A stretch of 64,000 nucleotides of DNA from Campylobacterales bacterium. GTDB taxonomy: Bacteria > Campylobacterota > Campylobacteria > Campylobacterales > QNZT01. Position 1 is the first letter of the stretch. Each line of letters opens with the position of its first letter. Made by a program: the position numbers and the translations under genes. Of the stretch, positions 1 to 64,000 are shown in pieces. Location: positions 27,836-91,835 of the forward strand of contig JALVVR010000017.1 of the NCBI GenBank assembly GCA_027023305.1, written 5' to 3'. The notes beneath the pieces were generated by a model that saw only the letters and a program-made list of their open reading frames with translations, was not told where the DNA came from and did not search any database.

Positions 1-307
1 GCCGGCATTTTTGCTTTTTTATGCCCTACAAAAACCAAACAGCTTAGAACTACTAATCTCAGGAGTTATCTTCATATACTACATCATAAGTGGACTTAGA
101 AGACTTATACAGTTTAACATAGATGCAGAGGCTGGAGAAGTAGCTAAGTATTTTGTAGGAGTTCCTACACCACTTGGTGCTATTTTGTTATGGGTTTTGT
201 ATCTTTTATACTCTTATTCAATAGTTTCAAATATCTTTGTAATGCTTGTTTTTGTAGCAACAATAGCATATCTACTAAACTCAAAAGTAAAGATTCCACA
301 TCCTTAA
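1..307 (+). CDS. 3' end of a polytopic membrane protein, possibly a CDP-alcohol phosphatidyltransferase (PssA-like); the 5' end lies outside the window
   Basis: Frame is open from base 2 to TAA at 305-307. Hydrophobic helices plus an FVGVPTPLGA-type motif. Family assignment is by recall only. Confidence 0.4.
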   Translation, partial: PAFLLFYALQKPNSLELLISGVIFIYYIISGLRRLIQFNIDAEAGEVAKYFVGVPTPLGAILLWVLYLLYSYSIVSNIFVMLVFVATIAYLLNSKVKIPHP

Positions 308-394
308 TACTTTTATATAAGCGATTAGTTTAAATCTTTAAAATCCAAATAAGAAAGATATACTAAAAAATTATCTCAAAACAAAGGAAACTAG

Positions 395-1688
395 ATGAAA
401 GTGATTTTCAAAAAAACTCGTTGGGGGGGGGGATTTTTCTAAAGTAAATCTTTCTCTTTTAACTTTATTTGCAATATTTACTATAGGTTGCGGTGGAGGA
501 GGTGGTGGTTCAACTCCTTCATCTTTAACTCCTACTACTATAACTGCTGTCGATGGTTATATCGTTGGAGCATCTCTAAAAGACTCAAAAGGAGTAAGTG
601 CCACTGAGGTAGGAAGTGGAAAGTATAAGTTTTCTGATACTCCATCATATCCACTTACACTAACTGGTGGAAAATACAGTGCAACTGGAAAAAACTTTGA
701 TATAAACTTGAGTTCTACTAGTGGAGGGGTTATATCTCCTATAACTACCTTTTTAGCAGATGACTCTGCACTTTTAGCTAAGTTTGCAAGTGCAAATCTA
801 GGTGCTACTACTCTATCTCAGTTTGGAACTGACTACATAGATACAAATAACTCAAAACTAGCTAAACTATCACAACTTCTATATGTCATGTTAAAAGACT
901 CGACATTAACGACTACTTTTAAAACTAGCCTTGGTGGTGCAAATCCTGCTTCATTAGATGAGTTATTTACCCTCGCCGAAAGTGATGTAAATGCTTCAGC
1001 AACACTGGACTTTAAACAAAAACACTTTGCTCGTAAACTTTTAACTTTCACAAAAAACTTTACAAAAGAGCCTAGTGAGTTAGAATCAAACCTAAAAAAC
1101 TTAAAAGCAAATCTAAATGGAGACTATAGTGACCATGCAAGAGTAGTTCTAAAAACAGGACAAACAAAAAGCTACGACAAAGATGGAAATGAAGTAACGG
1201 ATGGCTCTATAAAAGATGATGGTTTTTATCAAAAAGGTACAGCAAGAGCTTACACAAGAGCAAACGATATAGTAACTGACAATGTTACTCATCTTATGTG
1301 GCAAGATGATAATGAAGCAAATACTATACAAAAACAGTGGCTTACAGATGAAAACTACAACACTTGCTCAAACGATACAAACTCTTCTGCTTGTACTGAC
1401 ACTAGTGGAGATACAGCAGTAACTTATTGTGAAAACTTGAACTTAAGAGGTTACACAGATTGGCGACTTCCAACTGTAGAAGAGTTGGTTTCTATAACTG
1501 ATAATGGTAGAAGTGCTCCTGCAATAGATCCGATTTTTTAAAATGTAGTCTCTAACCGTTACTGATCTTCTACTTCTCTCGCTTCCTCTCCAGATGGTGC
1601 TTGGGGTGTCTACTTCAACGGTGGCGGTGACGATTGGTACCTTAAGGACAATAGTTGGTATGTACGATGTGTTAGAGCCGGTAATTAG
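395..1688 (+). pseudogene. DUF1566 (Lcl C-terminal / C-type-lectin-fold) lipoprotein gene carrying three lesions: an out-of-phase G10 tract and two in-frame nonsense codons
   Basis: AAGGAA SD precedes ATG 395. The frame stops at 440-442 after the G10 tract; with G9 it would read MKVIFKKTRWGGDFSKVNLSLLTLFAIFTIGCGGGGGGS (lipobox TIGC) into the 708-1541 frame. TAA at 1539-1541 and TGA at 1563-1565 interrupt an otherwise open frame ending at TAG 1686-1688. The tail YVRCVRAG matches the paralog at 2347-2769. Confidence 0.75.
423..432 (+). repeat. Homopolymeric G10 tract inside the signal-peptide coding region; candidate phase-variation switch
   Basis: Ten consecutive G counted at 423-432, 28 nt after ATG 395. 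Tract length sets the reading frame of the lipoprotein gene. Confidence 0.9.
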
Positions 1689-1864
1689 TGAAAAGTGAAG
1701 AGTGATGAGTGAAAAATTATTTGGTAGGAGGTAGTTTTATTTCATTTTGAAATATTTTTTGGTGTAGAGAAGCTTTTTTGATAAAATCTTTTTAGTGAAT
1801 AGTGAATAGTGAATAGTGAATAGTTAAGGATTATTTTTCACTTTTCACTTTTAGTTTTTCACTA
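1687..1864. repeat. AGTGAA/TTCACT palindromic intergenic element, copy 1 (includes an AGTGAAT x4 tandem at 1794-1821)
   Basis: AGTGAA-type arms at 1687-1716 and 1794-1824, and complementary TTTTCACTTTTCACTTTTAGTTTTTCACT at 1835-1863, followed by an A-run, GGGGAG and ATG 1886. Confidence 0.8.
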
Positions 1865-1885
1865 AAAAAAAAGGGGAGCTTTTTT

Positions 1886-2239
1886 ATGCCGAGTATTTTA
1901 AAACAAAAGAGTTACAAGTTTTCTTTGAGGGTTGTGAAGCTTTATAACTATCTTTGTAAAAGTCAAAAGGAGTATGGTTTAAGTAAACAACTTTTAAGAA
2001 GTGGCACAGTTATAGGTGCTTTGGTTGCAGAGGCAGAGTTTGCCCAATCCAGAGCTGATTTTGCAAATAAACTGAGTATTTCACTAAAAGAAGCAAACGA
2101 GACTAAGTACTGGTTGATGCTTCTAAAAGACTCAGAGTATTTGCAAGACAAGATGTTTGAAAGTATAAAACCTGATGTAGAAGAGATTATCAGACTTTTA
2201 GTATCAAGCATAAAAACAACGAAAAAAGTGAAAAACTAA
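1886..2239 (+). CDS. Four-helix-bundle protein (23S rRNA intervening-sequence protein family, the family that includes DGR Avd)
   Basis: 117 aa. Motifs QLLRSGTVIGALVAEAE and LKEANETKYWLMLL are typical of the family. GGGGAG SD lies 7 nt upstream. Confidence 0.85.
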   Translation: MPSILKQKSYKFSLRVVKLYNYLCKSQKEYGLSKQLLRSGTVIGALVAEAEFAQSRADFANKLSISLKEANETKYWLMLLKDSEYLQDKMFESIKPDVEEIIRLLVSSIKTTKKVKN

Positions 2240-2329
2240 TAGTGATGAGTGAAAAGTGAAAAGTTAAATGAAAAGCACTCGCAGAGTGCATACAAAAACT
2301 CTTCACTCTTCACTATTAACTTTTCACTA
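2227..2329. repeat. AGTGAA/TTCACT palindromic intergenic element, copy 2
   Basis: AGTGAAAAACTAATAGTGATGAGTGAAAAGTGAAAAGTTAA ... CTCTTCACTCTTCACTATTAACTTTTCACTA. An inner GCACTC/GAGTGC hairpin sits in the loop. It starts inside the last codons of the upstream gene. Confidence 0.8.
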
Positions 2330-2346
2330 AAAAAAGGGAGAATTTC

Positions 2347-2769
2347 ATGAAAAAAACAATATTAAGCTTATTTGTTGTGATTGGTCTGCTTCAAGCTGAC
2401 TATATTCGAGATGATAGTAAAGGAGTTGTAGTTGATACTAGTACAAATCTTATGTGGCAAGATGATGTACCAAGTGTTCAAAAAACTTGGATAGAGGCTA
2501 TAAACTACTGTGAAAATCTAACTTTAGCTAGCTATGATGATTGGAGACTTCCAAATTTTAATGAACTATATATGTTAGCTGATAGAAGTAGAAGCAATCC
2601 TGCTATAAGTTCTGTTTTTCAAAATGTAGTCTCTAGCCTTTACTGGTCTTCTACTTCTTTCGCTTTCGTTCCAGACTCTGCTTGGGGTGTCGGCTTCTAC
2701 GGTGGCTATGACGGTTGGGGCGGTAAGGACGGTAGCGGTTATGTACGGTGTGTTAGAGCCGGACAGTGA
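2347..2769 (+). CDS. Small secreted DUF1566 (Lcl C-terminal domain) protein
   Basis: 140 aa. Signal peptide MKKTILSLFVVIGLLQA. Motifs LMWQDD, YCENL, DDWRLPN, YWSST, AWGV and YVRCVRAG. GGGAG SD. Confidence 0.85.
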   Translation: MKKTILSLFVVIGLLQADYIRDDSKGVVVDTSTNLMWQDDVPSVQKTWIEAINYCENLTLASYDDWRLPNFNELYMLADRSRSNPAISSVFQNVVSSLYWSSTSFAFVPDSAWGVGFYGGYDGWGGKDGSGYVRCVRAGQ

Positions 2770-2776
2770 GCTTTTT

Positions 2777-2923
2777 AGTGAATAGTGAAGAATCAAAAGT
2801 GAAAAGTGGAGTTTGATTTTTTGATTTTTGAACTTGAGAGTTGTGAACTGCTTTTTGATAGTGAATAGTGAAGAACTAAAAGTTAATGGTAATTTTTCAC
2901 TTTTCACTCTTAGTTTTTCACTA
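2777..2923. repeat. AGTGAA/TTCACT palindromic intergenic element, copy 3
   Basis: TAGTGAATAGTGAAGAATCAAAAGTGAAAAGTGG ... GATAGTGAATAGTGAAGAACTAAAAGTTAATGG ... AATTTTTCACTTTTCACTCTTAGTTTTTCACTA. Collinear with copy 1. Confidence 0.8.
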
Positions 2924-2931
2924 TAAAAAAA

Positions 2932-3141
2932 TCATGCCCACTCGAGTTTTGGCTCAGTATGTTTAGAAGCACAATCAGTTAGATATGAGTTGATTAGATT
3001 TTGATAGGGTATCCCAACTTTTGTAGATAATCTTTTAAAATACTCAATAGTCTCAACTTCTATTTTGATTGAGATTTGCTTTTTCACTTTTTTAGCATAT
3101 GGATTTTTTGTAGAATTACTAAAGTCATATTCTTTTCTCAT
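2932..3141 (-). CDS. brnA: BrnA-type antitoxin (CopG/RHH-like)
   Basis: 69 aa. Overlaps the upstream toxin gene by 4 nt. The toxin-first order is typical of brnTA. Pattern KKQISIKIEVETIEYFKRLSTKVGIPYQNLINSYL. Confidence 0.8.
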   Translation of the reverse strand: MRKEYDFSNSTKNPYAKKVKKQISIKIEVETIEYFKRLSTKVGIPYQNLINSYLTDCASKHTEPKLEWA

Positions 3142-3431
3142 GATAAAAACTCCTTGTATTGTTTTTCTTCTTTTTTTGTTGATTTTCTAGCACTTATGAT
3201 TCTGATGTTATTCTCACAATCCTTATAACAATGAACAACTGTCAAAATCTTTAGTTTATGACTCATACCAAGAAGAAGAAATCTCTCCTCATCATCACTA
3301 TGGTCTGGATCAAAAATCAATCTTGCATTTTCATCACCAAAAACACTTTTTGCTTCTTCAAATGAGACCTTATGCTTTGCAAGATTTTTTAGTGCTTTAG
3401 TATCATCCCAACTAAATTTTATATTTTCCAT
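3138..3431 (-). CDS. brnT: BrnT-type toxin (DUF497)
   Basis: 97 aa. FSWDDTKALKNLAKHKVSFEEA ... RFLLLG ... RIISARKSTKKE is typical of DUF497. Confidence 0.85.
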   Translation of the reverse strand: MENIKFSWDDTKALKNLAKHKVSFEEAKSVFGDENARLIFDPDHSDDEERFLLLGMSHKLKILTVVHCYKDCENNIRIISARKSTKKEEKQYKEFLS

Positions 3432-3437
3432 AATGAT

Positions 3438-3466
3438 ATTATAATGTTTTTATAATGTTTTGTCAA
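3438..3466 (-). promoter_or_regulatory. Consensus sigma70-type promoter for brnTA, probably giving a leaderless mRNA
   Basis: The minus strand reads TTGACA-17 nt-TATAAT-atcatt-ATG. There is no SD. The spacer contains ACATTATAA twice with an 11-nt period. Confidence 0.6.
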
Positions 3467-3473
3467 GCCTATG

Positions 3474-3533
3474 AAAAGTGAAAAACTAAAAGTCAAGAAT
3501 AATTTTTCACTTTTAACTCTTAGTTCTTCACTA
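3474..3533. repeat. AGTGAA/TTCACT palindromic intergenic element, copy 4 (short form)
   Basis: AAAAGTGAAAAACTAAAAGTCAAGAATAATTTTTCACTTTTAACTCTTAGTTCTTCACTA. Confidence 0.75.
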
Positions 3534-3585
3534 TTATACTATCCTTTAATAAAGGATAAAAATCATAAAAAAACTCCAAAATCTA

Positions 3586-3614
3586 TTGACTTTATAACAA
3601 AAATTCTATATACT
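3586..3614 (+). promoter_or_regulatory. Putative promoter of the S10 operon
   Basis: TTGACT (3586-3591), 17 nt, TATACT (3609-3614). A small GTCGT-GAAA-ACGAC hairpin follows in the leader. Confidence 0.5.
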
Positions 3615-3669
3615 CCAAGTCCAAATAAAAATCCGTCGTGAAAACGACAAGTTCTTTAAAGGAAAATAT

Positions 3670-3984
3670 ATGGAAAAAATCAGACTTAAGCTTAAAGCTT
3701 ATGATCATAGAGTTTTAGACAGATCTGTTGCAGCTATCGTTGATGCTGTTAAGAGAACTGGTGCTGAGATTAGAGGACCAATCCCTCTACCTACAAAAAT
3801 CAAAAAATACACAGTATTAAGATCACCACATGTTAACAAAGATAGTCGTGAGCAGTTTGAGATGAGAATGCACTCTCGTCTTATAGATGTTGTTTCTGCA
3901 ACAGGTGATACTGTAGATTCATTGATGAAACTTGACATAGCTCCAGAGGTTAATGTTGAAGTTAGAGCAATGGGTCAAAGTTAA
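3670..3984 (+). CDS. rpsJ: 30S ribosomal protein S10
   Basis: Sequence recognised ([14 protein letters not shown]...). First gene of the S10 operon. Confidence 0.97.
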
Positions 3985-3995
3985 GGGGAGACGAT

Positions 3996-4571
3996 ATGGA
4001 ATACATAGTAGAAAAAATCGGAATGAGTAGAACTATCACAGTACCAAGCACATCAGTTACACTTTTAAAAGTTGTAGATGCAAAAGTTTGTGAAGTTACA
4101 GAGCATGGTGCAATCGTAGCTTACCCAAAAGGTAAAAAGTTTGATAAAGCTATAGAGGGACAACAAAAAAAATACTCTCTAAGCAAAGAGTTTAATAGAT
4201 TTGTAACACTTAAACTAAAAGATGTTGAGGCTGGTGATTTAGACAAATCTCCACTAGGTGATGCAACTGTTGTAAAATCTTCTTTTAACACAAAAGGTAG
4301 AGGTTTTGCAGGTGTTATGAAAAGACATAACTTCGCTGGAGGTCCAGGAAGTCATGGTTCAAGATTTCACAGAAGAGTAGGTTCTATCGGAAATGCAGAA
4401 TGGCCTGGTCGTGTTCAAAAAGGTAGAAAGATGCCAGGACACTATGGAAATACAAAAGTAACAGTTAAAAATGAAATAGTTTCATTTGATAGTGAAACAG
4501 GAATCCTAGCTGTTAAAGGATCAATTCCAGGAGCAAATGGTGCTTATGGAAAAGTAAGGATAGTTAAATGA
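3996..4571 (+). CDS. rplC: 50S ribosomal protein L3
   Basis: Sequence and operon position. Confidence 0.97.
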
Positions 4572-5182
4572 GTAAAGCAATAGTACTAGATAGTAGTTAT
4601 AAAAACAGTGGTGAGATGGATCTTCCAGCTTCATTTTTTGAAGTAAACTCTCACAACTTATATCTATATGTTAAGTCTTATCAATCAGCTCTTAGAGCAA
4701 ATACAGCTAAGGCAAAAACTAGAGCAGAAGTAAGAGGTGGTGGTAAAAAACCTTGGAGTCAAAAAGGTAGAGGTGGAGCAAGAGCTGGTTCAAACAGATC
4801 ACCTATCTGGGTTGGAGGTGGTGTAAGCCATGGTCCAAAAAACAATAGAAACTACTTTCAAAAAGTGAACAAAAAGCAAAAAAGACTTGCTTTAGAAGCT
4901 GCATTAGCTGAAAAAGCAAACAGTGGAAAACTTTTTGTAGTTGACACCGTAGCAGTAGAATCTGGTAAAACTAAAGATGCAGCAAACATAATAAAATCTT
5001 TAGAAACTAGAAGTGCACTAATAGTAAAAGAGCTTATAGATGAGAAATCATTTTATGCTTTTAGAAACTTAAACAATGCATATATGATAGAGTCAAACGA
5101 GTTAAATGCTTACACAGCAGTTGCTTTTGAGTCAATTATCATAGAAAAAAATGTTTTAGAAAACTTAACAAAAGAGGGCTAA
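4568..5182 (+). CDS. rplD: 50S ribosomal protein L4
   Basis: Sequence and operon position; 4-nt overlap with rplC. Confidence 0.97.
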
Positions 5183-5183
5183 G

Positions 5184-5465
5184 ATGGCAGATATAACAGA
5201 TATAAAAGCAATTCTTTATACAGAGAAAAGTTTAAGCCTTCAAGAAAATGGAGTTGTTGTTATAGAGACAAATCCAAAAATGACAAAGAATGGTTTAAAA
5301 GAAGTTTTAAGAGAGTACTTTGGTTTTGTTCCAGTGAAAATAAACTCACTAAGAATGAACGGAAAAGTTAAAAGATTTAAAGGTATCGAAGGTAAGAGAC
5401 CAGACTTTAAAAAGTTTTATGTAACTCTACCTGAGGGTGCAAACATAGAAAGCGTGGAGGTTTAA
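5184..5465 (+). CDS. rplW: 50S ribosomal protein L23
   Basis: Sequence and operon position. Confidence 0.96.
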
Positions 5466-5466
5466 G

Positions 5467-6297
5467 ATGGCTATTAGAACTTACAGACCATATACACCTA
5501 GTAGAAGGTTCATGACTGGACTTGATTCAGCTGATATAACATCAAAACCTACTGTAAAATCACTACTAAAAAAACTACCAGCATCTGGTGGTAGAAACAA
5601 CAACGGTAGAATCACTTCAAGACATAAAGAAGCAGGTGCTAAAAAACAATACAGAATAATCGACTTCAAAAGAAGAAAATTTGGTATCGAAGGAACAGTA
5701 TCTACTGTTGAATACGATCCGTACAGAAACTGTAGAATTTGTCTTGTAACTTATGCAGATGGTGAGAAAAGATATATACTTCAACCTTCAGGATTAAAAG
5801 TTGGAGATAAAGTAGAGTCAGCAGAAGCTGGACTTGATATAAAACCAGGTAATGCTATGAAGCTTAAAAACATCCCTGTTGGAACAATCATTCACAATAT
5901 CGAGATGAAACCTGGTAAAGGTGGACAGATAGCAAGAAGTGCTGGTGGATATGCTCAACTTATGGGTAAAGAAGACAAATATGTAGTTCTTAGACTTCCA
6001 AGTGGTGAGATGAGACAAATTCTTGCTGAGTGTATGGCAACTATAGGTACAGTTGGAAATGAAGATTGGTCAAATGTTGTTATCGGTAAAGCTGGAAGAA
6101 ACAGACACCGTGGTATAAGACCTCAAACTAGAGGATCTGCGATGAACCCAATCGATCACCCTCATGGTGGTGGTGAAGGTAAGACAAATGGTTCAAGACA
6201 TCCAGTTAGTCCGTGGGGTATGCCTACTAAAGGTTATAAAACTAGAAGAAAAAAAGCTAGTGATAAACTGATAATAACTAGAAGAAAAGGAAAATAG
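5467..6297 (+). CDS. rplB: 50S ribosomal protein L2
   Basis: Motifs [13 protein letters not shown] and others; operon position. Confidence 0.98.
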
Positions 6298-6576
6298 ATG
6301 GCTAGAAGTTTAAAAAAAGGTCCATTTATAGATGAACATTTACTAAAAAAAGTACAAAAAGCAAAAGAGAGTGGTGATAAAAAACCTATCAAAACTTGGT
6401 CAAGAAGAAGTACAATCCTACCTGACATGATTGGATATACTTTCTCAGTACACAATGGTAGAAACTTTGTTCCAGTATATATAACTGAAAATCATATTGG
6501 TTATAAACTAGGAGAGTTTGCTCCAACTAGAACATTTAAAGGGCATAAAGGCTCTGTTCAAAAGAAAATAGGTTAG
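6298..6576 (+). CDS. rpsS: 30S ribosomal protein S19
   Basis: [10 protein letters not shown]...; operon position. Confidence 0.98.
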
Positions 6577-6586
6577 GGGTTAGATA

Positions 6587-7222
6587 ATGAGTAAAGCAGT
6601 ATTAAAATTTATAAGATTATCACCTACAAAAGCAAGACTTGTAGCTCGTGAAGTTCAAGGGATGAATGCAGAAGTTGCACTAGCAGCTTTAGAGTTTACT
6701 CCAAACAAAGCAGCTGGAATTATAGCTAAAGTTATTGCTTCAGCAGTAGCAAATGGTGATTATGAGCCAGAAGAGGTTGAAGTAGTTTCTTGTAGAGTTG
6801 ACAAAGGTCCAGTTTTAAGAAGATTTAAGCCAAGAGCTAGAGGTAGTGCAAGTAGAATTCTAAAACCTACTTCTCATATCATGGTAGAAGTAGCTCCAGC
6901 TGGAACAAAAGCTGATAATGATGCAAAACCAGCTAAAACAGAGAAAAAAGTTGAAGCAAAAGTTGAGAAAAAAGAATCAACTCCAGCACCAAAAAAAGCT
7001 GATAAAAAAGCAGAGAAAAAAGGTGATGATTTAACAAAAATCAAAGGTGTTGGTAAAGCATACCAAGAGAAGTTAAACTCTGAAGGTTTCTTTACATATG
7101 AGGATGTTGCAAACATGAATGAAGAGCAAATCCAAATGATGGAAGAGAAATACAGTTTTAGAGGCGACTTTAACGATGCAGTAGCATCAGCTAAAGAATT
7201 ATCACAAAGTAAGGAGTCATAA
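6587..7222 (+). CDS. rplV: 50S ribosomal protein L22 with a ~110-aa C-terminal extension (K/A/E-rich linker plus helix-hairpin-helix-like module)
   Basis: The canonical L22 core ends near ..PTSHIMVEV (aa ~102). It is followed by [33 protein letters not shown] and [34 protein letters not shown]. Confidence 0.93.
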
Positions 7223-7223
7223 G

Positions 7224-7907
7224 ATGGGTCAAAAAGTAAATCCGATTGGACTTAGACTTGGTCTTAACAGAAATTGGGACTCAAGATGGTACCCATCTAA
7301 AGAGACAACAGTTACTAACATAGGTGAAGACTACAAAATAAGAGAGTTCATAAAAAAAGAGCTTTATTATGCTGGTGTTAGTCAAATCCTTATCGAGAGA
7401 ACTGCAAAAAAATCTCGTGTTACAATAGTTTCTGCAAGACCTGGAATAATCATAGGGAAAAAAGGTGCTGATATAGAGAAACTTAGAGTTAGACTAAGTA
7501 AACTTATCGGTAAAGATATAAATGTAAACATAAAAGAAGAGAGGAATGCTCAAACTTCTGCTCAACTTGCTGCTGAAAATGTAGCTACACAGTTAGAGAG
7601 AAGGGTTGCTTTTAGAAGAGCTATGAAAAAAGTTATCCAAGGTGCTATGCAAAAAGGTGCTAAAGGTATCAAAGTTTCAGTTGCTGGAAGACTTGGTGGA
7701 GCTGAGATGGCTAGAACTGAGTGGTATCTTGAAGGAAGAGTTCCTCTTCACACACTAAGAGCTAAGATAGATTATGGATATGCAAAAGCACAAACTACTT
7801 ACGGAATCATAGGTGTAAAAGTTTGGATTTTTAAAGGTGAGGTTTTAACTAAAGGAATCCAACCAGAGAGAAAACAAGCACCTAGAAAAAAAAGAAGAGG
7901 TGAATAA
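7224..7907 (+). CDS. rpsC: 30S ribosomal protein S3
   Basis: [13 protein letters not shown]...; operon position. Confidence 0.98.
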
Positions 7908-7909
7908 TC

Positions 7910-8335
7910 ATGTTAATGCCCAAAAGAACAAAATATAGAAAACAACAAAAAGGTAGAAACAGAGGTAAATCTTTCAGAGGTAATTCTATTGCTTTTGGTG
8001 AGATTGCTCTAAAAGCTACTGAAGCTGGTAGAATAGACTCAAGACAAATCGAAGCTGCTAGGATTGCTATGACAAGACATGTAAAAAGAGAAGCAAAGTC
8101 TTGGATTAGAGTTTTCCCAGATAAACCTTTAACAGCTAAGCCACTAGAGACTAGGATGGGTAAAGGTAAAGGTGCAGTAGATAGATGGGTTATGAACATA
8201 AAACCTGGAAGAATAATTTTTGAGATGGCTGGTGTAAGTGAGAGTTTGGCAAGAGAAGCTTTAACTCTAGCAAAACACAAGTTACCTTTTAAAACAAAAA
8301 TCATAACAGCAGAGAATGAACATGAAGTATATTGA
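7910..8335 (+). CDS. rplP: 50S ribosomal protein L16
   Basis: [11 protein letters not shown]...; operon position. Confidence 0.98.
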
Positions 8336-8522
8336 TTTAAAAGATAAAGATGAAAAAGCTCTTAATGAGCTTTTGAAAGAGAAAAAGTTGTTGCTATTTA
8401 AACTTAGATCTAAGCTTAAAACTATGCAATTAAGTAATCCAAATGAGATTAGCCAAGCAAAGAAAGATATCGCTCGTATAAATACAGCACTATCTTCTTT
8501 AAAAAATCAAGTTAAGGCATAA
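8322..8522 (+). CDS. rpmC: 50S ribosomal protein L29
   Basis: MKYIDLKDK...[12 protein letters not shown] 8322 is preferred over ATG 8316 by comparison with remembered Campylobacter L29 N-termini. Confidence 0.93.
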
Positions 8523-8525
8523 ACG

Positions 8526-8777
8526 ATGGCTTTAAAAAGAGAAATACAAGGTAAAGTTGTAAAAAAAGCTGGATATAAAACAGCTACAGTTTTGGTTGAG
8601 AGAAAAGTTGTTCATCCTAGATATCACAAAATCGTAAAAAGATTTAAAAAATATCTAATTCATGATGAAAATAATGAAACAAATGTTGGTGATATAGTAA
8701 GTGCTATCGAGTGTAGACCACTATCAAAAACAAAATCTTTTAGATTAAAAGAGATTGTTCAAGCAGGAGTTAAATAA
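8526..8777 (+). CDS. rpsQ: 30S ribosomal protein S17
   Basis: Sequence and operon position. Confidence 0.97.
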
Positions 8778-9145
8778 TGATACAAGGTTTTACTAGACTT
8801 GCAGTTGCTGATAACAGTGGTGCAAAAGAGATTATGTGTATTAAAGTTCTTGGTGGTAGTAAAAGAAGATATGCATCACTTGGTGATGTTATAGTTGCTT
8901 CTGTTAAAAAAGCTACTCCAAATGGAAAAGTTAAAAAAGGTCAAGTTATAAAAGCTGTTGTAGTTAGAACTAAAAAAGAGGTTCAAAGAGAAAATGGATC
9001 ACTTATTAGATTTGATGAAAATGCTGCAGTTATACTTGATGGAAAAAGTGAGCCTATAGGAACAAGGATTTTTGGACCTGTTGGTAGAGAAGTTAGATAT
9101 GCAAACTTCATGAAAATAGTTTCACTAGCACCGGAGGTTTTATAA
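8777..9145 (+). CDS. rplN: 50S ribosomal protein L14
   Basis: [18 protein letters not shown]... Confidence 0.98.
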
Positions 9146-9378
9146 TGGCAACAAAATTTAAAATAAAAAAAGGTGATACTGTAAAAATTATCGCTGGTGA
9201 TGATAAAGGTAAAGTTGCAGAAGTACTAAAAGTTCTTCCTAAAACTTCTCAAGTTATCGTTGCTGGTTGTAAGATAGCTAAAAAAGCAGTTAAACCAACA
9301 GAAGAGAACCAAAATGGTGGTTTTATGGACAAAGAGATGCCAATACATATCTCAAATGTAGCAAAAGTTGAGGGATAA
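9145..9378 (+). CDS. rplX: 50S ribosomal protein L24
   Basis: [18 protein letters not shown]...; operon position. Confidence 0.97.
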
Positions 9379-9381
9379 TTT

Positions 9382-9930
9382 ATGGAAATTAGATTTAAAG
9401 AAAAATATAACAATGAGATAAAATCTACTTTAAAAGAAGAGTTTGACATAAAAAATGTTATGCAAATTCCAGCTTTAGAGAAGATTGTTATAAATGTTGG
9501 TGCTAGCGAAGAGGCAAAAGATAGTAAAGTTTTACAAAGTGTACAAGATACTATCTCTTTAATAGCAGGTCAACATGCACTTGTAACTAAAGCAAAAAAA
9601 TCAATCGCAGGTTTTAAACTAAGAGAAGATTTTCCAGTAGGTGTTAAAGTTACTCTAAGAGGTGATAGAATGTATACTTTCTTTGATAAGTTAGTATCTA
9701 TTACTCTTCCAAGGGTTAAAGACTTTAGAGGTGTTCCTAACAATAACTTTGACGGTAGAGGGAACTATACTTTTGGGCTAGATGAACAACTTGTTTTCCC
9801 AGAGGTAAAATTTGATGATATTATAAAACAACATGGTATGAATATAACTTTTGTAACAACAACTGAAGATGATAAACAATCTCACAGAATGTTAGAGTTA
9901 TTTGGTATGCCATTTGCAAAGAGGTCTTAA
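9382..9930 (+). CDS. rplE: 50S ribosomal protein L5
   Basis: Sequence and operon position. Confidence 0.97.
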
Positions 9931-9933
9931 GTC

Positions 9934-10119
9934 ATGGCAAAAAAATCAATGATAGCAAAACAACAAAGAACGCCTAAGTTTGGTGTAAGAGCTTACACAA
10001 GATGTCAAATCTGTGGAAGACCACACTCAGTATATAAAGATTTTGGAATCTGTAGAATTTGCCTTAGAAAAATGGCAAACGAAGGACAAATTCCTGGTCT
10101 TAAAAAATCAAGTTGGTAG
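9934..10119 (+). CDS. rpsN: 30S ribosomal protein S14, type Z (zinc-binding, 61 aa)
   Basis: CQICGRP...CRICLR double CxxC; operon position. Confidence 0.97.
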
Positions 10120-10128
10120 GGAGAAATT

Positions 10129-10524
10129 ATGGTAAATGATTTAGTATCAGATGCACTAACTAGAATCAGAAATGCATCTATGAGAAAATTGGAAGTAACT
10201 ACACTTCTTCACTCAAAACTTGTAGAAGCAACAGTTAAGATTTTTCAAGAAAAAGGTTATGTTGAAAGTTTTAGCATAGTTGAAGATGGAAATAAAAAGT
10301 TTATAAAAGTAGTCTTAAAGTATAACGACAATGGAACTTCTGTAATTAGTGAACTTAAAAAAATATCAAAACCAGGTAGAAGGGTTTATAAACCTGCTGA
10401 TGAGATAAAAAGATTTAAAAATGGTTATGGAACTATCGTAGTAAGTACTTCAAAAGGTGTACTAAGTAATGACGCTGCATTCAAAGAGGGAATTGGTGGC
10501 GAAGTTATCTGTAGTATTTGGTAA
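10129..10524 (+). CDS. rpsH: 30S ribosomal protein S8
   Basis: DALTRIRNA...; operon position. Confidence 0.97.
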
Positions 10525-10581
10525 AAATTAAAATTTTTGCGGCATTCGAAAAATATTTCGTAGACAAGTAAAAGGAAAAAC

Positions 10582-11118
10582 ATGTCAAGAATTGGTAAAC
10601 AACCAGTTTCAATACCAGCAGGTATTGAAGCTAGTGAAAAAGATGGTGTTATTACTTTTAAAAAAGGTAATGTAGAAAAAACACTTGATACAAAAGACTT
10701 AGTAAATGTAGAGTTAAAAGACAATGCAATTACTTTTTTACCAAAAGGTGAAGATAGACAAGCTAGAGCTTTTTGGGGAACTTTTAGATCTCTAGCAAAC
10801 AACATAATTGTTGGTCTTACAACTGGTTATGAGAAAAAGTTAGAGATAAATGGTGTAGGTTATAGAGCAGCTGTCAAAGGTAATGTTCTTGAGCTTCAAC
10901 TAGGATTTTCTCACCCTGTAAACTATGAATTTCCAAAAAATGTATCTATTGCAGTTGAGAAAAACATTATTACTATAAAAGCTGATGACAAACAAGTTAT
11001 TGGACAAATAGCAGCAGAGATTAGAGGATTTAGACCACCTGAGCCATACAAAGGAAAAGGTGTTAAATATGTTGATGAAGTTATCATCAGAAAAGCCGGT
11101 AAGACTGCAGGTAAATAG
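10582..11118 (+). CDS. rplF: 50S ribosomal protein L6
   Basis: [14 protein letters not shown]... Confidence 0.97.
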
Positions 11119-11126
11119 GGGAAATC

Positions 11127-11483
11127 ATGAGAACTAAATTATTAAAACAAAAAAATGCTCTAAAGGCGAGAAGAATAAGAAGAGTAAGAGGAAAAATCTC
11201 AGGAACTGCTGAGACTCCAAGAGTTGCTCTATTTAAATCAAACAGACATCTTTATGCACAAGCTATAGATGATGTTAATGGTGTTACATTGGCAAGTGTT
11301 GATGGTAGAAAATTAGGTGAGAAAGCAAATATAGAAGCTGCTAAAAATGTTGCTCGTGCATTTGCTGATGCTCTAAAAGCAAAAGATATAACAAAAGTAG
11401 TCTATGATAGAAGAGGAAATCTTTATCATGGTGTTGTAGCTGCATTTGCTGAAGCTTTAAGAGAAAATGAAATAACACTATAA
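11127..11483 (+). CDS. rplR: 50S ribosomal protein L18
   Basis: Sequence and operon position. Confidence 0.96.
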
Positions 11484-11489
11484 GGGTCA

Positions 11490-11936
11490 ATGATGGAAAA
11501 CATAAACAAAGAAGATTTTGAAGAAGTAATCGTTAACATCGGAAGAGTTACTAAAGTTGTTAAAGGTGGTAGAAGATTTAGATTTACTGCTCTTGTAGTT
11601 ATAGGTAACAGAAATGGTGTAGTTGGATATGGTACTGGAAAAGCAAAAGAAGTTCCAGATGCTATAAAAAAAGCTGTTGAAGATGCACATAAAAACTTAG
11701 TTAAAGTAAATGTAAAAGGCTCAACTATAGCTCATGATATTGAACTTAAAGTAGGGGCAAGTAGAATACTACTTAAACCAGCAAGTGAAGGTACAGGAGT
11801 TATCGCGGGTGGTGCTACTAGACCAGTTTTAGAGTTGGCAGGTATCAAAGATATCCTAACAAAATCACTTGGATCTAACAATCCAAACAACCTTGTTCGT
11901 GCGACAGTAACTGCACTTACAAAGATTAAACAGTAG
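11490..11936 (+). CDS. rpsE: 30S ribosomal protein S5
   Basis: [23 protein letters not shown]... Confidence 0.97.
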
Positions 11937-11945
11937 GAGATTAAA

Positions 11946-12344
11946 ATGGGTTTAGAAAATTTAAAACCAGCATGTGGTTCTACTAAAAATAGAAAAAGAG
12001 TAGGTCGTGGACAAGGTAGTGGTATGGGTAAGACTGCTTCAAGAGGTAACAACGGTCAAAAAAGTAGAACTGGTTATAGCCAAAAAAGAGGTTTTGAGGG
12101 TGGACAACAACCACTTGCTAGAAGACTTCCAAAAGTTGGATTTACTTCAAGAGTTGTAAAACCTTATGTTGTAAATGTAGATAAAAATACAAAAGTAGCT
12201 GAGCTTTCTGAAATCACTATCGATAGTATAAGAGAAGTTCATAAAATAAGCTCTTTTGTAAAAAAAGTAAAACTTATAGGAAGCTCTGCCAAAGATTTAG
12301 CTTCTAAAATAAAAGACGAAAACATTACTTGTAGTGGTAAGTAG
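11946..12344 (+). CDS. rplO: 50S ribosomal protein L15
   Basis: Follows rpsE directly, with no L30 gene. [11 protein letters not shown] motif. Confidence 0.96.
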
Positions 12345-12346
12345 TC

Positions 12347-13606
12347 ATGAATAAAGATTTAACAAACAAGATTCTAATCACATTAGCTTTCTTGTTTGCA
12401 TATAGGATTTTGTCTTATATACCAGTTCCAGGAGTAAATGTTGATGTTATCAAACACTTTTTTGATACAAATTCAAACAATGCTCTTGGCATGGTGAACA
12501 TGTTTAGTGGAAATGCAGTAAGAAGACTAAGTATTATTTCCTTAGGTATTATGCCTTATATTACAGCTTCAATCATCATGGAACTTCTTGCAGCTACTTT
12601 TCCAACTCTTGGAAACATGAAAAAAGAACGAGATGGTATGACAAAATATATGCAAATAATCAGATATGCAACTATCGGTATTACTCTTATACAAGCAATT
12701 GGAGTTTCTATGGGACTTCAAAGTCTAAGCCAGGGTGGAGAGAGTGCTATCATGATAGATATGAGTACTTTTATCCCAATAGCTGCAGTATCTATGCTAA
12801 CAGGAACTATGCTTTTGATGTGGATTGGTGAACAAATCACACAAAGTGGTATAGGAAATGGTATATCTTTAATCATTTTTGCTGGTATCGTATCTGGGAT
12901 ACCAAGAGCTATTGGTGGAACTATAAACTTAGTAAATACTGGTGAAATGAACTTTTTAGTAGTTATCGGTATTATTGCAGTTATCCTTGTAACAGTTGGA
13001 ACTATTATCTATGTAGAACTAGGAGAGAGAAGAGTACCTATATCATATTCTAGAAAAACTATGATGCAAAATCAAAATAAAAGAGTTATGAACTATATCC
13101 CTATAAAAGTAAACTTAAGTGGTGTTATACCTCCTATTTTTGCTTCAGCAATTTTGATGATGCCAAGTACATTGCTTAGAAGTAGTACAAATCCTTATGT
13201 TCAACAAATCGCTGACATATTGAGTCCTAGTCACTATTTTTTTAATATCCTTATGTTTGCATTTGTGATATTTTTTGCATTCTTTTATGCTTCTATAACT
13301 TTTAATGCAAAAGAGATAGCAGATAACCTTAAAAAACAAGGTGGTTTTATCCCCGGAGTTAGACCAGGAAACTCAACAGCTGAGTTTTTAAATGGTGTTG
13401 CAAGTCGGATAACATTTAGTGGTGCTATATATCTAGCACTTATCTCAACTCTTCCTTGGTTTTTAGTTAAAACTATGGGAGTTCCTTTTTATTTTGGAGG
13501 AACTGCAGTTTTGATTGTAGTACAAGTAGCCCTAGATACTATGAGAAAAATAGAAGCTCAAATATATATGAGCAAGTACAACACACTTAGTGCTGTTGGA
13601 CTTTAA
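12347..13606 (+). CDS. secY: Preprotein translocase subunit SecY
   Basis: 419-aa polytopic protein with typical SecY motifs; operon position. Confidence 0.97.
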   Translation: MNKDLTNKILITLAFLFAYRILSYIPVPGVNVDVIKHFFDTNSNNALGMVNMFSGNAVRRLSIISLGIMPYITASIIMELLAATFPTLGNMKKERDGMTKYMQIIRYATIGITLIQAIGVSMGLQSLSQGGESAIMIDMSTFIPIAAVSMLTGTMLLMWIGEQITQSGIGNGISLIIFAGIVSGIPRAIGGTINLVNTGEMNFLVVIGIIAVILVTVGTIIYVELGERRVPISYSRKTMMQNQNKRVMNYIPIKVNLSGVIPPIFASAILMMPSTLLRSSTNPYVQQIADILSPSHYFFNILMFAFVIFFAFFYASITFNAKEIADNLKKQGGFIPGVRPGNSTAEFLNGVASRITFSGAIYLALISTLPWFLVKTMGVPFYFGGTAVLIVVQVALDTMRKIEAQIYMSKYNTLSAVGL

Positions 13607-13612
13607 CTAGAG

Positions 13613-14374
13613 ATGGCAATATCACTTAAAAAACCCTTAGAAATAGAAAAACTAAGGGTTTCCAACTCTATAGTAGCACAAACTTTAAATCACCTGAAAA
13701 CTTATGTTAGAGAGGGTATGACTCTCAAAGAGATAAACCAAATGGGTGAAGAGTTTATATATTCACTAGACTCTCGTCCAGCTTTCAAAGGACTTTATGG
13801 TTTTCCAGCTGGTGTTTGTACTTCACTAAATGAAGTAGTAATCCACGGAGTTCCAGATGATACAAAGGTAAAAAATGGAGACATTTTAGGGCTTGACATA
13901 GGTGTTGAAAAAGATGGATGGTTTGGAGATGGGGCTATCACTATGCCTATCGGGGAGATTTGCAAGGCTGATGAAGAGCTTATAGCTTGCTCATATGATG
14001 CTTTGATTTACTCTATAGAAAACATAAAAACGGGCATGAGATTTAAAGAACTTAGCTTCCTACTCGAAAACTTTATCACAGATCGTGGATTTGTACCTTT
14101 AAGAGGATTTTGTGGTCATGGAATAGGTAAAAAACCTCATGAAGAACCAGAAATACCAAACTACTTAGAAGGCAACAACCCAAAACAAGGTCCAAAGATA
14201 AAAAATGGAATGGTCTTTTGTATAGAACCTATGATATGTCAAAAGAGTGGAATAGCAAAAATAGATGATACTGATAAGTGGTCAGTAACAAGTGAAGATG
14301 GACTTAGAACCTCTCACTATGAACACACAGTAGCAATCATAAATAATCATGCACAAATATTATCAATCGCTTAA
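13613..14374 (+). CDS. map: Type I methionine aminopeptidase
   Basis: 253 aa; follows secY with no adk. Motifs GHGIG and HYEHTV. Confidence 0.95.
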   Translation: MAISLKKPLEIEKLRVSNSIVAQTLNHLKTYVREGMTLKEINQMGEEFIYSLDSRPAFKGLYGFPAGVCTSLNEVVIHGVPDDTKVKNGDILGLDIGVEKDGWFGDGAITMPIGEICKADEELIACSYDALIYSIENIKTGMRFKELSFLLENFITDRGFVPLRGFCGHGIGKKPHEEPEIPNYLEGNNPKQGPKIKNGMVFCIEPMICQKSGIAKIDDTDKWSVTSEDGLRTSHYEHTVAIINNHAQILSIA

Positions 14375-14383
14375 GGAGAAAAG

Positions 14384-14602
14384 ATGGCTAAAGATGATGT
14401 AATAGAAATAGATGGAATAGTAAAAGAAGCATTACCAAATGCAACTTTCAATGTAGAACTAGAAAACGGTCATGTAGTACTTTGCCATATAGCTGGAAAA
14501 ATGAGAATGCACTACATAAAAATCATGCTAGGAGATAAAGTTAAAGTTGAACTAACTCCATACAGCCTTGATAAGGGTAGAATAACTTTTAGATATAAAT
14601 AA
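14384..14602 (+). CDS. infA: Translation initiation factor IF-1
   Basis: [24 protein letters not shown]. Confidence 0.97.
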
Positions 14603-14615
14603 AAGGCAATTCTAA

Positions 14616-14951
14616 TCAGTGGGGAAGTAGTATAGTAAATTTAGCTCCAAGATTTGTATTTTTTACTTCTATTTTTCCCTCAAACTTATCTTCTATGATA
14701 AGCTTTGACATGTAAAGCCCTATACCAGTTGAGGGAATTATTTTTTTACTAATAAATGGTTGAAATATCCTAGATATAGGTTCTTCTTTGATACCCTCTG
14801 CATTATCTTCTATCGTTAAGATGATGTACTTATCACTATCATGAAGGGTTATCTTTATAAAAGGCTCTTTTATCTCATCAAGCGAATTTTGTATTATAGA
14901 GAGTACTACATGAGCTAATGAATTTGATAATACAATGCAAAAATCTTCATG
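14616..14951 (-). pseudogene. Remnant of a sensor histidine kinase (HATPase_c C-terminal ~110 codons only, no start codon)
   Basis: Hand translation of the minus strand: HEDFCIVLSNSLAHVVLSIIQNSLDEI...ILTIEDNAEGIKEE...STGIGLYMSKLIIEDKFEGKIEVKNTNLGAKFTILLPH*. It is bounded upstream by an in-frame TAG (14952-14954). Confidence 0.7.
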
Positions 14952-15050
14952 CTAAAAAATGGAGGAACAAAAGTACTACCATTTGAAAAGTTATCTAAGG
15001 GATTGATTAGGTATTTGGATATGTAGGTTAAGGGGTATGAAAAATACCCT

Positions 15051-15443
15051 TTAATACCAATCAACCACACTCAACCCTTCAACTTTTTGAAACTCTTTTA
15101 GATTGTGAGTTACTAAAGTTAGGTTATTTACTTTTGCACAACTTGCTATTAAAGTGTCCATAGCTCCAATAGGTTCACCTTTTTTTTCTAAAGTAGCTCT
15201 TATATTTGCAGACTCTTTAGCCTCTTTGTTTGTAAAGTCTATTATCTTTATTTGACTCAAAAGCAAATCTAATTGTTCTCTTCTTTTATTAGGATTTGTT
15301 GATTTCGCTATACCAACTTCTAATTCATATACAACTATTGATGCAACTGCTATATCTTTTGGAGAGTGTGAAAATAGATTTTTAGAAACATTTCCCATAC
15401 CTTTAAAAAAGTAAATCAAACTATTTGTATCTAAAAGGTACAT
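15051..15443 (-). CDS. vapC: VapC-type PIN-domain toxin
   Basis: 130 aa. MYLLDTNSLIYF start, with later TLVTHN and similar motifs. Immediately follows the antitoxin gene. Confidence 0.85.
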   Translation of the reverse strand: MYLLDTNSLIYFFKGMGNVSKNLFSHSPKDIAVASIVVYELEVGIAKSTNPNKRREQLDLLLSQIKIIDFTNKEAKESANIRATLEKKGEPIGAMDTLIASCAKVNNLTLVTHNLKEFQKVEGLSVVDWY

Positions 15444-15674
15444 CTAAAACTCTTCTCTTTTAACATCATCTACTTTACTCTCTCTTATCTCATCCAAAGT
15501 TGGAAAATCACTCCAAGAGCCTGATAAGTTTTTTATATTTTCATTCCACTCATTTTGGATATTTTTTTCTAGTAAGCTTGATATAAACTTACTTATAGAT
15601 AGATTTAAAGAGTTAGCAACCTCTTTGACTTTTGTCTCTAAGTTGTTATCCATATATATCGTAACTTGTGCCAT
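15444..15674 (-). CDS. vapB: VapB-type antitoxin (RHH/CopG-like)
   Basis: 76 aa. AAGGAG SD. Abuts vapC with no gap. Confidence 0.75.
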   Translation of the reverse strand: MAQVTIYMDNNLETKVKEVANSLNLSISKFISSLLEKNIQNEWNENIKNLSGSWSDFPTLDEIRESKVDDVKREEF

Positions 15675-15690
15675 TATAAACTCCTTATCT

Positions 15691-15710
15691 TATATGTGTA
15701 ATTATATGTG
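15691..15710 (-). promoter_or_regulatory. Possible vapBC operator/-10 region
   Basis: TATATGTG appears at 15691-15698 and 15703-15710 (period 12). On the minus strand this reads CACATATAAT, overlapping a TATAAT upstream of the vapB SD. Confidence 0.3.
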
Positions 15711-15935
15711 GATCTATGTTAAAAAAAGCTTATATCTAAAAATTGATTAACTTTCAACAACTTTTAAGAAACACTTAGCTATCATGCAGAGCTTTTTCTA
15801 AGCGACGATGACTAAAAGAAGAGTGATTTAAAGTGCGAAATCGTAGTTTAAACTACTGGTTTGTGTTAAAGATACAATCAGTTCTACAAACCAATCGTCC
15901 GTTGTTTGAAAAGTAAAATGAAACAGGAGAACTTC

Positions 15936-16049
15936 ATGAAAGTTAGACCATCTGTAAAGAAAATGTGTAGTGATTGTAAAATCATTAAAAGAAGAGGTGC
16001 AGTTAGAGTTATCTGCAAAAATCCAAAACATAAACAAAGACAAGGATAG
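15936..16049 (+). CDS. rpmJ: 50S ribosomal protein L36
   Basis: Not in the ORF track (37 aa). Hand translation: [44 protein letters not shown]. Confidence 0.93.
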
Positions 16050-16052
16050 TAA

Positions 16053-16421
16053 ATGGCTAGGATTGCTGGTGTAGATTTACCAAAGAAAAAAAGAATAGAG
16101 TATGGACTAACATATATCTATGGTGTAGGTTTAAAAACTTCAAGAGATATACTTGCTAAAGTTGGAATATCTTTAGATAAAAGAGTTCATGAACTAAACG
16201 AAGATGAAGTAGCTGCTATAAGAAATGAGCTTCAAGACTCATATCAAGTAGAGGGAGATCTAAGAAAAAAAGTTGCTATGGATATAAAAGCACTTATGGA
16301 CTTAGGAAGCTATAGAGGTATAAGACATAGAAGAGGACTTCCAGTAAGAGGTCAAAAAACAAAAACAAATGCAAGAACCAGAAAAGGTAAGAAAAAAACC
16401 GTCGGTTCAGCAGCTAAGTAG
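16053..16421 (+). CDS. rpsM: 30S ribosomal protein S13
   Basis: [10 protein letters not shown]... Confidence 0.98.
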
Positions 16422-16430
16422 GGGTAAATA

Positions 16431-16823
16431 ATGGCAAAAAGAAAAGTAACTAGAAAAAAAGTCGTTAAGAAAAATATCGCTAAAGGTATAGTTCATATAG
16501 CTGCTACTTTTAATAATACAATGATAACTATAACAGACGAGATGGGAAATGCTATCGCTTGGAGTAGTGCAGGTGGACTAGGGTTCAAAGGAAGTAAAAA
16601 ATCAACTCCTTATGCAGCTCAACAAGCAGTCGAAGATGCTATGGCAAAAGCTATGGAGCATGGGATTAAAGAAGTTGGTATTAAAGTTCAAGGACCAGGA
16701 AGCGGTAGAGAGACTGCTGTTAAAAGTGTTGGCGCGATAGAAGGTATAAAAATTCTATTTTTAAAAGATGTTACACCATTACCACATAATGGTTGTAGAC
16801 CTCCAAAAAGACGAAGAGTGTAG
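16431..16823 (+). CDS. rpsK: 30S ribosomal protein S11
   Basis: Sequence and operon position. Confidence 0.98.
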
Positions 16824-16832
16824 GGGATAGAA

Positions 16833-17459
16833 ATGGCAAGATATAGAGGACCAGTAGAAAAAATCGAAAGAAGACTAGGTGTAAGCTTAGCTCTTAAGGG
16901 TGAAAGAAGATTAGCAGGTAAAAGTGCGATTGATAAAAGACCATATGCTCCAGGACAACACGGACAAAGAAGAACAAAAATCTCTGAATATGGTATGCAA
17001 CTAAGAGAGAAGCAAAAAGCTAAGTTTATGTATGGTGTAAGTGAAAAGCAATTTAGAAGACTTTTCTCAGATGCAAACAACATGCAAGGAAATACAGGAT
17101 CAAACCTTATCCTTCTTATAGAGAGAAGACTTGACAATGTAGTTTATAGAATGGGATTTGCTACAACTAGAGCATTTGCTAGACAACTTGTAAACCACGG
17201 ACATATTCTTGTAGATGGTAAAAAAGTTGATATCGCTTCATACAGAGTAAAACCAGGACAAAAAGTAGAAGTAAAAGAGAAAAGTAAACAAAATCCACAA
17301 ATCGTTAGAGCTGGTGAGTTAACTGCTCAAACTGGTATCGTTCCTTGGGTTGATGTTGAGTTGGACAAAGGTTATGGGATATTTACAAGACTACCAGAGA
17401 GAGAAGAAGTTAGTATTCCTGTTGAAGAGAGATTGATAGTTGAGTTATACTCTAAATAG
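16833..17459 (+). CDS. rpsD: 30S ribosomal protein S4
   Basis: MARYRGPV... Confidence 0.98.
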
Positions 17460-17479
17460 TAAAGTAAAAGGGTAATAAA

Positions 17480-18493
17480 ATGAGAAAAATCAGTACATCT
17501 TTATATATGCCACATGAGATAGAGATAGAAAAAATAGATGATAAAAGGGTAAACATTATAGTTTATCCTTTCCAATCAGGCTTTGCCGTAACTGTTGCTC
17601 ATCCTCTTAGAAGACTACTTCTAGGAAGTTCAGCAGGTTACTCAGTAACTGCTATCAAAATAGATGGTGTAAGTCATGAGTTTGATAGTATTAAGGGTAT
17701 GCTTGATGATGTTGCTCTTTTTATACTAAATCTAAAAAATATCAGATTTAAAATCAAAAGTGATGCAAACAAAGTAGAAGTTACTTACTCATTTAGTGGT
17801 TATAAAGAGATAAAAGGTAGCGATTTAGCAAATGATGTTGTTGATGTTGTTACTCCTGATAACTATTTAGGTACTATAAACGAAGATGCAACTATCAACT
17901 TTACTCTAATCATTCAAAAAGGTATAGGATATGTACCTAGTGAAGAGTTTAGAGATGAAGTTAAAGAAGACTTTATCGCTATGGATGCTTTCTTTACTCC
18001 TGTTAGAAAAGCTGTGTATAGTATAGAAAACATGCTAGTAGAAGATGATCCAACTTATGAGAAAGTTATCTTTGATATAGAGACTGATGGACAGATAGAT
18101 CCAGTAGATGCTTTCAAAGAAGCGATAGAAAATCTAAACGGACAAATAGCAATCTTCTCTAAAGCTATGGATATAGACATCATGACACCACAAGATGACT
18201 TTAACAGCTCTCATGATATGCAAAAACTTCTTCAACCAGTTGATGGTTTAAGTCTAAGTGCTAGAAGTTTCAACTGCTTAGATCGTGCAGAGATTAAGTT
18301 TGTTGGTGAGCTATCCATGATGGGTGAGTTAGAGTTAAAAGGACTTAAAAACTTAGGTAAAAAATCTTTTGAAGAGATAACAGCTAAGTTAGAAACTTTA
18401 GGTTTCCCAGTAGGATACAAGTTTGATCCAGACTTTTTAAGAAACCTTAGTTTAAAAATACAAGAATTAAAAAATAAATCACAAGAGGCATAA
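17480..18493 (+). CDS. rpoA: DNA-directed RNA polymerase subunit alpha
   Basis: 337 aa. The C-terminal domain contains LSLSARSFNCL. Operon position. Confidence 0.97.
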   Translation: MRKISTSLYMPHEIEIEKIDDKRVNIIVYPFQSGFAVTVAHPLRRLLLGSSAGYSVTAIKIDGVSHEFDSIKGMLDDVALFILNLKNIRFKIKSDANKVEVTYSFSGYKEIKGSDLANDVVDVVTPDNYLGTINEDATINFTLIIQKGIGYVPSEEFRDEVKEDFIAMDAFFTPVRKAVYSIENMLVEDDPTYEKVIFDIETDGQIDPVDAFKEAIENLNGQIAIFSKAMDIDIMTPQDDFNSSHDMQKLLQPVDGLSLSARSFNCLDRAEIKFVGELSMMGELELKGLKNLGKKSFEEITAKLETLGFPVGYKFDPDFLRNLSLKIQELKNKSQEA

Positions 18494-18496
18494 AAA

Positions 18497-18847
18497 ATGA
18501 GACATAGACACGGATATAGAAAATTAGGAAGAACTTCTAGCCATAGAAAAGCACTTCTAAAAAACTTGTCTATTGCTTTGATAACAAGTGGTAAGATAGA
18601 GACTACTGTTGAAAAAGCAAAAGAGTTAAGAAGATATTTTGAAAAGCTTATAACAAAAGCTAGAGTAGGTGATGCAAATGCTCATAAAGCGATATTTGCA
18701 TATTTACAAGATAAAGAAAGTACTAAAAAACTTTTAAATGAAATAGCACCAGATTATAAAGATAGAACTGGTGGATATACAAGAATCACAAGAACAAGAG
18801 TTAGAAGAGGCGATGCAGCTTCTATGGCTTTTATAGAGTTAGTATAA
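18497..18847 (+). CDS. rplQ: 50S ribosomal protein L17
   Basis: [20 protein letters not shown]... Confidence 0.98.
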
Positions 18848-18855
18848 CTCAAAAC

Positions 18856-18883
18856 TTCATGAAAGGTAACATCCTTTCATGAA
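18856..18883 (+). terminator. Hairpin downstream of rplQ (possible operon terminator)
   Basis: Perfect 11-bp stem TTCATGAAAGG / CCTTTCATGAA with a 6-nt loop. There is no clear U-tract afterwards. Confidence 0.4.
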
Positions 18884-18971
18884 AAACTACTTTTAAACAA
18901 TCAATAAAACTTTCATTAATATTACTTAGATAAAATCATTATAAATTAAATTATTATTTAACGGAGATTTT

Positions 18972-19256
18972 ATGATACCATTTTCAGATGAAGAACTTAG
19001 ACCGGTAGTAGAACAATCACTAGAAAAAGTAGCACCTATGTTAGCCCTTGATGGTGGAGGATTACAACTGCTTGATATAAAAAATGGAAAAGTTTTTGTT
19101 CAACTTCAAGGAGCATGTACGGGATGTAGTGCAAGTGGCCAAACTGTAAAGTATGGTATAGAAAGACAACTTAGGATGGATATACACCCAGAGATTGAAG
19201 TTGTAAACATAGCACCTGGTATGGAGAGTATGATTGAAGAAATCGCAAACAGCTAA
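18972..19256 (+). CDS. NifU-like Fe-S cluster assembly protein (Nfu C-terminal domain type)
   Basis: 94 aa. DGGGLQLLDI...GACTGCSASGQT. Confidence 0.85.
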   Translation: MIPFSDEELRPVVEQSLEKVAPMLALDGGGLQLLDIKNGKVFVQLQGACTGCSASGQTVKYGIERQLRMDIHPEIEVVNIAPGMESMIEEIANS

Positions 19257-19818
19257 AGTCTTTAACAGATATAAAAAACTAGCAACAGAACTTTTTGAGA
19301 GTGAAAAGTTTGATTTATCTCTAAAGTTTTACTCTTTAGCCCTCAAGTGTGATTCTAGTGATATAGACTCAAAAGTAGGAGCATTGCTTAGTGATTATGC
19401 ACATGAAGACTCTCTTGATGCTCTTTCACTATATGATTACTATATCTCATCCATAGAGTTAGGAGAACCTAAAGAGTTAGTATTAGAAAATATCCTTCAA
19501 ATGATAAAACAAGAAAACAGTTTTTTTGATGAGTTAGCAAACTCAATAGAAGAGTTTTCACAATCTATAGAAAACGGTATAGAGTATAAAGACTTCATAC
19601 TTATAGCTAAAACCAAGCCCAACATGAGAGTAGCACTAGAAGATTTGATGTTTAGCTCAAAACTTATCATAAACAACAAAGAGGATATGATGAATTTCAT
19701 CGAACTTCTATATGAGTATAATTTCAAAGATGAAGCTATGATTTACTTAGAAAATGCGATAAACATCTTCCCTGATGACTACTTTGAAGATAAGTTTAAA
19801 AAATTTTTACACCAATAA
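19234..19818 (+). CDS. Hypothetical protein (helical, possibly TPR-like); start uncertain (TTG)
   Basis: Long ORF with no competing frame. The TTG start overlaps nfu by 23 nt. No motif recognised. Confidence 0.5.
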   Translation: MKKSQTAKVFNRYKKLATELFESEKFDLSLKFYSLALKCDSSDIDSKVGALLSDYAHEDSLDALSLYDYYISSIELGEPKELVLENILQMIKQENSFFDELANSIEEFSQSIENGIEYKDFILIAKTKPNMRVALEDLMFSSKLIINNKEDMMNFIELLYEYNFKDEAMIYLENAINIFPDDYFEDKFKKFLHQ

Positions 19819-19827
19819 AGGTAACCC

Positions 19828-21105
19828 TTGAAGATAGAGATACAAAATAAACCATATAAATATATAACAGACAACTCACAAGAAGTTGATGAAAATACAG
19901 CCTTTTTTCTTTGCAAACAAAATAAAAAGTACAAACAAGATAACTTTAAGCACATAGTTACAGTTGAAGAGTTAAAAGAGATATACAATTTAAAAGATAT
20001 AAAAATTGTAGGTATAACTGGAACAAATGGCAAAACAACAACAGCAGCTGCCTTATATTCGTTTTTACTTGATTTAGGATATAAAGTAGGCTTTCAAGGT
20101 ACAAGAGGACTTTTTATAAACGAAGAAAAAATAGAAGGTAAAACCCTTACAACCCCACTTATCTTCAACACTCTAAATCATATAAAAGAGGCAAAAGACA
20201 AAGGTTGTGAGTTCTTTATCATGGAAGTAAGCTCTCATGCAATTGAGCAACAAAGAATAGAGGGATTGGACTTTGAGTTAAAAATATATACAAATCTAAC
20301 TCAAGACCACCTAGACTATCACAAAACTTTTGAAGAGTACAAAAGAGTAAAAGAAAGTTTTTTCCTAGATGAAAGTAAAAAACTGATAAACAAAGATGCC
20401 AAAAAAATAAACTTCAACATAAAAAATGCCTTTACCTATGCCCTAGATGCTCCAGCAACCTATAATGTAACAGCATACACTCTAAAAAATGGTATCTCAG
20501 CAGCCATAAGACACTTTGGAGAACTAGAAAGCCTATACTCTAGCTTGCAAGGAACTTTCAATGTTTACAATCTCCTAGCAGCAGTAGCATCTGCACAAAT
20601 CTTAACAAATAAACCACTAAAAGAGATTTGCGAAGTAGTAGAAAACTTCGCAGGAGTAAGTGGCAGGATGGAAGTAGTAAGCGAACAACCACTAGTGATA
20701 GTTGATTTTGCTCACACTCCAGACGGTATGGACAAAGTCCTAGACTCTCTCAAAGATAAGCCTATAAGCTTAGTCTTTGGAGCAGGAGGAGATAGAGACA
20801 AATCAAAAAGACCACTCATGGGAAGAGTAGCAAACAGATATGCAAAAAAAATCTACCTAACAAGCGATAACCCAAGAAGCGAAAACCCACAAACTATCCT
20901 AGATGAGATAGCTCTAGGAATAGACAAAAAAGAGAAACTAAAGCTAGTAGAATCAGATAGAAAAAAAGCTATAGAAGAAGCTTTTAATCAACTTGAAAGT
21001 GATGAAATATTAGTTATCCTTGGAAAAGGAGATGAAGATTATCAAGAGATAGATGGAGTTAAGTATCCTTTTGATGATAGGGAAGTTGTGAGAGATTTAT
21101 TATAA
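19828..21105 (+). CDS. murE: UDP-N-acetylmuramoyl-L-alanyl-D-glutamate--2,6-diaminopimelate ligase
   Basis: ITDNSQEV, GITGTNGKTTT, DNPRSE and others. TTG start. Confidence 0.92.
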   Translation: MKIEIQNKPYKYITDNSQEVDENTAFFLCKQNKKYKQDNFKHIVTVEELKEIYNLKDIKIVGITGTNGKTTTAAALYSFLLDLGYKVGFQGTRGLFINEEKIEGKTLTTPLIFNTLNHIKEAKDKGCEFFIMEVSSHAIEQQRIEGLDFELKIYTNLTQDHLDYHKTFEEYKRVKESFFLDESKKLINKDAKKINFNIKNAFTYALDAPATYNVTAYTLKNGISAAIRHFGELESLYSSLQGTFNVYNLLAAVASAQILTNKPLKEICEVVENFAGVSGRMEVVSEQPLVIVDFAHTPDGMDKVLDSLKDKPISLVFGAGGDRDKSKRPLMGRVANRYAKKIYLTSDNPRSENPQTILDEIALGIDKKEKLKLVESDRKKAIEEAFNQLESDEILVILGKGDEDYQEIDGVKYPFDDREVVRDLL

Positions 21106-21119
21106 GCTAATACAATTAC

Positions 21120-21148
21120 TTGAAAATAGATAATATTTTAGATATAAT
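21120..21148 (+). promoter_or_regulatory. Near-consensus promoter of the HTH/STAND/orphan/HipA operon
   Basis: TTGAAA (21120-21125), 17 nt, TATAAT (21143-21148), 28 nt upstream of ATG 21176. TAGATA is repeated in the spacer. Confidence 0.55.
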
Positions 21149-21175
21149 ACCTTACAAATACTAAAAAGGTCTAAT

Positions 21176-21448
21176 ATGTTATCTTTTTTACCAAAAACCC
21201 CAAGTGATATACAACAAAATTTAAAAACTAACTTCAAACAAAAAAGAAAAAAACTTGGCTTCACTCAAAATGACCTTGCCGATCGCTCAGGAGTAAGTTT
21301 AGGCTCACTAAAAAGATTTGAAAACAAAGGACAGATTTCTTTAGAATCACTTCTAAAGTTAGCTTTGGTTTTGGAGTGTTTGGAGGAGTTTAGAGCTTTG
21401 TGTAAGGTGATGGAAGTTATGCCTGATAGTATAGAGGATTTGTTGTGA
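21176..21448 (+). CDS. XRE-family HTH protein, HipB-like
   Basis: 90 aa. LGFTQNDLADRSGVSLGSLKRFENKGQISLESLLKL. Confidence 0.85.
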   Translation: MLSFLPKTPSDIQQNLKTNFKQKRKKLGFTQNDLADRSGVSLGSLKRFENKGQISLESLLKLALVLECLEEFRALCKVMEVMPDSIEDLL

Positions 21449-24400
21449 GCTTAAATAATGCCCATGAAGGTTATGATTATCAAGATTTATTAACAAGCTA
21501 TTTTATATTAAAAGAGATACTGTTAGGAAATAGAAATAGTATTTTTTCTATTGATAAAAAACACACAATAGGAAATGACGTCCCTGATAGATTTGATGAT
21601 TTAGTTATTACTAATGGTTCAAATATTCAACGCAAACAAATTAAATATAGTAATGATACTGTTGCTAGAAAACTTATAAAGAATGACTTCTCGAATGATA
21701 GTAAAGGTTTAGCACTTTATGAAATTTATAAATCATGGAATGAGTTAAACACTACTAATAGTGAATTTAGGCTTTGTTTAGCATGGGATGAGCCAACGGC
21801 TGACAATATTAAAAGAGTTTTAGTTCCCTTTGCTGTAGAATCTTCATTTCCAAACTTTGCTACAAAGTTATATAGAATTAACCTTGACAATTTATGGGAA
21901 GAAAATCCTGAAAAGTTTAATCGTTGGGATAGTCTAAAAAAATTTGTTCAAAAGAATGATATTAATAGAGATGATTTTAAACTTTTTTGTGATTCCTTAG
22001 TTATTGAGTTAGAACTTCCCAAAGCAAGTTTAAAATTTAATGCACCAAATGATTTAGAAAATATTTTGGTTCAACAAGCTGAAAAATTAGGCATTGGTCA
22101 ATACCCAAATGATGATATTTATATTAGTGATTTTTTAGAACGATTAGCAAAAAAAGTTGGAGAATATAGAACAAGGTCAGCAGAAGTAACAGGAGAAGAT
22201 ATATTAAAAGATTTAAGAATTAAAACAGATTTTGGAAAAATTGAACAAAAGTTTGAGATAGACCAAACCAAAAATATAAAATCAAATAATAAATATACTT
22301 TTTTTCAAACTAAAGTTATAGAAAATAAAAAGACTTTACTTATTGGAGAGCCTGGAAGTGGTAAGTCTTGGTTTTTGACAAACTTTATTGAGTATTTAGA
22401 GAAAAATTCTAAGAAAGTTATACGACATTATTGTTTTACAGATACAGAAGATGAACTTATAGAAAAAAGAGTAAGTTCAGATGTCTTTTTTGGAAACTTA
22501 ATAAGTGATATTCTAAGAAAATTCCCTAAATTAAAAAAAGAAAACTTAGTAGCAAATTTAGATGAATTAAATGTGTTACTTTCAAATGTAGAGGATGAGC
22601 TAATCATCATTATTGATGGCTTAGACCATATTGAAAGAGTATTGAAAAGCTCATCTACTTTATCAGAAAGTAAAACAATGATTATTGAGTTTATATCTCA
22701 AATAGTTTTACCTAATAATATATATATTATTTTGGGTTCTCAACCTGTGGATGAAATTCGTGTTTTAATTGATGATTTTGACTATGTAGACCATAGGTTG
22801 ACTAAATGGAATATGGAAGATGTGATAGAACTGATGAATAAATACTCTTTAGAAGATAAATTATTAGAAGATAAATTATTGTCAGAGTATCTTTTTGAAA
22901 AAAGTGAAGGGAATCCTCTTTATTTGACTTATGTTATTAAAACTTTAAAGAATCAACCAATAACGATAGAGTTAATTAATGAATTACCTCAGTATGATTT
23001 TAATCTTAAAAAGTATTATGAATATTTAACTTCTCAAATGGATAATAATTTAACATCAGAGATATTGTCTTGTTTGAATTTTTCTATAAATATAAATGAA
23101 TTAGAGAATATAAACCCACAAAGCCACCATATAGAAAATGATTTAAAAACTTTATCTCCTATATTAAATGAGAACTTTTTAAGAGGTGGGATTAAGCTTT
23201 ATCATGATAGTTTTAGAAGATATAATATAGAAAAACTAGAAGAGAACGATGGACTGCAAAATATTTATAAACTTATTACTAAATGGTTAAAAAAACAAGG
23301 TTTTTATAAAAGTGATAAAGCATATAGATATTTATTGGGTTATTATATAAAAATAGATAAATTTAAAAAAGTTAAAAAATATGCGACTAATGATTTTTTA
23401 ACAAAAAGTTTATATCATGGATATTCTGAAAGTATAATCAATGTGAATTATAATAATTTTTTATATGTAGCTAAAGAAACACAAGATTGGTCTCTCTTTA
23501 TTTATCTAAGTGAACTTAATAGAACTATGCAATCTACTTTAAGTGATTCATATAATGAATTTGAAGAGAAGTTTGAACTATATTTTGAAGCTATTGGTTT
23601 AATATATGGATTTGAAAAAGCTAATAAAATTTTATTTTTTGATGGTAAGCAGAACTTTAGTGATGAATTAATTGTAAAAGCTTTTTACATCTCTCAAAAA
23701 AATGGTTACATACCTAATTGGAGAAAAATAGAGTATTATTTTAAGAATGAAATTTCATTAGAAAATTTTAGATATTTTATTGCGTATTTGATTGCCCTCA
23801 ATAAACTTGATGATAATGTAAGAAAGAATAGAGTTTATTTATCTACAAATTTAGATTATTTGAAAATACTTGTAGAAGAAGTATATTATTTAGAAGGATT
23901 TGAAAAAATATTATCTCTTTATGAACAAAACAAATGTAGTCGTAAAGATATTATTGTCAATAAAATAAATCAAATTTTAGATAATACAAATTGTACACAA
24001 AGAATTTTAGTTGAAAATCAAATGCAACATTTATGTTTACCTCTTTTAAATTTAGATTTTGTTGATGAATATATTGAAGAAGGAGTTTTAGATAATTTTT
24101 ACTATTTGGTAAAACAATATAGTAGCTATAACTTATATGCATTAGAAGAGTTTGAAAAAACTATACTATCAAATAATTTCTTTTATAATTGGTTAAAGTT
24201 TCTTATTAGGAATTTCATTATTGAAGAAAAAATCAATCAAAATAAATTTGCAAATTATAAATCTGTAGAAAAAAAAATTATTGAAAATTTTAAATTTTTA
24301 TCTAGTGATATTGACCCATATAAAGGGAAACCAAGAGTTATAGATTTTACATATAAAAATGGACATATAATAGATAGAAGTATAGAGCAAGGACTAAAAT

Positions 24401-26199
24401 ATATACAATCTAAAAAAAGTTGGTCTAAAGTTGTTGATTATTTAAATTTTATTCCTTATAACACTATAGCTATTATAGAAGAAAAATATATTAATAATAA
24501 AAATATTAAATTTGTTATTGATTCATATAAATATTTTGATGATTCAGAAGATGAATACTATAGTTCATATTTAGAGTATAAGTTAAAAAAAGCTATTTAT
24601 TATTCAAAAGTAGAAAAGAAGAAAAAAGCACGAAAAAATTTGTTACAATCAATGAGATTAATTACAAGTTATACTTTTAGAAAAGATACAACTTTAGATG
24701 AAATTCAAAGCCCTATAGAGTCATTAAAAGTACTTGATAAACAATTTGCTTTAAAGTATATAAAAAAACTATTACCACTAAATATTGCTGTTCAAAATCA
24801 TAGTGAAGATGGTAAAGGTATTAGATGGTTATATATTGATTGGTTTAAATTTTTTTTAGAAGTTAATCAAAAGAAAGCTTCAATTTTTCTAATAAATAAA
24901 TTATTAGAAGATGAATATTTTTGGAAATATGAATTTATGTTTTCTGCTTATTTAAAAAATTCAGATGATGTGAATCCTATAATTTTAAATTATTTATATA
25001 GACTAATGCCAACTTTTATTAGGGATGATGCTATCGCTTCAAATTACATCTCTTCATTTTCAGACAACATATATAAAATAATTGATAAAGATGAAAAAAT
25101 AGCGAGACAATCATTTGTAAATATTTTAGAAAGAGATTTAAATAACCATCGTGATAAACCATCAAATAAGAGTATAAAAAAACTTCAAGTATTAAAAAAT
25201 ATTTTAAATGTATCTATACCTATCCAAAAATCAAAAAAAGAAAAAGCTACTCCTTCTACTTTTGGAGAAAAAAACTTAGAAGAAAAATTAACAATACAAT
25301 ACGGTATTACCGAATCATTAAAAGAAAAAAATCTTGAACAGATAAATGAGTATTTTGATAAACAAGATAGAAATTTGATGAATAAAGATTTAATTTTTTT
25401 ACTATACTATTTTAATGAAAAAAATGATGATGAATTGATTGAAAGTATTTTAGAATCATTGATTACTAGCAAACTTATAGGAGATAAAAATTATTATGAA
25501 AAGTTAAGAGGATTAGTTAATCATATAAGATGTTCAGTTGGACTAAAAACATATCTTTTAGTGAAAATATTTGTATTTTCTCAAGGTGGTTGGTTTGAAA
25601 ATTTTCTAAATAAAGATGCCTTAAAAGACGCAGTCAAGTTAGACGGAAAACTAGCATTATTCTATTTATCTCAAGAACTTTTTGAGAAATTTAAAACTAT
25701 ATACTATTACTCTCAAAGTACATCAAACTTGATTATAGCTTTTGAGTATGCAGGATTAAAGAAAAAAGATATTTTATCTATGTATAAGAGAGGATTTGAG
25801 TCCATAGAGTATAGATTACCAGGTGATTATGATTTTCATTGGAATAGTATAGAAGATAAAAAAATGAAAGATATGTCTGATGATGAAATAGCAATTGTCA
25901 TAATCTTGGTCAAATCTAAAAATATGGATGCTTTAGTTCAAAAAGAAGTTTTATCAGCAATCAATTATTTATTCAACTACAATGAAACTCTATTAATTAA
26001 ACCCTTGCAATGGTTTTTTGAAAACATTAATCACTTTCCTCATATATCTATAGCGAGTATATTAGAGTTATTTTTAATTTATGTAGATGAGAAGCAAGTT
26101 TTTTTTCAAACACTAAAAAATGATATCTCAAAGGTTAGAAGATTAAGTAATTTATATATCTCAAACTGTTTGAAGAAATTAATTGGGAGTATTAAATAA
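21445..26199 (+). CDS. 1584-aa protein: N-terminal DUF4297/Cap4-like PD-(D/E)xK nuclease signature, a STAND (NACHT/NB-ARC-like) P-loop NTPase, and a long helical C-terminal region; Avs/bNACHT-like architecture
   Basis: GTG start overlaps the HTH gene stop (GTGA), with an AGAGGA SD. Motifs: GYDYQD (aa 9-14), FDDLVI...QIKYS (aa 50-68), GEPGSGKS (aa 301-308), LIIIIDGLDH (aa 386-395) and SEGNPLYL. Confidence 0.75.
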   Translation: MSLNNAHEGYDYQDLLTSYFILKEILLGNRNSIFSIDKKHTIGNDVPDRFDDLVITNGSNIQRKQIKYSNDTVARKLIKNDFSNDSKGLALYEIYKSWNELNTTNSEFRLCLAWDEPTADNIKRVLVPFAVESSFPNFATKLYRINLDNLWEENPEKFNRWDSLKKFVQKNDINRDDFKLFCDSLVIELELPKASLKFNAPNDLENILVQQAEKLGIGQYPNDDIYISDFLERLAKKVGEYRTRSAEVTGEDILKDLRIKTDFGKIEQKFEIDQTKNIKSNNKYTFFQTKVIENKKTLLIGEPGSGKSWFLTNFIEYLEKNSKKVIRHYCFTDTEDELIEKRVSSDVFFGNLISDILRKFPKLKKENLVANLDELNVLLSNVEDELIIIIDGLDHIERVLKSSSTLSESKTMIIEFISQIVLPNNIYIILGSQPVDEIRVLIDDFDYVDHRLTKWNMEDVIELMNKYSLEDKLLEDKLLSEYLFEKSEGNPLYLTYVIKTLKNQPITIELINELPQYDFNLKKYYEYLTSQMDNNLTSEILSCLNFSININELENINPQSHHIENDLKTLSPILNENFLRGGIKLYHDSFRRYNIEKLEENDGLQNIYKLITKWLKKQGFYKSDKAYRYLLGYYIKIDKFKKVKKYATNDFLTKSLYHGYSESIINVNYNNFLYVAKETQDWSLFIYLSELNRTMQSTLSDSYNEFEEKFELYFEAIGLIYGFEKANKILFFDGKQNFSDELIVKAFYISQKNGYIPNWRKIEYYFKNEISLENFRYFIAYLIALNKLDDNVRKNRVYLSTNLDYLKILVEEVYYLEGFEKILSLYEQNKCSRKDIIVNKINQILDNTNCTQRILVENQMQHLCLPLLNLDFVDEYIEEGVLDNFYYLVKQYSSYNLYALEEFEKTILSNNFFYNWLKFLIRNFIIEEKINQNKFANYKSVEKKIIENFKFLSSDIDPYKGKPRVIDFTYKNGHIIDRSIEQGLKYIQSKKSWSKVVDYLNFIPYNTIAIIEEKYINNKNIKFVIDSYKYFDDSEDEYYSSYLEYKLKKAIYYSKVEKKKKARKNLLQSMRLITSYTFRKDTTLDEIQSPIESLKVLDKQFALKYIKKLLPLNIAVQNHSEDGKGIRWLYIDWFKFFLEVNQKKASIFLINKLLEDEYFWKYEFMFSAYLKNSDDVNPIILNYLYRLMPTFIRDDAIASNYISSFSDNIYKIIDKDEKIARQSFVNILERDLNNHRDKPSNKSIKKLQVLKNILNVSIPIQKSKKEKATPSTFGEKNLEEKLTIQYGITESLKEKNLEQINEYFDKQDRNLMNKDLIFLLYYFNEKNDDELIESILESLITSKLIGDKNYYEKLRGLVNHIRCSVGLKTYLLVKIFVFSQGGWFENFLNKDALKDAVKLDGKLALFYLSQELFEKFKTIYYYSQSTSNLIIAFEYAGLKKKDILSMYKRGFESIEYRLPGDYDFHWNSIEDKKMKDMSDDEIAIVIILVKSKNMDALVQKEVLSAINYLFNYNETLLIKPLQWFFENINHFPHISIASILELFLIYVDEKQVFFQTLKNDISKVRRLSNLYISNCLKKLIGSIK

Positions 26200-27065
26200 T
26201 GTTTGAAAGAGTAAAAGATACAATTTTGAGAAATGATTATATTTCCTATTTAAAACATTTAGGTATTGATACAAGTGAGATTTTTGGTAATATTCAAAAT
26301 AGACTAGATGATAAAAATTTATTTTTTATTTTTGAAAATAGAAGTCATAGTATGCTTTCACCTAATGTAATTCTTGAAAATATAGTTTTTGAAGAAGTGA
26401 ATAAATATTTGTATTCTAATGATTATGATTCAAATATTTTTAAAAGAGATATAGAGATAGATATAAAAACCTTGATAGCCTCTCAAAACTCTATAATAGA
26501 AAGACCTAAAATAAAAAAACCATCTGAATTAGAAGAGGGATTTAAATCTGAGTTAGAAAATGAAAATGGATTTATCCGTATTGCAAGATTTGAAAATGAG
26601 ATGATAGAAAAAGATAATGGATGGGAAAGACAAGGACAAACTATAGTATTTGAAGGTTTAAGTATTTTTAAAAAAAATAGTCCTTTTTTTGAAGGATTAC
26701 CATCATCATTAATTTGGGACAATGCTTTATATTATCCTAATAATCCATTTATTATTTGGTTTGGAAAGAAATTTAATAGTATTGAAGCAAATAATATTTT
26801 ATGGATAAATAGTCTATTGCAAAGTGATTTGGGACTGATATTAGATGATTTTAATCATGGACTTCAAGCTTTAAATGAAGTAAATGAAGTTGTATTGAAA
26901 TTTAGACAATGGAGAAGTGATTTAATTGATAATGGTGCTTCATTAGATTCTAATATTGCTAAGTTAGAGGGATGTGATTTAATATTGAGGGAAGATTATT
27001 ATGAAAGACTAAAAGCGATGATTCCTGATATAAAATTTTTTTGTAAGAAATTGGACTTAAAATGA
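26199..27065 (+). CDS. 288-aa protein of unknown function, translationally coupled on both sides
   Basis: TAATG overlap with the upstream gene and ATGA overlap with hipA. GGGAG SD. No motif recognised. Confidence 0.7.
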   Translation: MFERVKDTILRNDYISYLKHLGIDTSEIFGNIQNRLDDKNLFFIFENRSHSMLSPNVILENIVFEEVNKYLYSNDYDSNIFKRDIEIDIKTLIASQNSIIERPKIKKPSELEEGFKSELENENGFIRIARFENEMIEKDNGWERQGQTIVFEGLSIFKKNSPFFEGLPSSLIWDNALYYPNNPFIIWFGKKFNSIEANNILWINSLLQSDLGLILDDFNHGLQALNEVNEVVLKFRQWRSDLIDNGASLDSNIAKLEGCDLILREDYYERLKAMIPDIKFFCKKLDLK

Positions 27066-28285
27066 TATCTAACCAAACCATCTACCTAAACACCAACAAA
27101 ACCCAAAAACTAGGAACCATAGCCCAAAAAAACAATAAAATATACTTCGAATACGATAAAGATTTCTTAAAAACAAAACTAGAAATCTCTCCATACAAAC
27201 TACCACTAAAATCTGGTTTATTTCGTTGTGATGACAACACTTTTGATGGGATTTGGGGTGTTTTTGCTGACTCTTTGCCTGATGGTTGGGGAAGATTGCT
27301 TATGGATAGACATCTTTTAAAACTTGGGATTAATCCTCACTCACTTTCTCCTTTGGATAGATTAGCTTATGTTGGTAGTGATGCTATGGGGGCTTTGAGT
27401 TATGAACCATCACTAGAGATAAAATCAGAGTTACAAGATATTATACTAGATGATTTATCAAAGAGTTCTAAAGAGATTTTAGAGGGAAGTAGTGAGCTTT
27501 TAGTTGAAGAGTTACTTAGTCTAAATGGCTCTTCATCAGGAGCAAGACCAAAGGTTTTGGTGCAAATAAGTGAGGATTTAACCAAGATAGTACACGGCAA
27601 GTCTAAGTTAAAAGAGGGATTTAGTTACTGGATAGTGAAGTTCGCTTCTAGTGTTGATTCTTTTGAAGTAGGAGCGATTGAGTATGCTTACTCACTTATG
27701 GCAAAGGATGCTAGGCTAATTATGCCAGATTCTACTTTGATAGAGGGAAAATATGGAAGATATTTTGCGATAAAAAGATTTGATAGAGTTGGGAGTAAAA
27801 GAGTTCATATGCACTCAGTTGCTGGACTTACTCATAGTGATTTTAGGTATCCAACGATTGATTATGATGATTTACTTACTTTAACATTTCATCTTACAAA
27901 AGATTTTAAAGAGGTAGAAAAAATGTTTAGACAAGCAGTTTTTAATCTTTTTACAAACAACAGAGATGACCATGCTAAAAACTTTTCATATCTTTTGAAT
28001 GAAAGTGGAGAGTGGAAACTATCTCCTGCTTATGATTTGACATACTCTAGTGGAGTTGGTGGAGAGCATAGCACTATGTATTTGGGAGAAGGAAAAAATC
28101 CAACTGTTTTACATCTTGAAAAGTTAGCTAAAAAACATCTTATAAAAAATGCTCCACAAATAATAGAAGAGGTAAAAGACTCTGTTTCAAAATGGAAGTA
28201 TTTTGCAAAAGAGGCAGGAGTTAGTAAAAATAGTATAAATCAACTTTCAAAGCTATTTAAGACTCATTTTCTCCCAAATTCCTAA
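27062..28285 (+). CDS. hipA: HipA-family Ser/Thr kinase toxin
   Basis: 407 aa. DSLPDGWGRLL, SSGARPKVL, NRDDHAKNFS and LSPAYDL. Confidence 0.9.
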   Translation: MISNQTIYLNTNKTQKLGTIAQKNNKIYFEYDKDFLKTKLEISPYKLPLKSGLFRCDDNTFDGIWGVFADSLPDGWGRLLMDRHLLKLGINPHSLSPLDRLAYVGSDAMGALSYEPSLEIKSELQDIILDDLSKSSKEILEGSSELLVEELLSLNGSSSGARPKVLVQISEDLTKIVHGKSKLKEGFSYWIVKFASSVDSFEVGAIEYAYSLMAKDARLIMPDSTLIEGKYGRYFAIKRFDRVGSKRVHMHSVAGLTHSDFRYPTIDYDDLLTLTFHLTKDFKEVEKMFRQAVFNLFTNNRDDHAKNFSYLLNESGEWKLSPAYDLTYSSGVGGEHSTMYLGEGKNPTVLHLEKLAKKHLIKNAPQIIEEVKDSVSKWKYFAKEAGVSKNSINQLSKLFKTHFLPNS

Positions 28286-28372
28286 AATTTAATAAATTAT
28301 TAATCTTTCCTTGTTACAATACCGAGATTTTAATAAATAGCCTAATTATAGGTTAATAATAAGGGGAAAATT

Positions 28373-28747
28373 ATGGGGATACCAAAACCAGCATTTTATA
28401 TATTTAAGTGTGAGCAGAGTTCACCTCCGGGGATGCCAAAACCTAGTTGTGTGAGAGAGGGAACACAAGATTTGTTTCAACATTTAGGAATGAAGCTTAT
28501 GGAAAAAGGACTTATAGCTACAGTTGTTCCAGTTAGAACAGCTTGTCTAAACAGATGTCAGCAAGGTCCAGTTATGTTAGTTGAGCCTGGACATTACATG
28601 TATGTAGAGCTTACTAAAGAAAAAATAGATAGAATAATAGACGAACATATTATTGGTGAAAAACCAGTTGCTGAGTATTTGATAAGTGATGAGTTTTGGG
28701 ATGAAGCTATTTCGCCAATGGAAGCTATGAAAATGGCTGGAAGATAA
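28373..28747 (+). CDS. Thioredoxin-like [2Fe-2S] ferredoxin domain protein
   Basis: FKCEQ..PSC...TACLNRCQQGP pattern. Confidence 0.75.
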   Translation: MGIPKPAFYIFKCEQSSPPGMPKPSCVREGTQDLFQHLGMKLMEKGLIATVVPVRTACLNRCQQGPVMLVEPGHYMYVELTKEKIDRIIDEHIIGEKPVAEYLISDEFWDEAISPMEAMKMAGR

Positions 28748-28763
28748 AACTTAAGGGAAGAGT

Positions 28764-29129
28764 ATGACAATCACGATGCTTTATAGCAAACTTCATCGTG
28801 CAACTGTTACAGATGCAAATCTAAACTATGTTGGTTCTATCACTATCGATAGAGATTTGCTTGATGCTGCAGGGCTTATAGTGGGTCAAAAAGTAGAAAT
28901 AGTAAACATCAACAACGGTGAGAGATTTGCAACCTATGTTATAGAGGGTGAGAGAGGCAAAAAAGATATGTGTCTAAATGGTGCAGCTGCTAGAAAAGCT
29001 GAGATTGGTGATAAAATCATAGTTATAGCTTATGCATCTATGAGCCAAGAAGAGGCAAAAACTTACAAACCAAAAGTAGTACTTTTAGGTGATGATAATA
29101 GTATAGATGAGATAAAAGATTATGTTTAA
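28764..29129 (+). CDS. panD: Aspartate 1-decarboxylase
   Basis: [25 protein letters not shown]. Confidence 0.95.
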
Positions 29130-29442
29130 AGATATGGATTTTTCTAAAATGGGCGAAATGCTCCAAAAAGTACAAGAAGAAGCTAAAAAATCAGAGGCGG
29201 AGAGTGAAGCAAAAACTTTTACAGCTAAAAGTGGTGGAGGACTTGTAAAAGTGAGTGCAAATGGAAAAGGTGAAGTTATAGATATAGAAATAGATGACTC
29301 ACTATTAGAGGATAAAGACTCTATGCAAATCCTACTCATCAGTGCTACAAATGATGTTTTAAAAATGATAGAGGAAGAGAAAAAACTACAAGCTACAAAT
29401 ATGCTTGGAAGTTTAGGTGGCTTAGGTGGATTTGGAAACTAA
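29122..29442 (+). CDS. YbaB/EbfC-family nucleoid-associated protein
   Basis: 106 aa. [22 protein letters not shown]. Confidence 0.85.
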
Positions 29443-30283
29443 TCTTTTAAAAGAGTTTGAAGAGTTTTTACAAAACAATATACCTACAAAAAAGAGTTTT
29501 CATCCACACTTTGAAGTAGCGATGAAAAAGATGTTTTCTGCTGGTGGAAAAAGATTTCGGCCACTTTTGCTTTTAAGTGTTGTTCAAAACTATGAACCAC
29601 TTTTAGTAAAAAATGCTTTTTATCCTTCCCTTGCACTAGAGATGATTCATACATATTCACTCATTCATGACGACCTGCCTACCTTTGATGACTCACCACT
29701 TAGACGAGGAGTAGAGACTCTTCATGTAACTTATGATGAAGTAACAGCAACTTTGGTTGCAGATGCACTCAACACAGATGCCTTTTTGACTCTTTCAAAC
29801 TCTCCACTAAGTAGTGATACAGTTGTAAAACTTACACAAGAATTATCATATGGAGCAGGGGTCAATGGTATGGTTCTAGGTCAAGCACTAGATTGTTACT
29901 TTGAAAACCAAAAGCTCTCATTAGAACAACTTATGTTTATACATATTCATAAAACTGCTTATCTAATCTCTACTGCTTTAAAAATGGGGGCTATTATCTC
30001 AAATCTACCAAAACAAAAAGTTAATCTCTTTGGAGAGTTGGGATTAAAGATAGGACTTTTGTTTCAAGTTGTAGATGATCTGATAGATGCTACAAAAAGT
30101 AGTGATGAAGCAGGAAAGCCAACAAATAATGATACAAACAAAAACTCATACACAAATCTTCTTGGAGTAGAGGGTGCAAATCAAAAAAGAGATGAACTCA
30201 AAGAAGAGATAAAAGGGCTTTTAGATAAACTAGATGTTAATATGAAACAAAGATTACAAAAATTGATAGAAAAATACCTATAA
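29426..30283 (+). CDS. ispA: Polyprenyl (farnesyl/geranyl) diphosphate synthase
   Basis: GGKRFRP, SLIHDDLP and FQVVDDLID. The GTG start is uncertain. Confidence 0.88.
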   Translation: MDLETNLLKEFEEFLQNNIPTKKSFHPHFEVAMKKMFSAGGKRFRPLLLLSVVQNYEPLLVKNAFYPSLALEMIHTYSLIHDDLPTFDDSPLRRGVETLHVTYDEVTATLVADALNTDAFLTLSNSPLSSDTVVKLTQELSYGAGVNGMVLGQALDCYFENQKLSLEQLMFIHIHKTAYLISTALKMGAIISNLPKQKVNLFGELGLKIGLLFQVVDDLIDATKSSDEAGKPTNNDTNKNSYTNLLGVEGANQKRDELKEEIKGLLDKLDVNMKQRLQKLIEKYL

Positions 30284-30292
30284 GGAAGAGAG

Positions 30293-32275
30293 ATGATAAA
30301 CGAAGATTTACTACAAAGACAAGCTGATACTATAAGATTTTTAGCAGCAGATATGGTACAAGAGGCAAACAGTGGACACCCTGGAGCTCCTATGGGACTA
30401 GCTGATATAGTAACAGTTTTAAGCTATCACTTAAAACATAACCCAAAAAATCCTAAGTGGCTAAACAGAGATAGACTTGTTTTTAGTGGGGGTCATGCAA
30501 GTAGCCTTATTTACTCATACTATCATCTTTTAGGTTATGATATTTCGCTAGAGGATTTGAAAAACTTTAGAAAAGTAGGAAGCAAAACTCCTGGACACCC
30601 TGAATACAATGAAGTTCCTGGAGTAGAGATAACAACAGGACCACTAGGGCAGGGTGTAGCGAATGCAGTAGGATTTTCTCTAGCTTCAAAATACTCAGCA
30701 AATGTCCTAAACTCAGAGAGTGCAAAACTAATAGACCATAAAGTTTACTGCCTTTGTGGAGATGGAGATTTAGAAGAGGGTATAAGTTATGAAGCTTGTG
30801 CCTTAGCTGGACACAACAAACTAGATAACTTAGTTTTAATATATGATTCAAATAATATAACTATCGAAGGTGATACTAGTGTAGCTTGGAGTGAAGATGT
30901 AAAGTTAAGATTTGAAGCTCAAGGCTGGAAAGTATTTAGAATAGATGGTCATGATTACAATCAAATTGATTTAGTTTTCACACAAGTAAATGAAAAACAA
31001 GATAAACCAGTTTTAATCATAGCCCAAACTACCATAGCAAAAGGAAGTGCAAATCTTGAAGGAAGTCCTCATACTCATGGAGCACCTCTTGGAGAGGATG
31101 AGATAAGAGAGTCTAAAAAAAGAGCAGGGTTTAATCCTGATAAAAAGTTTTTTTTGCCAGATGATGTAAAAGAGCAGTTTTTAGAGGCAGTTTCAAAAGG
31201 TGAACATTTAGAAAAACAGTGGGGAAAACTACTTTTAGATCTACCACTAAAAGAACAAAATGAAGCTCTTATAGCCCTACTAAATCCAAATTTTGACAAA
31301 ATAGATTGGCCTTCTTTTGAAGAGGGAAGTGGAGTTGCCTCAAGAGATAGCAATGGAAAAATCCTAAATGCCATAGCAAAAGCAATCCCAGGTTTTGTCG
31401 GAGGAAGTGCAGATCTTGGACCATCAAATAAAACAGTCCTAAACAATATGGGTGATTTTCCAAACGGAAGAAATATGCACTTTGGAATAAGAGAACATGC
31501 CATGGGTGCTATTACAAATGCTATGAATCTATACGGAACCATGATGGTTTACAATGCAACTTTCTTTGTATTTAGTGACTACTTAAAACCAGCAGTAAGG
31601 ATAGCAGCTCTAAGTGGTATAAGAAACTTTTTTATATGGACTCATGATAGTATAGGAGTTGGAGAAGATGGACCAACTCACCAACCTATAGAGCAGTTAA
31701 GTCAGTTTAGAGCTATACCAAACTTTTATACTTTCCGTCCAGCAGATGCTACTGAAAATATAGAGTGCTGGAAGGTGGCTTTAAAACTAAATGCTCCTAG
31801 TGGATTTGTACTAAGCCGACAAAAACTTGATACTTTAAAAGACAAAAGAGACTTTGGAGAGGTAAGCCGTGGTGGATACTTAGTCAAAAAAAGAGATGGT
31901 GCAACAGTTACTCTCATAGCAAGTGGAAGTGAACTAATGCCTTGCTTGAAAGCTGCTTGTCATCTTGAAAAGGCAGGGATAAAGGCAAATGTAGCAAGTA
32001 TTCCATGTTATGAACTTTTTGATGAACAATCAAGTGAGTATAAACAAAATGTTATAAATCCAAATACAAAAGTTTTAGCAGTTGAAGCTTCTCGTGGACT
32101 AGAGTGGTACAAGTTTGCTGATGAAGTTTTAGGTATGCAAAGCTTTGGAGAGAGTGGAGATGCAAACATACTTTTTGAAAAGTTCGGATTTACTATAAAA
32201 GGTATAAAACAAAGAGTTTTCGATATGGTTGGAAAAGAGTATGTTGAGACTAAGATAAATGGATGTGAGATATAA
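30293..32275 (+). CDS. tkt: Transketolase
   Basis: 660 aa. SGHPGAPMG, GDGDLEEG and THDSIGVGEDGPTHQP. Confidence 0.96.
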   Translation: MINEDLLQRQADTIRFLAADMVQEANSGHPGAPMGLADIVTVLSYHLKHNPKNPKWLNRDRLVFSGGHASSLIYSYYHLLGYDISLEDLKNFRKVGSKTPGHPEYNEVPGVEITTGPLGQGVANAVGFSLASKYSANVLNSESAKLIDHKVYCLCGDGDLEEGISYEACALAGHNKLDNLVLIYDSNNITIEGDTSVAWSEDVKLRFEAQGWKVFRIDGHDYNQIDLVFTQVNEKQDKPVLIIAQTTIAKGSANLEGSPHTHGAPLGEDEIRESKKRAGFNPDKKFFLPDDVKEQFLEAVSKGEHLEKQWGKLLLDLPLKEQNEALIALLNPNFDKIDWPSFEEGSGVASRDSNGKILNAIAKAIPGFVGGSADLGPSNKTVLNNMGDFPNGRNMHFGIREHAMGAITNAMNLYGTMMVYNATFFVFSDYLKPAVRIAALSGIRNFFIWTHDSIGVGEDGPTHQPIEQLSQFRAIPNFYTFRPADATENIECWKVALKLNAPSGFVLSRQKLDTLKDKRDFGEVSRGGYLVKKRDGATVTLIASGSELMPCLKAACHLEKAGIKANVASIPCYELFDEQSSEYKQNVINPNTKVLAVEASRGLEWYKFADEVLGMQSFGESGDANILFEKFGFTIKGIKQRVFDMVGKEYVETKINGCEI

Positions 32276-32278
32276 ATC

Positions 32279-34786
<2,508 letters not shown>

Positions 34787-34788
34787 TC

Positions 34789-35325
34789 ATGAAAGTTTTT
34801 ATAGCACTGCTTTTTTTCATAAATCTTTATGCTAAGCAGGGAACTTTGATTTATTGTAACAAAATCTTTGAAGCTAGAAAAGATGAGCTTTTAACCCAGC
34901 TTGATGAGATTGATGAAAAAAGAGAAGAGTTTGAACTATACAAAGATAGTATGGTAAAAATATTGGATAAAAAAGAAAAATCCTTAAAAGAGACAAAAAA
35001 GAAGCTTTTGGATATGATGAAAAAAGTCGAACAGTTAAAAAAAGATGCTCAAAAGATTAAAATTGAAAATAAAAAAATACTAAAAAATATGAAAGTTGCT
35101 AAAAGTGATAAAATATCAAAAACTTACATGAAGATGAGAGATTCAAAAGCAGCTGCTATATTTGACACTATGGAAGTAGAAGATAGTGCTAGGATTTTAT
35201 TTGGTTTAAAAGCCTCTAAAATATCTAAAATAATGGCAAAGATGGATCCTGTAAAAGCCTCAGCTATAACAAAACTGATAGATAGTAATCAAGCCTTTGT
35301 AAAAGACAATAATCTTTCTAAGTAA
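34789..35325 (+). CDS. Flagellum-associated protein with an MgtE-N/MotE-like C-terminal domain
   Basis: N-terminal anchor, a coiled coil, then SKAAAIFDTMEVEDSARILFGLKASKISKIMAKMDPVKASAIT. Confidence 0.45.
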   Translation: MKVFIALLFFINLYAKQGTLIYCNKIFEARKDELLTQLDEIDEKREEFELYKDSMVKILDKKEKSLKETKKKLLDMMKKVEQLKKDAQKIKIENKKILKNMKVAKSDKISKTYMKMRDSKAAAIFDTMEVEDSARILFGLKASKISKIMAKMDPVKASAITKLIDSNQAFVKDNNLSK

Positions 35326-35366
35326 AAATTTGTTAATATAAAACAAAAAAGTAAAGGATTCTTATC

Positions 35367-35918
35367 ATGAAGATTCCAGTTCCTCATGCACCATATATTG
35401 CGAATAAAGTTGCGATAGATTTGTTAAACTCAAAACTTGTTACATTTTCTCGTGGCTTAGAAGAAGCAAAAAAAATCATAACAGAAGTAATAACAGAAGA
35501 TTTAGAAAAAGAGAGAAAACTTGAGGCTAAAGTTGCTGATATATTAGACGAAAACGAAGACAACATGGAGTTTATGCAAGTAGATAGACGAAGTATGTTT
35601 TGGATGATAAAAAAGAAGATGGCAAAAGATTATGATTTGCTTTTAAATTATGAAGATAGATTTAGTGAACTTTCTCATGTTGTGATGGATAGACTCTGGC
35701 AAGAGGACTTGATGGATTACACCGTTAATGAAAATAGTATTAAAAATATCATCTATGATGCTATTGACAGTTATAAAGAGAGTTTTGAAGAAGTAGAAAA
35801 AAATGTCTATGAGAAGATAGGCAACATGAAAAGAAAACTTATTCCTGGTACTGATGAGTATGAAGTTGTTTTTGAAAAACTATATCGTGAAGAGTTGAAG
35901 AAAAAAGGTATGTTTTGA
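35367..35918 (+). CDS. DUF507-family protein
   Basis: The N-terminus PHAPYIANKVAIDLLNS and MQVDRRSMFWMIKKK resemble DUF507. Called by recall. Confidence 0.5.
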   Translation: MKIPVPHAPYIANKVAIDLLNSKLVTFSRGLEEAKKIITEVITEDLEKERKLEAKVADILDENEDNMEFMQVDRRSMFWMIKKKMAKDYDLLLNYEDRFSELSHVVMDRLWQEDLMDYTVNENSIKNIIYDAIDSYKESFEEVEKNVYEKIGNMKRKLIPGTDEYEVVFEKLYREELKKKGMF

Positions 35919-37048
35919 TGAGTGAATTAAAAGATATTTGGATTTATCTTGAAGATGGTACTTTTTTAAAAGCTAAAAGTTTTGGTTCATCTGGCACAAA
36001 AGTGGGAGAGGTAGTTTTTAACACTTCTATGAGTGGTTATCAAGAAATCATGAGTGATCCTAGTTATGCAGGACAGTTTGTGGTATTTACTATGCCAGAG
36101 ATTGGAAATGTTGGTTGTAATGATGACGATATGGAAAGCAGTGATGTTTATGCAAGTGGCATGATTGTTAGAAATTATCAAGATAGATACTCTAACTTTA
36201 GGGGCAAAAAAAGCTTAAAGGAGTTTTTAACTTCTCATGATAGCTTAGGTATTTGCAATATAGATACAAGATTTTTAACAAAACACATAAGAGACAATGG
36301 CTCACAAATGATGATAGCTTCAACAAAAGTTAGTAACAAAGATGAACTAAAAAAACTTTTAGCAAACTCACCAAGGATAGAAGAAGTTAACTATATCAAA
36401 GAGGTAACAACAAAAGAAGTTTACGAGCATGAAAGTGGAGCTTGGGATGCGATAAATCAAAAGTATGCTTCACCATTAAAACTAGGAAAAAAAGTAGTAG
36501 TGATTGACTTTGGTGTAAAGAGAAATATCCTAAATGAACTTTCAGAAGTAGGATTTACGGTAGAAGTAATACCAGCTAACTTTGATGAAGATGAGTTAAT
36601 CCAAAGATATAATAAAAATCAAATCCAAGCAGTTTTTCTAAGTAACGGTCCAGGAGACCCCCTTATCTTAAAAGAAGAGTCTCAAAAAGTAAAAAAACTT
36701 ATAGAGGCTAAAATCCCTATGTTTGCTATTTGTTTAGGACATCAGCTACTTTCTATATCTCATGGATATGATACTTATAAACTAAAGTTTGGTCATCATG
36801 GTGGAAATCATCCTGTAAAAAATGAAGCTGGAGGCTTTGTAGAGATAACACCTCAAAATCATAACTATAATGTTCCAGACTCTATTATAGAGATAGCAGA
36901 AGTTACTCACAAAAATCTTTTTGATAATACGATAGAGGGCTTAAAATATAAAAATTCCCCAATTTTCTCAGTACAACACCACCCAGAAGCAAGTCCAGGT
37001 TCTCATGATAGTAAATATATCTTCAAAGACTTCATAAAAAATATTTAA
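35915..37048 (+). CDS. carA: Carbamoyl-phosphate synthase small subunit
   Basis: FNTSMSGYQEI, ICLGHQLL and HHPE. Confidence 0.96.
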   Translation: MMSELKDIWIYLEDGTFLKAKSFGSSGTKVGEVVFNTSMSGYQEIMSDPSYAGQFVVFTMPEIGNVGCNDDDMESSDVYASGMIVRNYQDRYSNFRGKKSLKEFLTSHDSLGICNIDTRFLTKHIRDNGSQMMIASTKVSNKDELKKLLANSPRIEEVNYIKEVTTKEVYEHESGAWDAINQKYASPLKLGKKVVVIDFGVKRNILNELSEVGFTVEVIPANFDEDELIQRYNKNQIQAVFLSNGPGDPLILKEESQKVKKLIEAKIPMFAICLGHQLLSISHGYDTYKLKFGHHGGNHPVKNEAGGFVEITPQNHNYNVPDSIIEIAEVTHKNLFDNTIEGLKYKNSPIFSVQHHPEASPGSHDSKYIFKDFIKNI

Positions 37049-37097
37049 AAAAACTAATCAAAAGAGCCTTTAACAAAGGTCTCTTTTACAAAAAAAG

Positions 37098-37140
37098 AAA
37101 AAATGCAATGAGTCTTTTAAAAGACTTCATTGCATTTTTT
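37098..37140 (+). terminator. Rho-independent terminator after carA
   Basis: AAAAAATGCAATGAGTCTTTT / AAAAGACTTCATTGCATTTTTT: a long stem with one bulge and a T-run. A second, weaker hairpin sits at ~37064-37088. Confidence 0.75.
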
Positions 37141-37159
37141 CCAAAACAAAACAACAGAT

Positions 37160-37242
37160 ATTGTTAATAAATTGTTAATTTTTAAGTTTAAATTATGAAA
37201 ATTGTTATATAATTGTATGTTCCATGTGACATATATGTGACA
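37160..37242 (+). promoter_or_regulatory. Helically phased direct repeats upstream of ccoN
   Basis: ATTGTTAAT at 37160 and 37171. ATTGTTAT and ATTGTAT at 37201 and 37212. ATGTGACA at 37224 and 37235. Each pair has an 11-bp period. Confidence 0.4.
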
Positions 37243-37265
37243 CAAAAAATTTTAAGGAGGTTTTA

Positions 37266-38732
37266 ATGCAATCACACAATGCATTAGAGTATGATTATAC
37301 AATAGCAAAATGGTACACATTTTTGGCTATAGTATTGGGTATAGTAGGTATGACAATAGGTGTATTTATAGCTTTTGAGCTAGCATTTCCAGAGTTAAAT
37401 AACCTGCTTGGTGAGTATGGTACATTTGGTAGATTAAGACCACTACATACTGATACAGTTGCTTTTGGTTTTACACTAAGTGGTATTTTAGCGACTTGGT
37501 ATTATGCAGGACAAAGAATCCTAAAAGTATCAAATGCTGAGTCTAAGTTTTTAGTAATTATATCAAAATTACAACTTGCTACATATATACTTGTAGTTAT
37601 TTTAGCTGTTTATTCACTTTTGATGGGTATCACAACTTCAAAAGAGTATGCAGAGTTTGAGTGGCCAATAGATCTTCTAGTAGTAATTAGTTGGGTTTTA
37701 TTTGGTATTCATCTTTTTGGTATGATAGGTATAAGAAGAGAAAAATATCTATATATTTCTATGTGGTATTACATCGCTACATTTGTAGCAATAGCTATGC
37801 TGTATCTATTTAATAACATGGAAGTTCCTACATACTTTGTTTCTGGTGGTATAGGTTCTATTTGGAAGTCAGTATCTATGTATGCAGGTACAAATGATGC
37901 TATGGTACAATGGTGGTATGGGCATAATGCAGTTGCATTTGTTTTCACAACTCCTATTATTGCTATAATTTATTACTTCTTACCAAAAGAATCAGGTCAA
38001 CCAGTTTACTCATATAAACTTTCTATAGCAGCTTTCTGGGGATTGATGTTTGTTTATCTTTGGGCTGGAAGTCACCACCTTGTTTATTCAACAGTTCCTG
38101 ATTGGATGCAAACTTTAGGTGTTATCTTCTCAATTGTACTTATTTTACCATCTTGGGGATCAGCTATCAATATGCTTTTAACTATGAAAGGTGAGTGGGG
38201 ACAACTTCAAAGTAATCCTATTATCAAATTTTTGATTTTGGCTTCAACTTTCTATATGTTCTCAACACTAGAAGGACCAATCCAATCAATCAAATCTGTA
38301 AATGCGATAGCTCACTTTACTGACTGGATTCCAGGACATGTTCATGATGGTACTCTTGGATGGGTTGGATTTATGATTATTGCTTCAGTCTTTCATATGG
38401 TGCCAAGAATGTACAAAAGAGAGATTTATAGCAAATCATTGATAGAGAGTCAATTCTGGATTCAAACTACAGGTATTGTTCTTTACTTTAGTAGTATGTG
38501 GATTGCAGGAATTACTCAAGGTATGATGTGGAGAGCAACTGACCAATACGGAAATCTTGCTTATTCATTTATAGATACAGTTACAGTGTTACATCCTTAT
38601 TACACTATTAGAGGAGTTGGTGGACTTTTTTATCTAATAGGTGTATTTATGTGGGGATATAACATATACAAAACAGCAACAGCTGGAAAAGTGTTAGAGA
38701 GAGAACCTCAAAACGCTACACCAATGGCATAA
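37266..38732 (+). CDS. ccoN: cbb3-type cytochrome c oxidase subunit I
   Basis: 488-aa polytopic protein with His ligands; operon context. Confidence 0.96.
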   Translation: MQSHNALEYDYTIAKWYTFLAIVLGIVGMTIGVFIAFELAFPELNNLLGEYGTFGRLRPLHTDTVAFGFTLSGILATWYYAGQRILKVSNAESKFLVIISKLQLATYILVVILAVYSLLMGITTSKEYAEFEWPIDLLVVISWVLFGIHLFGMIGIRREKYLYISMWYYIATFVAIAMLYLFNNMEVPTYFVSGGIGSIWKSVSMYAGTNDAMVQWWYGHNAVAFVFTTPIIAIIYYFLPKESGQPVYSYKLSIAAFWGLMFVYLWAGSHHLVYSTVPDWMQTLGVIFSIVLILPSWGSAINMLLTMKGEWGQLQSNPIIKFLILASTFYMFSTLEGPIQSIKSVNAIAHFTDWIPGHVHDGTLGWVGFMIIASVFHMVPRMYKREIYSKSLIESQFWIQTTGIVLYFSSMWIAGITQGMMWRATDQYGNLAYSFIDTVTVLHPYYTIRGVGGLFYLIGVFMWGYNIYKTATAGKVLEREPQNATPMA

Positions 38733-38745
38733 GGGAGGATAAGTT

Positions 38746-39411
38746 ATGTTTCATTTTTTAGAAAGAAATCCATTTTTGTTCACAGTAGTACTTTTTATAA
38801 CAGTCGCTTTTGCGGGTATTATAGAAATACTTCCTGATTTTGCTAAACAAGCAAGACCGATAGTCGGTAAAAAACCATATACTGTTTTGCAAATTGCAGG
38901 AAGACAAGTTTATATACACGATAGTTGTAATGCTTGTCACTCTCAACTTATTCGTCCATTTAAATCAGAAACTGATAGATATGGACATTATAGTGTAAGT
39001 GGTGAGTATGCTTATGATAGACCATTCCTTTGGGGTTCAAAAAGAACAGGACCAGATCTTCATAGAGTTGGTAACTATAGAACAACTGATTGGCACGAAA
39101 ATCATATGTGGGAGCCTACAAGTGTTGTTCCCGGATCTATTATGCCATCATACAAACATATGTTTACAAACTTAGCTGATATAGACACTGCTTATGCAGA
39201 AGCTTTTACTGTTAAAAAAGTTTTCAATGTTCCTTATGATAAAGCAGGTATGCCAAAACTAGGAAGCTTGTCTGATGCAAAAGCAGAAGCTCTAGTAGAA
39301 GCTAAAAAAATAGCTGCCAATATGAAAAATAAAAATGTTAAAGATGCAGTTGCTAATGGTAAAATACCTCAAATAGTGGCATTAATAGCATATTTAAATA
39401 GTTTAAAATAA
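38746..39411 (+). CDS. ccoO: cbb3-type cytochrome c oxidase subunit II (monohaem)
   Basis: CNACHS motif; position. Confidence 0.95.
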   Translation: MFHFLERNPFLFTVVLFITVAFAGIIEILPDFAKQARPIVGKKPYTVLQIAGRQVYIHDSCNACHSQLIRPFKSETDRYGHYSVSGEYAYDRPFLWGSKRTGPDLHRVGNYRTTDWHENHMWEPTSVVPGSIMPSYKHMFTNLADIDTAYAEAFTVKKVFNVPYDKAGMPKLGSLSDAKAEALVEAKKIAANMKNKNVKDAVANGKIPQIVALIAYLNSLK

Positions 39412-39421
39412 AGGTATAAAA

Positions 39422-39664
39422 ATGGAGTTTGATTTACAAGAATTAGAGGTATATATTTTTTTGATTCTTTCTGCTGTGATTACTTTTATATTTTATTATT
39501 ATATATATTATATATATGATAATGAAAAAAAAGGGATTAATGACTATGAAAAATATTCAAATATTGTACTTGATGATGAAGTGACATCAACTCCAGTAGA
39601 AAAGCTTACTGCAAAAGAGAAGTGGAAGCTAGAAAAAAAGAAAAATAAAGGAGATAAAGCATGA
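39422..39664 (+). CDS. ccoQ: cbb3-type oxidase subunit CcoQ
   Basis: 80 aa, single TM; position between ccoO and ccoP. Confidence 0.8.
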   Translation: MEFDLQELEVYIFLILSAVITFIFYYYIYYIYDNEKKGINDYEKYSNIVLDDEVTSTPVEKLTAKEKWKLEKKKNKGDKA

Positions 39665-40482
39665 AGATAAATCTTTCAACAGATGTTGTTAATCAGCTTA
39701 CTTTAGTTGGTGCTGCTGCTATCATTATCTTGACAGTTGTTGTTGCTGGTAAATATATCAAGCAAATAAAAAATGATACTGCTAGTGGTGAACTTTCTGA
39801 AGAAAATTGGGATGGTATAGGTGAGTATAAAAATTCACTACCATTAGGATGGGCTCTAAGTTATGTAGGAACTATGATTTGGGCTATTTGGTATTGGTTG
39901 TTTTCACCGTATGCAGTAAATGCATACTCTCAAATAGGTGAGTATAATCAAGAAGTAAAACAATACAATGCAACTTTCGAGAAAAAGTGGGCTAATCCAT
40001 CAGCTGATACTTTGATGGGTATGGGAGAAGGTTTTTACCTTGTAAACTGTGCACCTTGTCATGGTATAGCAGGAGATGGTATAGATGGTAAAGCTCAAGG
40101 TTTTGATAAAAGGATGACAAAAGCTCAGGTTTTAACTGTTATCAAAAATGGTCAAAATCAACTTCACTATGCAATGGGACCTATGCCAGCAGGTATGGCA
40201 AGTGGTGCTGATGCAGATGCAATCGCAACTTGGATAGCTGGTGGTATGAAAGGTGAACAACCTAAAGCATTTGCTACATGTGCTGGATGTCATGGAGCAG
40301 ATGGTAAAGGAAATGGTGGAACTGCACCAAATCTAGCTGAATATGGAAATGTGTTAGTTAAACATGTTCTTGAAAATGGTAAAAAAGGTTCTATTGGAAC
40401 TATGCCATCATTTAAAGGTAGATTTACTGATGTTCAAAAAAAAGCTGTAGCGACTTATTTAAGATCGCTTCAAGAAAAGTAA
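39661..40482 (+). CDS. ccoP: cbb3-type cytochrome c oxidase subunit III (dihaem)
   Basis: CAPCHG and CAGCHG. Confidence 0.94.
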   Translation: MKINLSTDVVNQLTLVGAAAIIILTVVVAGKYIKQIKNDTASGELSEENWDGIGEYKNSLPLGWALSYVGTMIWAIWYWLFSPYAVNAYSQIGEYNQEVKQYNATFEKKWANPSADTLMGMGEGFYLVNCAPCHGIAGDGIDGKAQGFDKRMTKAQVLTVIKNGQNQLHYAMGPMPAGMASGADADAIATWIAGGMKGEQPKAFATCAGCHGADGKGNGGTAPNLAEYGNVLVKHVLENGKKGSIGTMPSFKGRFTDVQKKAVATYLRSLQEK

Positions 40483-40492
40483 GGAGTAAGAC

Positions 40493-40714
40493 ATGGCTGA
40501 AAATACAACAAGAAGACTATGTTTTAACATAAATGGACTTTTAGGTGGAATAATAGCAACAGTGCTGTTACTTAGTATTTTAGGTGTTTTTACTTATCTT
40601 GCTATAGGAGTACAGGCTGGCAATGCAACTACATACTATAAACTTGTAGATGAGCAAAATATTCCTATGACTTCGACAGATACTATGGCGAAGCACTACA
40701 AAATAGTTAAGTAA
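40493..40714 (+). CDS. Small membrane protein (DUF4006-like) downstream of ccoP
   Basis: 73 aa, one TM, AAGGAG SD. Its position matches Campylobacter cco clusters. Confidence 0.55.
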   Translation: MAENTTRRLCFNINGLLGGIIATVLLLSILGVFTYLAIGVQAGNATTYYKLVDEQNIPMTSTDTMAKHYKIVK

Positions 40715-40724
40715 GGAGTAAGAT

Positions 40725-40829
40725 ATGGCAGATGCATTATTATATGTTACAGGATTAAGTTTAGTTGCTATGGCAGCTTTAACAGCTTGGATTGTTACTA
40801 CTCCAGGTATGCACCTTTATATAGGTTAA
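40725..40829 (+). CDS. 34-aa single-TM micro-protein (not in the ORF track)
   Basis: MADALLYVTGLSLVAMAALTAWIVTTPGMHLYIG*. Preceded by GTAAGGAGTAAGA, the same SD block as the preceding gene. Confidence 0.5.
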   Translation: MADALLYVTGLSLVAMAALTAWIVTTPGMHLYIG

Positions 40830-40834
40830 TAAGG

Positions 40835-41458
40835 GTGATTATTTCTTTAAAAAAGAGAGTGGCTTTGGCTACTCTCTTTATACTAATTTTTACTACATCA
40901 CTATTTTCAAATGGCTTTATTTATGATGGTGATAAAAATGTCATTTTAGATAAAGCTATTGTTAAAATGAAACAGATGGGTGATGAGTTATATCAAAAAA
41001 CAGCTGTAACTACTGTACTAGTTGTTAGAAAACATTTAGATAAAAAAGAGTTTTTATCACTAAAAAATAAATATTTAAAAACTGCTAAGAAACCATTTGT
41101 CCTTTGGATTTTTTCAAAAACTTATATGGATAGAAAAAATATTGGTATAAATCAAATGTTTAATTCTCCAGAATTAGACAAAAAGTTTGATAAAGATTCT
41201 CTTTTTAGTCCATTTACTGGTACTTTTACTAGAATTATATCAGTACATAAATCTAAAGTAGATCCAACAAGTGCTGCTTTTATAAATGGTTATGGAGATT
41301 TGGTTGATATGTTAGCTTCATCTTATGGTATAAAGTTAAAATCTTCCATAGGAAATGGTAGTCATATCATGACAGATATTATAAGAATATTTTTCTATGG
41401 TATGTTATTGTTGGTACTATTAAAGTTTTTGTATATGAAATTTAAAAGAAAGGCTTAG
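40835..41458 (+). CDS. Exported/membrane-anchored protein of the cco accessory cluster (possibly TPM-domain-like)
   Basis: GTG 40835 gives VIISLKKRVALATLFILIFTTSLFS (signal-like). There is a C-terminal TM. The track start at 40787 would overlap the micro-ORF. Confidence 0.55.
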   Translation: MIISLKKRVALATLFILIFTTSLFSNGFIYDGDKNVILDKAIVKMKQMGDELYQKTAVTTVLVVRKHLDKKEFLSLKNKYLKTAKKPFVLWIFSKTYMDRKNIGINQMFNSPELDKKFDKDSLFSPFTGTFTRIISVHKSKVDPTSAAFINGYGDLVDMLASSYGIKLKSSIGNGSHIMTDIIRIFFYGMLLLVLLKFLYMKFKRKA

Positions 41459-41459
41459 A

Positions 41460-41954
41460 TTGAACGAGAAAAAAAACAAAGCACTTCACTGGCCGATAGG
41501 TATTTTTTTAGCTATTATGGCTGTTGTTGCTATGGGTGTTTGGACTATAAAAAAAGCAAATGATAACCCAGTAGTTATGGATGAGTTTTACTTTGGAAAA
41601 TATCAAGATGTGGAGTTAAACTATAACAAGATTCAAGAGTCTCAAATAGCTTTTGATAAAAATTATAATTTCTCTTGTAATTTAAATAAGTTAAATATTG
41701 GGGATAATACTTTAACTATAACTATAAGTGATAAATCAAATGCCCCAGTAGAAAATGCTAAAATAATGGTGAAAATTACAAGACCATTTACAAATAAACA
41801 AGATAGAAACTTAAAAGTTATATCTCAAAAAAATGGTGTTTATACATTTCCATCATTTAACATTGACAAAGTGGGTAGATGGCAAATACTTTCAAAAGTT
41901 ACCGTAGGAGATAAAACATCTTTTACAAAAACTGATGTGAATGCTACTAAGTAA
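41460..41954 (+). CDS. FixH/CcoH-like protein
   Basis: 164 aa. N-terminal HWPIGIFLAIMAVVAMGVW anchor; cco context. TTG start. Confidence 0.6.
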   Translation: MNEKKNKALHWPIGIFLAIMAVVAMGVWTIKKANDNPVVMDEFYFGKYQDVELNYNKIQESQIAFDKNYNFSCNLNKLNIGDNTLTITISDKSNAPVENAKIMVKITRPFTNKQDRNLKVISQKNGVYTFPSFNIDKVGRWQILSKVTVGDKTSFTKTDVNATK

Positions 41955-44151
41955 AACCTTACATCTATACTCAACTTCAAGAGCGATAAGAGTTGCTCTT
42001 GAATCGTTTAAAAAACAAAACCAAATCCTACCAAAGCTTTCTACTATTGGTGAGTTTGAACAAAAAGCTATCTTAGTTAAAGATAGAGTCTTTATAGATG
42101 AAGATACAAGAGCTTTACTTCTTCAAAAAGCTTGTGATTTTGATGAGTTTAAAAAGCTTCAAATTCCACTAGAATTTTTGTCATTTTTAAAAAATTATAA
42201 GTTTATATTTTCCTTTTTAGATGAGTTGGCAAATGAGTATATAGATATAGAAAAACTTGAAGAGTTTGATATATACTTGGAGTATAGTGAGCATATAGAA
42301 CTTTTAAAGAGAGTTAAGCAAAACTATGTATCTCTTTTAAATCAAGAAGGCTATATTGACAAAATGCTTCTACCATCTCTTTTTGAACTAAATGAAAACT
42401 ATATAAAAAGTTTTGACAAAATATATCTCTATCTTGATGGTTATCAAACAAAATATGAAGAAAAACTTTTCGAGAAGATTTCTAAGATAGTTGAACTAGA
42501 AGTTATAACTAAAACAATAGAAAGACCACAACAAAATATAAAAGTAGAATCCTTCACCCAACCACTTTTACAAATATCTTTTATAAAACAAAAAGTTTAC
42601 GAGTACTTAAAAAAAGGCATAAAAGCTGAAAATATAGCGATAGTTTTGCCAGAAAAATCTTTTGGATATGAGATAAAAAACTTTGATTATGAAAACAACT
42701 TTAACTTAGCTTTTGGGTATCCTTACTCAAGCTCTTTGCTTTATAAAAAACTAGATGCCCTCTACTCATATCTTAGTGAAAGAACTAAGGAAAATATACA
42801 TAGATACAAAAGATTTATAACTGATGAGTTTAAAGAAAAGGATGATTTTTTTTCATCTTTTGAAAAGTATATAGAAGATGATAAAGATGAAGTTTACGAA
42901 GAGGAAAAGTATCTCTTTATAAAACTACTTCCTCACTTAGAAAGCTATCCATTTCTAAAAAAACTACATCTATTTTTAAACAGACTCTCTAAAAGAAGTC
43001 TTGATGATGTAAAAGGTGGAAAAATAACTATCTTAGAAGTTTTGGAAACTAGAGGGGTAGCTTTTGAAGCCATAATCATACCAAATTTCAACGAAGATGT
43101 AGCTCCTAAAAAAATCAAAAAAGATATGTTTATCTCTTCTGGTATAAGAAAAAAAGTAGGACTTCCAACGATACAAAAAAGAGAAGTGTTACAAAAAAAT
43201 CTTTATAAAAATATCATTTTTCAAGCAAAAGAAGTAGCTATCAGTTATGTTGATGATGAACAAAACTTAAAGTCAAGATTTTTAGATGAGTTAGATTTAA
43301 ATTATGACATACAACTGTTTGACAACAAACTCTACTTAAACTTACTTTTTTCATCAAATCCACAACCTACACAAGAGCAACAGGAAATAATCCTACCTTA
43401 TGACTTTAGTAAAGTAGAGCTATCGTCAAGCAGATTAAAAACCTTTTTAGAGTGTAAGAGGAAGTATTATTATCGTTATATTAAAAAGATTTATGAAGCT
43501 ACTATTCCAAGTGATGAGATAACTCCAAAAGATATTGGGGATTTAGTGCATGATGCACTGTTTGAAGTTTATTCCCAAAAGCCAAAGTTTTTCAACAAAG
43601 ATGAACTTCTCTTAAACTTACAAGAAAAGCTATATCAAAAAATTTCAAACAATATAGTTCTAAAATTTCATATAGATTTATGGCTCAAAAGATTTCACAA
43701 CTTTTGTGAAGTAGAGGTTGAAAGATTTGAAGAGGGATATGAAGTATTTGCCATAGAAAAGCAGATAAAGACAAATTACAGAGGATTAAACTTAACAGGA
43801 AAGATAGACAGGATTGATATAAAAGATCAAAGACTCTATGTGCTTGACTATAAAACTGGAAAAATCCCAAAAACTATCCAAAAAGAGATAAAAGAGGGCA
43901 GGGTAAAAGATTTTCAACTTCAGTTTTATCATCACTTAAGCTCTACTTTAAAAAATACAGCTAACTCTGCTTACTATGAGTTAACCTCTTCAAAGATAGT
44001 AGAAGATAAGTTTTTTGATGAGAAGTTGGAACTTTTAGATACTGTTTTAGATGGACTGAAAAGTATAAAAGAGATAGATTTTTGCTTAACTGAAGATAAG
44101 AACAGTTGTAAATTTTGCCCATATGTCATGATGTGTGGAAGGGATAGCTAA
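41941..44151 (+). CDS. addB: AddB-like PD-(D/E)xK nuclease subunit of the AddAB helicase-nuclease
   Basis: 736 aa. C-terminal DLVHDA, GKIDRID..LDYKTGK and cysteines CKRK...CKFCPYVMMC (Fe-S type). Precedes addA. Confidence 0.78.
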   Translation: MLLSKTLHLYSTSRAIRVALESFKKQNQILPKLSTIGEFEQKAILVKDRVFIDEDTRALLLQKACDFDEFKKLQIPLEFLSFLKNYKFIFSFLDELANEYIDIEKLEEFDIYLEYSEHIELLKRVKQNYVSLLNQEGYIDKMLLPSLFELNENYIKSFDKIYLYLDGYQTKYEEKLFEKISKIVELEVITKTIERPQQNIKVESFTQPLLQISFIKQKVYEYLKKGIKAENIAIVLPEKSFGYEIKNFDYENNFNLAFGYPYSSSLLYKKLDALYSYLSERTKENIHRYKRFITDEFKEKDDFFSSFEKYIEDDKDEVYEEEKYLFIKLLPHLESYPFLKKLHLFLNRLSKRSLDDVKGGKITILEVLETRGVAFEAIIIPNFNEDVAPKKIKKDMFISSGIRKKVGLPTIQKREVLQKNLYKNIIFQAKEVAISYVDDEQNLKSRFLDELDLNYDIQLFDNKLYLNLLFSSNPQPTQEQQEIILPYDFSKVELSSSRLKTFLECKRKYYYRYIKKIYEATIPSDEITPKDIGDLVHDALFEVYSQKPKFFNKDELLLNLQEKLYQKISNNIVLKFHIDLWLKRFHNFCEVEVERFEEGYEVFAIEKQIKTNYRGLNLTGKIDRIDIKDQRLYVLDYKTGKIPKTIQKEIKEGRVKDFQLQFYHHLSSTLKNTANSAYYELTSSKIVEDKFFDEKLELLDTVLDGLKSIKEIDFCLTEDKNSCKFCPYVMMCGRDS

Positions 44152-46877
44152 TGTTTGAGTGCAATCAATGCTTAGAAGCTAGTGCAGGAAGTGGAAAGAC
44201 ATTCGCACTGAGTATTCGGTATGTAAGTCTTTTATATTTAGGTGCTAAACCAGCTTCTATTTTAACCCTAACCTTTACAAATAAAGCCTCTACCGAAATG
44301 CGAGAGAGGATAGTAGCACTTTTAAAAGATTTGGATAAAAAAGAGGTAGAACTTAGCGAAATATCAAGGCTTACAAATCTATCATGTGATGAGATTTTAA
44401 AAAGACAAAAAACTCTCTATAAAGAGTTTCTAAGTTCAACTCTAAACATCTCAACAATAGATAAGTTTAATACTCAGATTTTAAGAAGTTTCTCTTTGTA
44501 TTTATCCTTGATGCCTGATTTTACTCTCAAAGAGGGAGTTGATGAGCATGAGTTTTTAAAGCACTTTTTAAGTGAGATAAAAAAGGAGGGATTATACTCC
44601 CAGCTTATAGATTTTTCAGTTTATGAACAAAAAAGAGTTCAAGAGATATTCTCTTTTTTAAACACACTCAACCAAAAACGAAATGACTTACCAAATATCA
44701 AGATAGCCTCATACAATATAGAGGAGATTAAAAAAGAGGCTTGGAAGAGCTTTACACTTTTAAAAGAGTTATATTTATCTTGCGATAAGTTATCTAAAAG
44801 AGGACAAAATGCTTTTAATCATGAAGATTTAGAGTCTATAATAGCTAGTAGTTGGATAGTAAAAAGCTCACTCTTTGATCATAGTGATTTCAAAAAATGT
44901 TTTAGCGATAGAGCTGATGAACTTTTTTTCGCCCTTAAAGACTCTCTAAGAGAGTATCTAAAGGCTAAAGAGGCTTACTATAAACAAAACTATCTAAAAA
45001 TCTTTGATGTTTACAAAAGAGTAAAAGAGAAGATAAATCTAAAAACAAACACTTTAGAGTTTAATGACATAACTAACTTTGTATATGAACTGTTAGTATC
45101 TAAAAGTATAGATAACTCTTTTTTATACTTTAGACTTGACTCACAAATAGACCATATCTTGATAGATGAGTTTCAAGATACTAGCATCTCGCAGTATAAA
45201 ATCTTAGAGCAACTTATAGAAGAGGTTGTTTCAGGTTTTGGAGTGAAACAAAACAGAAGCTTTTTTTATGTTGGAGATGTGAAACAGTCTATATATAGGT
45301 TTCGTGGAGGAGTAAAAGAGCTTTTTTCTTATGTACAAAAAAAGTTTAATGTAAAAAAAGAACTTTTAAATAAAAACTACCGAAGTTATAAAAAAGTAGT
45401 AGAGTTTGTAAATGAAGTTTTTAGAGAAAAGATAAAAAACTATTTTGACCAAATCCCAAATGCAAAAGAAGATAAGGGATATATAGAATCGTGCCAGAGT
45501 GATGAGTTAGTAGAGCTTGTAGTAGAAAAGGTGTGGTTTTTACTTGAAAGTGGAGTACAGAGTGATGATATAGCTATACTTACATTTGCAAACAAGGATA
45601 CATTTGTTTTTCAAGAAGAGATAAAAAAAACATACCCAGAGATAAAAACAACAACTACAACAACAAAGCTACTTCTAAACTCTATCTCGGTTAAAAAAGT
45701 AATCGAGTTTTTAAAATACCTATACTTTAAAGAGGATTTTTACTTAGCAAACTTTTTAAGTATGATAAATCAAAGCTTAGATACAAAGATAGAGCTAAAC
45801 CACTTCAAGATAGGGAAACCTCTGCCTTACTTGATAAAAGATATTGTAAATTATTTTAAACTATTCGACAAAGATGAGGATATAGTTAAACTTATAGAAT
45901 TATCTTCTACGTACAAAGATATAGATGAGTTTATTTTTAGCTGTGAAAATTTAGATGCAACTTCTCCAAAACAAAAAGAAGAGGGTATAAAACTTTTAAC
46001 TATCCACAAATCAAAAGGCTTAGAGTTTTCTCATGTTATAGTAGCTGATAGACTCTCACAAAAAAGTCCAAACAGAGATAATATGCTCTTTTATTATCAT
46101 GATATAACCCTAAAAGATATGTTTATAAAGTCTAAAAATAGAGAATACTTAGATGATGATTATAGACAAGGAGTTGAAGCGGATAAACTTTTACAAAGAG
46201 ATGATGAGTTAAACACTCTCTATGTAGCTCTAACAAGAGCAGAAAAATCTCTAATAATTTGCCAAAAAGAGAACAAAAGTTCACTATCTATCCTAGGACT
46301 TACCCCAACTTCTTATGGAGAGGTAGAAGCAAGTAAAGAAAAAGAAGAGCCAAAAGAGGAAAAAAGTTTTGAGTATGAACCAATCCACACAGGTTTGCAA
46401 GAAAAATCAAAAAAAGAGCAGGGCAGTGATAAAGATATAAAAGCGATAAACTTTGGATTAGCTCTTCACTTCATGCTAGAAAATCTGCATGAATTTAGTC
46501 TTGATGAGTTAGAGAGTAGCTTTTGGAGCATGAAAAACAGATTTTCACAAAAGCTAGATAGTGAGGATTTAGAAAAAGTAAAACAAAGAGTAAAAAATCT
46601 CTTAACAGATAAAAACTTCCAATCAAAAATAAAAGGAAAAAAACACAAAGAACTCCCTCTAACTTTTAACCAAGAGATAAAACAGTTAGATTTAGTTGTA
46701 GAACATGAAAATAGCTTAACGGTAATAGACTATAAAACAAGCTCTTCACTACAAAAAAGCCATATAAATCAAGTAAAATACTACAAAAAGGCTCTAAAAG
46801 CTATCTTTGAAAAAGAGGTTGAGGGGTATGTTTGTTATGTTAGAGATGATGAGATTGAGATGCTTTTGGTGGAGTAA
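44151..46877 (+). CDS. addA: AddA (UvrD/RecB-type helicase-nuclease)
   Basis: ASAGSGKTF, ILIDEFQDTS and a C-terminal nuclease motif VIDYKTS. Confidence 0.88.
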   Translation: MFECNQCLEASAGSGKTFALSIRYVSLLYLGAKPASILTLTFTNKASTEMRERIVALLKDLDKKEVELSEISRLTNLSCDEILKRQKTLYKEFLSSTLNISTIDKFNTQILRSFSLYLSLMPDFTLKEGVDEHEFLKHFLSEIKKEGLYSQLIDFSVYEQKRVQEIFSFLNTLNQKRNDLPNIKIASYNIEEIKKEAWKSFTLLKELYLSCDKLSKRGQNAFNHEDLESIIASSWIVKSSLFDHSDFKKCFSDRADELFFALKDSLREYLKAKEAYYKQNYLKIFDVYKRVKEKINLKTNTLEFNDITNFVYELLVSKSIDNSFLYFRLDSQIDHILIDEFQDTSISQYKILEQLIEEVVSGFGVKQNRSFFYVGDVKQSIYRFRGGVKELFSYVQKKFNVKKELLNKNYRSYKKVVEFVNEVFREKIKNYFDQIPNAKEDKGYIESCQSDELVELVVEKVWFLLESGVQSDDIAILTFANKDTFVFQEEIKKTYPEIKTTTTTTKLLLNSISVKKVIEFLKYLYFKEDFYLANFLSMINQSLDTKIELNHFKIGKPLPYLIKDIVNYFKLFDKDEDIVKLIELSSTYKDIDEFIFSCENLDATSPKQKEEGIKLLTIHKSKGLEFSHVIVADRLSQKSPNRDNMLFYYHDITLKDMFIKSKNREYLDDDYRQGVEADKLLQRDDELNTLYVALTRAEKSLIICQKENKSSLSILGLTPTSYGEVEASKEKEEPKEEKSFEYEPIHTGLQEKSKKEQGSDKDIKAINFGLALHFMLENLHEFSLDELESSFWSMKNRFSQKLDSEDLEKVKQRVKNLLTDKNFQSKIKGKKHKELPLTFNQEIKQLDLVVEHENSLTVIDYKTSSSLQKSHINQVKYYKKALKAIFEKEVEGYVCYVRDDEIEMLLVE

Positions 46878-46928
46878 GTATTTTTTATATTTTTAAGATA
46901 GTATCACGAAAAATTATTAGGAATACAG

Positions 46929-47568
46929 ATGAAAATTATAATATTACTATATATCATAATCATAACTCTATTTGCAAACAGCACTAAACTATACAAAACT
47001 TGCCATCCGATAATATATAGTGAGTTCCAACACTCTATTCATACTATTCATAAAAAATCATCTCCAAAACTAGACAAAGTACATAATACAGTGGAGTTTA
47101 CACTCTCTAAAGAAAAAAGATGATTACAAATGTGCAAAATGCCACACACCAAATGGTGAAGAAAATGTAAACTGCTTCTCATGTCATACTATAAAAAATA
47201 TAGAAAAACACCAAAAAACAAATACTAATATTTACGAAAAGAAACCAAAATTTTTTTACTCTGCCCAAAAAGGAAGTGAAAACAAAAAGCTCACATACAA
47301 AAAAACAAGCAAGTTTTTTGGACTCATAGAAGAGAGTGAAGGCTCTCCATATCATGATATAGACTATACAAACAAAATCTTTTATGATGATTCAGTTTGT
47401 ATGGGATGCCACTCTCATAAACAAAACTCTCACAAGTTTACAGTTTGTAAAACAGCTTCGTTAAATGATAAAAAACAAAATAGCATAACTTGCCACATGC
47501 CAAAAGTAAAAGGGAGTGCAACAATGTTTACTCCTTTAAAAAGATTGCACATAAATATAGATGAGTAG
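46929..47568 (+). pseudogene. Multihaem cytochrome c gene split by a +1 frameshift
   Basis: Frame 0 (46929-47123) encodes a signal peptide plus KTCH and stops at TGA 47121. Frame +1 is open from 47074 to TAG 47566-47568 and carries CAKCH (47131), CFSCH (47173), CMGCH (47398) and TCH. An A6 run at 47113-47118 lies in the overlap. Confidence 0.65.
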
Positions 47569-47652
47569 TTATATTTGACTACTCACTTAAGTTAAAGCTA
47601 AGCTAGCTTTTTATATACTTTGAAATACAAAGTACTTTTTAAAGGAAATAAC

Positions 47653-48255
47653 ATGAGCGAAAAAGAGGAAGCCTTAAACCAACTTAATCAAATCCACTCA
47701 ACTCTAGTAGATAAAGAGAAGTTTTTACCATATAACTACAATATTCTCATACTCTGGGGAGTTATAGCAGGGATTCTGTTTTTAACTTATGAAGAGGTTG
47801 CAAATATAAATCTTTTCTATGGTGTAGGATATATATTGGGATTTATTTTACTTGGATCTGGTGTAGAGTTCTACTTCATGAAGCAAGAAAATAAAAAGTA
47901 TGATTTATCAACATTAACAAAAACTCAAAAATTTATAGAATCAATATATGGGCTTAATACTATATTTGGAGTAATGATTACTTATCTACTTATTTCTAAT
48001 TCTTTAATAGAATACAGCTATATAGTTTGGATTTTTATCTTAGGATTAAACAAATATATGGTCGGTTTTGCAACAAATCTCAAAAAGTTTAGCTATGTAG
48101 GTATCATAAATATAATCATAGCTTTTCTACTTTTTTCAGCAACTTTATATGGGATAGAGACTAAAGAAGTAGGAAAGTATTTGGCAGTGATTTTTGTAAG
48201 TGGGGGTTGTATCTATCTTGGATTGGCATTAAAAAAAGAGCAAAAAAGTGTTTAA
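47653..48255 (+). CDS. Polytopic membrane protein of unknown function
   Basis: ATG 47653 with an AAGGA SD is preferred over the track's TTG 47620. Several TM helices. Confidence 0.6.
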   Translation: MSEKEEALNQLNQIHSTLVDKEKFLPYNYNILILWGVIAGILFLTYEEVANINLFYGVGYILGFILLGSGVEFYFMKQENKKYDLSTLTKTQKFIESIYGLNTIFGVMITYLLISNSLIEYSYIVWIFILGLNKYMVGFATNLKKFSYVGIINIIIAFLLFSATLYGIETKEVGKYLAVIFVSGGCIYLGLALKKEQKSV

Positions 48256-48529
48256 TCCCACTCTACATCAACCGATTCGATCTAACCTAATGGCTCTTTT
48301 GATAAGAGAGGGAGAACTACCTTTTAAAGCTATAAAAGAGGAGCTAAATCTTACAGATGGAAACTTGGCTAGTCATATAAAAAAACTTGAAGCTGAAGAG
48401 TTAGTAGAGGTAGAGAAGTTTTTTGAAGGGAAAAAACCAAAAACAGTTTTGAAGGTAACTCACAGAGGAAAAGATGAGTTTAAAAAATATATTAAGCAGT
48501 TAAAACAATTTATAGGAGATTTGTCATGA
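48248..48529 (+). CDS. Winged-helix transcriptional regulator (ArsR-like small wHTH)
   Basis: 93 aa. LHQPIRSNLMALL...LTDGNLASHIKKLEAEELVEV. Confidence 0.75.
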   Translation: MFNPTLHQPIRSNLMALLIREGELPFKAIKEELNLTDGNLASHIKKLEAEELVEVEKFFEGKKPKTVLKVTHRGKDEFKKYIKQLKQFIGDLS

Positions 48530-49275
48530 AAAAGATTTTAAGTTTAGCATTAGTAGCAGTTAGTCTGTTTGCACTTACAAATGAAGAGGTAGCAAAGAAA
48601 AGTGATGAGGTAACAAGTGGCTTTAAAAGTAGTAGTTCTACTCTTGTCATGACACTCATCAACCAATCAGGAGAGCAAACAGTACGGCAAATGAAAGGAA
48701 AAACCTTAGAAAAAAGTGGAGGGGACAAATCTCTTATTGAGTTTATCTCTCCAGCAGATGTAAAAGGAACTAAACTTTTAACTTATGAGCATATTGGTGG
48801 GGATGATGACCAGTGGCTTTATCTTCCAGCATTAAAAAGAGTAAAAAGGATAGCTAGTTCAAACAAATCAGGCTCATTTATGGGAAGTGAGTTTAGCTAT
48901 GAAGATATATCAAATCCAAACTACAAAAAGTTTAGTTATCCAGGAAATTTGAGTGAAGAGAGCTTTAAGGGAAAAGTATGCTACAAAGGTGTGAGGATAC
49001 CAAAGTATGCAAATAGTGGATATACAAAAGAGATTAGTTGGATAGATAAGAAAAACTTTTTAGTCCAAAAAGTAGAGTATTTCGATAGAAAAAGTGAGCT
49101 TTTAAAAACTGCTGTTTTTAGTGAGTATAAAAAGCTAAATGGAGTTTGGAGAACTGGAAAGATTGTCATGACAAATCACCAGAGTGGTAAAAAAACTATC
49201 CTAGAGTGGAGAGATGACAAAGTAAATGTAGGTTTAAGTGATAAAGACTTTACAAAAAGAGTACTAAAAAGATGA
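48526..49275 (+). CDS. Outer-membrane lipoprotein-sorting (LolA-like) protein
   Basis: Signal peptide. DQWLYLPALKRVKRIASSNKSGSFMGSEFSYEDI. Confidence 0.8.
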   Translation: MKKILSLALVAVSLFALTNEEVAKKSDEVTSGFKSSSSTLVMTLINQSGEQTVRQMKGKTLEKSGGDKSLIEFISPADVKGTKLLTYEHIGGDDDQWLYLPALKRVKRIASSNKSGSFMGSEFSYEDISNPNYKKFSYPGNLSEESFKGKVCYKGVRIPKYANSGYTKEISWIDKKNFLVQKVEYFDRKSELLKTAVFSEYKKLNGVWRTGKIVMTNHQSGKKTILEWRDDKVNVGLSDKDFTKRVLKR

Positions 49276-50330
49276 AGAAGTTAGCCCTCTTAACTCTTTT
49301 TACTCTCTCACTTTTTTCTTGGGAGAGTAGGGGGAATATCTCACTTGAAAAGACAAAGTTTTACTCTCCATCAAAAACTGCATCAGCTATAAGAGGAGAT
49401 TTAGAACTTAAAAACAAAGGTTTAACTGTAAGCTTAAAAGCTGTTTCTGATAGCAAAGATACAAAAAGAAGATATATAGACCTGCAAGAGTTAAACTATA
49501 CCTTCTCATCTGGAGATTATGATTTTTCAGTAGGAAAGAGTATAAAATTTTGGGGAAGTTTGGAGCTTCACAACTTAACAGATGTCTTTAATCAAAAAGA
49601 TATACTTGATGATATAACCGACGAGGATAAAAAGCTTGGTAGCTGGAATATCTCTGCTTCTAAATATATAGATGATGATGAACTCTCACTTATAGTAAAA
49701 CTAAAAGAGGAGTATCAAGACTACTCTAAAAAAGGTTATACAAAGTATTTCAAAAGTGAAAAGAGTAGATACCATCCAACTATCTTTTTAAAGTATAGTG
49801 GAAGTGAGGGAGATAGGGATTTTGCTTATATCTTGATGAGTGGATATGATAGTTTTCGAGATACTATCTTTGATAAAGGGGAGTTAAAAAGCTACCTTTA
49901 CTTGGCAAACAAGTTTTTGACTTATCAAACCCTAGTCCAAGGAGATACTATCTATAAAGCAGAGTTTGCATATACAGATGTGAAAAATTATGGTGCAATA
50001 AAAGATTATTATGAGTATGGGGTAGGGGTTGAAAAGACTTTTTACTCTGTTTGGAATAAAAAAGATTTGGGAGTTTTGACTGAGTATTATAAAAGTGATA
50101 TAAATAAAAAGATTATATATCAAAATGACCTATTTATAGGAGCAAGATTTAGTTTCAACGATGCATCAAGTAGTGAGATAGTGGGTGGAGTTATAAGAGA
50201 TTTTGATAGCGATAAAAATTCATATTTACTAGAGGTAAAAAAGAGAATCTTTGATAAATATATGCTAAACATAAGATATATAAAAGATGAGGTAAAACAG
50301 TTTAGAGTAAATGTGGGGTATTATTTTTAA
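49272..50330 (+). CDS. Putative outer-membrane beta-barrel protein
   Basis: Signal peptide, an alternating pattern, and a C-terminal ...VNVGYYF. Confidence 0.5.
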   Translation: MKKLALLTLFTLSLFSWESRGNISLEKTKFYSPSKTASAIRGDLELKNKGLTVSLKAVSDSKDTKRRYIDLQELNYTFSSGDYDFSVGKSIKFWGSLELHNLTDVFNQKDILDDITDEDKKLGSWNISASKYIDDDELSLIVKLKEEYQDYSKKGYTKYFKSEKSRYHPTIFLKYSGSEGDRDFAYILMSGYDSFRDTIFDKGELKSYLYLANKFLTYQTLVQGDTIYKAEFAYTDVKNYGAIKDYYEYGVGVEKTFYSVWNKKDLGVLTEYYKSDINKKIIYQNDLFIGARFSFNDASSSEIVGGVIRDFDSDKNSYLLEVKKRIFDKYMLNIRYIKDEVKQFRVNVGYYF

Positions 50331-52606
50331 TGAAAAGGTATATTGATTTTCTGGATAGATTTAAGTGCTGGATTGCGATTATTATCCCTATCATGATATT
50401 TTCTTTAGGAGTGAGTCTTAAAAACCTAAGTTTTGAGGGAAGTTATAGGATATGGTTTGCAAAAGATTCTAAAATCCTAACTAATTATGACAAATTTCGT
50501 CAAACATTTGGAAATGATGATAGTGTTATCATAGTTTTCAAAGACCCAAATGGTATCTTTAACAAAAAAGCTATCAGCTCAATCCAAAGGATAACTGCCA
50601 AACTCTGGAAAACAAAATACATAACAAGAGTGGACTCTTTAACCTCTTATCAGTACATTCATGCAAGCAAAGATGACCCAGATGATATCTTGGTTGAGGA
50701 CTTTATAAAAGGCGATTTAACCAAAGACTACCTAAAACAAAGAGCAAAAACAGCTCTTACTCAAAGACAACTCGTAGGCTCTTTCCTATCCAAAGATGAA
50801 ACAACTACCATGATAAGTGCAAGACTTACTCCAAAAGCAGGAGAAAAAGAGGACATAAGTTTTGAACTTATGGGATATATAAACAAAATTCTTGAAGCAG
50901 AACATGCAAAGACTGGTTATAAGTACTGGACAAATGGTGGGGCAGCTTTGACTACATCTTTTGTAACAATAGCACAAAAAGATGGCTCAACTTTTACTCC
51001 TTTGATATTTGTTACTGTATTTGTTTTACTACTTTTGCTTTTTAGAAGAGTTAGTGGGGCTTTTATTCCTCTTAGTGTAGTGGTTTTAACTATCATAGCA
51101 GTTTTATCAGTACAAGTTCTTTTAGGCTACAAACTAAACAACTTCACAGCAAATATCCCTGTCTTCATCATAGCCATTGGTATAGCAGATGCCGTTCATA
51201 TTTACTTGGTTTGGAGTATGTATAGAGGTTTGGGAGTCCAAAACAAAGAGGCAGTATATAAGACTCTTAGTAAAAACTTTCAACCTATATTTTTAACTTC
51301 TCTTACTACTGCGATAGGTTTTTTATCTCTTGCTATATCTCATGTAGTTCCAGTGAAAACTTTGGGACTTGCTACCTCTTCGGCTGCCGTGTTAGCTTTT
51401 GTTTTAAGTGTTTTTTATATGCCAACTCTGCTTCTGTTTTTTAAAAAATCAAAAGTAAAAGTAAGTCAAAAAGAGCAAAGTTTTGTCCTAAAATACAAAA
51501 AATATGCTCATTTTATAGTTACCCATGATAAAAAGATAGTCCTTTTTGTAACTGCAATATTTGTCTTTTTTGCGATAGGATTAACAAAAGTAAAAGTGGA
51601 TTCAAACACGATAAGATACTTCGAAAAAAATGTAGAGATAAGAAAATCAACAGAGTTCATCATGAAAAATCTAACTGGACCTATGGCTTATGAGATAGTT
51701 GTAGATAGTGGTAAAAAAGATGGGATAAAAGATCCAAAGTTTTTAAAAACTGTTGATAGATTTTACAAAGAGTTTCAAGCTAAATTTTCAGACATAAGAC
51801 ACTTAAATTCCCTACTTGATGTAGTAAAAGAGTTTCACAAAGTCATGCACTCAAACTCTGAACGATACTATAAAGTACCAAACAATAAAAATCTAATAGC
51901 CCAATACCTCTTGCTTTATTCAATGTCCCTTCCACAAGGTATGGAGATAAATGACAAAATGGATATACGAGAGAGACTTCTAAGAGTAACTGCCCAAGTA
52001 AATCTAGTAGATACTTCAAAAGACTTGCAGATGCTAAGCTGGATAAAAAAATGGTGGGCAAAAACTCCATATAAAGTAGAACTAAACGGACAAACCCAAA
52101 TGTTTGCTTTCATGCAAAAAGATGTAACAAATACTCTTATCTACTCTATATCAATGGCTTTAGGATTAGTCTCTATCATCATGATACTAATCTTCAAAGA
52201 TATAAAGATGCTTTTTATATTTATCCTACCAAATATCCTACCTCTCATCCTAGTAGTAGGACTGATGGGATGGCTTGGTATTAACATAGACTTAGGAGTT
52301 GCAGTTGCAGGAGCTATTATAATAGGAGTTGCAGTTGATGATACTATTCACTTTTTTAGTAAATATTTTTTGGCAAAAAAAGAGGGCTTAAATATAGAAG
52401 ATAGACTCTCCTATGTCTTTACATATAGTGGAAAAGCAATGCTTTATACAACTATCATCTTGAGCTTGTCTTTTGTACTATTTATGGGAAGTGATTTTGC
52501 TCCAAACTTTAACTTTGGACTTATAACTGCATCAGCTCTTGTTATAGCTTTGGTTGCTGATTTGGTATTGTTACCAGCACTACTTAGTTGGAAGGAGAGG
52601 GATTAA
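50330..52606 (+). CDS. RND-superfamily MMPL/HpnN-like transporter
   Basis: 758 aa. Two 6-TM bundles with large loops. Context with a LolA-like partner. Confidence 0.85.
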   Translation: MKRYIDFLDRFKCWIAIIIPIMIFSLGVSLKNLSFEGSYRIWFAKDSKILTNYDKFRQTFGNDDSVIIVFKDPNGIFNKKAISSIQRITAKLWKTKYITRVDSLTSYQYIHASKDDPDDILVEDFIKGDLTKDYLKQRAKTALTQRQLVGSFLSKDETTTMISARLTPKAGEKEDISFELMGYINKILEAEHAKTGYKYWTNGGAALTTSFVTIAQKDGSTFTPLIFVTVFVLLLLLFRRVSGAFIPLSVVVLTIIAVLSVQVLLGYKLNNFTANIPVFIIAIGIADAVHIYLVWSMYRGLGVQNKEAVYKTLSKNFQPIFLTSLTTAIGFLSLAISHVVPVKTLGLATSSAAVLAFVLSVFYMPTLLLFFKKSKVKVSQKEQSFVLKYKKYAHFIVTHDKKIVLFVTAIFVFFAIGLTKVKVDSNTIRYFEKNVEIRKSTEFIMKNLTGPMAYEIVVDSGKKDGIKDPKFLKTVDRFYKEFQAKFSDIRHLNSLLDVVKEFHKVMHSNSERYYKVPNNKNLIAQYLLLYSMSLPQGMEINDKMDIRERLLRVTAQVNLVDTSKDLQMLSWIKKWWAKTPYKVELNGQTQMFAFMQKDVTNTLIYSISMALGLVSIIMILIFKDIKMLFIFILPNILPLILVVGLMGWLGINIDLGVAVAGAIIIGVAVDDTIHFFSKYFLAKKEGLNIEDRLSYVFTYSGKAMLYTTIILSLSFVLFMGSDFAPNFNFGLITASALVIALVADLVLLPALLSWKERD

Positions 52607-52640
52607 TTTCATTTTAACATCATATATGCTATCATAAAGC

Positions 52641-52901
52641 ATGAATGTAGTTATTGATACAAGTGTTTGGATTTCAGCTTTGATTAGTCAAAATGGTGTA
52701 GGGAGTGAGATTATACGACTCGCTTTCCAAGAGAAGTTAGCCCCTCAGATAAGTATTGCACTTTTTTTAGAATATGAAGCTATTATGAATCGAGAAAAGA
52801 TACAAAAACTTTGTGCTTTGAGTCTTGAAGAGCAAGAAGAGCTATATTTCGCATTTTTATCAACTTGTAATTGGAATGAAATATTTTATCTAATCGTTTA
52901 A
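52641..52901 (+). pseudogene. Truncated PIN-family toxin gene (N-terminal ~85 codons)
   Basis: The MNVVIDTSVWISAL... start is typical of ~135-aa PIN toxins. The frame ends early at TAA 52899-52901. Confidence 0.55.
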
Positions 52902-53077
52902 AAAGCTATGCAAAAAGTAAAAAAATCTCACTAAATAAACTTTTCGATGAGTTTGCAACCATAGCTTTAACTCAACATGATGCTAAGACAAGATTTGACC
53001 TGTTAGCATCTAAGGGCAACAAAAAAAGAGGTTTAGAGTTGTTAGATAAACTTGATAAAACAAAAGGCATTTCATGA
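52880..53077 (+). pseudogene. C-terminal fragment of an RHH/CopG-type antitoxin-like gene without a start codon
   Basis: The third reading frame (codons starting at 52880) reads NRLKSYAKSKKISLNKLFDEFATIALTQHDAKTRFDLLASKGNKKRGLELLDKLDKTKGIS*. It is bounded upstream by TGA 52877-52879. Confidence 0.4.
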
Positions 53078-53603
53078 ACATAAAAACCATCATAAAAACT
53101 ATAAAAACTCCTTCTTTACTGTAAACAAAGAGCTACTAACTTCACTCTCAAAGTTTTTTTTGGGAGTGTTTGTACTCTTTTCTTTTATAATTCTTTCTAT
53201 TTCTTTAAATCAACAAGGAAGAACTATTAAGCCTCCAAGTAAAAAGTTTGGATATGAATGCTTGTATTTTATAGAAAATATCAAAAAAGCCCCAGATATA
53301 AGAGATTTTAGATACCAAAAACATTTTCTTTCTTATGATTCAAATAAAGAGTGTAAAACTTTAAGTGACTTATATGCTGGAGTAAGAAAGGATTTAAGTC
53401 CATTTATAAGAAATATTGATAAAAATCAGAGAATAAAATCAAAACTAGAATCAAAAATAAGAGTTTTGAAGTCAGAATACTCAAACACTCTCCTTGAAAA
53501 GATAGCAAATCAAGAAAAACAAAAGTCGATTCTTCACTCATCTGCTGATAATATACAACTTCGTTATAAAAAGAGAAAAATACATACTCTCTCATCTACT
53601 TAA
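53052..53603 (+). CDS. Hypothetical membrane-anchored protein; start uncertain (TTG)
   Basis: 183-aa ORF with one TM (FFLGVFVLFSFIILSISL). No motif recognised. Confidence 0.4.
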   Translation: MIKQKAFHEHKNHHKNYKNSFFTVNKELLTSLSKFFLGVFVLFSFIILSISLNQQGRTIKPPSKKFGYECLYFIENIKKAPDIRDFRYQKHFLSYDSNKECKTLSDLYAGVRKDLSPFIRNIDKNQRIKSKLESKIRVLKSEYSNTLLEKIANQEKQKSILHSSADNIQLRYKKRKIHTLSST

Positions 53604-53618
53604 TAAAAACTAAAACTA

Positions 53619-53646
53619 GGAGGAGATAAACTCCTCCACACTTTTT
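53619..53646 (+). terminator. Hairpin terminator candidate
   Basis: GGAGGAG-ATAAA-CTCCTCC followed by ACACTTTTT. Confidence 0.5.
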
Positions 53647-53688
53647 AAAAGTTTTTATGTTACAATCGTAGCAAAAAGGAAAACAAAG

Positions 53689-54528
53689 ATGGCAAGTGGA
53701 TTTTTTGCTCTTTTTGATGATATATCAGCTCTGATGGATGATGTAGCAGTCATGACAAAAGTTTCTGCACAAAAGACTGCAGGAGTTTTAGGAGATGATT
53801 TAGCAGTAAGTGCAAACAAAGCAAGTAGCTTTAAACCTAATCGTGAGTTACCAGTACTTTGGGCTATCACAAAGGGTTCATTTGTAAACAAACTTATTAT
53901 CTTGCCACTTATATTTTTACTAAACTATTTTTTACCACAAATCATCATACCAATCCTTATGGTCGGAGGAATATATCTAGCATATGAGGGAGTAGAGAAG
54001 ATATATGAGTTTTTCTTTCATCACTCACAAGAGCCTTCAAAAAAAGATGAAGCAGATGAAAAAGCAAAGATAAAATCAGCTATAACAACTGATTTTATAC
54101 TTTCATTAGAGATTGTTATCATAGCTCTATCGACTGTGACAAATGCTTTATTTTTAGAGCAAGTCATCACCGTTACAATAGTTGCTTTTCTTGCAACTAT
54201 CGGAGTTTATGGTATAGTAGCTCTTATAGTAAGACTTGATGATATAGGTTTATCGATGCAAAGAGGAAAAGATAGTGGATTTTTATACTCTTTTGGTGGA
54301 GCTTTGATAAAACTACTTCCAAAGTTAGTTAAAACTCTTAGTGTAGTTGGAACATTTGCCATGCTTATAGTGGCTGGTGGGATATATATGCACAATCTTC
54401 ACTTTTTACATGAAAAACTGCATTTTATGCCTTCTCTTGTAGCTGAGATGCTTTTAGGATTTGTTTTAGGAGTAGTGGCTTTAGCTATAATCTTGCCAAT
54501 TCAAAAACTTCTCTTAAAAAAGACTTAA
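53689..54528 (+). CDS. DUF808 (YedI-like) inner membrane protein
   Basis: MASGFFALFDDISALMDDVAVMTKVSAQKTAGVLGDDLAV is characteristic. Confidence 0.85.
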   Translation: MASGFFALFDDISALMDDVAVMTKVSAQKTAGVLGDDLAVSANKASSFKPNRELPVLWAITKGSFVNKLIILPLIFLLNYFLPQIIIPILMVGGIYLAYEGVEKIYEFFFHHSQEPSKKDEADEKAKIKSAITTDFILSLEIVIIALSTVTNALFLEQVITVTIVAFLATIGVYGIVALIVRLDDIGLSMQRGKDSGFLYSFGGALIKLLPKLVKTLSVVGTFAMLIVAGGIYMHNLHFLHEKLHFMPSLVAEMLLGFVLGVVALAIILPIQKLLLKKT

Positions 54529-54596
54529 TTTAAGTAAAATTTAAGTATTACTTTACTATACTCCACTTTCAATTTTAAACAAAAAAGGTTTTCGTG

Positions 54597-55031
54597 ATGA
54601 AATCAACTAAGATGATCAAAGCAAACGAAGTAGAGAAAGATTGGGTTGTTATAGATGCTGAAGGTAAAAAATTCGGTAGAATTTTAACTGAAGTTGCAAC
54701 TCTTCTAAGAGGTAAACATAAACCATACTATACACCAAATGTGGACTGTGGTGACTATGTTGTAATCATAAATGCAGAAAAAGTAGTAGTTACAGGAACA
54801 AAACTTGACTCTAAACTTTACCATAGACACTCAGGATACTTTGGAAGTGTTAAAAGTGAAAAACTAGGTGAGTTAAGAGAAAAAAATCCTGCAAAACTTT
54901 TCAAACTAGGTGCTAGAGGTATGCTACCAAAAACAAACCTAGGTAAAGAGATGTTAAAAAAACTAAAAGTATATGCAGGAAGTGAGCATCCTCACACTGC
55001 ACAAGTAAGTAAATCAGAAGGTAGTAAATAA
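54597..55031 (+). CDS. rplM: 50S ribosomal protein L13
   Basis: [33 protein letters not shown] 54597 is preferred over GTG 54594. Confidence 0.96.
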
Positions 55032-55423
55032 TGGCTGAAAAAATATATGCAACAGGAAAAAGAAAAACTTCAATAGCAAAAGTATGGCTAAAAGCAGGAT
55101 CAGGAAAAATGTCTATAAATGGACAAAGTCTTGATGAGTGGTTAGGTGGTCATGATATGATTAAAAAAAGAGTTATGCAACCACTTCAAATCACAAAACA
55201 AACTGAGGGTGTTGATATCATAGCAACAACTTTAGGTGGTGGTTACTCATCTCAAGCAGATGCACTTAGACACGGTATCTCAAAAGCTTTAACTCACTTT
55301 GATGATAGCTTTAGAGCTCTTCTTAAACCAGAAGGTCTTTTAACTAGAGATTCAAGAGTAGTTGAAAGAAAGAAATACGGAAGAAGAAAAGCGAGAAGAA
55401 GTCCACAGTTTTCAAAAAGATAG
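55031..55423 (+). CDS. rpsI: 30S ribosomal protein S9
   Basis: [11 protein letters not shown]...[14 protein letters not shown]. Confidence 0.98.
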
Positions 55424-55446
55424 TATTTTTATATTATCACTATTAT

Positions 55447-55472
55447 CCTCACTTGGGATTTTCCCAAGGAGG
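55447..55472. terminator. Bidirectional hairpin between convergent rpsI and the kinase gene
   Basis: CCTCACTTGGG-ATTT-TCCCAAGGAGG. Confidence 0.5.
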
Positions 55473-56717
55473 TTATATCATCTTTATAATACCCTCAACA
55501 ACAAAAATATTTTTTTCATCTTCAAAACTATATTCAAGCTTCATGTTGTGAGCTTTAAGTATGTTATCGACTATATAAAGTCCTAAACCAAATCCTTTTT
55601 TAGAGTTTTTTTCATCTTGAGTAAAAGGTTCAGTATAATAAGAAAGCTCATGCTCTAATTTTTCTCCCTCAGATACTATCTCTATTGCCTCATCTTTAAC
55701 TACTACTTTGACTTTAGAGTTTGTAGAATATTTTAAGCCATTGTCAATCAAGTTTTTCAAAGCTAGTGAAAAGAGTTTTTTATCTACTTTTATCTCAAAA
55801 TTCTCTTTTAAAAAAACATTTATTCCATTACTTTCCATTAATTGCTCTATCGCGATATCTATGATGGATTTTATATCTACTATCTCTTTTTTTATAAAAC
55901 TACTATCTACTGTTATTTGCTCTATGGATATAAACTCATTTAACAAATCTTCAAGTTTTAAAAAGGCAGATTTTAGTCTCTCCTTTTGCTTTCCATCCTC
56001 TATCATTTCAACAGTTATTCTACCCTTTGTGATGGGAGTTTTTAACTCATGCATGATATTTCTCAAAAAGAGTTTTCTTGAGTTATTTAACTTTTTTATT
56101 TCACTAACTGCAAAGTTAAAGGCATTTGCTACTTCTGCTATTTCATCATCTGTTTTCATTTCACATGAAATGTTTAAATCTCCTTTAGCAAACTTATCTA
56201 TCTCCTCTTTTATCTTTTTTATAGGCTTGATTTTTTTGATAGTCCAAAAGTAAACACCAAGTATCAAAAGTACCAAACTACCAAATATTGCCCTTATAGT
56301 CCAAATCTGATTTCGATAAGGTATGTAACCTTTATCATATAAAAGTACAGCTCTTTTTTGGATAGCAGATTCTATCAAAAGATAATTTCCTCTTTGGTAG
56401 TAGATAATAGTGCTTCTACCTATCCTTATCCCTAAAGATTGTAAAACCTCTCCATTTTTTAAAATATCTTTTATTTTTTTATCATCTTTGATAACTTGCA
56501 TCTTATAGATCTTCAAATCTTTTTCAAACTTTTCATCAACCACCGAGTTTAAAAGTTTTACAAGGCTTACTCTTGAAACAATAGAGTATCTTTCATTTAA
56601 TTCATGAGAGTATTTTTGTTTATCATACTTAACCATATATAGATAAGCGATAACTATACCTAAAATAGCAATACCAAAAATCAGAGTGATACTAAAAAAT
56701 ATAGAAGATTTTTTCAT
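55473..56717 (-). CDS. Sensor histidine kinase (TM-HAMP-HisKA-HATPase)
   Basis: 414 aa. MHELKTPIT H-box, NLIDNGLKYS, GFGLGLYIV. Confidence 0.92.
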   Translation of the reverse strand: MKKSSIFFSITLIFGIAILGIVIAYLYMVKYDKQKYSHELNERYSIVSRVSLVKLLNSVVDEKFEKDLKIYKMQVIKDDKKIKDILKNGEVLQSLGIRIGRSTIIYYQRGNYLLIESAIQKRAVLLYDKGYIPYRNQIWTIRAIFGSLVLLILGVYFWTIKKIKPIKKIKEEIDKFAKGDLNISCEMKTDDEIAEVANAFNFAVSEIKKLNNSRKLFLRNIMHELKTPITKGRITVEMIEDGKQKERLKSAFLKLEDLLNEFISIEQITVDSSFIKKEIVDIKSIIDIAIEQLMESNGINVFLKENFEIKVDKKLFSLALKNLIDNGLKYSTNSKVKVVVKDEAIEIVSEGEKLEHELSYYTEPFTQDEKNSKKGFGLGLYIVDNILKAHNMKLEYSFEDEKNIFVVEGIIKMI

Positions 56718-57394
56718 TGCACCAATTTATAGCCAACACCTCTAACTGAGTGTATGTACTTTGGAGATTTAGGGTTATCGTCTAGTTTATGCCTTATTCT
56801 TCCTATTATGACATCTATACTTTTATATGTACTATCTTCATTTATAGCATCAACATTATAGATAAGTTCATCTCTTGATATGACTGAGCCTTGCTTTTTA
56901 AGCATAAACTTCATGATACCTAATTCTGCTTTTGTTAGTTGTAACTCTTTATTTTTTAAAAAGACTAAAGACTTTTCTTCATCAAAATATAAATCTTTGC
57001 TTGTTTTACTCTCTTTTTTACTATTTTTGCCATCAGGTTTTCTTCTCAAAAGTGATTTTATTCTAGCTTGTAACTCTCTTGGATCATAGGGTTTTGGCAT
57101 ATAATCATCAGCACCATATTCCAATGCCATAACTTTATCATCTATATCATGACGAGCTGAAGAGATGATGATAGGTATATCATATCTTTTTCGTATATCT
57201 TTACAAACTTCTAAACCATCAAGTCCTGGAAGTGTGAGGTCAAGTATTACTAAGTCATACTCTTTTGTACTAAGAGTCGGTACTCCTATAAAAGGGTCAT
57301 CAACAGTTTCAACATCTATATCAAACTGTTCTAAATACTCAGTTAAAATCTCTGCTAACTCTAAGTCATCTTCTATCATGAGAACTTTTATCAT
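56714..57394 (-). CDS. OmpR-family response regulator
   Basis: MIKVLMIEDD start with an AGAGGAA SD (the track start at 57415 is rejected). DLVILDLTLPGLDG. C-terminal wHTH ...IHSVRGVGYKL. Confidence 0.93.
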   Translation of the reverse strand: MIKVLMIEDDLELAEILTEYLEQFDIDVETVDDPFIGVPTLSTKEYDLVILDLTLPGLDGLEVCKDIRKRYDIPIIISSARHDIDDKVMALEYGADDYMPKPYDPRELQARIKSLLRRKPDGKNSKKESKTSKDLYFDEEKSLVFLKNKELQLTKAELGIMKFMLKKQGSVISRDELIYNVDAINEDSTYKSIDVIIGRIRHKLDDNPKSPKYIHSVRGVGYKLVQ

Positions 57395-57494
57395 GCTATT
57401 TCCTCTCGTAACCAAATTCTATTATATTTATATTAATCATCAGTAAATATTTGATACACTCAAAGGTATATATAAAAAGTATAAGGGAAGATTA

Positions 57495-58664
57495 ATGCTA
57501 ACAAAAAGAGTAAATTCACTAAATGAATCTATGACCATAGCTATATCAACATTAGCAGGGGAGCTAAAAGCACAGGGTAAAGATATACTTGCTTTTTCAG
57601 CAGGAGAACCAGATTTTAACACTCCTGATGTTATCAAAAAAGCAGGTATAAAAGCGATAGAAGATGGTTATACAAAATACACAGCCGTACCTGGAAATCC
57701 AGAACTTTTAGAAGCTATATCTAAAAAATTAAAAAGAGATAACAATCTTGAGTATAAACCATCTCAAATAATAGTAAGCAATGGTGCAAAACAATCTTTG
57801 TTTAATCTTTTTCAAGTCATGATAGAAGATGGTGATGAAGTTATCATACCAGCTCCATACTGGGTTACTTATCCTGAGCTTGTTACATATAGTGGTGGGA
57901 AAAATGTTTTTATACAAACAGATGATACAAGAAACTTCAAAATAACTCCACAGCAGTTAAAAGAAGCAATAACAGATAAAACAAAACTTCTTATCCTAAC
58001 AACTCCATCAAACCCAACAGGAGCTTTATATTCAAAAGAAGAACTTGAAGCGATAGGTGAAGTACTAGAGGGAACTTCCATAAAAGTAGCAAGTGATGAA
58101 ATGTATGAAAAACTTGTATATGATGGTGAATTTAATGCAGTTGCTAGTATCAGTGAAGATATGTTTAAAAGAACTATCACTATAAATGGACTTAGTAAAT
58201 CAGTAGCTATGACAGGATGGAGAATGGGATACTTAGCAACACCTGATGACTCTCTTATAAAAGCTATGAAAAAACTTCAGTCTCAATCAACTTCAAACAT
58301 CTGTTCTATAACTCAAAAAGCTTCTATCCCAGCCCTTGATGGAAGTGCTGACGAAGATATAGAAATGATGAGAAAAGTTTTTAAAGCAAGACGAGATATG
58401 GCAGTTGAGCTTATTAACGATAGTGATAAAATCTCTGTTATAAAACCAGATGGAGCTTTTTATCTTTTTATAAATATAAAAAAAGTAACTAACGATTCTA
58501 TGGATTTTGCTACAAAACTTTTAGAAAATAAAGGTGTAGCAGTAGTTCCAGGGATTGGATTTGGAAGTGATGGATATATAAGATTTTCATTTGCAACTGA
58601 TGAAGAGAGTATAAAAGAGGGAATAAAAAGACTAAAAGAGTTTGTTAGCAAGTATAAAAACTAA
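57495..58664 (+). CDS. aspC: PLP-dependent (aspartate-type) aminotransferase
   Basis: 389 aa. NGLSKSVAMTGWRMGY. Confidence 0.88.
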   Translation: MLTKRVNSLNESMTIAISTLAGELKAQGKDILAFSAGEPDFNTPDVIKKAGIKAIEDGYTKYTAVPGNPELLEAISKKLKRDNNLEYKPSQIIVSNGAKQSLFNLFQVMIEDGDEVIIPAPYWVTYPELVTYSGGKNVFIQTDDTRNFKITPQQLKEAITDKTKLLILTTPSNPTGALYSKEELEAIGEVLEGTSIKVASDEMYEKLVYDGEFNAVASISEDMFKRTITINGLSKSVAMTGWRMGYLATPDDSLIKAMKKLQSQSTSNICSITQKASIPALDGSADEDIEMMRKVFKARRDMAVELINDSDKISVIKPDGAFYLFINIKKVTNDSMDFATKLLENKGVAVVPGIGFGSDGYIRFSFATDEESIKEGIKRLKEFVSKYKN

Positions 58665-58690
58665 ACTATTTAGGTTTAAATCCGATATTT

Positions 58691-58720
58691 CATGTAGATT
58701 AAGATAAGGAAATCTACATG
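58691..58720 (+). promoter_or_regulatory. Perfect 10-bp hairpin enclosing the SD and start codon of the next gene
   Basis: CATGTAGATT (58691-58700) pairs with AATCTACATG (58711-58720). The loop AAGATAAGGA holds the SD, and ATG 58718 lies in the 3' arm. Confidence 0.5.
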
Positions 58721-59257
58721 GAAAGAAGAAAATTTTTAAAAAGCTCTTTGCTATTAGCATCGAGTTCTATTATAACCGAGAGTGTTTATGGACTCTCTTT
58801 GCCAGTTGATAAAACACTAAAGATGCACAATATTCACACAGGTGAGAGTATAAAAGCCACTTTTTTTGAAAAAGACCATTTTGTGGAAAGTGAGTTGAAA
58901 AGATTAAACTACTTTTTGAGGGATTATAGGTTAAACAAAGTAGCAGATATGGATATAAATCTTTTTTCTTTGTTATATGCTATTTCTCTTGTAAGTGATT
59001 CTTCAAAAACTATAGACATAATCTCAGGATATAGAAGCAGACAAACAAATGAATACTTAAGAAAACATCATCACTTAGGAGTAGCAAAACATAGCTTTCA
59101 TATAAAAGCTAGAGCTATTGATTTTAAGATAAAAGATAGACATTTAAAAGATGTTTTAAGAGTATCAAGGCTGATGGAGTTTGGAGGAGTAGGTTACTAT
59201 CCTAGTAATGATTTTATACATGTTGATACTGGTAGGGTAAGATTTTGGAGAGGTTAA
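58718..59257 (+). CDS. DUF882 / YcbK-like peptidase M15A-fold protein with a Tat-type signal
   Basis: MERRKFLKSS..., SGYRS..TNEYL, HSFHIKARAID, GGVGYYPSNDFIHVDTG. Confidence 0.85.
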   Translation: MERRKFLKSSLLLASSSIITESVYGLSLPVDKTLKMHNIHTGESIKATFFEKDHFVESELKRLNYFLRDYRLNKVADMDINLFSLLYAISLVSDSSKTIDIISGYRSRQTNEYLRKHHHLGVAKHSFHIKARAIDFKIKDRHLKDVLRVSRLMEFGGVGYYPSNDFIHVDTGRVRFWRG

Positions 59258-59310
59258 GACTGTTTAGATACAATCAGCTTCTAAATTTTTTTGAAAGGTG
59301 GTGGTACTAG

Positions 59311-59523
59311 ATGCCAGGTGTTGTTGTAAAACCTAACGAATCTTTCGAAGAAGCATATAGAAAGTTTAAAAAGCAAGTTGATAGAAACTTGATTGTTACT
59401 GAAAAAAGAGCTAGAAAGTTTTTTGAGACTGGAACTGAAAAGAGAAAGAAACAAAAAATCGCAGCTAAGAAAAAAATGCTTAAAAAGTTATATATGCTTA
59501 GAAGATACGAATCAAGGCTATAA
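59311..59523 (+). CDS. rpsU: 30S ribosomal protein S21
   Basis: [22 protein letters not shown]... Confidence 0.96.
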
Positions 59524-59538
59524 GCTTTCATATAAAAA

Positions 59539-59578
59539 GGGGATGGTGAGATTTTTCTCAACCATCCCCTTTTTTTTT
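59539..59578. terminator. Rho-independent terminator shared by rpsU and the convergent LysM gene
   Basis: AGGGGATGGTGAG-loop-CTCAACCATCCCCT followed by T9, with an A-run on the other side. Confidence 0.8.
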
Positions 59579-59595
59579 GCCTAAAGCTTTTCTTA

Positions 59596-60456
59596 TTATT
59601 TAGGAACTCTAAGTCTTTGTCCTACATGAATAAGGTTTGGATTTTTTATTATATTAGGATTTGCTGCATATATTTTATTATACTTTGTAGCATCACCATA
59701 AGCTCTAAATGCTATTTTAGAAATAGAATCACCTCTTTTTACTACTATTATTCTCATCGCATTTGCTCTTACTTTAGTTTCACCAGAAATCATCTTTGTA
59801 TAAGTAGATTTTTTAGCTTTTGCTTGATCTTTCTTCATGATTGTGTTCAGTTTTGCATATAGTTTTGCTAAATCATCTTTTGTAGCTACATTTTCTTTTT
59901 TGATTATGACTTTATTAAATGTATCTGCTTGTTTTTTCCCTTTAGTCTTTAGCTTTTTTTTAGTGTTAACACTATCAAGACCAGATAAGTCTATATCTTC
60001 ATTTTTAGTACAATCAACATTTGTTGATTGTAAGTTATTTAAAAGTTCTGCATCATCAACTTCAGTTGGAGTATTTTTATTTTGAGGAGTTTCTACTTGT
60101 TGAGGCTGTTGTTGTTTTGTTTGCCCAGTTTTTTTCATTTGGGATAAAACACTCTTAACAATAGATGCTATCTCCTCTTGTTTTATATTTGAACTACTCG
60201 CTTTTACTGCATTTGTAACTTTTTGTTCAACACTATCTCTCTTCATGACAGGTGCTTGTATTGGAGTAATCTGTTTTACTACTTTTGCTTCACTTTTAAA
60301 CAAAAACTTATAACCAATAGCTCCCAGTACTATAACTCCTAAAAGAAGTAGTAAAACTACTAGAGCTTTTATTATCGTACTCATTAAAGAGCCATCATTA
60401 GAACTATCTTCATCTACATTAAATTTCATATAATCATCTCTTAAATCACTCATCAT
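59596..60456 (-). CDS. Membrane-anchored LysM-domain protein
   Basis: N-terminal TM, a Q/K-rich linker, and a C-terminal LysM (VVKRGDSISKIAFRAYGDATKYNKIYAANP...GQRLRVP). Confidence 0.85.
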   Translation of the reverse strand: MMSDLRDDYMKFNVDEDSSNDGSLMSTIIKALVVLLLLLGVIVLGAIGYKFLFKSEAKVVKQITPIQAPVMKRDSVEQKVTNAVKASSSNIKQEEIASIVKSVLSQMKKTGQTKQQQPQQVETPQNKNTPTEVDDAELLNNLQSTNVDCTKNEDIDLSGLDSVNTKKKLKTKGKKQADTFNKVIIKKENVATKDDLAKLYAKLNTIMKKDQAKAKKSTYTKMISGETKVRANAMRIIVVKRGDSISKIAFRAYGDATKYNKIYAANPNIIKNPNLIHVGQRLRVPK

Positions 60457-61099
60457 CTCTCCCTATTGTTTTTTTTGGTTTTAGTAAATTTATACCAAGT
60501 ATTTGCCAGTACTGCATACCACCTCGATAATACTTTATCTTTGACTTTGGATAACCTAGTTTTACCAAGTTTTTCATAGCTGCTACTCCTTGTTGGCACC
60601 AAGGCCCGTTGTCAAATACTAAAAGATCCATAGCATCTGAAAAATCCCATTTTCCATTTTTTTTCTCAGCAGCAAAAAGTTCCAACATTTGATCTATGTA
60701 TTGGCTTCCAAGGCTTATTGAAAGTACACTAAAAGGAACATTTAAAGCTCCTGGGATTGTACCTTGCATATACCATTGAGGTAATCTTGCATCTATTAAA
60801 AGCCCTTCATTGTTCTCTACTTTGTCTTTTATAAAGTTTACTACATCTATCTCTGATACTGTATGAATCCCAGGAATTGGCTCCATTTTTTGTATACAAA
60901 AAGGAGGACAAGGACGAGAAGTTTTTGTATAAGAGTTTCGAAGCTTATGCTTAGTATCTTGAATTCTCTCTATTCTCACATTTTTACCATTTACATCTAC
61001 ATTTACATATGGTAAGTTTTTCGTTAAGTTTACCTCTAAAGCAAAAGAACTGCTAAGAAATAGAGAAGATAAGAGAGTACCGTTTAAAAATCTTTTCAT
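60446..61099 (-). CDS. Periplasmic rhodanese-like domain protein
   Basis: Signal peptide. LLIDARLPQWYMQGTIPGALNVPF. Candidate active-site Cys in GPWCQQG. Confidence 0.75.
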   Translation of the reverse strand: MKRFLNGTLLSSLFLSSSFALEVNLTKNLPYVNVDVNGKNVRIERIQDTKHKLRNSYTKTSRPCPPFCIQKMEPIPGIHTVSEIDVVNFIKDKVENNEGLLIDARLPQWYMQGTIPGALNVPFSVLSISLGSQYIDQMLELFAAEKKNGKWDFSDAMDLLVFDNGPWCQQGVAAMKNLVKLGYPKSKIKYYRGGMQYWQILGINLLKPKKTIGRDDE

Positions 61100-61264
61100 T
61101 TTACACCTTCAAAAGTTTTATTGTTTGTATTATAATATATATTCCGGTTATTTACAATAAAATTATAGTTAAATTAAATATCATATAGGTCGATATGTAA
61201 ATATCAGATAAATTTTTACAAATCTTCACACTTTTAGATGATTTGTATATGAAAAAGGGTAACA

Positions 61265-62077
61265 ATGGCATTTTTTGACTTGCTTATTAAAAAGAAAAAG
61301 CGAAATATTAGAGATGAGATTACATATATTACTAAAAATATAAAGATAACAGGAAAGATGATAAGTGCTAGTCCTCTATTTATTGATAGTAAAGTTGAAG
61401 GAGATTTGAAAGTTAACAATACAGTGATTCTTTCAAAAAAAGCAGAAGTAGAGGGAAATATTCAAGCTAAAAATATTCTTGTTTATGGAAAGATAAAAGG
61501 AAAAGTAAAAACTAAAAATCTTGAAGTTTATGAGAATGCACAAGTTAGAGGAAACTTAAATGTAAAAAAAGTCTATATAAATGGTGAAGTTATAGGTAGT
61601 ATTGGAGGAGAGGGAGTTTTTATAGATAAAAAAGGAGTAGCAAGAAGTGCTATTCAAGCTAAAAAAACTGCTATAAGTGGTATCATAGATGGTGTTTTGG
61701 CAACAGATATTTTAGAGTTAAATCATAATGGACATGTAAAGGGAGATGTTTTTGTAAATAAAATCTCAAAAAAACATGGAAAAGTAGAGGGATCAATAGA
61801 AGGATATAAAGATATTTTATCAAATGATAAAAAATTTAGCTATGATTATGAAGATAGTGTAGAAAAAATGAGTAAAGAAGTAGTTGTCTATATGGATTAT
61901 GAAAATAAAATAATAGATTTGATAAAAAGAAACTTTGAGAATGAAAATGTTTTACAAGTTTTGGTAAAAATGCTAAAATACAGCGAAGAAAACGATAAAA
62001 AGCTAAATAAAATAATTCAAGCTATAGAGTATAAAAAGTCTCATGAAAATGAGTTTATAGATGTAAATGCTGAGTAA
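61265..62077 (+). CDS. Bactofilin (DUF583) with a ~100-aa C-terminal extension
   Basis: Repetitive beta-helix pattern: VEGDLKV..AEVEGNIQAKNILVYGKIKGKV..NLEVYENAQVRGNL. Confidence 0.85.
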   Translation: MAFFDLLIKKKKRNIRDEITYITKNIKITGKMISASPLFIDSKVEGDLKVNNTVILSKKAEVEGNIQAKNILVYGKIKGKVKTKNLEVYENAQVRGNLNVKKVYINGEVIGSIGGEGVFIDKKGVARSAIQAKKTAISGIIDGVLATDILELNHNGHVKGDVFVNKISKKHGKVEGSIEGYKDILSNDKKFSYDYEDSVEKMSKEVVVYMDYENKIIDLIKRNFENENVLQVLVKMLKYSEENDKKLNKIIQAIEYKKSHENEFIDVNAE

Positions 62078-62086
62078 GGAAAGTAA

Positions 62087-62434
62087 ATGAGTAAAAAAAG
62101 AAATACAATTAAAAGAAATATTAAACTTTTAAGCTGGAGTGCTTTTTTAGGTTTTATAACTATCACGATATTTTCTATATACAATACTTATGTATATTTA
62201 CAAAACTTGAAAAATGTAAAAACGATAGTCGAACTGATAGATTCAAATACTTCAGCAAATACAAAAGAAGAAGTTATACAGGCTCTCTCTTCCCATGTTC
62301 ATACTTTAGCAATTATACTTCTATTTTTAGCTATGTTTGGTTTTGTTTTCTCTGCTATTGTATTTTATTTTGCAAGAAAGATAAAAAAGGAGACAAATCA
62401 AAAGATCCATGCTATGGATTGGATAATAGAATAG
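62087..62434 (+). CDS. Two-TM membrane protein between the bactofilin genes
   Basis: 115 aa with two hydrophobic helices. No motif recognised. Confidence 0.55.
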   Translation: MSKKRNTIKRNIKLLSWSAFLGFITITIFSIYNTYVYLQNLKNVKTIVELIDSNTSANTKEEVIQALSSHVHTLAIILLFLAMFGFVFSAIVFYFARKIKKETNQKIHAMDWIIE

Positions 62435-62444
62435 GAGATTTTAA

Positions 62445-63212
62445 GTGTTTGATAGTAAAAAAGAGATAAAAATAAATCCTAATCAAACAACAACTTTGCA
62501 GTCATATAATACTAAAGTTATAGGTGATATAGTAGGGCATGATGGTGTAAATATTGAGGGAATTGTAGATGGCTGTATTATTATAGATAATATGGTTTTT
62601 ATAAGAAAAGATGCTGAAGTTAAGGGTAAAATCCAAGCCTATCATGTGATAGTAGAGGGAGAAGTAAAAGGTAGAATAGAGTGCGATTTTTTAGAGATAA
62701 AAAAAGATGCAGTTGTTAAGGCAAATGTTGAAGCTAGAGAGATTAAACTAGCAGGAAAACTTCAAGGAGAGATAATATCTTATGACTTAACCTTAGAAGA
62801 AGGAGGCTATCTAGGAACTAAAGTTCAAACCAACAGATTGACTGCATCTGGAACAATAGTAGGTGAAGTAGCAGTGGATACACTTTTGCTAAAAGAGAGT
62901 GCTTATATCAAAGGTAATATATATGTAAACTCTTTCATGAATGAAGGGGCTTCCGTAAAAGGAGAGATAAAAGATTATAAAACACTACTAGAAATGAAAA
63001 CTTCTATAAGTCCAAATCAAGCCCAAAATCTTAAAGATTTAAAACTATCCATAGAAAAATACATCAAAAATTCTGAGTTTATAAATGAAATCTTAAGACA
63101 AAAAACAGATATAGATGTAAAAGTAGATAATCTCATCGGATTTATAAGAGAAAATATAGGAGATAGTGAAGAGATAAAAAAAGTTTCAAGGCTTATCAAC
63201 TATAAAGGATGA
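62445..63212 (+). CDS. Second bactofilin (DUF583) with a C-terminal extension
   Basis: GTG start. NIEGIVDG..AEVKGKIQAYHVIVEGEVKGRIE..LEIKKDAVVKANV. Confidence 0.85.
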   Translation: MFDSKKEIKINPNQTTTLQSYNTKVIGDIVGHDGVNIEGIVDGCIIIDNMVFIRKDAEVKGKIQAYHVIVEGEVKGRIECDFLEIKKDAVVKANVEAREIKLAGKLQGEIISYDLTLEEGGYLGTKVQTNRLTASGTIVGEVAVDTLLLKESAYIKGNIYVNSFMNEGASVKGEIKDYKTLLEMKTSISPNQAQNLKDLKLSIEKYIKNSEFINEILRQKTDIDVKVDNLIGFIRENIGDSEEIKKVSRLINYKG

Positions 63213-63972
63213 TAATCTCCTCCTTTAACTCTATCCCAAACTCATCTAAAACTCTGCTTTTAGCTTCACTTATCAAACTATAAGCATCATCAAATGAAGC
63301 ATTTCCCATATTTACTAAAAAGTTGGCATGAACCTCACTCCACATAGCATTGCCAACTCTTTTGCCCTTAAGTCCAACAGCTTCTATAAGTCGCCCAGCA
63401 TAATCTCCATCAGGATTTTTAAAAACACTTCCAGCACTAGGCTCTTTTGGTTGATTTTGTCTCATCTTTGTAAACTCATCTAAAAGAGTATAATCAAATC
63501 CTTTTTTTATCTCAAAAGTAGCTTCAAAGATAGGCTCATCTATATTAGTAAATCTATATCCAAACTCTAACTCTTCTTTTGTATAAACCCCACTAAGTAA
63601 AGTAACATCTACTAAGGAGTTAAATATCTCATAAACTTTCATACCTGCATTCATCTTTACAAGTCCACCTAGAGTTCCTGGAAGTTTGCCTAAAAATTCT
63701 AAACCACCTATATCTCTTTTTTTACAGTATGAAAATATCCTACCACTCTTAGTAGCTCCACCTATCTTTAAAAGCCTATCTTCTTCTTTGCTATACTCAA
63801 ATTCTTTTCCCAGTACTACTAAAGGTGGAGGAGTAGGGGATACCAAAAGATTGTTTGCCCCACCTACTAAAAATCGTCCATCAAGTGGCTCTTTTTCTCT
63901 CATGACATCCACTCTTATAGGAGTTCCTATCTTTATAGAACTAAACTTACTAAAGTCTATAATCCTACTCAT
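63196..63972 (-). CDS. murB: UDP-N-acetylenolpyruvoylglucosamine reductase (short epsilon-type MurB)
   Basis: 258 aa. FSSIKIG, GGANNLLVSP, SAGSVFKNP. Confidence 0.9.
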   Translation of the reverse strand: MSRIIDFSKFSSIKIGTPIRVDVMREKEPLDGRFLVGGANNLLVSPTPPPLVVLGKEFEYSKEEDRLLKIGGATKSGRIFSYCKKRDIGGLEFLGKLPGTLGGLVKMNAGMKVYEIFNSLVDVTLLSGVYTKEELEFGYRFTNIDEPIFEATFEIKKGFDYTLLDEFTKMRQNQPKEPSAGSVFKNPDGDYAGRLIEAVGLKGKRVGNAMWSEVHANFLVNMGNASFDDAYSLISEAKSRVLDEFGIELKEEIIILYS

Positions 63973-64000
63973 CTAATAAACTCTGGTATTAGATTTATAA

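Follow-up and report, generated by a model that had tools for sequence, protein, structure and literature searches.

The closest described system to the locus analysed here is the diversity-generating retroelement (DGR) of Legionella pneumophila, whose lipoprotein target LdtA is the type example of DUF1566 targets ('CLec2', category d) and documents DUF1566 as a DGR target class, as the earlier note on this DNA had stated (PMC5758913). The DGR of Bordetella phage BPP-1, with the order mtd-avd-TR-brt (TR, template repeat), serves as the mechanistic reference. A third point of comparison is given by the intervening sequences of 23S rRNA genes. Open reading frames inside rRNA intervening sequences sit between long inverted repeats.

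The window, i.e. the whole stretch of 64 kb that was analysed, contains a decayed member of this known kind of DGR. As in the L. pneumophila type, the variable repeats (VRs) are the C-terminal DUF1566/Lcl_C parts of their target genes (about 137-148 nt, ending at the stop codon), the targets are one lipoprotein and one short DUF1566-only protein, the substitutions lie on TR adenines, mostly in AAY codons, and relatives carry the full target-Avd-TR-RT layout (RT, reverse transcriptase). Unlike in that type, RT, TR and the accessory gene bAvd are missing from the window, one target is a pseudogene, and in this clade the cassette is flanked by two targets, of which the small one overlaps the RT gene at its 3′ end. 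With BPP-1 the element shares the one-way flow from TR to VR, adenine-specific mutagenesis, the VR position at the target gene 3′ end and, in the relatives of the window, a four-helix-bundle accessory protein (bAvd, PF22296); it differs in the target fold class (DUF1566 versus Mtd) and in being chromosomal instead of phage-borne, and no IMH/IMH* pair is definable in the window, where the local core has been deleted. The gene at 1886-2239 clearly belongs to the family of 23S rRNA intervening-sequence proteins (IVPs; PF05635; PDB 2RLD) and lies between long inverted repeats, but it is located outside any rRNA gene and inside a DGR cassette, at a position that varies by relative. The features of the locus are listed in Table 1.

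Table 1. Positions, strands and supporting evidence for the features of the DGR locus and its downstream flank in the window.
Feature	Position	Strand	Evidence
Target gene 1: DUF1566/Lcl_C lipoprotein, pseudogene	395..1688	+	Pfam Lcl_C match on 708-1541 ORF
10-G run that puts the ATG at 395 outside the target 1 reading frame	423..432	+	9 G would be in frame
Nonsense TAA; CAA in the paralogue	1539..1541	+	Block comparison
VR1 (block 1), diversified; final bases and 3′ flank as in the L027 TR	1541..1688	+	TR comparison
Nonsense TGA; TGG in all other VRs and the L027 TR	1563..1565	+	Comparison position 25, non-adenine site
Former TR-to-RT spacer, AGTGAAN heptamer repeats and AGGAGG ribosome-binding site	1682..1738	+	Alignment
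Candidate degenerate RT gene 5′ end	1739..1788	+	ATT TCA TTT TGA AAT ATT ... versus ATG TTx xCA TTT CAA AAT ...
Hairpin H2, left boundary of the IVP cassette	1789..1868	+	Inverted repeat I10; fold -26.9 kcal/mol, z = -5.3
Four-helix-bundle gene, 23S rRNA IVP family	1886..2239	+	PF05635
Hairpin H3, right boundary of the IVP cassette, inner GCACTCGCAGAGTGC stem	2227..2333	+	Inverted repeat I8; fold -37.2 kcal/mol, z = -8.1
Remaining 3′-terminal bases of the former RT ORF; present ribosome-binding region of target 2	2330..2346	+	L008 homology
Target gene 2, intact: secreted DUF1566/Lcl_C protein of 140 aa	2347..2769	+	Pfam Lcl_C, 104 bits
VR2 (block 2)	2622..2769	+	TR comparison
Hairpin elements H4, 3′ of VR2	2772..2924	+	Inverted repeats; 2856-2928 fold -20.8 kcal/mol, z = -4.2
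BrnA/CopG antitoxin (2932-3141) and BrnT toxin (3138-3431)	2932..3431	-	Pfam
Hairpin H5, last before the S10 ribosomal-protein operon	3472..3535	+	Inverted repeat, fold

The earlier note had compared the blocks 1536-1679 and 2617-2760, and a recount of the window returned its figures: 27 of the 144 nt differ, of which 11, 11 and 5 fall on codon positions 1, 2 and 3, one copy has an A at 10 of the 27 differing sites, and the identical framework stretches AATGTAGTCTCT, TCTTCTACTTCT, GCTTGGGGTGTC and TGTGTTAGAGCC are all found in the blocks. Divergence 5′ of the block is normal, as had been described, with 58 differences in the upstream 135 nt (21, 14 and 23 by codon position). The identity of 81% in the block versus 57% in the upstream 135 nt (Fisher p = 1.5e-5 for the contrast) changes at a sharp break between the paralogues at about 1530/2611, and the Nei-Gojobori proportions are pS 0.11 and pN 0.20 in the block as against pS 0.72 and pN 0.35 upstream of it. 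Taken by itself, the codon-position bias did not differ significantly from that of the upstream region (p = 0.08).

Both target genes match Lcl_C/DUF1566 (PF07603) in Pfam, the fold class being assigned from the sequence profile. Target 1 is decayed: it contains two nonsense codons, and the G run shifts its frame. Target 2 is intact. The TAA codon lies just 5′ of the repeat and the TGA codon inside it, and since both are in frame, copy 1 includes ordinary decay mutations. In translation, one G fewer in the 10-G tract restores the lipoprotein-type N-terminus MKVIFKKTRWGGDFSKVNLSLLTLFAIFTIGC; phase variation, a frameshift from decay or an assembly error in the homopolymer could each account for the tract. 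Target 2 has 531 homologues (127-220 aa among the 120 listed), in which the N-terminal part is conserved and the C-terminal part hypervariable, and the same codons vary among the best 40 of the 531 family members.

Searching with a pseudo-TR peptide yielded short ORFs overlapping TRs, the best of which (P0241, on contig L027 of a related strain) has the VR framework of the window; a TR-like sequence of this framework begins with AATGTAGTCTCTAACAATTACTGGTCTTCTACTTCAATCGCTTCCAAC, and where the VRs of the window share a GGT codon, the TR has AAT. Relatives in contig collections were retrieved with a pattern that combined five strain variants, and a pattern scan of viral_contigs gave no matches. 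The L027 TR, which comes from a different genome than the window, was compared over 137 sites (48 adenines and 89 others). VR2 differs from it at 28 of the 48 adenine sites and 3 of the 89 other sites, VR1 at 21 and 6, respectively, and the VR of the same locus in another strain (L007) at 15 and 2. Differences between VR1 and VR2 fall on adenines of the L027 TR in 21 of 26 cases (p = 1.4e-7). The two blocks are VRs of a DGR. The adenine-targeted mutagenesis of two VRs that had been proposed from the window is thus borne out by a further framework copy, which carries A at most of the variable positions, and it is also backed by relatives, in whose canonical DGR cassettes the small DUF1566 targets are homologous; within such cassettes (L011, L019, L028 and L029), control comparisons gave 16-24 differences at adenines against 3-6 at other sites. 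VR1 has three private changes at non-adenine sites, among them the TGA stop, while the TAA stop lies just 5′ of the core compared with the L027 TR. A change from TGG to GGG is private to the L027 TR and occurs in none of the VRs. At their 3′ ends, where an IMH-type boundary that directs retrohoming would lie, most VRs of the family read ...GGACAGTRA, and the TRs ...GGAGAGTRA or, in L027, ...GATAATTAG. The possibility that VR2 itself is the TR of VR1 was rejected, as VR2 has an A at just one of the differences.

In related Campylobacterota contigs the full cassette consists of a large DUF1566 target 1 with its VR, bAvd, TR, RT and a small secreted DUF1566 target 2 with its VR. Canonical cassettes are seen on L011, L019 and L029, and RT is present in these three and in L008 and L032. 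The RT ORF of L008 lies directly 5′ of, and overlaps, a target 2 that is 77% identical to that of the window. The order in L028 is target 1, bAvd, TR, a PF05635 cassette and a C-terminal RT remnant (85% identical to residues 323-348 of the L029 RT, E = 6e-12), and in L030 a bAvd remnant of 24 codons is fused to a PF05635-type cassette, again within a target 1-IVP-target 2 arrangement. L032-L034 have a 76%-identical homologue of the window's PF05635 protein (P0124) at the Avd position, an intact RT of 367 aa and no bAvd; their VRs differ from the TR solely at adenines (16 and 12 differences, none elsewhere), and in L032 the PF05635 cassette truncates the 5′ end of the TR.

The contig is 154 kb long, and the window covers 64 kb of it. 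In these 64 kb, tblastn with the RTs of L011 and L019 found no RT (best E = 1.3), a scan for the Y[AVILMCT]DD motif found no RT-like ORF, searches with mismatch patterns (3 mismatches) and blastn (word size 7) found no TR or other third copy of the block, for which the earlier note had asked, and tblastn and Pfam found no bAvd (PF22296). That no RT or TR is visible in the window, as had been noted, is therefore correct, and RT and TR have likely been deleted from the locus rather than being placed just outside the window. The stretch 1541-1870 aligns to positions 623-952 of L027, i.e. the TR and its 3′ flank, with 87% identity over 330 nt, and the spacer at 1682-1738 aligns both with the spacer 3′ of the TR on L027 and with the one between TR and RT in the RT-intact L032/L033. 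Initially the whole flank 3′ of block 1 was read as the IVP cassette's left arm; this was revised, since the AGTGAA stretch is the native TR-RT spacer in L032/L033. As block 1 is joined to sequence that lies 3′ of the TR in L027, bAvd and TR were probably deleted by recombination between VR1 and TR; this reading draws on one short contig, L027, of 952 bp, and the crossover would have to sit at the extreme 3′ end of the repeat. The following 50 nt may conceivably retain the 5′ end of the RT gene, the alignment being weak (4-7% of shuffles attain its local score). Homology to L008 begins at 2330, and the bases from there to the start of target 2 correspond in L008 to the 3′ end inside the RT ORF, which overlaps the target 2 start.

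The product of 1886-2239 matches PF05635 with 96.5 bits (cut-off 33.8; profile positions 6-105 of 106) and PDB 2RLD with E = 5e-36, and has 1445 homologues that are up to 90% identical. It gave no match to PF22296 at E <= 0.01, whereas the accessory proteins of L011 and L019 do match PF22296 (29.6 and 39.9 bits, both under the Pfam cut-off of 40 bits); tblastn with these two Avds did not match 1886-2239. Of the earlier description of this gene as Avd-like, the assignment to a four-helix-bundle family stands, but its role as the Avd of this element is not supported, as it belongs to PF05635 without a PF22296 match and sits at the RT position. Because the 76%-identical homologue holds the Avd position in the RT-intact L032-L034, an Avd-like activity of the product may still be envisaged. 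Hairpins bound the PF05635 cassette in every DGR-locus case examined, and the inner stem of H3 is also found 3′ of the L028 IVP gene. The cassette sits between TR and RT remnants in relatives, and altogether it occupies the Avd position with RT intact (L032-L034), the RT position (L028, L027/L002 and the window) or the place of Avd-TR-RT (L030). In Hydrogenimonas, a close PF05635 homologue (67% identical) is placed by itself between housekeeping genes, tpiA and a dehydrogenase gene, with no DGR in its neighbourhood. The hairpins 3′ of VR2, on the side where a retrohoming hairpin would lie, also flank unrelated genes. The BrnA/BrnT segment has a hairpin element on either side and is absent from the syntenic contig L002. 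The hairpins were also considered as integron attC sites, an idea that was dropped, as no convincing core-site motifs were seen by eye; Rfam returned sub-threshold, hairpin-shaped chance matches to miRNA families and nothing else.

The reading that we favour, with a probability of roughly 0.7, is that the locus holds a DGR VR pair whose local RT, TR and bAvd have been lost, so that its variation is now a frozen record. In the original element the RT would have copied the TR RNA with misincorporation opposite adenines, and the cDNA would have replaced the VRs, which would account for the shared framework and the randomised AAY-type codons. For the subsequent events we infer the following order. 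A cassette of ~545 bp, made up of the PF05635 four-helix-bundle gene between long imperfect hairpins of AGTGAAN repeats, would have replaced nearly the whole RT ORF; a direct-repeat deletion between VR1 and TR would then have removed bAvd and TR, by which VR1 would have come to be followed by the old TR-RT spacer; and target 1 would finally have decayed while target 2 stayed intact. We also infer that the VRs in the genome of the window are now static.

The RT-less arrangement is common to the window, L007 and L002. ENA records ERZ27262679 and ERZ27262687 represent the population of L027 and L002. Between these strains the 5′ 275 nt of target 2 are 96-97.5% identical (96% for window versus L007) and the VR core 75-80%. 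Variation of VR2 in this comparison of related strains is concentrated on TR adenines, on which 25 of the 28 differences between window and L007 fall, and this pair has a pN/pS of about 1.7 in the VR as against 0.2 in the 5′ part of target 2. One reading of this observation is diversification after the loss of the local RT, with VRs that are not frozen.

Accordingly, a live system with remote targets has to be weighed, in which the local cassette is broken and an RT elsewhere in the genome, together with a TR that shares the framework, diversifies VR2 in trans; DGRs with targets distant from the RT are known. This alternative draws on the VR2 differences among strains with the same RT-less junction and their concentration on TR adenines. 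It draws further on the pS of the 5′ part of target 2 between window and L002, which is 0.018 as against 0.13-0.23 in the neighbouring rpsJ and rplC, so that the VRs differ despite a very recent shared ancestry of the gene body. The near absence of change in VR2 at non-adenine sites, the intactness of target 2 and the RT-intact cassettes with a similar AGTGAA-type spacer in the same sample series (L032-L034) point in the same direction. Against it stand the lack of RT and TR in the 64 kb, the apparent deletion of the genome's own TR, and the private change of the L027 TR, which fits a TR that is no longer copied. Moreover, the pattern between strains could also stem from recombination, either by a reshuffling of old VR alleles or by the spread of the RT-less allele, the locus is visibly mosaic (the IVP gene is 89-92% identical between strains, in comparison to 96-97.5% for the 5′ part of target 2), and an independent assembly (L001, SRR18691003) is identical to the window over 1123 nt, VR2 included. 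Diversification in trans is regarded as possible but unlikely.

A more far-reaching view treats the PF05635 cassette as an Avd-related module with mobility of its own, which has entered DGR loci time and again, perhaps moved by the DGR machinery itself, the RT-less loci being diversified via an RT in trans; we consider this combination quite improbable. Another proposal is that the PF05635 gene is a functional Avd equivalent and that target 1-IVP-target 2 is a deliberate satellite module served by an RT elsewhere, instead of the product of insertion and deletion. In one report (PMC10053308), no Pfam family occurs beside DGR RTs more often than PF05635, which is treated there as Avd-like; P0124 takes exactly the Avd position beside an intact RT in cassettes whose VRs changed at adenines alone, and the layout of the window recurs in L030. 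On the other side, the cassette coexists with an intact bAvd in L028, between TR and RT remnant, truncates bAvd after codon 24 in L030 and the TR 5′ end in L032, whose perfect adenine specificity could predate the insertion. These truncations, the position at RT remnants, the hairpin bounds and the stand-alone homologue in Hydrogenimonas mark the cassette as an inserted or mobile element, and a role as dedicated accessory gene is considered very unlikely. Recent gene conversion of the 3′ end with positive selection on ligand-contacting codons, without any retroelement, would explain the sharp break as the edge of a conversion tract and the excess of pN over pS in the block, but it is effectively refuted by the coincidence of the variable sites with adenines of an independently recovered TR, by the same codons varying across the best 40 family members and by the full RT, bAvd and TR cassettes flanking homologous genes in relatives.

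Under the favoured reading of a DGR that lost its local core, paired hypervariable DUF1566 tails are assignable to a DGR without a nearby RT or TR, by means of a template from related strains. The locus would further illustrate a route of DGR decay, in which the RT gives way to a hairpin-bounded four-helix-bundle cassette and recombination between VR and TR then removes Avd and TR. If the VRs are frozen, the organism has one fixed variant of a secreted ligand-binding protein and no diversifying repertoire; if they are live, the locus would provide a clear example in nature of a DGR that diversifies its targets in trans. The recurrence of PF05635 cassettes inside DGR loci bears on the role of this very widespread protein family, and if it is true that the DGR machinery moves the cassette, a link would arise between DGRs and the so far unexplained movement of intervening sequences in 23S rRNA genes.

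The locus is a decayed diversity-generating retroelement (DGR), in which two variable repeats (VRs) form the 3′ ends of two DUF1566 genes. Block 1 (VR1, 1536-1679, in target1) and block 2 (VR2, 2617-2760, in target2) were aligned without gaps and differ at 27 of 144 nt, with a distribution of 11/11/5 over the codon positions and an A in one of the copies at 10 of the 27 sites. The recount agrees with the earlier note, and all identical framework stretches named there were found in both blocks. The stronger upstream divergence described in that note was also recovered, since 58 differences (codon positions 21/14/23) were counted in the 135 nt immediately 5′ of the blocks. Identity rises at the block boundary from 57% to 81% (Fisher p = 1.5e-5). 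The Nei-Gojobori proportions, for which a comparison of the block with the rest of the gene had been proposed, were pN 0.20 and pS 0.11 in the block (pN > pS) and pN 0.35 and pS 0.72 upstream of it (pN < pS). The codon-position bias by itself was not significant (p = 0.08).

Features of the locus and gene orders at related loci (5′ to 3′; TR, template repeat; RT, reverse transcriptase; bAvd, PF22296 accessory protein; IVP, 23S rRNA intervening-sequence protein)
Feature or contig	Position	Strand	Description
target1	395-1688		DUF1566 lipoprotein gene ending in copy 1, three breaks
IVP gene	1886-2239		117 aa, between both targets; PF05635, 96.5 bits
target2	2347-2769		intact 140-aa secreted Lcl_C/DUF1566 protein, ends in copy 2
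BrnT toxin / BrnA-CopG antitoxin pair	2932-3431	minus	3′ of target2, followed by the S10 ribosomal-protein operon
Order after the block 1 flank	from 1789		hairpin (1789-1868) - IVP gene - hairpin (2227-2333) - ~17 nt matching the L008 RT 3′ end - target2
L011			VR - bAvd - TR (full of AAC/AAT codons) - 366-aa RT - small DUF1566 target
L019 (Campylobacterales MAG)			1166-aa target - bAvd - TR - RT - second target
L029			target1 (partial) - bAvd - TR - RT - small target
L008			RT ORF directly 5′ of and overlapping target2, which is 77% identical to the target2 of the window
L027			VR end - bAvd - TR - flank
L028	7156 bp		target1 - bAvd - TR - AGTGAA repeats - IVP - hairpin - MSLEEIKEFLSVQASFVGHCSHADSY

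The reading frame of target1 is broken by a tract of 10 G (423-432), which shifts the start codon out of frame, by a TAA stop at 1539, just 5′ of the repeat, and by a TGA stop at 1563, within the repeat. The G run lies in the signal-peptide region, and with 9 G the ATG at 395 would be in frame with 405-1541 and the lipoprotein signal peptide would be brought back. The run may represent a phase-variation switch (slipped-strand, turned ‘off’), a frameshift acquired during decay or an error in the assembly of the homopolymer.

A search pattern composed of the invariant bases of five VRs recovered canonical DGRs in relatives (L011, L019, L029 and L008 in the table). Protein names in match lists and locus titles assign the organism to Campylobacterota; its relatives are labelled there as Sulfurimonas, Sulfurovum and Arcobacteraceae. 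For the detection of a TR with the framework of the window, a pseudo-TR peptide, in which every variable codon was given as N, was compared with the protein collection, and its matches were short ORFs called by gene finders on top of TRs. The best match, P0241, is located on contig L027 (ENA ERZ27262679, 952 bp). The third copy called for in the earlier note, carrying A at the variable sites, was thus recovered from a sister strain; the 64 kb contain none. The L027 TR, although not from this genome, was used as reference for the adenine test (48 adenines in 137 sites). VR2 differs from it at 28/48 adenine sites and 3/89 other sites, VR1 at 21/48 and 6/89, and the VR of the close variant L007 at 15/48 and 2/89; controls within the cassettes of L011, L019, L028 and L029 gave similar counts. 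In the TR-homologous core, 21 of the 26 differences between VR1 and VR2 fall on L027 TR adenines (p = 1.4e-7). Two further contigs carry related repeats: an AAC-rich TR-like repeat on L025 (1.9 kb, binned as a Woesearchaeota archaeon), and two VRs on L022, whose title names ‘Helicobacter pylori PMSS1’. Faults of binning or naming, rather than real hosts, seem to underlie both labels.

As the earlier note had stated, neither RT nor TR is visible in the window; two RTs and two bAvds used as tblastn queries gave no match there. Window 1541-1870 (block 1 and 190 nt 3′ of it) aligns with 87% identity to L027 623-952 (TR and 3′ flank), and DUF1566 coding sequence lies 5′ of block 1, so that block 1 is VR-like on its 5′ side and in its body and TR-like at its 3′ end and flank. 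This is explained most simply if bAvd was lost through a deletion between VR1 and TR as direct repeats. The flank has AGTGAAN repeats, of which the TR-RT spacer of the RT-intact loci L032 and L033 is likewise composed; 3′ of it, the sequence weakly resembles the first RT codons, at a score that 4-7% of shuffles reach as well. In L028, the most telling relative, the terminal peptide is 85% identical to residues 323-348 of the L029 RT (E = 6e-12), and the IVP cassette therefore occupies the former site of most of the RT gene.

The assignment of the IVP gene as the Avd-family gene of the element was not upheld, given its PF05635 score, the cassette at the RT site in L028 and the lack of a match of its product to PF22296; the nearest solved structure is 2RLD. 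It is not the Avd typical of this DGR clade and looks like an inserted cassette. The cassette changes place among these loci: in L030 it follows a 24-codon bAvd remnant in place of the remaining bAvd, TR and RT, and in three samples (L032, L033 and L034) bAvd and the TR 5′ end have given way to it and the 367-aa RT is intact. In this last type both VRs differ from the TR solely at adenines (16 and 12 differences; 0 elsewhere). A solitary IVP copy, 67% identical, is flanked by tpiA and a dehydrogenase gene in Hydrogenimonas urashimensis. In view of L032-L034 and of a report that no family is more frequent next to DGR RTs than PF05635 (PMC10053308), the IVP protein may nevertheless have an Avd-like activity.

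All 19 matches of AGTGAANAGTGAA in the 64 kb fall within 1685-3535 (1.9 kb; about 1 expected by chance), where they build imperfect hairpins of 65-110 nt between every gene, with fold z-scores of -3 to -8; the layout is thereby array-like, in the style of cassettes, and the hairpins matched no Rfam family. The BrnT/BrnA-CopG pair is flanked by two of them and is absent from the syntenic contig L002, and it therefore resembles a cassette that was inserted. Toxin-antitoxin pairs are likewise neighbours of DUF1566 or DGR loci in L005 (PemK), L006 (Phd/ParE) and L028 (BrnT/CopG). In L002, the stretch from the small DUF1566 target to the S10 operon contains three copies of the hairpin (about 1001-1071, 1196-1267 and 1510-1582). 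An independent short-read assembly (L001, Logan SRR18691003) yielded a 1123-nt contig identical to window 1799-2921, whose ends lie exactly within hairpins H2 and H4; the hairpin repeats thus fragment assemblies around the locus.

Among the best 40 of 531 homologues of the target2 protein in the protein collection, the N-terminal two thirds are conserved, and the last 45 residues show variation at shared codons, in which N, Y, D, S, G and H are frequent. Close variants (L007, L002 and L008) were compared as DNA. Between the window and L007, identity is ~96% in each of three segments (IVP-target2 spacer, target2 5′ part and 3′ flank) and 79.6% in the VR core; for L002, which shares the order IVP, small target and S10 operon, the values were 97.5% for the target2 5′ part and 75.4% for the VR core. 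The L002 VR (about 960-1030) ends in ...GAGACGATAAATAG followed by AGTGAA repeats, resembling the L027 TR 3′ end (...GAGACGATAATTAG and AGTGAA repeats), unlike the usual VR end ...GGACAGTGA, which suggests that a TR-to-VR transfer overran the normal 3′ boundary.

That VR2 is still diversified in trans is unlikely. Two results favour it: the strain comparison proposed in the earlier note placed 25 of the 28 VR2 differences between the window and L007, which share the RT-less junction, at L027 TR adenines, and pS between the window and L002 is 0.018 in the target2 5′ part (2347-2621 vs 576-850), against 0.13 in rpsJ and 0.23 in rplC (3670-4568 vs 1716-2614). The low pS suggests that the body of the target gene was recombined or transferred recently. 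The locus is a mosaic of recombination, with identities of 89-92% in IVP and 96-97.5% in the 5′ part of target2, so that shuffling of old VR alleles is an alternative explanation for the VR2 differences. Live diversification is further opposed by the absence of TR, RT and bAvd within reach in the window, by three private changes of VR1 at non-adenine sites, one of them a stop, with the second stop just 5′ of the repeat, and by the identity of the L001 contig. The L027 TR also has GGG at 717 (TR position 95), a codon read as TGG (W) in the VRs compared, apart from L002 (GAG); this mutation of the template has been copied into no target. The joint reading of a mobile Avd-family cassette with diversification in trans is more improbable still.

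DUF1566 (‘CLec2’, category d) proteins are the targets of about 14% of catalogued DGRs and include short DUF1566-only proteins and lipoproteins such as Legionella LdtA (PMC5758913), and the mechanism is therefore known. Compared with these DGRs, the locus is particular in its loss of RT, TR and bAvd, and in the loss of RT by a hairpin-bounded PF05635 cassette that recurs in the DGR loci of the clade.

Follow-up and report, generated by a model that had tools for sequence, protein, structure and literature searches.

A hipBA operon split by a STAND gene pair, and recurrent defence-gene cargo at the hipB/hipA junction in Campylobacterota

Why would a toxin-antitoxin operon hold 5.6 kb of unrelated genes between its antitoxin and its toxin? 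In canonical hipBA, as in E. coli K-12, the HTH gene comes first and directly adjoins the last gene, hipA, whose product has the Couple_hipA domain and the catalytic motifs, and one upstream promoter with a palindrome precedes both (PMC8262856). Ten Hip gene organisations have been described, none with such cargo (Gerdes et al., 2021, PMC8262856). The locus studied here, from a Campylobacterales bacterium, shares the gene order, the motifs and the promoter arrangement, and its orthologs elsewhere are abutting pairs; however, its own hipB and hipA lie 5.6 kb apart. We give a probability of roughly 0.7 to the reading that the locus is an Avs-like system, split and autonomous, which a hipBA 'defence slot' carries as cargo. 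Positions refer to the whole 64,000-nt stretch of DNA that was analysed, called the window.

The locus and its four genes

Four co-directional ORFs on the + strand, namely an HTH gene, a STAND gene, a 288-aa ORF and hipA, follow one another in that order (Table 1). An earlier note on this DNA had described them as chained by overlaps behind one promoter, and the coordinates and all three start/stop overlaps are indeed present. The ORFs lie between housekeeping genes, and blastn of the window against two related genomes without the island (L259 and L260), where murE directly adjoins the ferredoxin-like gene, delimits the inserted unit: homology ends at window positions 21095/21086 and restarts at 28251/28360, with 6-63 nt between these points in L259/L260. 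The last ~11 hipA codons (28251-28285) run into DNA that shares homology with the ancestral intergenic region between murE and fdx. Inspection of the boundary sequences in the window found no significant direct repeat, none of 8 nt or longer, and the gene layout of the window contains no integrase gene adjoining the unit.

Table 1. Features of the split hipBA locus, in window positions
Feature	Position (nt)	Strand	Basis
murE (upstream flank, housekeeping)	19828-21105
Entire inserted unit (island)	21102-28250	+	blastn of window vs L259 and L260
Sigma-70-type promoter: TTGAAA (21120-21125), 17-nt spacer, TATAAT (21143-21148)	21120-21148	+	consensus match, conservation
22-nt element TAGATAATATTTTAGATATAAT / TAGMTAATATWTTAGMTATAAT, putative HipB operator overlapping the -10 box	21127-21148	+	conservation, inverted repeat
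hipB-like XRE/HTH_3 gene, 90 aa	21176-21448	+	Pfam, profile matches, orthologs
GTGA overlap	21445-21448
STAND gene, 1584 aa, GTG start	21445-26199	+
Predicted Cap4-like PD-(D/E)xK nuclease domain, ~aa 1-260	21445-22224	+	AF2 model, Foldseek, conservation
STAND/NACHT-type NTPase module, ~aa 286-598	22300-23238	+	Pfam, NCBIfam, motifs
Walker A GEPGSGKS, aa 301-308	22345-22368
Walker B IIIIDGLDH, aa 386-395	22600-22629
GNPLYL (GxP motif), aa 489-494	22909-22926
STAND C-terminal region, ~960 aa, presumed sensor	23305-26199	+	family conservation
TAATG overlap	26197-26201
Partner protein, 288 aa (earlier 'orphan')	26199-27065	+	adjacency, fusions, AF2/Foldseek
ATGA overlap	27062-27065
hipA Ser/Thr kinase toxin gene, 407 aa	27062-28285	+	Pfam, alignment, motifs
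Ferredoxin-like gene, then panD (downstream flank, housekeeping)

Three further, independent metagenome loci (L084, L085 with L154, and L086) repeat the four-gene order and its overlaps, so the layout is more than chance; this also answers whether hipA and the HTH gene are linked to the large gene elsewhere, a check that the earlier note had proposed. Across the four loci, which occupy differing chromosomal sites, the four proteins co-diverge (54-74% identity) and the overlaps are kept. None of the four window proteins gives a system-level match in PADLOC-DB v2, the proposed check for a named defence system, and the four-gene combination has no description in the PADLOC models and papers searched, in line with the earlier note, whose author was not aware of a described system that pairs such a STAND protein with HipA and a HipB-type repressor.

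The first gene was rightly called HipB-like: it matches Pfam HTH_3 (E 3e-11), its profile matches the solved HipB chains 2wiu_B and 5k98_B, the NCBIfam HipB and couple_hipB models give weak matches below cut-off, and its orthologs (50-78% identity) directly adjoin HipA with an ATGA overlap in ~45 loci, distant phyla included. HipA is likewise intact, as had been claimed, with full-length Pfam matches to HipA_C (E 3e-46, 158 bits) and Couple_hipA (E 6e-17, 62 bits) and the motifs GSSSGARPK, NRDDHAKN and SPAYD; when the protein is aligned to E. coli HipA 3tpd, its catalytic motifs, NRDDHAKN and SPAYD, fall on the corresponding segments. PADLOC gives this protein only weak matches, to PDC-M03A. 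In hipBST systems HipT lacks the N-terminal subdomain, which a separate HipS supplies, whereas the window HipA retains its Couple_hipA N-terminal domain (aa 14-114), and none of the genes between hipB and hipA is HipS-like by Pfam, PADLOC or NCBIfam. HipA likely keeps its own toxin role in the nested locus.

The promoter match scores 11/12, the best within 20900-28800. The number of promoter-like matches (54 observed) equals that in shuffles (51.6), so that a consensus match by itself is weak evidence and the promoter's case rests on conservation; because such matches are no commoner than in shuffled AT-rich DNA, internal promoters may also exist. No terminator was found 3' of hipA. The -10 box forms part of a conserved 22-nt element, present once in the window, where shuffles predict 0. 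In 54 of 82 related HTH loci it lies at about -49 (-47 to -51) from the HTH ATG; these include nearly every Campylobacterota locus of the subfamily, whether canonical or cargo-bearing. In most relatives the element is palindromic (TAGCTAA-TATT-TTAGCTA). We regard it as a putative HipB operator, the sequence of which we take to differ from that of the E. coli hipBA operator. The single hipB promoter would read both the cargo and hipA, and HipB or HipB-HipA would presumably repress it through the palindrome at the -10 box.

The STAND protein and its partner

The 1584-aa protein had been read as a Cap4-type PD-(D/E)xK nuclease joined to a STAND NTPase, and profile and structure searches, the check proposed for both folds, found each of them. 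The N-terminal domain has no Pfam match and no sequence-level PDB match. Its family alignment shows an invariant D...D...QxK pattern (invariant residues H7, G9, Y10, Q13, D14, D37, K39, D48, D51, D52, Q65 and K67), and GYDYQ, FDDLVI and QIKYS are present and invariant, or nearly so, family-wide. The AF2 model of this domain (pLDDT 81.6, pTM 0.81) matches Cap4 (7yia/7yib, E 4e-6), LmuA (9ux7_C/9nxx_B) and Avs3 (8dgc_A, E 1.6e-4) in Foldseek, with probability 1.0 and TM about 0.5, and on this predicted fold the domain is a putative Cap4-type nuclease. The NTPase module matches Pfam NPHP3_N above its gathering cut-off (E 4e-8, 34 bits) and NACHT (E 3e-5, 24.3 bits vs a cut-off of 26.7) and AAA_22 just under theirs, and the Walker A, Walker B and GNPLYL motifs are invariant among 22 homologs.

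Named models reach little further into the protein. NCBIfam Avs1b covers aa 286-598 alone (E 1e-8, 32.8 bits vs a cut-off of 1500), the sole PADLOC match, mad8 (E 7e-5), is confined to the P-loop, and none of the curated Avs, PADLOC and NCBIfam models recognises the protein outside the P-loop region; a PDB sequence search returned no solved STAND protein with sequence-level similarity. The ~960-aa C-terminal region (N 8%, K 12%, Y 8%), with no match in Pfam, PADLOC or PDB sequences, is conserved family-wide in length and in many columns and, by analogy with the Avs architecture, is the presumed sensor. The STAND protein therefore appears Avs-like and, as judged by the NCBIfam and PADLOC models, would fall outside the named Avs1-5 types; it could belong to one of the ~90 families of PMC13581612.

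The 288-aa ORF had been called an orphan, a label that does not hold. It consists of an N-terminal helical part and a beta-rich domain, lies directly 3' of the STAND gene, with TAATG or a short overlap, in ~45 loci, and is fused to the STAND C-terminus in L016-L023, L112, L114 and others, the fusions occurring in other phyla such as Bacteroidota. Pfam, PADLOC and NCBIfam give no match, and its AF2 model (pLDDT 82) has significant Foldseek matches in the PDB only to Avs3 (8dgc_A/B; E 2.8e-4, probability 1.0, low TM of 0.32). The 288-aa protein is a detached C-terminal module of the STAND receptor. Avs3 (SeAvs3, PDB 8DGC) and Avs proteins with Cap4 nucleases, such as Avs7, have the same order of Cap4-like nuclease, STAND NTPase and very long C-terminus; Avs3 is matched by both the N-terminal and the partner models, and the fused STAND-partner forms (~1880 aa) approach its length (2028 aa). 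Unlike Avs3, the window system is split into two coupled genes and is missed by PADLOC Avs models. By analogy with Avs3 and Avs7, the sensor and the translationally coupled partner would bind a phage protein and trigger ATP-dependent oligomerisation, which would assemble the nuclease domains, cut DNA and abort infection.

A census of 78 genome and 79 metagenome loci, with members defined as matches covering the N-terminal nuclease and NTPase regions, gave ~115 family members, ~85 of them full length, and the partner is adjacent or fused in every locus where the contig permits. Two translationally coupled genes are the form in Campylobacterota and Gammaproteobacteria, and this ~1580 + 288 aa family occurs in Vibrio, Pseudoalteromonas, Photorhabdus, Pectobacterium, Arcobacter and others. 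HipA and the HTH gene are linked to the pair in only four lineages; ~80 loci from Campylobacterota, Gammaproteobacteria, Bacteroidota, Firmicutes and others have the pair without HipA or HTH, so the pair is independent of HipA. The closest STAND relatives lack hipBA: they are L079 (81% identity), with a PD-T4-6-like (Hanks-type) kinase immediately downstream, and L080 (77%), where the pair adjoins SIR2-HerA. In the Arcobacter SZUA-1382 MAG, the pair (L001/L081) lies apart from the hipB-hipA slot (L178), which is occupied by a type II CBASS.

The hipB/hipA junction and its cargo

HipA-anchored and HTH-anchored surveys, with cargo defined as the genes between an orthologous HTH gene and hipA and annotated with PADLOC and Pfam, covered loci mostly from MAGs or metagenome contigs. 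The HipB/HipA subfamily is canonical, i.e. abutting, in most genomes (~45 loci, including all Bacteroidota loci where HipA was found). Cargo-bearing hipBA occurs in vent and marine Campylobacterota, where the same frame holds at least 12 unrelated systems, among them CBASS, DRT4, Gabija (twice), PtuAB-like (Septu-like), PDC-M62, PDC-M45, PDC-S02 and Tmn, as well as HD-CE/HATPase, Fic/PDC-S23 with 1043-1045-aa proteins and a 1267-aa unannotated protein. Because the slot repeatedly holds other defence systems, hipBA would serve as a docking and regulatory frame and is no specific partner of the STAND protein. The cargo genes are always co-directional, with 4-nt overlaps in most, and the start codon of the first overlaps the hipB stop in 11 of 15 loci.

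Base composition and one before/after pair bear on how the cargo arrived. In the window, hipB and hipA (both 33.7% GC) are host-like, and the STAND and partner genes have 23.8% and 24.7%; across loci, cargo lies at 23-30% in every case and hipB and hipA track the host at 34-49%. The GC contents show that frame and cargo have different histories. A Gabija-bearing locus (L206) and a canonical one (L203) share synteny on both sides, and the 3.7-kb insert of L206 sits exactly at the hipB-stop/hipA-start ATGA. The boundaries of cargo have no conserved motif except the [A/G]TGA stop/start overlap, and neither a recombinase nor an att site nor a significant target duplication was found there, the one candidate repeat being AATGA (4-5 nt) in L206.

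Hotspots in which constant flanks enclose changing defence genes are familiar from P2/P4 satellites, SXT hotspot 5 and core defence hotspots. The hipBA slot shares with them the conserved flanks, the variable defence cargo of foreign composition and the patchy occurrence among close relatives; however, its flanks are two genes of one toxin-antitoxin operon, the cargo lies inside at a stop/start overlap, its promoter would be common to cargo and operon, and neither an integrase nor an att site nor the backbone of a mobile element was found. Nor were the recombinase, att/attC sites and target-site duplications of an integron-like cassette platform found at the cargo boundaries. HTH-regulated defence operons are also known, with CapH/CapP for CBASS and the WYL regulators BrxR/CapW. 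In these, too, the gene for a small HTH repressor immediately precedes the defence operon, whereas here the putative regulator, the HTH protein, has as its partner a HipA kinase encoded at the operon's far end and no protease or WYL ligand domain.

Competing explanations

The earlier note offered two readings. Its kinase-assisted abortive infection is not supported, given the ~80 loci without HipA or HTH, L079 and L080 among them, and the unrelated systems in the same frame. Its capture of a defence cassette by a toxin-antitoxin module comes closest to the finding and stands as regards capture; it understated a process that has happened repeatedly, and at one specific position, across an entire HipBA subfamily. 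A fully integrated four-component system, in which HipA and HipB take part in the work of the STAND machine (HipA might, for instance, respond to STAND activation by phosphorylating that protein, its partner or a host target, or the STAND protein might free HipA from HipB), could explain why the four genes are overlap-chained and co-diverge at different chromosomal sites, and the Hanks-type kinase next to the L079 pair leaves room for a kinase link. HipA-family kinases are, moreover, validated in phage defence through HipA+DUF3037 (DS-6 / PDC-M66 / HipAD; PMC13092281, PMC12548924), which also occurs as an insertion in a retron locus (PMC12548924); that two-gene system, though, has a DUF3037 antitoxin rather than an HTH HipB and no nested cargo. 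We consider full integration very unlikely, given the pairs lacking HipA in several phyla, the dozen or more unrelated systems framed by the same genes, the separate histories indicated by GC and an NJ tree of HipA, without branch support, in which the STAND-bearing loci are not mutual closest relatives. In that tree cargo-bearing and canonical loci intermix in one clade, which fits the favoured reading. Least probable of all is a portable regulator, i.e. an HTH that is not HipA's antitoxin and moves as a promoter-HTH-cargo unit, HipA being simply the next gene. Repeated HTH-Fic units (L183, L186, L187, L201, L208), two tandem promoter-HTH units each in L192 and L183, a weak PADLOC capH match of the window HTH (E 9e-5) and the retention of the HTH after HipA decay speak for it; against it, HTH GC tracks the host rather than the cargo, orthologous HTHs abut HipA through ATGA in distant phyla, and in the L206/L203 pair the HTH sits within syntenic, non-inserted DNA.

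A neutral landing pad, where the junction merely tolerates an insertion that lowers toxin translation and so does no harm, nesting has no regulatory or protective function and hipA decays, is improbable, though less so than the two preceding proposals. In L176, L177 and L191 no more than a remnant of HipA is left, so that the frame does not always stay whole; the distance at the hipA side of the junction varies between loci, att site and recombinase were not found, and defence genes tightly abut unrelated ones elsewhere in these compact genomes too (PIN and R-M in L087). A mere tolerance sits poorly with at least 12 cargos at one exact junction in one subfamily of which ~45 other loci are canonical, with the overlap of hipB stop and cargo start in most loci, with a full-length HipA bearing its catalytic motifs in most cargo loci, with the conserved hipB promoter element in those loci and with a hipB that is still kept upstream of the cargo where hipA has decayed. 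The favoured reading, an autonomous split Avs-like system in a hipBA slot, combines a cargo module of nuclease-NTPase-presumed sensor protein and detached Avs3-like C-terminal domain with a frame module, the type II hipBA operon of a Campylobacterota subfamily, which has taken up cargo exactly at the hipB-stop/hipA-start overlap. Nesting may bring a benefit of its own. It is possible, but doubtful, that in a lineage of vent and marine Campylobacterota hipBA has been exapted as a generic, portable immune frame, in which HipB and its operator would set cargo expression, HipA would act as a fail-safe abortive-infection toxin, firing when a phage stops host transcription or blocks the cargo, and cargo would be exchanged by homologous recombination on the conserved hipB and hipA arms in these naturally competent bacteria.

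The locus combines two known kinds, an Avs-like system and hipBA, in a nested architecture for which we found no prior description, and it joins toxin-antitoxin biology with antiviral STAND and defence-island biology through a testable arrangement, immune systems at the antitoxin-toxin junction. It corrects the idea of kinase and STAND protein as one dedicated machine, and a widespread unannotated family (~1580 + 288 aa) gains a probable role as a split Avs3-like receptor. Orthologous loci exist in both forms, cargo-bearing and cargo-free, and a single frame holds a dozen cargos; together they form a natural experiment that allows asking whether toxin-antitoxin autoregulation controls or backs up immune genes. 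The slot also serves as a guilt-by-association filter for new defence genes; if exaptation were true, it would be a discovery tool, with the unannotated proteins in it counting as new defence systems. The unannotated occupants of the slot comprise 1043-aa and 1045-aa (weak TPR matches), 1267-aa and 248-aa proteins, together with an HD-CE/HATPase that has a 190-aa neighbour.

The hipBA junction and its occupants

Our analysis supports a hipBA subfamily as a recurrent slot for defence systems, in which the STAND gene and its 288-aa partner form one autonomous occupant; a functional role, co-transcription of the genes and any adaptive benefit from nesting are what we infer. The four co-directional ORFs of the window, with their GTGA, TAATG and ATGA overlaps, lie where the earlier note had placed them, among housekeeping genes, with murE on the upstream side and a ferredoxin-like gene, panD and further genes on the downstream side. 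Its domain calls were largely right, as the nuclease fold, STAND NTPase, HTH and HipA were recovered by profile or fold searches, and all the motifs that it cited are present and conserved in family alignments. The HTH protein matches the NCBIfam HipB and couple_hipB models, both below threshold, and its profile retrieves solved HipB chains. The window HipA aligns with E. coli HipA, its catalytic-loop motifs falling on the corresponding HipA segments. A system-level PADLOC search recognised none of the four proteins, and the operon matches no PADLOC system, in line with the note's impression that the combination was undescribed. An Rfam search of the window returned no RNA family, and no intrinsic terminator was detected at the operon.

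Features of the four-gene operon in the window and contents of the hipB-hipA slot in related loci (L handles: loci from genome or metagenome contigs)
Feature or locus	Coordinates	Strand	Description
HTH (hipB-like)	21176-21448	+	ORF; Pfam HTH_3
STAND 1584-aa ORF	21445-26199	+	GTG start
288-aa ORF (partner)	26199-27065	+	no Pfam match
HipA	27062-28285	+	Pfam HipA_C full length and Couple_hipA
L178			type II CBASS
L177			DRT4
L206, L163			Gabija
L191			PtuA/PtuB-like
L195			PDC-M62
L192			PDC-M45
L220			PDC-S02
L196			Tmn
L234			HD-CE/HATPase protein
L176, L184			Fic/PDC-S23 and 1043-1045-aa proteins
L194			1267-aa unannotated protein
L176	1700-4831		unannotated occupant, 1043 aa; no PADLOC match
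L184	8347-11484		unannotated occupant, 1045 aa; weak TPR matches; no PADLOC match
L194	1813-5616		unannotated occupant, 1267 aa; no PADLOC match
L234	403-3823		960-aa HD-CE+HATPase_c_3, weak PADLOC RT_UG24; 190-aa neighbour without PADLOC match
L192	6178-6924		unannotated occupant, 248 aa; no PADLOC match

The slot was surveyed by scans anchored on HipA and, separately, on the HTH. The subfamily is normally canonical: hipB abuts hipA in about 45 loci, among them every Bacteroidota or other non-Campylobacterota locus with HipA found. In Sulfurovum, Sulfurimonas, Nitratifractor, Arcobacter and related MAGs, other same-strand cargo lies between the orthologous HTH and HipA genes. In every nested (cargo-bearing) locus, hipB and hipA match the flanking host DNA in GC content (34-49%) and the cargo has 23-30%; the window values are 33.7% for hipB, 23.8% for STAND, 24.7% for the partner and 33.7% for hipA. 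A neighbour-joining HipA tree without support values intermixes cargo-bearing and canonical loci within one Campylobacterota clade. The insertion point is resolved by comparing the Gabija-bearing L206 with the canonical L203, which are syntenic on both sides and differ by a 3.7-kb insert precisely at the ATGA joining the hipB stop to the hipA start. Because of the GC content and this synteny, the reading of the HTH as part of the cargo was rejected. The start codon of the first cargo gene overlaps the hipB stop in 11 of 15 loci, and the hipA-side spacing is variable among nested loci. Neither att-like motifs nor target duplications of any significance were seen at the edges of the cargo or of the island. 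The window hipB/STAND junction corresponds to that of L086, a four-gene locus with an additional Fic/RhuM gene behind the HTH, minus Fic and joined over an ATGAG microhomology. Catalytic motifs are kept by HipA in most nested loci, and HipA is reduced to a remnant in L176, L177 and L191.

Since the slot is common to known defence systems, its unannotated occupants are, by association, candidate new defence genes. Two tandem promoter-HTH units were observed in each of L192 (3940-8182) and L183 (6531-9534), the order in L192 being HTH1, a Fic fragment, a second operator-like element, an N-terminally damaged HTH2, PDC-M45 and HipA, which suggests cassette stacking or shuffling through recombination between hipB copies. 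The HTH proteins of L194 (labelled a Micavibrio sp. MAG) and L234 (labelled a Methanocaldococcaceae archaeon MAG) are 70-73% identical to the Campylobacterota-type HipB of the window; mis-binning is probable for these contigs, which come from vent metagenomes, with recent transfer as the alternative.

The STAND protein and its partner

Residues 294-430 of the large protein match Pfam NPHP3_N, with NACHT and AAA_22 just below their cut-offs, and the NTPase region gives a sub-threshold match to NCBIfam Avs1b. Its homologs number in the hundreds at a steady length of ~1580 aa and occur in Arcobacter, Sulfurovum, Sulfuricurvum, Vibrio, Photobacterium, Pseudoalteromonas, Photorhabdus, Pectobacterium, Pasteurella and others. 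Contig scans with a STAND alignment obtained matches, and a scan with a single STAND protein obtained none. The family was defined by matches covering both the N-terminal nuclease and NTPase regions, which held for ~115 of 78 genome and 79 metagenome loci. Throughout it, a homolog of the 288-aa protein lies directly 3' of the STAND gene wherever the contig allows, mostly overlapping it, or is otherwise fused to its C-terminus, as in Bacteroidota, Spirochaetota and others, giving proteins of ~1880 aa; the label of orphan given to this ORF must therefore be dropped.

Structures were predicted from an alignment assembled from database proteins. The model of the N-terminal 290 aa is confident (pLDDT 81.6), its top PDB fold matches are the Cap4 nuclease, Lamassu LmuA and the Avs3 N-terminal nuclease, and the domain carries an invariant D37 / D51-D52 / Q65-x-K67 pattern. 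The partner model is likewise confident (pLDDT 82), and its sole significant PDB fold matches are two Avs3 chains, with low TM-scores. Sequence profiles of the N-terminal domain, the partner and the full STAND protein retrieved nothing meaningful from the PDB, fold comparison alone being informative. Because fold matches to Avs3 come without any sequence-detectable solved relative, the pair can be read, from these models, as one system, a divergent and split Avs3-like receptor. It resembles Avs in its presumed working, but the curated Avs1-5 models do not include it; a 2026 catalogue holds roughly 90 Avs families (PMC13581612). A literature search found no papers citing STAND-family accessions.

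Linkage of the pair with hipBA

The four-gene order, with its overlaps conserved, recurs in L084, in L085 with L154 and in L086 (=L082), at pairwise identities of 54-69% for HTH, 62-74% for STAND, 69-74% for the partner and 59-69% for HipA, and with differing chromosomal neighbours (murE; argG with ORF6N; glyS with an RHH gene; IS110). The neighbourhood survey thus bears out the linkage of the large gene to HTH and hipA in other genomes, and a one-off insertion was rejected on the presence of the arrangement in four lineages. Equally close STAND-partner pairs nevertheless occur without HipA or HTH in L079 (81%), L080/L081 (77%), L083 (73%) and L087 (62%), surrounded by a PD-T4-6-like kinase, SIR2-HerA, a HerA-like gene, PIN and a fused HinP1I R-M gene, and every more distant family member lacks both. 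The linkage is therefore real and not obligatory. In one MAG the STAND pair stands by itself on one contig (L001/L081), and the hipB-hipA slot, on another contig (L178), holds CBASS.

The earlier note had offered a kinase-assisted abortive-infection system or a TA module having captured a defence cassette. The former is unsupported, as STAND-partner pairs exist without HipA and HTH and the hipB-hipA frame hosts other defence systems. HipA-family kinases have been validated in defence solely as HipA+DUF3037 (DS-6 / PDC-M66) (PMC13092281, PMC12548924). Capture by a TA module is supported and generalises, the slot being recurrently occupied by defence systems. None of the ten types in a survey of Hip gene organisation contains cargo (PMC8262856), and nothing comparable to a hipB-cargo-hipA or nested TA-defence architecture was found, Campylobacterota defence papers included, in the literature outside most subscription journals.

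Beside the closest relative of the pair, in L079 (13779-15588), a Hanks-type Ser/Thr kinase (PADLOC PD-T4-6/mad6-like) begins 92 nt past STAND-partner and is overlapped by a 308-aa protein without matches; this second, unrelated kinase may reflect defence-island coincidence or hint at a kinase link. In L087 (8664-10448), a single 594-aa ORF combining a C-5 cytosine methyltransferase with an R.HinP1I restriction endonuclease domain overlaps the partner-gene stop, and only 3 nt separate the end of a PIN toxin gene from the STAND start that follows it.

Promoter region and island boundaries

The proposed TTGAAA-17-TATAAT promoter (21120-21148) is indeed the top promoter-like site of the region, although in this AT-rich DNA such matches are as many as in shuffled sequence. 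The -10 box forms the end of a 22-nt element, TAGMTAATATWTTAGMTATAAT, which is unique in the window and, in most loci, palindromic; 54 of 82 subfamily loci, canonical and nested, have it ~49 nt 5' of the start codon of the HTH gene. Its conservation, position and uniqueness support the promoter as genuine, with a probable HipB operator, and make co-regulation of cargo and hipA plausible.

At the other end of hipB, the cargo of L206 adds 13 codons to the ORF (10271-10315), giving 104 aa versus 91 aa in the orthologous L203, and the HipB C-terminal tail differs by cargo across all nested loci. In E. coli, this tail is the reported Lon degron, so cargo could, by analogy, alter antitoxin stability.

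In L259 and L260, from related genomes, the ferredoxin-like gene directly follows murE, which marks ~21102-28250 of the window as an insertion. The final ~11 hipA codons (28251-28285; FKTHFLPNS*) are homologous to murE-fdx intergenic DNA of relatives (L259), placing the right end of the island inside the hipA reading frame. The unit is flanked by neither an integrase nor significant repeats. The closest relative found, L258 (7560-16560; MurE 92% identical, upstream DNA identity 86.5%), was rejected as an alternative island because it shows a genome rearrangement: behind murE stand rpmI, rplT, an EAL-domain gene and the S10 ribosomal protein operon in place of the ferredoxin-like gene and panD.
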